In this document: in pieces, positions 1 through 25,708 of the stretch
How positions within the stretch are numbered: position 1 is the first letter of the stretch
How the letters are laid out: every line of letters begins with the position of its first letter
Origin: Nitrospirota bacterium
Lineage (GTDB): Bacteria > Nitrospirota > UBA9217
Length of the DNA stretch: 25,708 nt
Reading direction: 5' to 3'
Assembly (NCBI GenBank): GCA_029858565.1
Contig: JAOUEV010000049.1
Span: 1-25,708 of the forward strand
The notes under the pieces: model-generated
The model's input: only the letters and a program-made list of their open reading frames with translations
Databases searched by the model: none
What the model was told of the DNA's origin: nothing
Program-made: the position numbers and the translations under genes

Positions 1-1
1 G

Positions 2-622
2 GGCGACGGCAGGGGCACGGAATACCGCTCCCGGATCGCGGAGTTGGGGAAGACCGAGATCAAGGCCGAGGTCCTGTCCAGCGAACAGCGCGAGGTCCGC
101 GGGCCGCGTATCGTGCTGGGCCAGGGGATCGCCAAGTCGGACAAGATGGACTGGATCGTGCAGAAGGCAACCGAGCTCGGCGTCAGCTCCATTGTCCCGC
201 TCGTGACGGAACGGACCATCGTCAAAGTGAAGGACGAGGAGAAGCGCGTCACGCGGTGGCAGAAGATCTGCCGCGAAGCTGCCATGCAGAGCAATCGGCC
301 GGACATCCCGAAAGTGGAAGCCATCGCTTCTCTCGGTGATTTTATTCTTTCCCCGGCCACCGGCTACCGGCAGCAGGGTCCCGGATCTCTTCTCCTCCTT
401 CCCTGGGAAGAGGCTGCTGAGCCGATCAAGAACGTGCTGCGGTCGCATGCTGATTCGGAACAGGTCATCGTGCTGATCGGGCCGGAAGGCGGGTTCTCGA
501 AAAAAGAAGCAGACCTGGCGATAGCGCGGGGCTTTCACTCCGTGAGTCTTGGTACGAACATCCTCAGGACCGAGACCGCGGCGATCGCCGTGCTCGGCAT
601 GATCGGGTACGAATGCTCCTGA
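2..622 (+). CDS. rsmE: 16S rRNA m3U1498 methyltransferase RsmE (5'-truncated by window edge)
   Basis: Frame open from position 2 (GDGRGTEYR...). Motifs KSDKMDWIVQKATELGV, EAAMQS, IGPEGGFS and LGTNILRTETA are typical of RsmE SPOUT methyltransferases. Confidence 0.95.
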   Translation, partial: GDGRGTEYRSRIAELGKTEIKAEVLSSEQREVRGPRIVLGQGIAKSDKMDWIVQKATELGVSSIVPLVTERTIVKVKDEEKRVTRWQKICREAAMQSNRPDIPKVEAIASLGDFILSPATGYRQQGPGSLLLLPWEEAAEPIKNVLRSHADSEQVIVLIGPEGGFSKKEADLAIARGFHSVSLGTNILRTETAAIAVLGMIGYECS

Positions 623-673
623 TAATGTCACACCGCTGCATCCCTGTCCGGATAATCCCTTCCGGCATTTCGC

Positions 674-703
674 TTGACACCCCAATATATAGGATGTTAA
701 TAT
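674..703 (+). promoter_or_regulatory. sigma70 promoter of the rpiB-glyA-deaminase-nrdR operon
   Basis: Perfect TTGACA at 674-679; TG at 695-696 followed by TAATAT at 698-703 (extended -10, 18-bp spacer). Confidence 0.65.
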
Positions 704-725
704 CAAGTCCTTCAATCTGTGGTGC
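680..725. promoter_or_regulatory. Putative tandem NrdR boxes
   Basis: CCCCAATATATAGGAT (680-695) matches acaCwAtATaTwGtgt at 12/16, including the whole CwAtATaTwG core. A weaker copy CTTCAATCTGTGGTGC (710-725, 9/16) starts 30 bp downstream. Confidence 0.55.
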
Positions 726-749
726 ATTGCACGAAAGGGCTTGTATAGA

Positions 750-1196
750 ATGAAACTGGCCATTGGCGCTGATCACGGCGGTTTTGACCTGAAGAGCGAG
801 ATCGTCGGATTGCTCAAGAAGATCGGGAACATCGAGGTGATCGATTTCGGCACCAGCGGCCCTGATTCAGTGGATTACCCTGATTACGGCAAGAAGGTCT
901 CCGAGGCGGTGTCGAACGGCCAGGCTGACCGGGGCATCCTGATCTGCGGCACCGGCATCGGCATGTCCATCGTGGCGAACCGCTATCCCAGGATCCGCGC
1001 GGCGCTCTGCCACGACCACTTCACCGCCAAGATGAGCAGACAGCACAATGACGCGAATGTCCTCGTCATGGGCGAGCGGGTCATCGGCAGGGGCGTCGCC
1101 TGCGAGATCGTCCAGACCTGGCTCGACACGGCGTTCGAAGGCGGCAGGCACCAGCTGCGGCTGGAGAAGATCGGTAAAATCGGGAGTAAGGGCTAA
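750..1196 (+). CDS. rpiB: Ribose 5-phosphate isomerase B
   Basis: MKLAIGADHGG, SVDYPDY, GILICGTGIGMSIVANR, HNDANVL, FEGGRH motifs. ATG 750 preferred over TTG 741. Confidence 0.96.
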   Translation: MKLAIGADHGGFDLKSEIVGLLKKIGNIEVIDFGTSGPDSVDYPDYGKKVSEAVSNGQADRGILICGTGIGMSIVANRYPRIRAALCHDHFTAKMSRQHNDANVLVMGERVIGRGVACEIVQTWLDTAFEGGRHQLRLEKIGKIGSKG

Positions 1197-1264
1197 GAAG
1201 ATAAACAAGGGGTAAAGGGCTAAAGATCGAATCCTACCCCTCTAGCCCTTAGACCTCTAGCCCT
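1188..1264. repeat. Imperfect palindrome of 8-bp units (AAGGGCTA / CTAGCCCT)
   Basis: Purine-rich left units AAGGGCTA (1188), AAGGGGTA (1207), AAGGGCTA (1215); complementary right units CTACCCCT, CTAGCCCT, TAGACCT, CTAGCCCC (1234-1264). Confidence 0.65.
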
Positions 1265-1338
1265 GGACAACGGGTATCACTTAGCATCCTTTACGCACAA
1301 CATCATCGCATAACCAAACATTGCAGAAGGGTAAGATC

Positions 1339-2586
1339 ATGTCGGACATGGAACAGCTGAAAAAAGCGGACATAGACGTCTATAACGCCATCAAGGGCGA
1401 GGAGAAGCGGGAGCTCGAGAAGATCGTCCTGATCGCTTCGGAGAACTACGTGAGCCCGGCGGTGCTGGAAGCGCAGGGCTCGGTCTTCACGAACAAGTAC
1501 GCCGAGGGCTATCCCGGCCGCCGTTACTACGGCGGGTGCGAGTATGCCGACGCGGTGGAAAACCTTGCCATCGAGCGTGCGAAGAAGCTCTTCGGAGCGG
1601 AGCATGTGAATGTGCAGCCCCACTCGGGCTCGTCAGCCAACATGGCGGTCTATTTCTCGGTGCTCAAGCCCGGGGACACGATCCTCGGCATGGCCCTGCC
1701 CCACGGCGGCCACCTGACCCACGGCGCGTCGGTCAGTTTCTCGGGCCAGATCTACAAGTCCTTTTCCTACGGCGTGGACAAACAGACCGAACTGCTCAAC
1801 TACGACGAGGTGGAGCGGCTGGCACTGGAACACAAGCCGAAGATGATCGTGGCCGGCTACAGCTCCTATTCGCGCATCCTTGACTTCGCCCGGTTCCGGA
1901 AGATCGCTGACAAGGTCGGCGCCATGCTGATGGTGGACATCGCGCACATCGCGGGCCTCGTGGCCGCGGGCGTCCATCCCAGCCCGGTGCCCCACGCCGA
2001 CTTCGTGACCACGACCACGCACAAGACCCTCCGCGGCCCCCGCGGCGGCATGATCATGTGCCGGGAGCAGTACGCCAAGGCAGTGGACAAGGTGATCTTC
2101 CCGGGCATCCAGGGCGGACCGCTGGTGCATGTGATAGCTGCCAAGGCGGCTTCCTTCAAGGAAGCGCTCGAACCGTCCTTCAAGACCTACCAGGAGCAGG
2201 TGAAAAAGAACGCCGCTGCCCTGGCACAGCGGCTGACCGAGGACGGGTTCCGCATCGTCTCCGGCGGCACGGAGAACCATCTGATGCTCGTGGACCTGAC
2301 GCCCAAGAACATCACGGGCAAGGACGCAGAGACCGCGCTCGACGCGGCGGGCATCACCTGCAACAAGAACAGCATTCCCTACGACCAGAAACCGCCGGTC
2401 ACCACCAGCGGCATCCGGCTCGGCACGCCCATCGTGACCACCCGGGGCATGAAGGAAGCGGAGATGAAGGTCATCGGCGACCTGATCTGCGACGCATTGG
2501 CCAATGGCCAGGACGCGTCGAAGCTCAACGCGGTAAAAGAGAAGACGAAGCAGCTGTGCTCCAAGTTCCCGATGTTCGCGGCGTGA
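1339..2586 (+). CDS. glyA: Serine hydroxymethyltransferase
   Basis: [31 protein letters not shown] and PLP-lysine motif [23 protein letters not shown] lies 7 nt before ATG 1339. Confidence 0.98.
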
Positions 2587-2595
2587 CACGAACAA

Positions 2596-2655
2596 TGTAG
2601 GGGCGGCCCTGCGTGGCCGCCCGCAAACGGGCAACCACACAGGGTTGCCCCTACA
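2596..2655. repeat. GTAG-type REP doublet (REPIN-like inverted pair)
   Basis: TGTAGGGGCGGCCCTGCGTGGCCGCCC (2596-2622) and an inverted copy (2629-2655; reverse complement TGTAGGGGCAACCCTGTGTGGTTGCCC). Each is GTAG plus an 8-bp hairpin. Confidence 0.8.
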
Positions 2656-2663
2656 CATTAGAT

Positions 2664-3131
2664 ATGACAACAATAAAAGACACCCGTCCCTCCTGGGACG
2701 AATACTTCATGGAGATCGCGCACCTGGTGAAGAAGCGGGCAACCTGCCTGCGGCGGCAGGTGGGCGCGGTGATCGTGAAGGACAAGAACATTCTCGCGAC
2801 CGGCTACAACGGCGCGCCGTCGGGCGTGGAGCACTGCCTGGTCACGGGGTGTCTGCGCGAGAAGATGGGCATCCCGTCGGGCGAGCGGCATGAGATCTGC
2901 CGGGGCTTGCACGCGGAGCAGAACGCCATCATTCAGGCTGCCAAGCACGGCACGAGCATCCAGGGCGCGACACTCTACTGTACGAACCAGCCCTGCGGCA
3001 TCTGCGCCAAGATGATCATCAATGCAGGCATCGTGAATCTCGTGTTCGACGACGGCTATCCCGACCAGCTCGCCGCGGAGATGATCAAGGAGTCGGGATT
3101 GAAGGTAACACAGTACGCAAAGAAGGGTTAA
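2664..3131 (+). CDS. dCMP deaminase family (ComEB-like) zinc-dependent deaminase
   Basis: [34 protein letters not shown] and PCGICAK zinc motifs. The ORF-track start at 2613 lies inside a REP, so ATG 2664 is preferred. Confidence 0.92.
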
Positions 3132-3230
3132 TGAGGCAACGGAAGGATTAAAAAGCAAAAGAAGGATTAAGAAAACCAGAGAAGGATTAAGAGGCCCTAC
3201 CTCTCTAATCCTGTAATCCTCTAGCCCTTT
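3122..3230. repeat. Four phased GAAGG(G/A)TTAA direct repeats plus inverted 8-bp TAATCCT units
   Basis: Copies at 3122, 3142, 3161 and 3181 (spacing 20, 19, 20), followed by CTAATCCT-GTAATCCT-CTAGCCCT just before nrdR. Confidence 0.75.
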
Positions 3231-3240
3231 ATTAGATCTT

Positions 3241-3723
3241 ATGCGCTGCCCCTACTGTTCAAGCCTCGATAACAAGGTCGTCGACTCCCGGATGGGAAAG
3301 GAAGGCGAGTCCATCCGCAGGAGGCGGGAATGCCTCAAGTGCGAAGGCCGCTTCACGACCTACGAACGGGTCGAGGAGATCCTGCCGTCGGTCATCAAGA
3401 AGGACGACCGCCGCGAGCCCTACGACCGCCAGAAGATCCTGTCGGGCCTGAAGAAGGCCTGCGAAAAACGTCCCATCAGCGTCGAGGTCCTTGAAAAGAC
3501 CATCGACAATATCGAGAAGTCCCTCCAGGAAAAAGGCTTCAAGGAGATCCCGAGCACGGCCATCGGCGAAGAGGTGATGAACCAGCTCCATGCTCTTGAC
3601 GAGGTCGCCTACGTCCGCTTTGCTTCGGTCTACCGCTCCTTCAAGGATATCAACGAGTTCATGAGCGAGCTCAAGGATATCCTGAGCGAGAAGGAAAAAC
3701 CAAGTCCGCAACCGGGCAAGTAG
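3241..3723 (+). CDS. nrdR: Transcriptional repressor NrdR
   Basis: MRCPYC zinc ribbon, [26 protein letters not shown] cone, [16 protein letters not shown]. Confidence 0.98.
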
Positions 3724-3731
3724 CCCGCTGC

Positions 3732-3813
3732 AGCGTTAAGCGATAAGCAATAGAGCAGTAAGCAATCGTATGTTTTTCAACATGCTTACTGCTTAGAACT
3801 TACTACTTACTGC
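3732..3813. repeat. Imperfect palindrome of 7-bp units (AGCAGTA / TACTGCT)
   Basis: Left AGCGTTA-AGCGATA-AGCAATA-g-AGCAGTA-AGCA; right TGCT-TACTGCT-TAGAACT-TACTACT-TACTGC. Confidence 0.7.
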
Positions 3814-3843
3814 GGTTCTCCTCCCCTTTTCCGTGATCCGAAA

Positions 3844-6015
3844 TTGAGAACCCTTGCCGACATAGCAGTTCCCGTCAATCTTCCCAAGACGTTCCACTAT
3901 TCCATTCCTCCGGAACTGGCCGGCGACCTTGTCGTGGGCTCGCGGGTCATTGTGCCGTTCGGCAGCAGGCGCGTCAGCGCAACGGTCACGGGATTTCCGG
4001 AAAAAGCCGGGACCGCGAAGCTTAAGTCCATCATCTCCATCGCCGGCCCGCCCCTGTCCCCGGACCTGATGAAGCTAGCGGCCTGGATGGCCGACTACTA
4101 CCTCCATCCCATCGGCATGGCAATCGAGACCATGGTGCCCCGGGCAGTGGAGGAGGTGCGGCCGAAGCGGGTCCGCATGCTGCGGATGCTCGACGGCGAT
4201 CATGACATGGACGCGATCCGGGGGCCGAAGCAGACGGCGCTCTTTCTGCTCATGAGCGAGCGTCTGACGGTTCCCTTTTCCGAGCTGGGGAAGTTCGCGC
4301 CATCCACGATCAAGGCGCTCTGTTCCGCGGGGATGCTGGAGATATTCGAGAAGGACGAGGAGCCTGCCGCGGAGAACCAGTCGTTCACGCCTGACGCGCA
4401 GCCCGAACTGATGCCCGAACAGGCCGCCGCGGTGTCAACGATAGGCGAAGCAGTCGCGCGCGGGGCATTCGAGACCTTTCTGCTGCACGGCGTCACCGGC
4501 AGCGGCAAGACCGAGGTCTACCTCCGCTGCATCGGAGCGCTTGCCGGCACGGGCAAAGGCGCCATCGTGCTGGTGCCCGAGATCGCGCTCACCCCGCAGC
4601 TCCTGAACAGGTTCCGAAAACGCTTCGGCTCGCGGATCGCCATGCTCCACAGCGGCATGACCGACCGCGAGCGGGCTGATGAATACCGCCGCATCAGGGA
4701 AGGGTCCGTGGATGTGGCGATAGGCGCACGGTCCGCGGTGTTCGCGCCGTTCCCGGACCTGGGGCTCCTGGTGGTCGACGAGGAGCACGAGAACTCCTAC
4801 AAGCAGGACGAGGGGCTCCGGTACCACGGACGGGATGTTGCCGTGATGCGGGCCAAGCTCCGGAATGCCGTGTGCGTGCTCGGCTCCGCGACCCCGTCGC
4901 TCGAAAGTTCCTATAACGCCCGGTCCGGCAAGTACCGCTATCTGCGCATCGAGAAGCGCGTTGACCACCGCCCCATGCCGACTGTCGAGATCCTGGACAT
5001 GAAGACATCGCCAAAAGCATCCCTGTTCTCGCCCAAGCTCGCGGCGGAAGTGCAGGCCCGGCTTGACCGCAAGGAACAGGCGCTGCTGCTCCTGAACCGG
5101 CGGGGGTTCTCGTCGGTCCTGATCTGCGGGGACTGCGGCAGATCGCTGCCCTGTCCGTCCTGCAGCGTGTCGCTGACGTTCCACAAGAACGTGCGCAAGC
5201 TCAAGTGCCATTACTGCGACCATCAGGCCGAGCCGCCGGAGACCTGTCCGAACTGCGGCGGCGCGGACCTGAAGCCGCTCGGCGCGGGCACGCAGAAGAT
5301 CGAAGAAGAGGTCGCGAAGGCCTTTTCATCGAGCCGCATCGAGCGCATGGACAGCGACAGCATTCGCGGCAGGCATGCCTACGATGAACTGCTCGGCAGG
5401 GTGGACCGGTGCGAGGTGGATATCCTGCTCGGCACGCAGATGATCGCCAAGGGACATGACTTTCCGGCTGTCACGCTCGTGGGCGTGGTGGACGCGGACG
5501 TGGGTTTGAACCTGCCCGACTTCCGCTCATCGGAAAAGACCTTTCAGCTCATCACCCAGGCAGCAGGCAGGGCAGGGCGGGGCGATACAGCAGGCGAGGT
5601 GATCATCCAGACCCTGAACCCGAACCACTATGCCCTGCGCCACAGCAGGACCCATGATTACGACGGGTTCTATGACGAGGAGATCAGGTTCCGCGAGGAG
5701 CTGGGGTATCCGCCCTTCGGCAGGATGATCAAGATCGAGGTGAAGGCTGCGCGGGAAAATCTTGCCCTGGATGCCGCCATGACCGGCCGGGACCGCATCC
5801 GGCGGCTGCTGAAAGGCAAAGAGACAATCCTGCTCGGCCCTGCTCCGTCGCCGATCGCCAAGGTCCGCGGCAAGTTCCGTTTCCAGATGCTGCTGCTGTC
5901 AAAACGGCGGGACCTGATCCACAGCCTGGCGATCGAAGCGCGCAAAACAGTGGAGGAGAAGTTCGGCAAGAAGGTACAGGTGCTCGTGGATGTGGACCCG
6001 GTGAATTTGATGTGA
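3844..6015 (+). CDS. priA: Primosomal protein N' (replication restart helicase)
   Basis: LLHGVTGSGKTEVY, LVPEIALTPQ, DEEHE, GSATPSLES, four CxxC pairs, GTQMIAKGHDFP, QAAGRAGR and terminal DVDP. The TTG start is uncertain. Confidence 0.97.
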   Translation: MRTLADIAVPVNLPKTFHYSIPPELAGDLVVGSRVIVPFGSRRVSATVTGFPEKAGTAKLKSIISIAGPPLSPDLMKLAAWMADYYLHPIGMAIETMVPRAVEEVRPKRVRMLRMLDGDHDMDAIRGPKQTALFLLMSERLTVPFSELGKFAPSTIKALCSAGMLEIFEKDEEPAAENQSFTPDAQPELMPEQAAAVSTIGEAVARGAFETFLLHGVTGSGKTEVYLRCIGALAGTGKGAIVLVPEIALTPQLLNRFRKRFGSRIAMLHSGMTDRERADEYRRIREGSVDVAIGARSAVFAPFPDLGLLVVDEEHENSYKQDEGLRYHGRDVAVMRAKLRNAVCVLGSATPSLESSYNARSGKYRYLRIEKRVDHRPMPTVEILDMKTSPKASLFSPKLAAEVQARLDRKEQALLLLNRRGFSSVLICGDCGRSLPCPSCSVSLTFHKNVRKLKCHYCDHQAEPPETCPNCGGADLKPLGAGTQKIEEEVAKAFSSSRIERMDSDSIRGRHAYDELLGRVDRCEVDILLGTQMIAKGHDFPAVTLVGVVDADVGLNLPDFRSSEKTFQLITQAAGRAGRGDTAGEVIIQTLNPNHYALRHSRTHDYDGFYDEEIRFREELGYPPFGRMIKIEVKAARENLALDAAMTGRDRIRRLLKGKETILLGPAPSPIAKVRGKFRFQMLLLSKRRDLIHSLAIEARKTVEEKFGKKVQVLVDVDPVNLM

Positions 6016-6163
6016 TCAGATCGTCCTCTGCGATATATCTGCGTGATCCCCGACGATCGTTTCCGCCAAGACCTCCAGTCTTGAGCCGTAGCCGCCCGGA
6101 ATAGATTATACTGGCCGTACGTGAGTATGAGAGAGCGATATAACGCCGTAATACGGAGATCCG

Positions 6164-8467
6164 ATGAACAGTAGGCTGTTACAAAACATGAGCCGGCCGT
6201 TTACACGCTTGCTGATCCTGGTGTTCGTGGCGTGGACCGCGGTGTGCGTCGGTTCGCTCTTCTACCATCTCAGCGATGACGAGCGGCATATCTACCAGCT
6301 CGCCAACAGTGTCGCATCGGAGCGCATCGCCACGGACCAGCTCTATCGTTTCTGGGCAGCAGGTCACGGCGGCGTCTATGTGCCGGTGACCGAAACGACC
6401 CCGCCGAATCCTTTTCTGAAGAACGTTAAGGAACGCGATATTATTGCACCTTCCGGCCGCCGACTGACGCTCGTCAATCCCGCGTACATGACCCGCCAGG
6501 TCCATGAACTCGGCAGAACCCGGGGGGTGATCAAAGGGCATATTTTCAGCGATCGTCCGATCCGGCCTGAGAACGCGCCGGACGAGTGGGAAAAAGAGGG
6601 CCTCGCTGTTCTCGCGGACGGAAAACAAAGTGAGTTTGGTCAGGTCGTGATGCTGGACGGGGAGTTGCATTACCGTCTCATCAAGCCCCTGTATATCGAG
6701 CAGCCCTGCCTCTCCTGCCATGCCGCCCAGGGGTACAAACTTGGGGATCTTCGCGGCGGCCTCAGCGCCGCCATCCCACTCGCGAGTTTTCGCTCCATGG
6801 AGCGTCAGCATCTCCTGAACGGGTACAAGCATTTCGGCACGGTATGGCTGTTCGGCTGCATCGGCCTGGCCGTTGCCGCGCCCTATGTCAAACGACGCAT
6901 CCGGGAGCGGGAGGATGCGACGCGGAAGATGGAGGAAAGCGAGATGCGCTTTCGCGCGATCTTCGAGGGAGCGCCGGACGCGATCCTGCTTGCGGATCCG
7001 GAGACGGGGACCCTTGTTGACGCGAACCATGCCGCCGAAAGCCTGCTGCAACGGACACGCTCCGAGTTGATCGGGCTGCATCAGTCGCAGCTGCATCCGC
7101 CGGAAGAAGAGGATAACGGCCGCGCGGTCTTCGCGCAGCATGTCAAGCAAGAGGTGTCCGCGCCAACGGAACACAACATCCTGAGGAAGGACGGAACAAA
7201 GATCCCGGTGCAGATCGGGGCAACGGTCATGACGCTCGCGGGTCGGCGCGCCATAATGGGCGTATTCCGCGATATGAGCCGGATGAAACAAGCCGAAGAG
7301 CAAAAGGAACAGCTGGAGGCGCAGTTAGTGCAGTCTCAGAAGATCGAGTCCGTGGGACAGCTCGCCGGCGGAATTGCTCACGACATCAACAATATGCTTA
7401 CGCCGATCCTCGGTTACGCCGACATGCTCAGTATAGGCCTGCCGGCAGGGGATCCGAAGCATGTCAACGTGAAGGAGATCGTCAACGCGGCCAACCGGGT
7501 AAAGGATATGAGCCACCAGCTGCTTGCGTTCGCCCGGAAGCAGACCCTGGAAATGCGTCCCGTCGATCTGAACGTCGTCATTACCGGCTTCAGCAAGATG
7601 CTGCGCAGGGCGCTTCCGGAGAGCATTACGATCAAAATGGACCTGGCACCTTCGATCGGCACGGTTTTTGCCGACGAACGCCAGTTCGAGCTGGTCATCC
7701 TGAACCTGGCGGTGAATGCGCGGGATGCGATGCCGAAGGGCGGCCTGCTGAAGATCTTGACACGGGATGCTGTCGTGGCCAGGGAAAAAACCCTGAGCCG
7801 GATGACGATCTGCCCGGGACGCTATGTCCTGATCAAAGTGGACGATATCGGCATGGGCATGGACAGCGCGACGATGAGCCGGATCTTCGAACCCTTCTTT
7901 ACCACCAAGGAGTCCGGCCAGGGGACCGGTCTGGGACTGGCAACGGTCTACGGCATTGTTAAGCAGCACAATGGGTTTATCGATGTCGCCAGCGAACCGC
8001 GCCAGGGCACGACCTTCTCGCTTTACTTTCCCATTGTCGAAGATACCATCGACCACGGAGCTGTTGCTCCCGTGCGCACGCTGCTCCGGGGATCGGAGAC
8101 CGTTCTCCTGGTCGAGGACCAGCCCGATGTTCTGCGGTCGGTGCAGCAGCTCCTCGAAACGCTCGGGTATCGCGTTCTGACCGCGGGGAACGGCAACGCC
8201 GCCCTCGATGTCCTGCAGGGGGACGGGGCTTCAATCGATATCCTGATCAGCGACGTCATCATGCCGGGCATGAACGGCAGGGAGTTGTACGAGATCCTGC
8301 GGCAGACCCATCCCGCCATAAAAGTGCTCTTTCTATCCGGTTATTCCGCTGATGTGATCAGTACTCATGGCGTGCTCGACAAGGGCATGAATGTTCTCAG
8401 GAAGCCGTTCTCCATCCAGGACCTGTCGGAAAAAGTACGGCAGGTGCTCGATGAGCGGAGATCCTGA
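6164..8467 (+). CDS. Hybrid sensor histidine kinase: periplasmic DUF3365-like c-type heme domain, PAS, HisKA, HATPase, receiver
   Basis: Two TM segments flank a domain with HGGVYVP, NPAYMTRQ, PENAPDEWE and CLSCH (CxxCH). PAS region; LAGGIAHDINN H-box; NLAVNARDAM; D-x-G-x-G, FEPFFTTK, GTGLGL; C-terminal REC (LLVED, SDVIMPGM, KPF). Confidence 0.93.
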   Translation: MNSRLLQNMSRPFTRLLILVFVAWTAVCVGSLFYHLSDDERHIYQLANSVASERIATDQLYRFWAAGHGGVYVPVTETTPPNPFLKNVKERDIIAPSGRRLTLVNPAYMTRQVHELGRTRGVIKGHIFSDRPIRPENAPDEWEKEGLAVLADGKQSEFGQVVMLDGELHYRLIKPLYIEQPCLSCHAAQGYKLGDLRGGLSAAIPLASFRSMERQHLLNGYKHFGTVWLFGCIGLAVAAPYVKRRIREREDATRKMEESEMRFRAIFEGAPDAILLADPETGTLVDANHAAESLLQRTRSELIGLHQSQLHPPEEEDNGRAVFAQHVKQEVSAPTEHNILRKDGTKIPVQIGATVMTLAGRRAIMGVFRDMSRMKQAEEQKEQLEAQLVQSQKIESVGQLAGGIAHDINNMLTPILGYADMLSIGLPAGDPKHVNVKEIVNAANRVKDMSHQLLAFARKQTLEMRPVDLNVVITGFSKMLRRALPESITIKMDLAPSIGTVFADERQFELVILNLAVNARDAMPKGGLLKILTRDAVVAREKTLSRMTICPGRYVLIKVDDIGMGMDSATMSRIFEPFFTTKESGQGTGLGLATVYGIVKQHNGFIDVASEPRQGTTFSLYFPIVEDTIDHGAVAPVRTLLRGSETVLLVEDQPDVLRSVQQLLETLGYRVLTAGNGNAALDVLQGDGASIDILISDVIMPGMNGRELYEILRQTHPAIKVLFLSGYSADVISTHGVLDKGMNVLRKPFSIQDLSEKVRQVLDERRS

Positions 8468-8486
8468 AAGGTCAGCAGGTAACGCC

Positions 8487-8544
8487 AGGACAGGTCCGGC
8501 AAAAAGGTCCCGTGCTCGTGGAAGTGGACCCGGTGATTTCGATG
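8487..8544 (+). repeat. Degenerate direct-repeat copy of the priA 3' end (5954-6012)
   Basis: Hand alignment gives 49/59 identical positions with one 1-nt gap. Confidence 0.85.
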
Positions 8545-8559
8545 GAGCGAAGAAGAATA

Positions 8560-8585
8560 TTTCACCGCAGAGCACGCAGAGAGCA
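8560..8585 (+). repeat. Half-element of 9-bp units (CACCGCAGAGCACGCAGAG)
   Basis: CGCAGAG occurs twice at 9-bp spacing; no complementary arm seen nearby. Confidence 0.4.
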
Positions 8586-8640
8586 TTAACTTTCTTTTGG
8601 ATTGAAGCCAACCCCGCTTTACCATGTTCTTAAACTGACG

Positions 8641-8666
8641 GGATTCCCGCTTTCGCGGGAATGACG
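8641..8666 (-). repeat. ATTCCC-N8-GGGAAT palindrome (dRS3-like / CGTC-type REP)
   Basis: Minus strand reads CGTCATTCCCGCGAAAGCGGGAATCC; ATTCCC at 8643-8648 and GGGAAT at 8657-8662. Confidence 0.7.
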
Positions 8667-8875
8667 CACTTCAACACGGCGGGAAGAGCAGCGCTCCTGT
8701 TCCTCATGGTCTGCGAAGCGAATCGATCCCGCAGCCAAGAACCTGCTTAATAATATCCGCTTTATTCCGACATAAGTTTCTGCTATACTCGTACCCGTCG
8801 CGTACAAAACAGCCTTTCTGATGCAACAGTATTCCTGAACCACCCATATTTATTGCGATCTCACGGAGGTGTGCA

Positions 8876-10195
8876 GTGCACGAAAGATTCATTCTGCCGC
8901 TGCTGGCATCGCTCGTTCTATCCTTTGCGATGCCGCAGGGGACGGCCCTTGCCCTGGAGAAGCCTTCGAGCAGGCCCGCTGCCGACCAGGGGATCGATCC
9001 CCAGTTCGATAAGCTGGCCAGGGAAGTTGTCGCGAACGTGGCGCCGCAAAAAAGAAAGATCGCGGTGATCGAGTTCTCGGATATGAACGGCCGCGTAACC
9101 AACCTGGGCAAGTTCATTGCCGAGGAGCTGACGACCCGTCTTTTTTCAACGGGCCGGTTCGAGGTGATCGAGCGGCAATTAATAACCAGGGTCCTGAAGG
9201 AACAGGAACTCGGCATGACCGGGCTCCTGGACGAGAAAAGCACGAAAAAGGTCGGCGCCATCCTGGGCGTGGATCTCCTGGTGACCGGAACGACCGCGGA
9301 CCTGGGGACGACCGTGAAGATCAACGCGCGGACCATCGCGACCGATACCGGCGCTGTGTACTCCGTTGCATCGGCGGTCCTGCCGAAGAACGATCAAATC
9401 ATGAAGCTGACAGGCACAGGCGCCGAGGACCGGGCAGATCCGGTCCGGACGGACGGGGGCTCTTCGCAAGCAGCAACACAGACCGCGAAGCGGGAGCCGA
9501 GTCGCGGCACGCGCACTCAGGACAACGCGAAAGGCATTATGATCAAAGGCGGGCTCTATTTTGACGGAAAACCCTTGTCGAACTATACAAAGGCATCCGC
9601 CACGCTCAGGATCTACACTCAGGACCTCGGCAAATGGGTCACGCCGGCCTATGAGTACGATCCCGAGACCGCGACCTTCACGCTCCATGTCATTGCTGAA
9701 GGCAGCTATTCCGTTAACGCGGAAGTGGATGCCAATGGAACGAATCCCGAGCGCTATCCCGGCGATTACAAAGGATCGGGCCATTTTTCCGCCTGGTTCA
9801 CCACCGCGCCCGTTGTCAAGATCGATATGGAAAAGATCATCCATCTCATCGAACCACAGGACAACGGCAAACCACAAGCGGGCTGGGGCGCCTGGTGCTT
9901 CAACAAGGTCCAGCTCGGGACACCCGTCCGCTTCTCCTGGGAGCCCGTTGAAAAGGATGTGTACTATACCTATACGGTCAATCGGACCGTGTGCTCGCCT
10001 TTTGCTCAAAAGGAAATGGTCGCCGGAGACACGACGACCGCAACGAGCGTCACCCTTGATCTGCCTCCGAACAATGACGGCGAGATCTATCTCCTGAAGA
10101 TCGAGGCACGAAAGAACGGCAGGAGCGTGGGTTCGATCATGGTGCACGGCGGCAACGGCTATGGATGGGATTACCGGTTCCGGGCGGTGAAGTAG
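8876..10195 (+). CDS. Secreted protein with N-terminal CsgG/FlgO-like domain and beta-rich C-terminal region
   Basis: GGAGG SD before GTG; signal peptide; KIAVIEF...LGKFIAEELTTRL...RFEVIER...VLKEQEL...GAILGVD resembles CsgG/FlgO/TolB-N folds. Confidence 0.75.
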   Translation: MHERFILPLLASLVLSFAMPQGTALALEKPSSRPAADQGIDPQFDKLAREVVANVAPQKRKIAVIEFSDMNGRVTNLGKFIAEELTTRLFSTGRFEVIERQLITRVLKEQELGMTGLLDEKSTKKVGAILGVDLLVTGTTADLGTTVKINARTIATDTGAVYSVASAVLPKNDQIMKLTGTGAEDRADPVRTDGGSSQAATQTAKREPSRGTRTQDNAKGIMIKGGLYFDGKPLSNYTKASATLRIYTQDLGKWVTPAYEYDPETATFTLHVIAEGSYSVNAEVDANGTNPERYPGDYKGSGHFSAWFTTAPVVKIDMEKIIHLIEPQDNGKPQAGWGAWCFNKVQLGTPVRFSWEPVEKDVYYTYTVNRTVCSPFAQKEMVAGDTTTATSVTLDLPPNNDGEIYLLKIEARKNGRSVGSIMVHGGNGYGWDYRFRAVK

Positions 10196-10280
10196 AAAAG
10201 CGGCAGGTCGGGTAGATTGAGGTGAACCCCGACGTTCAGTGCGGAAAGTCCGACTATCGCGTTAAACCCAGGAGCACACC

Positions 10281-11255
10281 GTGAACGATCATCGAAATTC
10301 CATTCTCCACTGGGCTCAGCAGGCCAGCCTTGCTCCGGGATGCGTCGAGCAGGCAATGCGGGAAGCGGGCCAACTCCCGACCAGGTCCGATTGGCAACGT
10401 TTCATCGATCGGCTGCTGCTCTGGGGCGGGGCGGTGCTGCTTGCCGTGGGCGTCATCTTCTTCTTTGCCTACAACTGGAATGAGATCGGAAGGGTCGCCC
10501 GGCTCTGGTTGGCTGAATTCCTCGTTGCTGGCGCCGTTGCCGCCAGCGCGGCGCTCGGTACGGACAGACCTGCAGGCAAAGCGTCGCTCTTCGCTGCAGC
10601 CTTGCTGACCGGCGCGCTGCTGGCCTTGTTCGGCCAGACCTACCAGACCGGCGCGGATACTTACGAACTGTTCATCACCTGGGCAGCGGCCATTCTTCCC
10701 TGGACGCTCGTTGGCCGTTTGCCCGCGCTCTGGGTGCTGCTGATCGCGCTCGTCAACACTGCGATCACGCTCTACTTCACCGTGTTTCCCGGCATCTTCG
10801 GCCTGCTGTTCAGCACGGAAAAAGAGCTCTGGCTGCTGTTCGCCTTCAATACGGCGGCGCTCTTCCTGTGGGAGCTCTTCAGCAGGAACATCGAATGGCT
10901 GCGCGAACGATGGGCCGCCCGGCTGCTGGGATTCGCAAGCGGCAGCCTGATCACCGCTCTTGCGATGTTCGCTATCTTCAATCATAGAGCGGAATTCGGC
11001 TTCGCGACCGTTCTTGTCTATCCTCTGTGGCTCGCCGCGATCTATTCCTGCTACCGCCGGATCATCAAGGACCTCTTTCTTCTGGCAGGCGGCGTGCTGA
11101 GCATTGTTATTGTCACGGCATCATTGCTTGCCAAGGCGATGGACCGCGGCGGCTCCGACGGCGGGGTTTTTCTGTTCATCGGACTCGTTGTCATCGGCCT
11201 GTCCAGCCTGGGCAGCATGTGGCTGAAGAACCTGGCCCGGGAGGATGTGCGATGA
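10281..11255 (+). CDS. DUF2157-type multi-pass membrane protein
   Basis: AGGAG SD; GVIFFFAYNW and GQTYQTGAD...LF..WA motifs; about 9 hydrophobic helices. Confidence 0.8.
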   Translation: MNDHRNSILHWAQQASLAPGCVEQAMREAGQLPTRSDWQRFIDRLLLWGGAVLLAVGVIFFFAYNWNEIGRVARLWLAEFLVAGAVAASAALGTDRPAGKASLFAAALLTGALLALFGQTYQTGADTYELFITWAAAILPWTLVGRLPALWVLLIALVNTAITLYFTVFPGIFGLLFSTEKELWLLFAFNTAALFLWELFSRNIEWLRERWAARLLGFASGSLITALAMFAIFNHRAEFGFATVLVYPLWLAAIYSCYRRIIKDLFLLAGGVLSIVIVTASLLAKAMDRGGSDGGVFLFIGLVVIGLSSLGSMWLKNLAREDVR

Positions 11256-12337
11256 GCGCGCTGACCACTGAACAGCTCTGGGATCGTCTCGCGGAGAAGA
11301 AGCTTGTCGCAGGAGAGATGCCGCCTGCAGGCGAACAGCATTCGCCGTGGTTCGTGCGCGTGATGCTGGGTTTTGCCGGCTGGATCGGCGCGCTGTTCCT
11401 GCTCGGCTTCATGGGCGCGGCATTGTCCTTTGTGATGAGAAGCGGCACTGCGTCGCTCGTAACCGGTATCATTGTTTGCGCCGGCGCCGCTGTCATCTTC
11501 CGGCTTGCGCAGGAAAAGGATTTTGCGGTCCAGTTCGGACTGGCAACGAGTTTCGCAGGCCAGGCGCTGTTCATCTTCGGGCTCTTTGAAACAGTTCATT
11601 GGCGGGGCGGTTTCGGGTATGTAAGCGTGGCGGTCTTTGAAGCAGTTCTTGCCGCGGTCGTTGCGAATGAGATCCACCGTGCCGCCACCGCGTTCGCGGC
11701 CGCGGTCAGCTTGAGCCTCGCCCTGTGGTGGTATGGAGTGCCCTCTCTCGCTCCCGCCTTTATCACGGTTGCGTTCGCCGTGATCTGGCTGAGCGAATTC
11801 TCCTGGGCGGACCGCGGCTCTGTTCTCAGGCCGGTCGGCTACAGCCTTGTCCTTGCCGCGCTCTACTGCAATGGAGCGCTGCTCATGCACGGCTACTCAT
11901 GGATGCCGGGACGGGGAATCAGCAGTCCCATGCTGTCCAGGCTCTCCTCTTGGACAGGCAGTCTCGTTGCCATCTCGGTCTTCCTGTACACGGTGTATCA
12001 CCTGGCCCGTCGCGAAGGATTCGGCATCAAGGACCGGCCGGCGCAGGCAGCGCTTCTTGCCGTAACCGTGATCGCGCTGACGTCGTTCAAGGCACCCGGC
12101 ATCGCAGCGGGCCTTGTGGTTGTGCTGCTGGGCTATGCCAATGCCAACCGGGTGCTGACCGGCCTCGGCCTGTTCTCGCTCATTGCATATCTCTCCCTGT
12201 ACTATTATCAGCTGCAGACGACGCTGCTGGTAAAATCCCTGTCGCTCATTGCCACGGGCCTGGTGCTGCTGACAGCGCGGTTCGCGCTCAACAGGCTGTG
12301 GCCTGTTGCCTCGCGGGAAGGAGAGGGCCATGCGTAG
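11252..12337 (+). CDS. DUF4401-type multi-pass membrane protein
   Basis: ATGA overlap with upstream stop; SPWFVRVMLGFAGWIGA and YYYQLQTTLLVKS motifs; many TM helices. Confidence 0.8.
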   Translation: MSALTTEQLWDRLAEKKLVAGEMPPAGEQHSPWFVRVMLGFAGWIGALFLLGFMGAALSFVMRSGTASLVTGIIVCAGAAVIFRLAQEKDFAVQFGLATSFAGQALFIFGLFETVHWRGGFGYVSVAVFEAVLAAVVANEIHRAATAFAAAVSLSLALWWYGVPSLAPAFITVAFAVIWLSEFSWADRGSVLRPVGYSLVLAALYCNGALLMHGYSWMPGRGISSPMLSRLSSWTGSLVAISVFLYTVYHLARREGFGIKDRPAQAALLAVTVIALTSFKAPGIAAGLVVVLLGYANANRVLTGLGLFSLIAYLSLYYYQLQTTLLVKSLSLIATGLVLLTARFALNRLWPVASREGEGHA

Positions 12338-12836
12338 GATCATCATAGCGCTGACAGGACTTCTGATCCTGGCAGGTGTTGCTGTTTCGATCTCCAACAA
12401 AGAGATGCTGCTGGTGACCGGCAGGGTCGTGCTGCTGGAGCTGGCGCCGGTTGACCCGCGCTCGCTTATGCAGGGCGACTACATGGCCCTGCGTTTCAAG
12501 GCAGCCAATGAAGCTTTCGGGATCCGTCCGGACCAAGCGTCTCTGCCCACGGACGGGAGGATCGTGCTGTCGGTGAACGAGGACGGCGTGGCAACGTTCA
12601 AGCGGCTCGATATTGGCGCCCCCCTGGCAGCCGGCGAAGTTGCAATGCGGTACCGCATCCGGGACCATAAGCCCAAGTTCGCCACGAACGCGTTCTTTTT
12701 CCAGGAAGGCCATGCGCAGGATTACGCCAAGGCCCGCTACGGCGAGTTCCGCGTTGCCGATTCCGGTGAATGCATCCTCACCGGACTGCGCGACGAGAAC
12801 CTGGTGTTGCTGGGGTCGCAGAACGCGCGGCAGTAA
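12330..12836 (+). CDS. GDYXXLXY-family membrane-anchored protein
   Basis: N-terminal TM; LELAPVDPRSLMQGDYMALRF signature; FFFQEG. Overlaps the upstream stop. Confidence 0.88.
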   Translation: MRRIIIALTGLLILAGVAVSISNKEMLLVTGRVVLLELAPVDPRSLMQGDYMALRFKAANEAFGIRPDQASLPTDGRIVLSVNEDGVATFKRLDIGAPLAAGEVAMRYRIRDHKPKFATNAFFFQEGHAQDYAKARYGEFRVADSGECILTGLRDENLVLLGSQNARQ

Positions 12837-12916
12837 GGGAACGTCAGGGCTATGCAGCAATGGCGAAAGTGCAGTTCCATACCGCAATTTCATCAGCAAT
12901 GTCGCACAATCTGCTT

Positions 12917-14146
12917 ATGAATAAACCGTTCACCCTGCTTGTCCTGCTGGCCCTGCCGACCATCTGCCATGCTGACTATGAGCTGCGCCTGAATGACGGG
13001 GTCACGCTTATCTGGCCCGACTATTCCATCGAGGGGAACCAGTACTGCACCCGCAGAGAGTACGGCAGTTTCTGCGTGCAGAAGCGCGATGTGGTCTCCC
13101 TGAAGAAGGTCCAGGGCGGCCCCGGCAATGCGTCCCCCCTGAACAGGGCTCCGTCGCACGCGCGCGCAGCAGCCGCGGCGCCACGTATGGTCGACGGGAT
13201 CCCGGTCAGCGGAACAGATGCCGCAGGCGCCGACCTCTTTGATGAGGTGATGGTGCGCGCCATGAAACGGATCAACTGCACCGCCGCGGCGGTGGCTGTG
13301 GCGGATCGAGGGGTCATGGTGCACTCGCGCGGCTATGGCTGGCTGGACAAGGAGAAGAAGGTTCCCCTTCCGGCAGATGCCATGATCGGGATCGCCAGTT
13401 GTGAAAAGCCGGTTACGGCGGCTGCCATCAAGCATCTGGCGCGAAACGGAGGTCTGGACCTCGATGCAGGCCTGTTCGCGCTCCTGAAGGTCCGGCCGCA
13501 GGGGCCGGTACGGGATGAGCGGATCCACAGCATCTCGATCCGCCATGTGCTCGAGCACAAGGCCGGATGGGGGCCGGATCCCGCCTCGGGAGCTGCCGAT
13601 GCCCTGCGTAAGGCCGGAGGTTCAGATCCACTGCCATTAGAAGCAATCCTTTCCCGTGTCATGACCCATCCGCTCAAGAACGCGCCCGGCACGGTGAGCG
13701 AGTACTGCAATTTCGGTTACGATACGCTCCGCCACGTGCTTGAGCGCTTCTCCGGAAAACGGCCGGACGACTACTTCCGGAACGTGCTTTTCCAGCCTGA
13801 GCTGGTCCTCGGATTTTATGGTTCAGGCGCGCCGCTTCCGAAAGACGCGCCGCCCCTTGTCTGGAATGCGGCAACCGGAGGACCGATCAGCGCATCGGCT
13901 CCCGCACTGCTGAAGTTCATGCGCCGCTACTGGCTAACGGGCGAGCCGCGGGACAGTGGAAATCCTCTCTGGGTCATGTACGGGAGCCTGGACGGATCAA
14001 CAGCGATAATGATATGGCGGTCCGACGGCATTGACCTGGTGGCCCTCTTCAATGGAAGAGGAAGCGTCAGCCACGATGAGATCTCCCGGGACCTGCAGGC
14101 GGTGATCGACCGGATCAAGGATGCCCGCGGCGGCAGTCTGCTGTAA
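12917..14146 (+). CDS. Secreted serine hydrolase (beta-lactamase/PBP-like superfamily) with small N-terminal domain
   Basis: Signal peptide MNKPFTLLVLLALPTICHA; SxxK (IASCEK), I-R-H-V-L-E-H-x-A-G, P-G-x-x-x-x-YCN (YxN), GSLDGS. Confidence 0.75.
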   Translation: MNKPFTLLVLLALPTICHADYELRLNDGVTLIWPDYSIEGNQYCTRREYGSFCVQKRDVVSLKKVQGGPGNASPLNRAPSHARAAAAAPRMVDGIPVSGTDAAGADLFDEVMVRAMKRINCTAAAVAVADRGVMVHSRGYGWLDKEKKVPLPADAMIGIASCEKPVTAAAIKHLARNGGLDLDAGLFALLKVRPQGPVRDERIHSISIRHVLEHKAGWGPDPASGAADALRKAGGSDPLPLEAILSRVMTHPLKNAPGTVSEYCNFGYDTLRHVLERFSGKRPDDYFRNVLFQPELVLGFYGSGAPLPKDAPPLVWNAATGGPISASAPALLKFMRRYWLTGEPRDSGNPLWVMYGSLDGSTAIMIWRSDGIDLVALFNGRGSVSHDEISRDLQAVIDRIKDARGGSLL

Positions 14147-14226
14147 TGCGATTCCCTTTTACAGGGGTCATTAGGATTAAGCCCTGTGAATTGACGCATG
14201 ACATTTCAGGCGTGTGAATGCCGGGG

Positions 14227-14352
14227 GTTGTGGGCGGCGTTTCTTTCTGACCGGCATCTTCATGGTGGGATATGCAATGTTTTCGAGGTCAGGCGCGATT
14301 ATTAAGGTATTGAAGATCGCCGCCACAGGGATGCCGGTCTCTAGCCCGCAAC
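14227..14352. repeat. Imperfect long inverted repeat (REP/MITE-like)
   Basis: GACCGGCATC (14249-14258) pairs perfectly with GATGCCGGTC (14330-14339). Outer GTTGTGGGC (14227-14235) pairs with GCCCGCAAC (14344-14352) with one G-T pair. Confidence 0.5.
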
Positions 14353-14359
14353 AATTTCC

Positions 14360-14399
14360 TTTACAGCGCTCCGGGCAATGTTATAATGTCGTTATAACA
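14360..14399 (+). promoter_or_regulatory. sigma70 promoter and palindromic operator of the TA operon
   Basis: TTTACA (14360-14365) and TGnTATAAT (14379-14387); inverted repeat TGTTATAA-N5-TTATAACA (14379-14399) covers the -10; AGGAGG SD follows. Confidence 0.75.
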
Positions 14400-14413
14400 C
14401 TCAGGAGGCGACA

Positions 14414-14662
14414 ATGCACAGAAAGGTCGTTGCCATAGGGAACAGCAAGGGGGTGTCGATCCCGGTCGAGATACTGAACAAGCTCGATCTCGCCGCCGGC
14501 TCGGACGTGAATGTCGAGCTGGATGAAGAGCAGGAAAGGATCGTGATCGCCCCGGTCAGAAAGAAGCGGAAGGTGCCGGGGATCGACAAGGCGTTCGCCG
14601 GTCAGGTGAATGAGTTCATTGAGAAGTACGGCCCCGCGCTGAAGGAACTTGCGAAGAAGTGA
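14414..14662 (+). CDS. AbrB/MazE/SpoVT-family antitoxin
   Basis: RKVVAIGNSKGVSIP...L..GSDV swapped-hairpin motif; C-terminal EFIEKYGPALKELAK; overlaps the toxin start (GTGA). Confidence 0.9.
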   Translation: MHRKVVAIGNSKGVSIPVEILNKLDLAAGSDVNVELDEEQERIVIAPVRKKRKVPGIDKAFAGQVNEFIEKYGPALKELAKK

Positions 14663-15045
14663 GGTACCTGACGGCGGAACAGGTGCTCTTTATCCATGCG
14701 CGGCTCGTCACTGAGACGGGGGGCATGCACGGCGTGCGGGACGTCGGGCTGTTGAGGTCGGCTGTTGAGCGGCCGCGGGCGACCTTTGGAGGAAAGGACC
14801 TGTACCGCGATCTGTTCCACAAGGCGGCGGCGCTCATGGAGTCGCTCATCGGCAATCATCCTTTCCTCGACGGGAACAAGCGTACCGCTATCTCCGCTGC
14901 AGGGCTTTTCCTGATGCTGAATGGCTATGAGCTTAATGCGTCGCAGAAGGAACTCGAGACCTTTACCCTGGATATGGCCCTCAAGAAGAGGGATGTTCAG
15001 GATGCGGCCGCATGGTTCCGAAAACATTCCACGCCGACATCTTAG
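14659..15045 (+). CDS. doc: Death-on-curing (Fic/Doc) family toxin
   Basis: GGMHGVRDVGLLRSA, KAAAL and Doc-type motif HPFLDGNKRTA. Confidence 0.92.
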   Translation: MRYLTAEQVLFIHARLVTETGGMHGVRDVGLLRSAVERPRATFGGKDLYRDLFHKAAALMESLIGNHPFLDGNKRTAISAAGLFLMLNGYELNASQKELETFTLDMALKKRDVQDAAAWFRKHSTPTS

Positions 15046-15046
15046 C

Positions 15047-15276
15047 AACGTTGGAGACAACAAGAGGAATCCCGGCAGTATCCTCGCGAAGCCCTTGAAT
15101 GATCTTTTTGAGACAGCATCTCCGACGGAGATCATGGCTCGTTTGCGCGCGAATGCCGGATTTCCTCCTATGACGCTTCCTATCTCGATCAGGCGATGAG
15201 ACGGGGGCTTCCCTTGGCTGCGCAGGATAAAGCACGTGCAATCGCGGCGAAGCGTTGTGGAATCCCGCTCCTCTGA
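15047..15276 (+). pseudogene. vapC: Decayed VapC/PIN-domain toxin C-terminal remnant
   Basis: 15145-15276 translates ARECRISSYDASYLDQAMRRGLPLAAQDKARAIAAKRCGIPLL*, matching the VapC YDAxY.LA....PL.T.D..L..AA...G pattern. The upstream part (...LNDL...EIMA) is in another frame, and there is no N-terminus. Confidence 0.75.
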
Positions 15277-15464
15277 TCACCCTCTCAGCATGCTGCGTCC
15301 GGTTGGTATCCGTGCTGGATCGGGCGCTTGCATGATCGCACTTTCCAAAGATACGTTTACGTTCGGAATCCACGACAGGCTTATTTTGACGCCCTCTTGA
15401 TCATCCTTAAAAGTTTTGAGTTATAATTGTCTCAGATAAGAATCTCTCTTCACAAGGAGCACAC

Positions 15465-15962
15465 ATGGACGGCAAACGGGTAAGCGACAGCAGCGTCACC
15501 ATGGCGCAGATGATGATCCCCCAGGACGCGAACCCCGCGGGGAACGTGCACGGCGGGGTGGTGGTCAAGATCATCGACGAGGCGGCAGGGGTCGTGGCCG
15601 CGCGTCACGCGCGCACCAATGTGGTCACCGCGTCCATCGACCGCATGGACTTTCACTATCCCATCTTCGTGGGCGACCTGCTGTTCTTCAAGGCGAGCCT
15701 GAACTATGTGGGACGCACCTCCATGGAGATCGGCGTGCGGGTGGAGGCGGAGAACCTCATGACCGGCGTGGTGCGCCACGCGGCATCAGCCTATCTCACC
15801 TTTGTCTCCATTGATCCAAAGGGCAAGCCCCTGCCGGCGCCGCAGCTGATCCTCGAAACCGAGGACGAGCGGCGCAGGAACTGCGAGGCAAAGGCCCGTC
15901 GCGCGACGCGGCTTGCAGAGCGCAACAAGGAAGGCGGCTGCACCGGGGACAGCAAGCGCTGA
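15465..15962 (+). CDS. Acyl-CoA thioesterase (hotdog fold, YciA-like)
   Basis: AAGGAG SD; PQDANPAGNVHGG, DEAAG, VVTASID..DF..PI..GD, VGRTSMEIGV, AYLTFV. Confidence 0.93.
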   Translation: MDGKRVSDSSVTMAQMMIPQDANPAGNVHGGVVVKIIDEAAGVVAARHARTNVVTASIDRMDFHYPIFVGDLLFFKASLNYVGRTSMEIGVRVEAENLMTGVVRHAASAYLTFVSIDPKGKPLPAPQLILETEDERRRNCEAKARRATRLAERNKEGGCTGDSKR

Positions 15963-15978
15963 TCCGGAGGGATATATC

Positions 15979-17742
15979 GTGCTTGATCGCAGTGCTCTTG
16001 TCAAAATGATCTTTCCCCTGGCCGCCTGGTGGCCGCTGGTCAGCAAGCGAAGCCTTCGCAACGACCTGATGGCCGGTCTTACCGGCGCGGTCATTGTTCT
16101 TCCCCAGGGTGTGGCTTTTGCCATGATCGCGGGACTGCCGCCTGAGTACGGTCTCTACACGGCTATCGTCCCCGCCATAATCGCCGCTCTCTTTGGATCG
16201 TCCCATCATCTGGTCTCCGGACCTACGACCGCCATTTCCATCGTGCTGTTCACGACCGTCAGCCCCCTTGCGCCGGCAGGCAGCATGACCTATATCGAGA
16301 TGGTCCTGACGATCACTTTCCTGGCCGGCATGTTCCAGTTGTCCCTGGGCGTGGCGCGGCTCGGAGCGCTCGTCAATTTCGTGTCCCATTCCGTGGTCGT
16401 GGGCTTCACCTCGGGCGCGGCGCTGCTGATCGCCACGAGCCAGCTCAACAACTTTCTCGGCATTCCCGGCTCAAAGCGCCACGCTTTTATCCATGTCTGG
16501 GCTGATCTGCTGACGCATCTCTCGGGCATCAATCCGGTCGTTGTCTCCATCTCGATCACGACGCTGCTGTGCGCGCTGGTGTTCAAGCGCTATTTGCCGA
16601 AACTGCCCGGCATGCTCTTCGCCATGGTCATCGGGAGCGGGCTTTCGCTTCTGCTGAACGGCAAGGAGCACGGCGTGCGGCTCGTCGGGTCGCTTCCGGC
16701 ACATCTGCCTCCGTTCTCGCTGCCCGACCTTTCGACCGCGAACATCCGGAGCCTCGCGCCTGCCGCGCTGGCGGTCTCCATGCTCGGCCTGGCGGAAGCG
16801 GTATCGATCGCACGCGCGGTTGCCACACGCTCGCACCAGCGCATTGACGCGAACCAGGAGTTCATCGGCCAGGGACTCGCGAACATGGTCGGCAGTTTCT
16901 TTTCAAGCTACGCTTCGTCGGGTTCCTTCACCCGCACGGGCGTGAACTTCGATGCCGGAGCAAGGACGCCTCTGGCAGCGGTCTTTGCCGCTCTGGCGCT
17001 GACGCTGATACTGCTCCTGATCGCGCCGCTCACGGCCTACCTCCCCATCCCGGCAATGGCAGGCGTGCTCCTGCTTGTGGCATGGAACCTGATCGACTTT
17101 CACCATATCAGAACGATCATCAGAACAAGTCCCCAGGAAGCGGGCGTGCTGGCGGTCACTCTGCTTGCGACGCTGCTCGTGGAGCTGGAGTTCGCGATCT
17201 ATGTGGGCGTCATGCTCTCGCTGCTGCTCTACCTGAACCGCACGTCCCATCCCGGGTTCGTGACGCTCGTGGCTGACCACTCGGACGATCGGCAGCGGTT
17301 CGTGAACATCGAGCGCATGGACCTGCCGGAATGTCCGCAGCTCAAGATCCTGCGGGTCGATGGCTCGCTCTTCTTCGGCGCAGTGAACCACTTTGCCGAG
17401 GAGTTGCACTCCGCCGCGCGGGAGAGCCCGGAGCAGGCCCATATCCTGATCGTTGGGGGCGGGATCAATTTCATCGATGTGGCAGGGGCCGAGGTCCTGG
17501 CGAACGAGGCCCATCGCCTCCACATGGAGGGCAGGAAGTTGTACCTCTGCTCGATGAAAGGCGAGGTGGTCGAGACGCTGCACCGCGGCGGGTACGCGGA
17601 CCGTATCGGCGAGGAGAACATCCTGGGATCCAAGAAAGCGGCGATCCGAGCGCTCGTTCCGAGGCTGGACCCGGAGCGGTGCCGCATCTGCAAGCTCCGG
17701 GTGTTCAATGAGTGCGATCTGATGCCGGGACCGGGAGCGTGA
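15979..17742 (+). CDS. sulP: SulP/SLC26 inorganic anion transporter with STAS domain
   Basis: GGAGG SD before GTG 15979; DLMAGLTGA.IVLPQGVAFA.IAGLPP.YGLY, GPTTAIS, ANQEFIGQG, SSGSFTR; STAS DGSLFFGA. Confidence 0.95.
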   Translation: MLDRSALVKMIFPLAAWWPLVSKRSLRNDLMAGLTGAVIVLPQGVAFAMIAGLPPEYGLYTAIVPAIIAALFGSSHHLVSGPTTAISIVLFTTVSPLAPAGSMTYIEMVLTITFLAGMFQLSLGVARLGALVNFVSHSVVVGFTSGAALLIATSQLNNFLGIPGSKRHAFIHVWADLLTHLSGINPVVVSISITTLLCALVFKRYLPKLPGMLFAMVIGSGLSLLLNGKEHGVRLVGSLPAHLPPFSLPDLSTANIRSLAPAALAVSMLGLAEAVSIARAVATRSHQRIDANQEFIGQGLANMVGSFFSSYASSGSFTRTGVNFDAGARTPLAAVFAALALTLILLLIAPLTAYLPIPAMAGVLLLVAWNLIDFHHIRTIIRTSPQEAGVLAVTLLATLLVELEFAIYVGVMLSLLLYLNRTSHPGFVTLVADHSDDRQRFVNIERMDLPECPQLKILRVDGSLFFGAVNHFAEELHSAARESPEQAHILIVGGGINFIDVAGAEVLANEAHRLHMEGRKLYLCSMKGEVVETLHRGGYADRIGEENILGSKKAAIRALVPRLDPERCRICKLRVFNECDLMPGPGA

Positions 17743-17779
17743 AGCCGATCATTCGGAGTGCAAAGGGGCAGGAATCTTT

Positions 17780-17878
17780 TCGCGCAAAGCCGCAAAGACG
17801 CCAAGAAAGATGCGGTAGACCTTTGACAATAGAATCAGGTGGTCTCGCTTTTCTTTGCGGCTTGGCGCCTTTGCGCGA
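17780..17878. repeat. Inverted repeat of 8-bp CGC(A/C)AAGN units
   Basis: TCGCGCAAAGCCGCAAAGACGCCAAGAAA (17780-17808) vs the reverse complement of 17850-17878: 25/29 identical. Confidence 0.8.
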
Positions 17879-17947
17879 GATGATCTTCTGATTTTGTCTA
17901 AGCTTCTGCCATGACCTGTTCAGAAGGAAATACTCGGAGCAAGCGGT

Positions 17948-18808
17948 ATGGTCAAGATCGGCAAGAGTACTCCTCGCGCAGAACTTGCCTCCCTTCGTCG
18001 TGAAGTACGGAGGCTCCGGTCGGAGCTGAAGCGTCTGACGCCTTCCCTTGAGGTCCTGCTCAGGCGGCGCGGTTTCGCAGTTCACAAGGAGCAGCCTTCC
18101 GCTGATCTGCTCGTCCCCGCGGCCACCCTTCAGGACCGGTACTACCGGTTCCTGCACAAATACTCCTTCAGGCTCTTTCTTCGCGATGTGATCAAACATC
18201 AGCAGCTCTTCACTGCGGAGCAATTGGCGCGTTACTCCACGGCCAGGACCGTGCGGGCCTACATCGCGGTCCTTGAAGCGATGGGAATGGCGGAGCTGCG
18301 TCAGGGCGGCTACGGTCTTCTTGTCGGCCCGATCACGAGCTTTGGCGCGACGCTCGAATGGTACGTGGCGGAACTGCTCAGGCGGGAGTTCGGTGCGGAA
18401 ACGATATGGGGCGTCAAGTTCCGCGGGCGCGCGGTGGGCGGTGATTACGATGTGATCGCGAAGCTCGAGGGGAAGTTGTTGTACCTGGAAGTGAAGTCGT
18501 CGCCGCCCAAGCAGATCTATGACAGCGAGGTCGCCGCGTTCCTGGACCGGGTGGAGGACCTTGCTCCGGAGACCGCGGTGTTCCTTATGGACACGGAACT
18601 GCGGATGAAGGACAAGCTGGTGCCCATGTTCGAGGCGGCCCTGGCACAGCGGAGCGCTTATCCGCCGCAGGTAACGCGGATCGAACGTGAGCTGTTCAGC
18701 ATAGGGGACCGGATCTTTATCGTGAACGCAAAGGAGAGCATCCTGCAGAACATCGGCATCGTGGTGGGCAAGGCTGTGCGGCGGGGCTCCTGTGAAAAGA
18801 ATGATTAG
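17948..18808 (+). CDS. Hypothetical protein: coiled coil, winged-helix-like region and PD-(D/E)xK nuclease-like domain
   Basis: FGATLEWYV...GGDYDVIA....LLYLEVKS gives the E...D...ExK catalytic pattern of restriction-endonuclease-like folds; GGAG SD. Confidence 0.7.
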   Translation: MVKIGKSTPRAELASLRREVRRLRSELKRLTPSLEVLLRRRGFAVHKEQPSADLLVPAATLQDRYYRFLHKYSFRLFLRDVIKHQQLFTAEQLARYSTARTVRAYIAVLEAMGMAELRQGGYGLLVGPITSFGATLEWYVAELLRREFGAETIWGVKFRGRAVGGDYDVIAKLEGKLLYLEVKSSPPKQIYDSEVAAFLDRVEDLAPETAVFLMDTELRMKDKLVPMFEAALAQRSAYPPQVTRIERELFSIGDRIFIVNAKESILQNIGIVVGKAVRRGSCEKND

Positions 18809-18917
18809 CCACGGAAGCTGCGGATGCACATCCTGATCAACACGGATAGGTGTGAAAGAAAGAAGTGTTAGTGTTCTGAAACCAGTCCTTGCGACGAACC
18901 TGGCGTTTCCTGCCTTT

Positions 18918-18946
18918 CTTCGTGGCTTCGTGACTTCGTGCGAGAC
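18918..18946. repeat. Three 8-bp tandem units CTTCGTGN between convergent genes
   Basis: CTTCGTGG-CTTCGTGA-CTTCGTGC-GAGAC; degenerate CACGGA/CGGAT units at 18810-18847. Confidence 0.55.
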
Positions 18947-18973
18947 AGGTTCTCTGGTCTTTGGATCGATCTG

Positions 18974-19903
18974 CTAATAATCGTACCTCAATCCTACACT
19001 ATAGACGTTGTTGGTCGTGGCCGTATCGGGAACGTTCGAATCAGCCATTTCGTGATCATAACCAAGAGAGAAGCTCCAGGAGTCGCTCAGGTCCACGCCA
19101 AAGAAGACCGACACGGTCTGGGTGGTGACGGTGAAGTCCACGGGCAGATCGTACGTGCGCGACAGATAGCCGTAGCCCAGGTCCAGGGACGTGTTCTCCG
19201 AGGGCGAGAACCCGATCCAGGCGGTTCCGGAATGCCCATAATAGCTGTAGAGCGGAGAGTCAGCCCGGTTCCGTTCGAACTCATAGGTCTGCTTGAACCA
19301 GATGCTGTCGCTCACCGTTTCCTTGAGTCCTGCCGACGCGCCAAAGGCGGTTGAATCCCGGAGGTCGGACTTGAAATCCTTTGCCGCTGCCTTGAGCGAG
19401 CATCTTCCTGACAGGAGCTCGGTGAATCGCCTGGTAATCCCGGCGCTCAGAGAGCCCACGGTGAAGTCGAATTCATCATAGGTCGCGAATGAAGTGTGCG
19501 ATACAGCGCCAAGCACAAGGATGTCGGTCTTCTCGCCCCAGGATATCTTGCTCCCGATGTCAGCGGAGAGCGAGGTCGAGAAATCGCCCTGCTGCTCGGT
19601 CTGGCTGCTGGTGGTCCCGGTGCCGGTACCTGTGCTTGTCCCAGTCCCTCCGGGATTGTCATTCAACCCGCCCTGCTGCGCCTGCAGGATAGACATTCCC
19701 CCGGCCATGCCGCCCATACCTCCACCTCCGCTGGTCCCGCCGGTGTTCGGATTGTCCTGCACCAGACCGATGACATTATCATTGTATGATTCCTGCACAT
19801 CAAAAGAAAAGACCAGTCCGGCCTCGGCGCTTGAATAGGTGAACAGCAACAATGTCACAGCGGCGATGAGCATCAGGGTGCCGGATTTTGTAAGTTCTCG
19901 CAT
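18974..19903 (-). CDS. Predicted outer-membrane beta-barrel protein with Gly/Thr-rich insertion
   Basis: Signal peptide ending SAEA; amphipathic strands with alternating aromatic residues; terminal VGLRYDY beta-signal-like end; GGGGAG SD. Confidence 0.75.
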   Translation of the reverse strand: MRELTKSGTLMLIAAVTLLLFTYSSAEAGLVFSFDVQESYNDNVIGLVQDNPNTGGTSGGGGMGGMAGGMSILQAQQGGLNDNPGGTGTSTGTGTGTTSSQTEQQGDFSTSLSADIGSKISWGEKTDILVLGAVSHTSFATYDEFDFTVGSLSAGITRRFTELLSGRCSLKAAAKDFKSDLRDSTAFGASAGLKETVSDSIWFKQTYEFERNRADSPLYSYYGHSGTAWIGFSPSENTSLDLGYGYLSRTYDLPVDFTVTTQTVSVFFGVDLSDSWSFSLGYDHEMADSNVPDTATTNNVYSVGLRYDY

Positions 19904-19925
19904 GTCTTCTGCTCCCCGTAGGATG

Positions 19926-19964
19926 AGAATAAAGACCGGGCGTCCTCTGCAGCGGACACCCGGT
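19926..19964 (-). terminator. Hairpin / weak intrinsic terminator after the small secreted protein gene
   Basis: Minus strand ACCGGGTGTCC-gctgcaga-GGACGCCCGGT (11-bp stem with one G-U) followed by CTTTATTCT. Confidence 0.5.
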
Positions 19965-19980
19965 GAGCGTTACCGATAAC

Positions 19981-20304
19981 CTACTTGCCCGAGCGGGTCT
20001 GCGTGTCCCGGTGCTCCCGGTCCTGGGACCGCTCGTGCTTCTGGGTCTGCTTCTTGGTCTTTGATTTGACCTTCTTGCCGGATTTCTCCTGCTCCTGCTT
20101 TTTCGAGCCATCCTGCAGGCGGTCGCGGTCCCGCTCACGGGTCCGCTCCTGGGTCATTTCCTGGGTGCCTGCGGCCTTGCCGGTGCCCATCTTCTGCTCC
20201 TCGGTCTCCTTCTGTGTCTGCGTTTCGGCCGCACCCGCGGTAAATGTTGCCGGTCCGATAAGAAGCAGTGCTGCTGTCATAAGTGCCAGTCCCTTGCGTA
20301 GCAT
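19981..20304 (-). CDS. Small secreted, highly charged low-complexity protein (107 aa)
   Basis: GAGGAGG SD before ATG 20304; signal peptide MLRKGLALMTAALLLIGPATFTAGA; mature part rich in Q/E/K/R/T (TQERTRERDRDRLQDG). Confidence 0.75.
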   Translation of the reverse strand: MLRKGLALMTAALLLIGPATFTAGAAETQTQKETEEQKMGTGKAAGTQEMTQERTRERDRDRLQDGSKKQEQEKSGKKVKSKTKKQTQKHERSQDREHRDTQTRSGK

Positions 20305-20434
20305 AATGATCCCTCCTCTGTTGTCAATTGCCTTCGGGATGAGTCCCGAAGGGTGCGGGAGCGATTGGCCAGCACTCCCGCTGTGATCGTTCTGTCCGGA
20401 CGAGAACGGTTCTCTCAATATCCATTGTTCGTTA

Positions 20435-20467
20435 CCCATAAGACGAATGAACCGGGAAAAGGTTACA
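20435..20467 (-). promoter_or_regulatory. ECF-sigma-type promoter, copy 2 (TGTAAC-N16-CGTC)
   Basis: TGTAACCTTTTCCCGGTTCATTCGTCTTATGGG; 28/33 identical to the copy upstream of the sigma gene. Confidence 0.8.
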
Positions 20468-20476
20468 TCCATCCCT

Positions 20477-21364
20477 TTACTTTCCTCTGCCGCCGCGTAC
20501 GCTGTCACCGCGCCGCTCTGATCCGCCGTCCCGCGCGCCGCCCCTGCGATCGTCGCGTCGGTCCCTGCCGAGGTCGTCGTGCTGGGCCTTGGCCGCGTCT
20601 TCAGGGCTTTTTCCCCTGCGGATGCTGTCAGTGATCTGCTGCTGCATGCGATCAAAGTCCTTTTCCGAGTATCCCCGCGCCAGTCCCTGCTTGACCAGGC
20701 CCGCGGCGGAATCCGCCGGCACGCCGAACTCGACCAGGTCGGTGATCGCGCCTACTGCCCGGTCAAAGAGCACGAGCGATCCCTTCCGTTCAATGATCCT
20801 TCCGGCCGTATCGGAAACAGCGTCCGCTGGTATGGACCGCTCGTACGCACGGGCAACGGTCTCGACGGCAGTGTCCTTTACCGCGACGTTCCTGGCGGAG
20901 ACCCCTTTGCTGACCAGGTCATCCACGACTGGCCGGGCCGCGGCAAGATGTCCGACCAGGCGCTTGACCGCAGCAGCGATCCGCTCCTGGGGCACCTGTT
21001 TTGCCAGGCCCTGCTCGATCCTGCTCATGAGCGCTTTGACGGGCATGCTTTCGTTCTTCGCCTGCACTGCAAGGTCCAGCAGCCCGGTGATGCCGGCTGA
21101 GCCGACGTTCCGTTCAAGACCCCTGGCGACGACTGCCTCCACATCAGCGGCAGGGATGCCGGAACGGACCGCCTGCCGGGCATGGGCAGCGAGGAGGTCC
21201 TTTTCAGCAGGCGGCAGAGCAGAACGTTCGATAGCGCTGCGCGTTCCTTTTGTCAGGTCATCATCAACCGCTCCCGCAGGTCCGGCGCTCCCGAACAGAA
21301 CTGCTGCGAAAAGCGTAATAATGATGATCGCTTTCGATCGGTGGTTGGGATCAGGATATCTCAT
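20477..21364 (-). CDS. Exported alpha-helical repeat protein of unknown function
   Basis: Signal/TM segment; about four helical repeats of type (G/S)(I/V/M)P....L...GL.(R/K); R/D/G-rich tail; ATGA overlap with the anti-sigma stop. Confidence 0.8.
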   Translation of the reverse strand: MRYPDPNHRSKAIIIITLFAAVLFGSAGPAGAVDDDLTKGTRSAIERSALPPAEKDLLAAHARQAVRSGIPAADVEAVVARGLERNVGSAGITGLLDLAVQAKNESMPVKALMSRIEQGLAKQVPQERIAAAVKRLVGHLAAARPVVDDLVSKGVSARNVAVKDTAVETVARAYERSIPADAVSDTAGRIIERKGSLVLFDRAVGAITDLVEFGVPADSAAGLVKQGLARGYSEKDFDRMQQQITDSIRRGKSPEDAAKAQHDDLGRDRRDDRRGGARDGGSERRGDSVRGGRGK

Positions 21365-21969
21365 ATTTTTACCCTCACGACAGCATTGCGGTTGCCGAAT
21401 CCGTCGTCGCGGTATGCTTCCGCGCGCGGGTCAGTGATCCACTGCTCGCTGTCCACAATGAACATATAGGCGTACACGCCGGGCTGCAGCGGCAGTTCAA
21501 TGGTCCAGGTCCCGTTCTTCCGGGTCATCACATGGGTCCCGGTGCTCCACTTGTTGAAATCCCCTGCCACAGCAACCTGACGGGCGTTTGGCGCCTGAAG
21601 GTCCAGCCGGACGATCACCGTGTCCGGCCGTCTCGACGTGACCATCACGGCCGCGACAATGGCGAAGAGCAGTACCGCCGCGGCTGATGCAAGGTTCCAG
21701 CGAAGCACCCTGCTGCCGAAGAGGAACTCCTTCGCCCGCGCGAAAAAGGGCGCTCTTTTGCGCGGAAGCCTTGCCATGACCGACCGGGTGAAATCAGCGG
21801 GCGGTTCTTTTCTTCCTGCGCGGCCGAGGGTTCCCAGCGCCTCGTTCATGGCCTGATATTCACGGCTCAGGACCGGGTCCGCCTGGACCTGGCGCAGAAG
21901 CCGCTCCCGCTCCCCATCAGGAAGGTTCCCGTCGAGCAATCGGTGGATGATCGTAAGATCGTTCTTCAT
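21361..21969 (-). CDS. Putative anti-sigma factor: cytoplasmic anti-sigma domain, TM helix, CBM48/AMPK-type glycogen-binding domain
   Basis: LLDGNLPDGERERL and PPADFTRSVMARL (anti-sigma-like); TM LASAAAVLLFAIVAAVMV; VAVAGDFNKW...W...L.PG.Y.YMFIVD...WITDP...DDGFG.RN. ATGA-coupled to the sigma gene. Confidence 0.88.
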   Translation of the reverse strand: MKNDLTIIHRLLDGNLPDGERERLLRQVQADPVLSREYQAMNEALGTLGRAGRKEPPADFTRSVMARLPRKRAPFFARAKEFLFGSRVLRWNLASAAAVLLFAIVAAVMVTSRRPDTVIVRLDLQAPNARQVAVAGDFNKWSTGTHVMTRKNGTWTIELPLQPGVYAYMFIVDSEQWITDPRAEAYRDDGFGNRNAVVRVKI

Positions 21970-22526
21970 GGCCTGACTCCCTGCTTGTCCAACACTTCCC
22001 TGAGCCGCTCCCTGGCCCGGTGCGCCCTGACCTTGAGCGCCGCGATGCTGACGCCCAGGATCGCGGCGATCTCCTCGTATCCCAGCTCCTCAAGGTGTTT
22101 CAGGATCAGCACCTCGCGGTATTCAGGCGAAAGTCCGTCGAGAGCGTGCTGAACCGCCTCGCTGGTCTCATGAGAAGACGCGATCCGCTCCGGATCGGGA
22201 GCGGAGCTGCCCCTCAGCTCGGCAATATCGTCAACATCCACGGTCTCCCTGCGGGCCCGGCCATGGTCGCGGCACTTATTCAGCACGATGGTCGCGAGCC
22301 ACGTCGAGAACTTCGCGGTACCGCGAAACCGGTTGAGGCCTTCGTAGGCGGCGATAAAGCTGTCCTGGGCTATGTCGTTCGCGCTGTCGGCGTCGCCGGT
22401 CATACGGAACGCCAGGGTGTACGCCAGGACCTTGTACCGGTCCACAAGGACCGCGTAGGCATCCTCATCACCTTTCAGCGTGCGTTCGATCAGGTCGTTC
22501 TCTTCCTGGTGTCTGGTCTCATCCAT
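21966..22526 (-). CDS. ECF (sigma70 group 4) RNA polymerase sigma factor
   Basis: GDEDAYAVLVDRY, DIAQDSFI.AY..L..F, FSTWL.TI..N.CRD (region 2); L....REVLILK..E.L.YEEIA.ILG.S...K.R.HRAR (region 4). Alternative start at 22538. Confidence 0.95.
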   Translation of the reverse strand: MDETRHQEENDLIERTLKGDEDAYAVLVDRYKVLAYTLAFRMTGDADSANDIAQDSFIAAYEGLNRFRGTAKFSTWLATIVLNKCRDHGRARRETVDVDDIAELRGSSAPDPERIASSHETSEAVQHALDGLSPEYREVLILKHLEELGYEEIAAILGVSIAALKVRAHRARERLREVLDKQGVRP

Positions 22527-22533
22527 GTTGTTG

Positions 22534-22566
22534 CCCATAAGACGGTTGAACGCGAAAAAGGTTACA
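22534..22566 (-). promoter_or_regulatory. ECF-sigma-type promoter, copy 1 (autoregulatory; TGTAAC-N16-CGTC)
   Basis: TGTAACCTTTTTCGCGTTCAACCGTCTTATGGG directly upstream of the sigma gene; AAC in the -35 and CGTC in the -10 are typical ECF elements. Confidence 0.8.
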
Positions 22567-22573
22567 CCGGCCG

Positions 22574-22921
22574 CTACTCAGTTCCGACCAGGACCACCGA
22601 GTTCCTTCCGCCCAGACCGTCCTCAACCGAGGGAGCGCGGGGATCGACTATCCAATCTGCAGTGTTGACCAGGAACAGGTATTCGTATCTGCCCGGCATA
22701 AGGAACAGCGTGATCGTCCAGGAACCGCTCCGGTCCGGACCCGCAAGTACATGGCTCGTGGGGTCCCACTTGTTAAAGGAACCGGCGACGGTGACAGAAA
22801 CGGCATCGGGTGCTGACAAGGTGAATGTGATTGGTACGGCACGGGCGGTTTCCGCTGCCGGTGCGGTCTTGCCAGAAAGGGCTGCAGCAAAGAACAGGAC
22901 TATGGCGAGCAGACGGATCAT
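22574..22921 (-). CDS. Secreted stand-alone CBM48/AMPK-type glycogen-binding domain protein
   Basis: Signal peptide MIRLLAIVLFFAAALS; APDA.SVTVAGSFNKW, W...L.L.PGRYEYLFLV...W..DP, EDGLGGRNS. Confidence 0.88.
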   Translation of the reverse strand: MIRLLAIVLFFAAALSGKTAPAAETARAVPITFTLSAPDAVSVTVAGSFNKWDPTSHVLAGPDRSGSWTITLFLMPGRYEYLFLVNTADWIVDPRAPSVEDGLGGRNSVVLVGTE

Positions 22922-22951
22922 GGCGGTCTCGAAGGGCTCCCTGTACAGCGG

Positions 22952-22997
22952 AAAAAATAAAAAAGGACCACCAATTGCACGAATGCAACTGATGGCC
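22952..22997 (-). terminator. Intrinsic terminator
   Basis: Minus strand GGCCATCAGTTGCA-TTCG-TGCAATTGGTGGTC (14-bp stem with G-U pairs, UUCG loop) followed by CTTTTTTATTTTTT. Confidence 0.75.
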
Positions 22998-23068
22998 TCC
23001 TGATAAATTATAGGATGCTAATGCTAGTATACTATAGGAAATGAAGCACTGCTGTGCCAGAGCGCATT

Positions 23069-23623
23069 TTACTGCGCGGCAGGGCCCCGGGACATGGGTT
23101 TCCCTTCGCCGGAGAGATCCGGATGTTTTGGATGCCGCGGCGGCACTGCCGGTGCATTGGCGGCATTGTCGTGGTTCGCCGTAGGAACTTTTTTCATATC
23201 CCGCCGCGATTCATTATGTACCTTTTTGACCTGGCTCACACACTTGCCCAGTTTAATTCCGAGCTGATCCGCGATGACGCCCCAGCCGAGCACGGGCGGA
23301 CCCTGACGAAGCGCCACTACCCGTCCGATGTTCTCTTCCGTGGCCCCGCCGGCAAGGGACTGCGCGCAGGAGAGGGTGACTGTGATCTCACCATAGCCAA
23401 GTCCTTTCTCGCGCAGCGACGCGATCCGATCGTTGCTGATGGCGAAATCGCGGTTCAGTCGCGACACCACGGCTTTTTCACCTTCCGGCGTGGCCGCAGC
23501 CCGGTCGAGCCGCGCAGCTTCGCGCTGCAGGTTCTGCTCATGCTTTGACGGGGCGGCGAATGCCGTGCCAGCGGATGCAAGGAGCGAAAGACACAGGACC
23601 AGGACGACCGGACGCATGTTCAT
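23069..23623 (-). CDS. Secreted hypothetical protein with duplicated LR..G.G(Y/W)G.I motif
   Basis: GGAGGAGG SD before ATG 23623; signal peptide ending AFA; SLREKGLGYGEI and ALRQGPPVLGWGVIADQLG. Confidence 0.78.
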   Translation of the reverse strand: MNMRPVVLVLCLSLLASAGTAFAAPSKHEQNLQREAARLDRAAATPEGEKAVVSRLNRDFAISNDRIASLREKGLGYGEITVTLSCAQSLAGGATEENIGRVVALRQGPPVLGWGVIADQLGIKLGKCVSQVKKVHNESRRDMKKVPTANHDNAANAPAVPPRHPKHPDLSGEGKPMSRGPAAQ

Positions 23624-23727
23624 CGAAACCTCCTCCTTTTCCAGCCGTTCACGAGGACCGGAGAACGCATGGCAGTATTGTAGCGAAGGCGAAAGGTTTT
23701 TTCCACAGTTTTCATGAGCGGGCCTGC

Positions 23728-23756
23728 TTGACACCGGGCACGGCCTTTGTTACTAT
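23728..23756 (+). promoter_or_regulatory. sigma70 promoter for the riboswitch and P-type ATPase
   Basis: TTGACA (23728-23733), 17-bp spacer, TGnTACTAT (-10 at 23751-23756), immediately before the aptamer. Confidence 0.8.
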
Positions 23757-23763
23757 TGAACGC

Positions 23764-23863
23764 GTAAAGGGGAGTAGCACACTACAGTGCAGATCGTCAT
23801 CACGTCCCGCGAACGCGGGACCGGTCTCACTGGTCAGGAAGTCCTGATGCGCGAGACCTTTAC
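23764..23863 (+). ncRNA. yybP-ykoY (Mn2+-sensing) riboswitch aptamer
   Basis: GTAAAGG-GGAGTAGC ... CGTCATCAC ... hairpin TCCCGCGAACGCGGGA ... GCGAGA-CCTTTAC. P1 pairs 23764-23770 with 23857-23863. It precedes a P-type ATPase, a known context for this class. Confidence 0.88.
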
Positions 23864-23898
23864 CACGATGGTAGCTGTGCGTGGTAAAGGTTTTTTTT
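23856..23898 (+). terminator. Riboswitch expression-platform terminator
   Basis: ACCTTTACCACG (23856-23867) pairs with CGTGGTAAAGGT (23880-23891), followed by a T run to 23898; overlaps the 3' strand of P1. Confidence 0.88.
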
Positions 23899-23933
23899 CG
23901 TCCCGGACCATCATTCAGACCGGAGGTAGCTCA

Positions 23934-25708
23934 ATGACAAGCCAGGCCTGGCATTCTCTCGAATCATCAAAGATCGCGAAAGAACTGGAAACCGATCCCC
24001 ATAAGGGTCTAGCCAGGGATGAGGCTTCCCGGAGGCTGGCGCGCTTCGGCGCGAACGAGCTCACGAAGGAAGAGGGCATCTCGCCGCTCAAGCTGTTCTT
24101 CAATCAGTTCAAGAACCTGCTGGTCGTCATTCTGCTGGTCGCCATTGTACTGTCTGCGCTGGTAGGCGAGGTGGTGGATGCCGGGATCATCGCCGTGATC
24201 GTCATCTTTGTTGCGGTCCTGGGTTTCGTCCAGGAGTATCGCGCCGAGCGGGCGATCGAGGCGCTTCGACAGATGCTTTCCCCGACAATTACCGTGCTTC
24301 GGTCCGGACAGGAAGAGGAGGTCCCCTCCAAGGACCTGGTTCCCGGTGACGTGATGGTGCTCGAGGCGGGAGATAAAATCCCGGCGGACGGCAGGATCCT
24401 GGAGGAGCATTCTTTGCGGTGCGACGAAGCATCGTTGACCGGCGAGTCCGTGCCGGTCAGCAAGCACGCGGACGTTGTGGCCGCGAACGCGCCGCTCAAT
24501 GACCGGAAGAACATGGTGTTCACCGGTACGACCGTCACCTATGGCCGCGGCAAGGTCGTGGTCATTGCGACGGCCATGGAGACCGAACTCGGAAAGATCG
24601 CCCGGAATGTGACTGCAGTGGAAACGGAGCGGACGCCGCTGGAGAAACGGACCGAGGAGATCGGAAAATGGCTCGGGAATATCGCCATCGGCGTCTGCGT
24701 TCTCGTCGCCGGTATCAGCATCGGCCGCGAGTATTTCGTTCACGGAAGCGTGAGCCTGTCCTTCGTCGTGACGGTCGCCATGTTCGCGATTGCCCTCGCG
24801 GTTGCCGCGGTCCCCGAGGCCCTGGCGGCCATTGTCACCGGCGCGCTCGCCATCGGGATGCGGCAGATGGCGAAGCAGAACGCCCTTATCCGGAAGATGC
24901 CCGCGGTCGAGACGCTGGGCTGCACCACCGTGATCTGCACGGACAAGACCGGCACGCTCACCAAGGGCGAGATGACCGTGCGCAAGCTCTTCCTGGGAGG
25001 TGGATGGATCGACGTGAGCGGCGCGGGCTATGCGCCCGAGGGCGGGTTCCGATCGGGAAACGAGATCGTGCCGACCACCGGCAACCGGCTGCTCGAGGAA
25101 TTCCTGAAGCACGGGATCCTGTGCAACGATTCGGATCTTTACGAGCGGGAGGGCAAATGGCTGATCAAGGGAGATCCGACCGAAGGTGCGCTGGTGGTGG
25201 CTGCCACCAAGGCGGGCATGCGGGTGGCAGAGACGCGGCTTGAGAATCCCCGCGTCGAGGAACTGCCCTTCAGCTCCGAGCGAAAGCGGATGACGACCAT
25301 CCATGAACGGAGCGGGCAGCGCATTGCATCGGTCAAGGGCGCGCCGGAGCTGGTGCTGGAGCGGTGTTCCCATATACTGGACAACGGTTCCGCACGGCCG
25401 CTGGTCGAGGCGGATAGGACTGCCGTGCTTGCGGCGAACGAGGAAATGGCAAAGGGCGCGCTGCGCGTGCTCGCCGTGGCAACCCGCGAGCTTCCCGCGG
25501 GCATCTCCTATGAAGAGGATGCCGTGGAACAGGGGATGGTGTTCCTCGGACTCGCCGGCATGATGGACCCGCCCCGTGCCGAGGCGATCGAGGCGATCCG
25601 CGTCTGCCGCCAGGTGCATATCCGTCCGGTGATGATCACCGGGGACCACAAGCTGACCGCGGTCGCAGTGGCGCGGGAAATGGGGATCTACCGCGAGGGC
25701 GACCGGGT
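23934..25708 (+). CDS. Cation-transporting P-type ATPase, P2A/Ca2+(Mn2+)-type (3'-truncated by window edge)
   Basis: Absent from the ORF track (no stop in window). GGAGG SD; MTSQAWHSL...GL...EA.RRL..FG.NEL, LTGES, VPEAL, DKTGTLT (24942), GDPTEGAL, KGAPE, DPPR, MITGD (25638), all in frame. Confidence 0.96.
   Translation, partial: MTSQAWHSLESSKIAKELETDPHKGLARDEASRRLARFGANELTKEEGISPLKLFFNQFKNLLVVILLVAIVLSALVGEVVDAGIIAVIVIFVAVLGFVQEYRAERAIEALRQMLSPTITVLRSGQEEEVPSKDLVPGDVMVLEAGDKIPADGRILEEHSLRCDEASLTGESVPVSKHADVVAANAPLNDRKNMVFTGTTVTYGRGKVVVIATAMETELGKIARNVTAVETERTPLEKRTEEIGKWLGNIAIGVCVLVAGISIGREYFVHGSVSLSFVVTVAMFAIALAVAAVPEALAAIVTGALAIGMRQMAKQNALIRKMPAVETLGCTTVICTDKTGTLTKGEMTVRKLFLGGGWIDVSGAGYAPEGGFRSGNEIVPTTGNRLLEEFLKHGILCNDSDLYEREGKWLIKGDPTEGALVVAATKAGMRVAETRLENPRVEELPFSSERKRMTTIHERSGQRIASVKGAPELVLERCSHILDNGSARPLVEADRTAVLAANEEMAKGALRVLAVATRELPAGISYEEDAVEQGMVFLGLAGMMDPPRAEAIEAIRVCRQVHIRPVMITGDHKLTAVAVAREMGIYREGDR

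Follow-up and report, generated by a model that had tools for sequence, protein, structure and literature searches.

Annotation of the gene cluster

The analysed window, a stretch of 25,708 nucleotides from a Nitrospirota bacterium (contig JAOUEV010000049.1), carries six ORFs, g1 to g6, all located on the minus strand at the coordinates of the initial annotation (Table 1). The ORFs and the ATGA start/stop overlaps of g2/g3 and g3/g4 were read directly in the sequence, which bears out the initial description of six co-oriented genes.

Table 1. Annotated features of the cluster in the window.
Feature	Position	Strand	Size (aa)	Basis
g0, secreted protein	23069..23623	-	184	ORF and ribosome-binding site; signal-like segment, residues 1-25
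Terminator-like hairpin, g0/g1 gap	22966..22997	-		14-pair stem followed by T-run; consensus match only
g1, secreted stand-alone CBM48-fold domain	22574..22921	-	115	PF16561, PF02922
P1, putative ECF-type promoter, TGTAAC-N16-CGTCTTAT	22538..22566	-		35-nt gap between g1 and sigma gene
g2, ECF sigma factor	21966..22538	-	190	Sigma70_r2, Sigma70_r4_2, TIGR02937
g3, putative single-pass anti-sigma factor	21361..21969	-	202	ATGA overlap with g2
g4, exported helical-repeat protein with charged disordered tail	20477..21364	-	295	ATGA overlap with g3
P2, putative ECF-type promoter	20439..20467	-		upstream of g5; exact pattern match
g5, small secreted highly charged protein	19981..20304	-	107	signal-like segment
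Terminator-like hairpin, g5/g6 gap	19935..19964	-		11-pair stem, 8 G-C; consensus match only
g6, outer-membrane beta-barrel candidate	18974..19903	-	309	signal-like segment; Atlas model matches

The g2 product is matched by the Pfam families Sigma70_r2 (8.2e-17) and Sigma70_r4_2 (3e-17) and by the NCBIfam model TIGR02937 sigma70-ECF (108.5 bits, cut-off 42.9). The first ATG of the ORF overlaps the -10 element of P1. According to the aligned N-termini, the start conserved among homologues is M5, and the ATG at 22526 is therefore likely the true start codon.

In g3, one hydrophobic segment (residues 91-114) lies between an N-terminus similar to the RsiW anti-sigma domain (5wuq_C, E 1.8e-10) and a PF16561 match (47.9 bits, residues 128-201). 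The CxxC of RsiW is aligned with D-P-V-L, so that g3 has no zinc motif. Judged by these matches, g3 is a single-pass anti-sigma factor whose cytoplasmic part is RsiW-like and whose CBM48-fold domain (about residues 118-202) is periplasmic. This placement follows from the location of the CBM48 domain on the far side of the only membrane segment and presupposes a cytoplasmic orientation of the N-terminus. The Pfam, NCBIfam and RsiW matches thus agree with the ECF sigma/anti-sigma module suggested initially and, under the same premise, with a CBM48 domain outside the inner membrane.

The stand-alone domain g1 begins with a hydrophobic signal-like segment (residues 1-20), is matched by PF16561 AMPK1_CBM (40.4 bits, cut-off 26.8) and PF02922 CBM_48 (35.2 bits, cut-off 22.4), and is 48% identical to the CBM domain of g3. 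For g4, which has a signal-like segment, neither a Pfam family nor a PDB structural match at E<=0.001 was found; its AlphaFold2 model is all-helical (13 helices, pLDDT 89.6). The composition of g5 (K 14%, T 13%, Q 11%, E 10%, R 9%) is that of a probably disordered protein. The BBP2_2 match of g6 (16.9 bits) is below the Pfam cut-off of 23.7. Its Atlas model (pTM 0.72) resembles other predicted Atlas models (TM 0.60-0.84) from clusters partly annotated as BBP2_2, DUF2860, OMP_b-brl or SlipAM, which makes g6 a probable outer-membrane beta-barrel.

No Pfam or NCBIfam match was obtained for g0. Of the 21 Nitrospirota loci that could be tested, 10 contain a homologue; it may lie upstream of g1, past g6 or in the stretch from g4 to g6, and g0 appears to be a cluster-associated gene whose position varies between genomes. 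The Pfam scan of the 20 larger ORFs of the window revealed neither glycoside hydrolases nor sugar transporters or glucan synthases; the absence of the first two from the cluster had been stated before.

Promoters and putative regulon

The exact promoter pattern occurs twice in the window and in none of 100 shuffles. With a PWM trained solely on sites of 28 relatives, three matches were detected in the bacterium's own 3.9-Mb genome, scoring 47.8 (P2, the genome maximum), 43.4 (P1) and 42.8; the next best site in the genome scored 14.6 and all controls were at 12 or below. The three sites precede the sigma gene, g5 together with the barrel gene g6, and the gene of a GAF-GGDEF cyclase on another contig. 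One promoter type thus seems to mark three units, namely sigma-antisigma-g4, g5-g6 and the GAF-GGDEF diguanylate cyclase. Both ECF promoters, the additional secreted gene g0 and the GGDEF target outside the window are absent from the initial annotation.

Sigma is preceded by a relaxed form of the pattern in 36 of the 37 loci that could be tested, compared to 11 control matches in 763 kb, and for the remaining locus (L006) a promoter site was found separately. Metatranscriptome contigs that are 95-99% alike cover g2, g3, g4, g5 and a piece of g6 (3 runs, 1 study), whereby transcript starts are not readable from contigs and DNA carry-over is possible.

Predicted complex of g4 and the CBM48-fold domain

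For g4 and the CBM48 domain of g3, three runs gave complex models with ipSAE values of 0.90, 0.89 and 0.90, compared to 0.01 for the highest-scoring of 3 controls; partner pLDDT was 89 and run-to-run contact agreement at least 94%. Of 80 solved complexes used for calibration, 58 attained the score mark, as did 2 of 110 mismatched pairs; these counts are rough for this case because own alignments were used for the complex models. As g4 has no PDB relative, there is no similar solved complex. According to the models, g4 is predicted to bind to g3 at the canonical sugar face of the CBM48 domain. The residues of the predicted interface are more conserved than those elsewhere, both in g4 (0.66 vs 0.49, permutation p 1e-4) and in the CBM (0.84 vs 0.73, p 0.03). 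On the CBM side, these residues comprise both Trp and DP..A..Y..DG.G..NAV, which are ancestral to this CBM48 subtype and are also present in the GH13 pullulanase domain 5ot1; GH13-linked modules are, moreover, the closest long relatives of the domain. For this reason, the invariance of these CBM residues is no specific sign of g4 binding and would be expected just as well from retained sugar binding. The same face is retained in g1 (W52, W90, [DE]100-D101-G102-[LF]103, N107).

Two explanations of the exported CBM48 domains had been offered initially. For alpha-glucan sensing, which had given the cluster its title, no finding of this analysis provides a demonstration. The predicted complex speaks for the second, a repurposing of the fold in protein contacts, with the helical protein g4 as the partner instead of the CBM:CBM or CBM:barrel contacts proposed.

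Alternatively, the periplasmic CBM48 might bind alpha-glucan or another envelope or exo-polysaccharide via W141, W177 and N195 and thereby control the anti-sigma factor, g4 being an accessory protein or being displaced by the glycan; such a sensor could also be combined with a docking switch. The domains of g1 and g3 pass the AMPK1_CBM and CBM_48 cut-offs, their closest long relatives are GH13 alpha-amylase-family proteins (43-48% identity over the CBM part), and both Trp are aligned with those of FNNW and GQW in the AMPK beta2 CBM, which we take to be sugar-stacking residues. In addition, the promoter motif precedes a GT2 glycosyltransferase gene in one related locus (L035), a close homologue of this GT2 follows g4 in another (L030), and the bacterium's own regulon includes a GGDEF cyclase; c-di-GMP often controls exopolysaccharide synthesis. 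However, the scanned window ORFs include no gene for glucan turnover or uptake of the kinds named above, the position of the Lys in AMPK beta2 QYKF is occupied by Met in 28 and Ser in 12 of 41 family members, the sugar face is covered by g4 in the predicted contact, and the downstream genes of relatives mostly encode Met-rich or unknown secreted proteins, not carbohydrate functions. Glycan sensing is therefore regarded as a tentative and rather doubtful reading.

Conservation of the cluster and gene fusions

The order free CBM48, ECF sigma, anti-sigma with CBM48, helical protein, small charged protein and barrel was found in 41 Nitrospirota loci. Among the testable loci, g1 is present in 34 of 35, each time directly upstream of sigma, g2 in 37 of 37, g4 in 36 of 36 and g6 in 25 of 26; stop of g3 and start of g4 overlap by 4 nt in 33 of 36. 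A full-length g3 is encoded in 16 of 41 genomes and g4 in 17, and in 15 of the 16 both are adjacent. In the sixteenth (G032), g4 is located about 500 nt from g3 with a CBM48 match in between, and in the seventeenth genome with g4 (G010) its neighbour is the CBM part of g3 only. The loci and the co-occurrence in the genomes bear out the co-conservation on which the initial interpretation depended.

A core of sigma, anti-sigma-CBM48, second CBM48 and g4-like protein is also present in Gemmatimonadota, Fibrobacterota, Balneolales, Myxococcota and Syntrophobacteraceae, and in other phyla the genes follow each other in this order. The second CBM48, which is free in this window, carries a lipid anchor in Syntrophobacteraceae, and in other phyla it forms a fusion with an outer-membrane barrel. 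In L059 and L063, anti-sigma-CBM48 and g4 form a single 446-aa ORF, and L057 has the same form broken in two; these fusions are counted as one event because all belong to one lineage. In the barrel-CBM48 protein of L050, a signal peptide is combined with 14 strands and a CBM48 domain (pLDDT 80.6). Its model has 229 PDB matches at E<=0.001, the top-ranked of which are nearly all outer-membrane barrels, and its CBM superposes on that of AMPK beta1 (4yef_B, TMt 0.83). No sequence homology of g6 to the barrel portion of the CBM48 fusions was detected by hhalign (probability 5%). The barrel-CBM48 fusions lend support to trans-envelope signalling as assumed initially.

These fusions, the surface-lipoprotein-assembly-modifier and BBP2 barrel clusters among the neighbours of the g6 model, and the location of g5 and g6 behind a predicted sigma-dependent promoter could also indicate that g1, g4, g5 and g6 constitute an outer-membrane export or assembly device, e.g., a barrel of the SlipAM or BBP2 type together with adaptors in the periplasm, and that the assembly status of this device is merely reported by the anti-sigma CBM48. 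This is improbable, as the Atlas neighbours are generic barrels, neither cargo nor energy source is evident, and the Gemmatimonadota-type core has no equivalents of g5 or g0.

Small secreted proteins that resemble g5 in composition are encoded at the same position in L003, L004, L009, L016, L018, L028, L034, L041 and L042, and genome G012 contains a g5-like gene after the promoter motif. Most g4 homologues end in G/M/H-rich tails, g5-position proteins of relatives have GMG-repeat ends or are His-rich (L039), and in relatives the motif also precedes genes for very Met-rich lipoproteins and secreted proteins. From this it might be concluded that g4 or the flexible Gly/Met/His-rich tails of its and g5's homologues sense copper- or silver-type metals or oxidants, like CnrX or ZraP, and that the regulon supplies methionine-rich periplasmic sponges. 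In this window, however, the g4 tail is Arg/Asp-rich, and g4 (1.4% Met, 1.4% His) and g5 (3.7% Met, 1.9% His) are poor in both residues, so that the Met/His-rich feature is not conserved alongside the core. Furthermore, the cluster contains no metal-efflux or metal-resistance gene, and the adjacent P-type ATPase, which matches Cation_ATPase_N and Cation_ATPase, is read as Ca/Mg-type and not as a member of the heavy-metal class. A metal or oxidant switch thus has little probability.

Proposed signalling mechanism

The preferred reading, to which a probability of roughly 0.5 is assigned, is an envelope switch of the ECF sigma/anti-sigma kind, similar to RsiW and RseA-RseB, with the CBM48 fold as docking module. 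In the models, a concave conserved face of g4 (motif RIEQGL[SA]KGVP) would dock on W141, W177, D188-F191 and N195 of the CBM48 sugar face. By analogy with RseB and RseA, docked g4 may act as a periplasmic co-regulator of the anti-sigma factor. Because g1 keeps the same face, we speculate that it is probably a competitor for g4 or passes g4 on, so that the anti-sigma factor in the inner membrane would be linked to the condition of the outer membrane. Sigma would most likely be released via regulated proteolysis; the genome contains a gene for an RseP-type M50 protease. The free sigma factor would then increase the synthesis of c-di-GMP and the expression of its own operon and of the genes for the secreted protein g5 and the g6 barrel.

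A description of this gene cluster was not found in the literature. It is conserved but unstudied and, since the CBM48 on the inhibitor of this stress-type sigma factor is docked by a helical protein in the models, looks like a new envelope-signalling design, not starch foraging. New elements are the set of three ECF promoter sites, g4 as a predicted CBM48 binder, and the anti-sigma-CBM48/g4 and CBM48/barrel fusions.

Comparison with known systems

With sigmaW-RsiW of Bacillus subtilis, the cluster shares the RsiW-like N-terminus of g3, SigW models among the best NCBIfam matches of g2, and a single-pass anti-sigma factor with an extracytoplasmic domain. RsiW is removed by regulated proteolysis. 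Differences are the missing zinc CxxC, CBM48 as outer domain, the diderm host and the obligatory periplasmic partner g4.

The order sigma, anti-sigma, periplasmic binder, the translational coupling and the sigma factor's own ECF-type promoter resemble sigmaE-RseA-RseB of E. coli and AlgU-MucA-MucB of Pseudomonas, as does the predicted contact of g4 with the periplasmic domain of the anti-sigma factor. Unlike RseB and MucB, g4 has no MucB_RseB match or solved structural relative. The second copy of the anti-sigma sensor domain, free or barrel-fused, and the very small regulon of three promoters also differ from these systems.

In CnrH-CnrY-CnrX of Cupriavidus, a helical periplasmic sensor is encoded with an anti-sigma and an ECF sigma factor, which is comparable to the position of g4, whereas g4 has no sequence or fold match to it, the gene order is different and metal-resistance genes are missing here. 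In RsgI of Clostridium (Acetivibrio) thermocellum, as in g3, the extracytoplasmic part has the fold of a carbohydrate-binding module. SigI does not belong to the ECF class, RsgI has its own N-terminal domain and SigI-RsgI hosts are monoderm; in the cluster, no RsgI_N match (Pfam scan) and no glycoside hydrolase targets were found.

The domains of g1 and g3 have fold, Pfam family and both aligned Trp in common with the AMPK beta CBM and GH13 CBM48 modules. In contrast to these, they are exported, either on an anti-sigma factor or stand-alone, have Met or Ser instead of the QYKF Lys, and are predicted to hold a protein on the sugar face.

The barrel-CBM48 proteins of other phyla, whose genes neighbour those of an ECF sigma factor and a single-pass anti-sigma factor, recall FecI-FecR-FecA, in which a barrel likewise carries a periplasmic domain, whereas no FecR, STN or TonB-dependent receptor domain was found in the Pfam scans. 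Compared to FecA, the barrel is small, with about 14 strands when fused, and the signalling domain is C-terminal; in Nitrospirota, barrel and CBM48 are encoded by separate genes.

Gene content of the cluster

The six tightly packed ORFs that the initial annotation had described on the minus strand of 18974-22921 were found again. They encode a free secreted CBM48-fold domain (g1), an ECF sigma factor (g2), a putative single-pass anti-sigma factor with a periplasmic CBM48-fold domain (g3), an exported helical-repeat protein (g4), a small charged secreted protein (g5) and a probable outer-membrane beta-barrel (g6); a further secreted protein (g0) is encoded upstream. The proposed ATGA coupling is visible in the sequence at both overlaps, g2/g3 and g3/g4.

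For g0, g4 and g5, nothing above cut-off was found in Pfam or NCBIfam, and the Rfam search at gathering thresholds resulted in 0 matches across 18700-23900. Also as stated before, neither a glycoside hydrolase nor a sugar transporter occurs among the 20 window ORFs scanned against Pfam. The remaining genes of the window encode SHMT, PriA, a hybrid histidine kinase, a CsgG-like protein, a DUF4401 protein, a beta-lactamase-fold protein, a thioesterase, a SulP/STAS permease and a P-type cation ATPase.

Features of the cluster and of related sites (G000, own genome; L, related loci; all g3 residues refer to the window protein)
Feature	Sequence	Positions	Strand	Description
g0	window	23069-23623	-	184 aa, no family; signal-like hydrophobic N-terminal segment
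g1	window	22574-22921	-	AMPK1_CBM and CBM_48 above Pfam cut-offs
Start region of g2	window	22526-22544	-	first ATG of the sigma ORF inside the -10 element
g2	window	21966-22538	-	ECF sigma; r2, r4_2 and TIGR02937 matches
g3	window	21361-21969	-	AMPK1_CBM and CBM_48 in C-terminal third; one hydrophobic segment, 91-114
R-V-L-R-W-N of g3	window	about 21694-21711	-	residues 87-92
g4	window	20477-21364	-	signal-like hydrophobic N-terminal segment
g5	window	19981-20304	-	signal-like hydrophobic N-terminal segment
Hairpin	window	19935-19964	-	strong hairpin and T-run between g5 and g6
g6	window	18974-19903	-	309 aa; signal-like hydrophobic N-terminal segment
Convergent ORF	window	17948-18808	+	286 aa, no family
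Third promoter site	G000 contig C11	305-333	-	off window; downstream ORF continues on C103
Diguanylate cyclase ORF, continued	G000 contig C103	6-1550		GAF and GGDEF
Third AMPK1_CBM protein	G000 contig C55	2667-3026	-	119 aa, no signal peptide
GT2 glycosyltransferase	L035	1880-2959		behind promoter motif
GT2 glycosyltransferase	L030	7622-8734		directly 3' of g4
Met/Gly-rich protein	L007	3873-4835		lipoprotein or secreted, no Pfam family, behind promoter
Met/Gly-rich protein	L023	3108-4850		as L007
Met/Gly-rich protein	L039	4043-4867		as L007
Met/Gly-rich protein	L021	2688-3389		as L007
Met/Gly-rich protein	L006	696-1220		as L007
His-rich small protein	L039	7759-8052		at g5 position

Conservation of the cluster

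The genome collection was scanned for the gene pattern with one genome per species and 79 loci were returned. The neighbourhood proved to be conserved, with 41 of the 79 loci belonging to Nitrospirota and keeping the order g1-g2-g3-g4-(g5 and/or g0)-g6. Among the loci long enough for the respective gene to be tested, g1 is present in 34 of 35, g2 in 37 of 37, g4 in 36 of 36 and g6 in 25 of 26; the start of g4 overlaps the stop of g3 in 33 of 36. The gene g0 is present in 10 of 21, and its location varies among relatives (before g1, between g4 and g6, or after g6).

In a whole-genome set of 41 genomes, the own genome and 40 relatives, a full-length g3 was found in 16 and g4 in 17, and neither was found in the remaining 24. 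In 15 of the 16 genomes with full-length g3, g4 adjoins it; in the sixteenth (G032), g4 lies about 500 nt from g3 with a CBM48 match in between. In G010, the genome with the additional g4, g3 is represented beside it by the CBM part alone.

Local HMM searches detected the core also in Gemmatimonadota, a Fibrobacteraceae MAG, Balneolales, Myxococcota and Syntrophobacteraceae, where the order is sigma factor, anti-sigma-CBM48 protein, second CBM48 protein and g4-like protein. The module spans at least five phyla.

Sigma factor and anti-sigma factor

ECF sigma factors are a major bacterial signalling route, and to our knowledge most ECF groups have no known input. The assignment of g2 to this class was confirmed by matches to Sigma70_r2 (8.2e-17) and Sigma70_r4_2 (3e-17), with no further sigma region, and by TIGR02937 (108.5 bits, cut-off 42.9). 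With about 190 aa and the sigma2 and sigma4 domains alone, g2 has the layout of the ECF (group IV) sigma-70 factors; the hallmarks of a coupled anti-sigma gene (g2/g3 ATGA overlap) and an own operon promoter upstream (P1) are both present.

The N-terminus of g3 had been called anti-sigma-like, and the family profile matches the RsiW domain 5wuq_C (E 1.8e-10, profile positions 6-74). On this profile it qualifies as a putative class I anti-sigma domain of the RsiW type. The NCBIfam model NF052375 'antisigma' scored 55.5 bits, below its cut-off of 100. The zinc-binding anti-sigma (ZAS) motif is H-x3-C-x2-C. The ZAS subfamily was rejected for g3, since D-P-V-L stands at the position of the RsiW CxxC and Cys is absent from the first 35 residues; H9 is invariant in the anti-sigma alignment. 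Immediately before the membrane segment, outside the part aligned with RsiW, all 20 anti-sigma homologues of the alignment share the unchanged stretch R-V-L-R-W-N.

Promoters and proposed regulon

A -35 element with AAC and a -10 element with CGT characterize ECF promoters. The pattern TGTAACC-N15-CGTCTTA is common to the 35-nt gap between g1 and g2 (P1) and the region upstream of g5 (P2). It occurs twice in the window vs 0 matches in 100 shuffles, and likewise twice in the 3.9-Mb genome vs 0 in the reversed control. Directly upstream of the sigma gene, the window reads TGTAAC-N16-CGTCTTAT. The relaxed form is located just before the sigma gene in 36 of 37 testable relatives, and the 37th (L006) also has a site; 763 kb of reversed sequence gave 11 matches to the relaxed form. 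A scan for sigma-70-type promoters resulted in weak matches only.

A weight matrix built solely from the sites of 28 relatives revealed three matches in the own genome, with scores of 47.8 (before g5), 43.4 (before the sigma gene) and 42.8 (contig C11). The next-best score was 14.6 and control scores were never above 12. The ORF behind the C11 site, split over two contigs, is a diguanylate cyclase gene with GAF and GGDEF domains (GGDEF 3.8e-52). In the genomes of relatives there are 1-3 copies of the motif each; 13 of the 24 genomes from the same family carry it and none of the 16 from other families, and the reversed control gave 0 cases.

Genes behind the motif in relatives are those of the sigma factor, a g5-like protein, lipoproteins very rich in Met, a further secreted family and lipoproteins with DUF5666; in L035, the motif is followed by a GT2 glycosyltransferase gene. 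Metal or oxidant stress is hinted at as a signal by these Met-rich regulon members and by Gly/Met/His-rich tails in relatives, whereas g4 and g5 of the window itself are without Gly/Met/His-rich composition. Extremely Met/Gly-rich lipoproteins or secreted proteins are encoded behind the promoter at five loci, and a His-rich small protein occupies the g5 position in L039 (see table). The GT2 glycosyltransferases of L035 and L030 (chitin/cellulose-synthase-like) are closely related.

The first ATG of the sigma ORF is located inside the -10 element CGTCTTATG. The start kept among homologues is M5, four codons downstream, and because its ATG follows the -10 element by only about 10 nt, the position suggests that the sigma mRNA is nearly leaderless. 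Metatranscriptome contigs from 3 runs of 1 study, 95-99% alike, cover g2, g3, g4, g5 and part of g6; occurrence in RNA libraries is all that these contigs show, and g0, g1 and most of g6 are uncovered. The hairpin between g5 and g6 may serve transcription attenuation.

CBM48 domains and the predicted complex with g4

The CBM48 assignment of the initial annotation holds for both proteins, with 47.9 and 43.9 bits for g3 and 40.4 and 35.2 bits for g1 at cut-offs of 26.8 and 22.4. In the g3 domain, W141 and W177 are kept by all 41 family members and align with both Trp of the AMPK beta2 CBM, which we take to be its glycogen-stacking pair; the position of the Lys in QYKF of AMPK beta2 is Met or Ser in the g3 family. 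The g1 family has the same face (W52, W90, [DE]100-D101-G102-[LF]103, N107), together with an invariant E80 and a G-P-D insert as peculiarities.

The model of g4 (pLDDT 89.6) is all-helical with 13 helices. A Foldseek search against the PDB gave 0 matches at E<=0.001; designed helical repeats and TAL effectors make up most of the PDB matches listed (TM<=0.3), and in the Atlas only unnamed clusters were matched. The most conserved stretch is RIEQGL[SA]KGVPxERI (residues 113-127 of the window protein). An exhaustive profile search yielded 2336 representative clusters at a threshold of E<=0.001 and 910 at the stricter E<=1e-10, which makes g4 part of a large unnamed family; when the 8000 best-sharing candidates were scored, 0 of 24 annotated matches carried a Pfam domain or an informative name.

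Among the complexes put forward earlier for structure prediction, a contact of CBM48 domain and helical protein was predicted. With residues 36-275 of g4 and 112-202 of g3, three runs reached an ipSAE of 0.90, 0.89 and 0.90 vs 0.01 for the best of three controls, with a partner pLDDT of 89 and at least 94% of contacts common to the runs. In calibration, 58 of 80 solved complexes attained this mark, as did 2 of 110 mismatched pairs; because own alignments were used, these counts apply only approximately here. A memory of a like solved complex does not explain the result, because g4 has no solved relative. The model supports a putative binding of the g3 CBM48 domain by g4.

The CBM side of the predicted interface includes W141, W177, E184-F191 and N195, and the g4 side D74, residues 114-124 and additional turns of its concave surface. 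Conservation is higher at interface positions than elsewhere, both in g4 (0.66 vs 0.49, p 1e-4) and in the CBM48 domain (0.84 vs 0.73, p 0.03).

The interface residues are also present in the GH13 pullulanase domain 5ot1, and the nearest long relatives of the CBM48 domain are GH13-linked modules. The residues are ancestral to this CBM48 subtype, and therefore sugar binding may be retained. A glycan could then compete with g4 for the same face, so that protein docking, if it takes place there, could be glycan-gated by a polysaccharide.

Fusions and the second CBM48 domain

In two closely related Syntrophobacteraceae MAGs, one ORF of 446 aa combines anti-sigma domain, membrane segment, CBM48 and a g4-like domain, adjoined by an unfused sigma/anti-sigma/g4 set. 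A third, delta-proteobacterial MAG has the same form broken in two, and these fusions were counted as one event. The loci concerned (L057, L059, L063) contain the sigma/anti-sigma-CBM48/g4 module twice in tandem, with a g3-g4 fusion in one of the copies.

In Gemmatimonadota and other phyla, the second CBM48 is located C-terminally in a protein of about 400 aa. The model of one such protein (L050, pLDDT 80.6) comprises a signal peptide, 14 strands and a CBM48 sandwich; it gave 229 PDB matches at E<=0.001, with nearly all of the top-ranked ones being outer-membrane barrels, and a TMt of 0.83 to the AMPK beta1 CBM. The g1-like protein of Syntrophobacteraceae carries an L-A-C lipobox. The second CBM48, barrel-fused or lipobox-bearing elsewhere, is therefore membrane-tethered there and free in Nitrospirota, which keep the separate barrel g6. 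No sequence homology of g6 to the fused barrels was detected (hhalign of the g6 family vs the barrel part of 18 barrel-CBM48 proteins, probability 5%), so a correspondence of split and fused forms would be one of fold and gene position only. Near the N-terminus (residues about 50-105), g6 has a Gly/Met/Thr-rich low-complexity insert.

Proposed mechanism and relation to known systems

The system may be read as an RsiW/RseA-type switch with g4 in an RseB-like role on a docking domain of CBM48 fold. The second CBM48 would act either as a competitor for g4 or as its relay from the outer membrane, and the sigma factor would be released by regulated proteolysis, which is a plausible route because an RseP-type protease is encoded in the own genome. 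The output would be small, consisting of the sigma operon, g5-g6 and the diguanylate cyclase. This reading is weakened by the interface residues shared with GH13 modules and by the Met-rich features of relatives. An envelope-spanning periplasmic partner-switch is tentatively proposed, at a probability of roughly 0.3: the starch face of CBM48 would act as a protein dock, the soluble alpha-solenoid g4 would be shared by the outer-membrane CBM48 (g1) and the anti-sigma CBM48, and sigma activity and c-di-GMP synthesis would depend on outer-membrane changes. If true, this would be a TonB-independent trans-envelope route unlike RseB/DegS, with an ECF switch tied directly to c-di-GMP synthesis, and the reuse of a carbohydrate-binding fold as protein docking module is a testable hypothesis. 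With three sites only in the genome, the sigma/anti-sigma/promoter set is compact and probably orthogonal.

Each of the nearest known systems differs from that of the window in a defining feature. SigmaW-RsiW is nearest by domain homology (g3 N-terminus) and differs in the CxxC, replaced by D-P-V-L. SigmaE-RseA-RseB is nearest by architecture, the likeness of g4 to RseB being functional only; g4 was rejected as a MucB_RseB protein, given no Pfam match, the all-helical model and no PDB match at E<=0.001. FecIRA shares a barrel with a periplasmic signalling domain, and this type of signalling, defined by a FecR domain in the anti-sigma factor and a TonB-dependent transducer with N-terminal signalling domain, was rejected with no such Pfam match in g3 and g6, the latter being of 309 aa. 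SigI-RsgI shares a CBM on the anti-sigma factor; that it is a different class agrees with the Pfam scans of g2 and g3 (E<=0.1), which contain no SigI or RsgI family. CnrYXH shares a helical periplasmic sensor.

In the literature searched, no description of an anti-sigma factor with a CBM48 or AMPK1_CBM domain was found, and none of the terms glycogen, AMPK, isoamylase, Nitrospir* and Gemmatimonad* appears in the main text of the ECF re-classification (Casas-Pastor 2021, ECF groups; PMC7826278). Three points are new: the docking of g4 predicted for the sugar face of the g3 CBM48 domain, both types of fusion (anti-sigma-CBM48/g4 and barrel/CBM48) and the proposed three-site regulon with a GGDEF target.

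Flanking gene and further AMPK1_CBM protein

The 286-aa protein encoded convergently with g6 adjoins the cluster in 8 related loci too, with 56-71% identity. The third AMPK1_CBM protein of the genome stands alone on its contig beside transposase-like genes.

Follow-up and report, generated by a model that had tools for sequence, protein, structure and literature searches.

Two near-identical predicted ECF sigma promoters, one probably duplicated from the other, in a Nitrospirota gene cluster

Gene content of the locus

The window analysed here is a 25,708-nt stretch of DNA from an uncultured Nitrospirota bacterium, and the features described in it lie on the minus strand. In the direction of transcription, a gene for a stand-alone, secreted CBM48 protein of 115 aa (22574..22921; Pfam AMPK1_CBM, 3.4e-10) is followed by an ECF sigma gene (21966..22526), which, read from the ATG at 22526, encodes 186 aa. 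The sigma protein matches Pfam Sigma70_r2 (7.8e-17), Sigma70_r4_2 (2.9e-17) and Sigma70_ECF (1.3e-5), as well as the NCBIfam sigma70-ECF superfamily (108.6 bits; cutoff 42.9). Only generic ECF matches exceeded their cutoffs; the top named NCBIfam models, all under theirs, include SigW. An ATG at 22538, proposed by the ORF finder, was rejected as the sigma start: it falls inside the -10 region described below and is unconserved, many relatives having TAATAGG at this place.

The anti-sigma gene (21361..21969) starts in overlap with the sigma stop codon. Its 202-aa product comprises an N-terminal anti-sigma part, a single hydrophobic span, read from the sequence, and a C-terminal CBM48/AMPK1_CBM domain within residues 119-201 (Pfam AMPK1_CBM, 1.5e-12, residues 128-201; CBM_48, 3.1e-11). 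The NCBIfam 'antisigma' model NF052375 matches this protein at 7.4e-15, which is under its cutoff. The stand-alone CBM48 protein is a paralogue of the anti-sigma C-terminus (48% identical) and is found at the same position in relatives. Next in the row is a gene (20477..21364) for a 295-aa secreted protein with no Pfam or NCBIfam match; 22 of 61 related genomes have a homologue, and it is always part of this cluster.

Further downstream, a small gene (19981..20304) encodes a secreted, highly charged protein of 107 aa, and relatives carry analogous genes for charged, low-complexity proteins with signal peptides at the same position. A terminator-like hairpin (19935..19964; 11 pairs, 8 of them G-C, tail CTTTATTCTC), which also appeared in a separate fold of the region, lies between the small gene and a gene (18974..19903) for an outer-membrane beta-barrel protein of 309 aa with a signal peptide. 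The AlphaFold model of the barrel has 12 strands (mean pLDDT 74.7, about 90 in the strands), and a Gly/Met-rich loop (residues 45-103) is disordered. In a Foldseek search the top match was OmpG (7e-9), followed by KdgM/NanC and autotransporter barrels. GC-rich hairpin and T-run stretches were noticed by reading, unfolded, after the small gene of several relatives. A sigma-70-like match at 20327-20300 was judged spurious, as its -10 overlaps the small-gene start codon.

Two copies of a predicted promoter

Two 33-mers of closely similar sequence are found in this row of genes. P_A (22534..22566; TGTAACCTTTTTCGCGTTCAACCGTCTTATGGG) begins 7 nt past the stop of the stand-alone CBM48 gene and lies about 18 nt ahead of the sigma ATG, with its end 8 nt from it, immediately 5' of the sigma and anti-sigma genes. 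P_B (20435..20467; TGTAACCTTTTCCCGGTTCATTCGTCTTATGGG) begins 9 nt past the stop of the 295-aa gene, with the small gene as the first that it would serve. In P_A the -35 element TGTAACC (22566-22560) is followed by a T-tract (22559-22555) and the -10 element CGTCTTAT (22544-22537); in P_B the same -35 and -10 elements lie at 20467-20461 and 20445-20438. The two share the consensus tGTAACcTTTT-N11-CGTCTtAT, with 16 nt between AAC and CGTC, a distance within the AAC...CGT spacing of ECF promoters (about 16-17 nt). Both also have four to five T directly 3' of the -35 (CTTTTT in P_A, CTTTT in P_B).

A sequence-only reading of this DNA had described the 33-mers as near-identical, with a similarity that goes on downstream, and both descriptions are borne out. 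P_A and P_B agree at 28 of 33 positions, including all 20 of GTAACCTTTT and CGTCTTATGG; the five mismatches (positions 12, 14, 15, 21 and 22) are confined to the spacer. Their local alignment runs from TGTAAC to ATGGAT, where it ends, over 48 columns with two 1-nt gaps. When aligned alone, the flanks outside the 33-mer scored no better than shuffled sequence (downstream 7.0 against a mean of 7.9; upstream 7.0 against 9.5). Such a pair is not expected by chance: a degenerate 33-mer pattern with up to three mismatches has exactly two matches in the window, compared with a mean of 0.00 in 100 dinucleotide shuffles. The shorter pattern GTAAC-N16-CGTC also matches only P_A and P_B (shuffle mean 0.13; 1 of 100 shuffles reached two matches). 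Within 18900-23100, a repeat search returned the pair as the longest direct repeat (37 nt, 84% identical, 2099 nt apart).

Occurrence in the genome and in relatives

The 3.9-Mb genome was scanned with a matrix built from relatives' sites alone. Three sites scored 51.7 (P_B, the best), 41.7 and 40.5 (P_A) bits, and the next best scored 14.4. The pattern GTAACCTTTT-N11-CGTCTTATGG, which is derived from this genome's own sites, found three sites with no mismatch, none with one to three, two with four and 44 with five. The third site (P_C11; contig C11, 303-333, minus strand) precedes a gene for a GAF-GGDEF protein. The regulon of the sigma had been taken to be local; with an equally good site in front of this gene on another contig, it is not purely so. 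Similar copies stand before the sigma, small-protein and GAF-GGDEF genes, as is seen with reused promoters. No inverted repeats flank the copies and no similarity extends outside the 48-nt unit, as might be looked for in a mobile element or its terminal repeats.

Homologous clusters had also been suggested as a place to scan, and there a recognisable motif lies directly 5' of the orthologous sigma gene, in sense orientation, at 30 of 30 distinct Nitrospirota loci. AAC-N15-17-CGTC is present before the sigma gene at 29 of these; the 30th (L068) has AGTCTTAT for CGTCTTAT, one base off. The motif is thus kept while the spacer diverges. In relatives the sigma ATG mostly lies 15-20 nt past the first C of CGTC, an approximate range obtained by eye. 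A scan of 61 genomes with GTAACYTT-N12-14-CGTCTWAT found 31 sites, spread over 18 of them, and the reversed control gave 2. Each of the 18 motif-bearing genomes has the 295-aa cluster gene, and none of the 39 genomes that lack this gene has a site. As the related genomes are kin, these counts are not independent.

The spacing is N16 in 39 and N17 in four of the 43 distinct sites from relatives. The relatives' sites for the matrix were picked by a GTAAC, CGTC and T-rich filter, so the invariance of GTAAC, CGTC and the T-tract is by construction. At unselected positions of the 39 N16 sites, T follows CGTC in 39 of 39, A stands two bases on in 39 of 39, the next base is T in 35 and T precedes GTAAC in 28. 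Both copies have the canonical architecture, P_A adjoins the ECF sigma and anti-sigma genes, the motif is conserved, and in one relative (G012:C5) the small/barrel operon has kept it although parted from the sigma genes. On these grounds the earlier assignment of the pair to ECF-type promoters stands.

A putative self-regulating circuit

We consider it probable that P_A and P_B are promoters of this ECF sigma, P_A being autoregulatory and P_B internal to the operon and of duplicate origin, with the C11 site as a third copy. RNA polymerase with the ECF sigma (22526-21966) would read both 33-mers, recognizing tGTAACc (-35), the -35-proximal T-tract and CGTCTtAT (the -10 and the bases just after it), while the mid-spacer would be free to vary. 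P_A would drive the sigma, anti-sigma and 295-aa genes, a positive autoregulation that the membrane anti-sigma would restrain, with its periplasmic CBM48-like domain as the presumed sensor. P_B, within the gene row, would boost the small charged protein, and the barrel would be expressed through read-through of the hairpin; the C11 copy would drive the GAF-GGDEF protein. We infer that transcription starts at P_A and P_B and depends on this sigma. In its general form, as an ordinary self-regulating ECF circuit, the proposal is well supported by the sequence comparisons. The output had earlier been proposed to be the small charged protein plus the outer-membrane barrel. The barrel is indeed a 12-strand outer-membrane protein, but the hairpin at 19964-19935 intervenes, which makes expression of the barrel from P_B less certain than that of the small protein.

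It is also conceivable, but unlikely, that P_A alone works, with P_B as a decaying by-product of duplication and the small and barrel genes transcribed by read-through from P_A. Among 11 loci in which the barrel gene follows the 295-aa gene, a second motif in the gap is present only at the window's own and is absent from the other ten; the system in general can therefore do without P_B. Similarly, one relative of the same clade (G032) lost the promoter and kept the leader. RNA-library contigs from three runs of one study are 95-99% identical to the locus; these may contain DNA and, being assembled, cannot show 5' ends. One of them (20152-21117) crosses P_B unbroken, making upstream read-through at least as compatible with it as initiation at P_B. 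Against a decaying P_B stand its rank as the genome's best match to the family matrix, well above P_A, and the restriction of all differences between the copies to the spacer. Further, P_B differs from that of a ~96% identical strain by one substitution in 33 nt, in the spacer, whereas the adjacent coding region differs by 4.5%. For P_B and the leader together (the leader, 20305-20434, has zero substitutions) the count is 1 in 163 nt, whereas in the 295-aa coding region 29 substitutions fall within 641 nt (Fisher P = 0.018), which we count in favour of purifying selection probably acting on P_B and the leader. Lastly, at one locus (G012:C5) this same element is the only promoter of its type left before the small and barrel genes.

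Other features of the RNA-library contigs were noted and are not counted as evidence. The contigs leave 22503-24000 and most of the barrel gene uncovered, and contig ends (22502, 22495 and 20399) fall some 30-35 nt within the predicted transcripts. The word depth in run X3 is greater for the small-gene contig than for the 295-aa-gene contig.

The spacer and the leader

Spacer conservation beyond the need of a promoter, and with it a second binding factor, had been suggested for this pair. On such a reading, the GTTCA of the spacer and the downstream GGGYAAC..ATGGAT would be where another factor binds the DNA or RNA and co-regulates the two transcripts, which we regard as very unlikely. The two copies are more alike within a genome (28/33 in the genome studied here, G000, and 29/33 in L055) than between these genomes (24/33 and 25/33), and the leader is invariant in the related strain, as a second factor would have it. 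However, a T-tract next to the -35 is a described element of ECF promoters (PMC5758882), and it is family-wide here: its columns have T in 38, 39, 39 and 35 of the 39 relatives' sites, which had been filtered for at least three T in five. Mid-spacer columns of the same sites carry 0.0-0.5 bit. Outside the T-tract, P_A and P_B match at 6 of 11 spacer positions, an identity to be expected from family column frequencies (P = 0.22). With a known element on one side and a non-significant remainder on the other, a second factor is not needed and the excess of conservation falls away. In addition, the C11 site is without GTTCA, the ~96% identical strain has GATCA in its place, and no conserved candidate regulator gene was found in the cluster. 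The stretch from -10 to ATG is conserved family-wide before sigma genes and is missing from the relatives' target promoters; its conservation is explained by the discriminator and a very short leader.

The leader of P_B contains an upstream ORF of 33 codons (20324..20425, by translation). It begins with the ATGGAT that it has in common with the sigma gene, and stops 6 nt ahead of the GAGGAGGG ribosome-binding site of the small gene. When aligned with the leaders of L055, G012 and G032, this stretch resolves into a sigma-derived remnant and a hairpin-rich leader. The minimum-free-energy z-score of the leader is -1.25, and a consensus fold from four sequences is shallow, with a covariation term of +0.44. 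A search of Rfam at E <= 1 for known RNA families in the region and leader gave two matches, both below threshold (CcsR1, 23.4 against 65.3 bits, and a snoRNA).

The genome encodes only two other ECF-like sigmas, with 37% and 29% identity to this one. The gene of one of them, on contig C18, has the look-alike sequence CAACCTTT-N12-GGTCTCAT upstream, so some cross-recognition is possible. That such a sigma is the main reader, or that the three dispersed copies form a family of small non-transcriptional repeats, is highly improbable, given that the motif accompanies this sigma cluster in every genome that has it and none without the 295-aa gene, always stands in sense directly before the sigma gene, is free of inverted repeats and extended flank similarity, and has no Rfam counterpart above threshold.

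Origin of the second promoter

Local duplication had been offered as one explanation of the similarity, and sequence comparison supports P_B as a duplicate of P_A together with the 5' end of the sigma gene. This is evident in L055, where the alignment of the two copies spans 88 columns (74 identical, 84%) and takes in the promoter and about 14 sigma codons. P_B is confined to one clade, in which the anti-sigma tree places G000 with L055, G032 and G025 (support 99/98), and the leaders that follow P_B in G000 and in this clade are homologous. A local segmental duplication is indicated by the piece of sigma coding sequence in the P_B copy. P_A and the first sigma codons were probably copied into the gap after the 295-aa gene in an ancestor of the G000/L055/G012/G032/G025 clade; the similarity reaches ATGGAT because these codons were duplicated along. 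A larger duplication in G000 was considered and rejected, as the flanks past the 48-nt unit resemble shuffled sequence and no longer repeat was found.

A more specific proposal, to which we give only a modest chance, is that the initiation module of the sigma gene was co-opted whole as P_B, that the upstream ORF couples to the small gene and that the repeats serve as a recombination substrate. In this module no more than about 5-10 nt separate the predicted start site from the start codon, and there is no ribosome-binding site. The upstream ORF has 33, 46 and 45 codons in G000, L055 and G012; it reads through a strongly conserved leader rich in hairpins and reaches its stop codon at the small gene's ribosome-binding site or just ahead of it. 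Translation of the sigma remnant could open this leader and couple to the output gene. G012:C5 has, in this order, up221, CBM48 gene, motif, sigma remnant, small gene and barrel; the sigma, anti-sigma and 295-aa genes are gone, an A/B-mosaic promoter stands at the place of the loss, and the motif is kept before the small/barrel operon. This loss may have come about by direct-repeat recombination, after which a paralogous sigma cluster, whose promoters follow the same consensus, would be left to serve the output operon.

Relation to known systems

The closest described arrangement is ECF278 (Casas-Pastor et al., 2021, NAR), whose group description includes an ECF sigma and, at +1, a single-pass anti-sigma with a periplasmic AMPK glycogen-recognition (CBM48-like) domain. 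The promoter predicted there for ECF278s1 is GTGAC (-35)/GTATA (-10), whereas GTAAC/CGTCT is found here; the comparison is with the description of the group. Members given for ECF278 are from Desulfovibrio, Syntrophobacter and Chloracidobacterium, while all loci here are from Nitrospirota MAGs. The 33 non-Nitrospirota loci that were recovered match the CBM48 domain only, with no related sigma adjoining.

Bacillus subtilis sigmaW/X/M/V promoters, as described by Gaballa et al. (2018; PMC5758882), also have an xxAAC -35, a CGTA/CGTC -10 and a T-tract 3' of the -35, and there too the sigma is autoregulated. A T4-5 tract directly 3' of the -35 stimulates these promoters and tunes ECF selectivity (PMC5758882). 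The -35 here is GTAAC and there TGAAAC, the anti-sigmas described are of other types, and the host here is Gram-negative, with outer-membrane and periplasmic proteins as targets. Similarly, Caulobacter crescentus SigF (ECF16) has the -35 word GTAACC, a CGT-type -10 and self-induction (Casas-Pastor et al., 2021, supplement). Its -10 is CGTA, and the anti-sigmas of ECF16 are six-helix DUF1109 proteins.

Near-identical promoter segments placed before unrelated genes of one genome are reported to rewire regulation (Nijveen, Matus-Garcia and van Passel, 2012; PMC3575422). The three copies described here, before a sigma gene, an envelope operon and a GGDEF gene, are similar in this respect; unlike the mobile promoters of that report, these are without a mobile element, inverted repeat or flanking similarity.

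General knowledge of the ECF mechanism is unchanged by these findings. They provide a testable consensus, tGTAACcTTTT-N11-CGTCTtAT, for an uncharacterised ECF sigma of uncultured Nitrospirota, and a predicted regulon of three promoters serving the sigma operon, an envelope pair and a protein of the c-di-GMP cyclase type. The anti-sigma has a predicted CBM48-like periplasmic domain, and such an architecture is so far known from in silico prediction only, made for ECF278 (Casas-Pastor et al., 2021). The locus is also a clean natural case in which a regulon appears to have grown by duplication of an autoregulatory promoter with the 5' end of its gene, after which relatives lost either the copy (G032) or the regulator genes between the repeats (G012). 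As only three sites of the motif exist in the genome that encodes the sigma, the sigma and its promoter are a candidate orthogonal pair for synthetic biology.

Gene arrangement and the promoter pair

The window is a complete contig of 25.7 kb (C127) in a 3.9-Mb genome (G000) of 144 contigs, and every gene discussed here is encoded on its minus strand. The row begins with up221, encoding a 221-aa secreted protein (23734-23069), and continues with a secreted CBM48 protein of 115 aa (22921-22574), the first 33-mer (P_A, 22566-22534), an ECF sigma gene (22526-21966), an anti-sigma gene whose product ends in a CBM48/AMPK1_CBM domain (21969-21361) and a gene for a 295-aa secreted protein without a family match (21364-20477). 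The second 33-mer (P_B, 20467-20435) is followed by an upstream ORF of 33 codons (20425-20324), a gene for a charged secreted protein of 107 aa (20304-19981), a terminator-like hairpin (19964-19935) and a gene for a 309-aa protein (19903-18974).

The near-identity of the two 33-mers, first noticed in a sequence-only reading, holds: 28 of 33 positions agree, the degenerate 33-mer pattern had 0.00 matches in shuffled window sequence, and GTAAC-N16-CGTC would be expected 0.13 times in such shuffles. The similarity also continues downstream, as that reading had it. P_A and P_B form the longest direct repeat of the region, and their alignment covers 48 columns and ends at ATGGAT; beyond this unit, neither flank aligns better than shuffled sequence does.

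The stand-alone CBM48 protein (22574-22921, minus strand) is 48% identical to the periplasmic domain of the anti-sigma factor (21361-21615, minus strand), and its gene keeps its position just before P_A in relatives, a pattern suggestive of a free sensor-domain paralogue. Elsewhere in the genome, contig C55 carries one more CBM48 copy, the third (2673-2951). The interval from up221 to the CBM48 gene contains a strong terminator-like hairpin (14 pairs, tail CTTTTTTATT) as well as a match to a sigma-70-like promoter (22966-22997 and 23031-23060, minus strand), so the CBM48 gene may be transcribed on its own, with read-through into P_A.

Predicted ECF promoter character and conservation

Both 33-mers show the canonical ECF layout, with 16 nt between AAC and CGTC, and P_A stands directly 5' of the sigma/anti-sigma pair. 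The homologous cluster was gathered from 61 related genomes and 20 further loci of named Nitrospirota MAGs; the 295-aa gene was found in 22 of the 61 (20/36 within the same family). The sequence preceding the sigma gene is available at 30 distinct loci; 29 of them have AAC-N15-17-CGTC in it, and the 30th (L068) has TGTAACGTTTT...AGTCTTAT, off by one base. The 39 distinct N16 sites of relatives give the consensus tGTAACcTTTTc.c...tc.ttCGTCTtATgggta.a, in which T, A and T after CGTC, columns not fixed by site selection, are present in 39, 39 and 35 sites, and information content is 0.0-0.5 bit per column in the mid-spacer. A stricter pattern, GTAACYTT-N12-14-CGTCTWAT, matched 31 sites in 18 of the 61 genomes (reversed control, 2). 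All 18 also have the 295-aa cluster gene, and the 39 genomes that lack it have no strict-pattern site; the 61 genomes are kin, and counts across them are not independent. Architecture, position and conservation together make P_A and P_B well-supported predicted ECF promoters of an autoregulated sigma/anti-sigma circuit.

Origin of the second promoter

By eye, the sigma ATG of most relatives follows the first C of CGTC at 15-20 nt, and the interval contains no ribosome-binding site (G001 and the G003/G007/G023 group depart from this). Because ECF start sites usually fall a few nt after the -10, the sigma mRNA leaders would be only about 5-10 nt long. The stretch from -10 to ATG is conserved before sigma genes and not at the target promoters of relatives, and P_B carries the sigma-type version. 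This is explained by a related locus, L055 (JAAXXJ010000025.1), which has both P_A and P_B; its two promoter copies are at 2405-2434 / 4549-4578. Of 88 aligned columns, 74 are identical between the two, in a stretch that takes in the promoter, the start codon and some 14 codons of the sigma gene.

The anti-sigma tree places G000 with L055, G032 and G025 (support 99/98). Among the relatives examined, P_B-type copies are confined to this clade: G000, L055 and a derivative on contig C5 of genome G012. In G032 the promoter is absent and a homologous leader is kept, while the G025 contig ends before the P_B place. Downstream of P_B, the G000 leader can be aligned to its counterparts in L055, G012 and G032. 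Because of the L055 copies, the clade restriction and the homologous leaders, a single ancestral duplication is favoured over independent duplications at the same junction. One duplication would have placed the promoter and sigma 5' end into the interval that follows the 295-aa gene; the copy would later have been shortened in G000 and lost in G032. In our own comparison within alignment A2, the G012:C5 promoter reads as a mosaic of the L055 A and B copies, as would be expected of the remnant of a deletion by recombination between two direct repeats. A paralogous sigma cluster, the second in G012, lies on a different contig and shares the promoter consensus. A repeat search of the region and the flank alignment found no mobile element involved at the promoter copies. 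The duplication fits promoter reuse as described in the part of PMC3575422 covered here, and its evolutionary history is the modestly interesting part of the system.

Spacer and leader

The spacer had been considered more conserved than a promoter needs, pointing to local duplication or a second binding factor. The duplication is borne out by the L055 copies; the excess is not. The T-tract after the -35 belongs to the family-wide motif, and Gaballa et al. (2018, PMC5758882), in the part covered, describe such a tract as an element of ECF promoters that raises their activity and adjusts their selectivity. At the remaining 11 spacer positions, P_A and P_B match at 6 (P = 0.038 under background composition, P = 0.22 under family column preferences). 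GTTCA is absent from a third site on contig C11, and a strain about 96% identical, represented by an RNA-library contig, reads GATCA in the P_B spacer (position 20451). Judged from these comparisons, a second binding factor is not needed.

This related strain's contig, which spans 20152-21117, shows no substitution in the 130 nt of the leader (20305-20434, minus strand), one, in the spacer, in the 33 nt of P_B, and 29 in 641 nt of the 295-aa coding region (leader plus P_B versus coding region, Fisher P = 0.018). The coding region beside the leader thus differs at 4.5% of positions, and the leader at none. Leader hairpins (CGTTCT..AGAACG and CCTTCGGGA..TCCCGAAGG) have counterparts in L055, G012 and G032. 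The folding energy is not unusual (z = -1.25), the consensus fold rests on four sequences, too few for covariation, and an Rfam search of the leader gave no match. The RNA libraries, assembled contigs of one study that show sequence presence only, contain near-identical sequence of the sigma, anti-sigma, 295-aa and small-protein genes, and one contig runs across P_B.

Predicted regulon

A scan of the genome with the 20-position bipartite pattern found three perfect sites; allowing mismatches added no site at 1-3, two at 4 and 44 at 5. Because this pattern was drawn from G000's own sites, a second scan used a matrix from relatives only, which scored P_B at 51.7 bits, C11:303-333 (minus strand) at 41.7, P_A at 40.5 and the next best site at 14.4. 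At the C11 site, the first C of CGTC is followed at 18 nt by an ATG, whose ORF runs off the contig. The C11 end overlaps the start of contig C103 by about 126 nt, where the same frame continues (L054:3-1550) as a 515-aa GAF + GGDEF protein (Pfam GGDEF 3.8e-52, GAF_2 1.5e-27) whose signature reads AGDEF. The predicted regulon therefore comprises three transcription units, one of them non-local, and the sigma factor may feed into c-di-GMP signalling. Overall, the observation and the main interpretation of the sequence-only reading stand, while its purely local regulon and spacer excess do not, and a second factor is not needed.

Only two other ECF-like sigmas were found in the genome by tblastn (37% and 29% identity). 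Upstream of the 29% identical one, on contig C18 (about 22440-22480), is a look-alike, CAACCTTT-N12-GGTCTCAT, with an ATG close after; it has the layout of P_A and P_B but other words at -35 and -10.

Comparison with known systems

The predicted circuit would operate in the same way as other autoregulated ECF sigma/anti-sigma pairs, as these are described in general statements in the covered parts of Casas-Pastor et al. (2021), and is a well-supported instance of this known type. Among groups in the covered parts of that paper's supplement, ECF278 is the closest: it likewise has a single-pass anti-sigma factor at +1 with a periplasmic AMPK glycogen-recognition domain. However, its taxa differ, as does the predicted ECF278s1 promoter (GTGAC / GTATA). 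Since promoter and taxa differ, and the comparison was made by group description, the window sigma is not filed under ECF278. The same supplement quotes Caulobacter SigF promoters, which share the -35 word GTAACC with the window sites (Casas-Pastor et al., 2021).

Target genes

The output of the system had been read as the small protein plus the 309-aa barrel. An AlphaFold model of the latter, built from 13 sequences, shows 12 strands (pLDDT about 90) besides a signal helix and a Gly/Met-rich loop that is disordered. OmpG (7e-9), KdgM/NanC and autotransporter barrels are its top structural matches; on this model, the protein is an outer-membrane barrel. The small-protein/barrel operon is the predicted target. 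The best comparative evidence is G012:C5 (L031), where up221, the CBM48 gene, the motif, a 45-codon sigma remnant, the small charged protein and the barrel follow one another without the sigma, anti-sigma and 295-aa genes. Against the barrel half of the output, the terminator-like hairpin separates the two genes in the window, so the small protein is the surest predicted product of P_B. Several relatives likewise have GC-rich hairpin-like stretches with T-runs, as read by eye, after the small gene.

Extra motif sites in relatives have secreted-protein or lipoprotein genes downstream: a secreted protein of about 170 aa (G008, G014, G018), a lipoprotein with a GTAVKGP..GGTVTAY motif (G008, G028, G004, G014) and other lipoproteins (G021, G011). 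In some relatives, divergent motif pairs or extra copies lie beside the cluster (L025/L042, G008:C15:743126-743270; L064/L065 at about 1840) and precede the approximately 170-aa protein, which has a WYRPY..W motif, and the GTAVKGP..GGTVTAY lipoprotein gene.

In many relatives (L060, L062-L066, L074, L011, L013) an up221 homologue lies between the 295-aa and barrel genes, and the gene order of the cluster has therefore been shuffled within the family. Low-complexity segments, either Gly/Met-rich (GMGG-type) or charged, recur across these proteins: in the barrel loop (residues 45-103, window about 19595-19771), in the C-terminal tails of 295-aa homologues and in the small proteins (L005, L006, L008, L015, L017).
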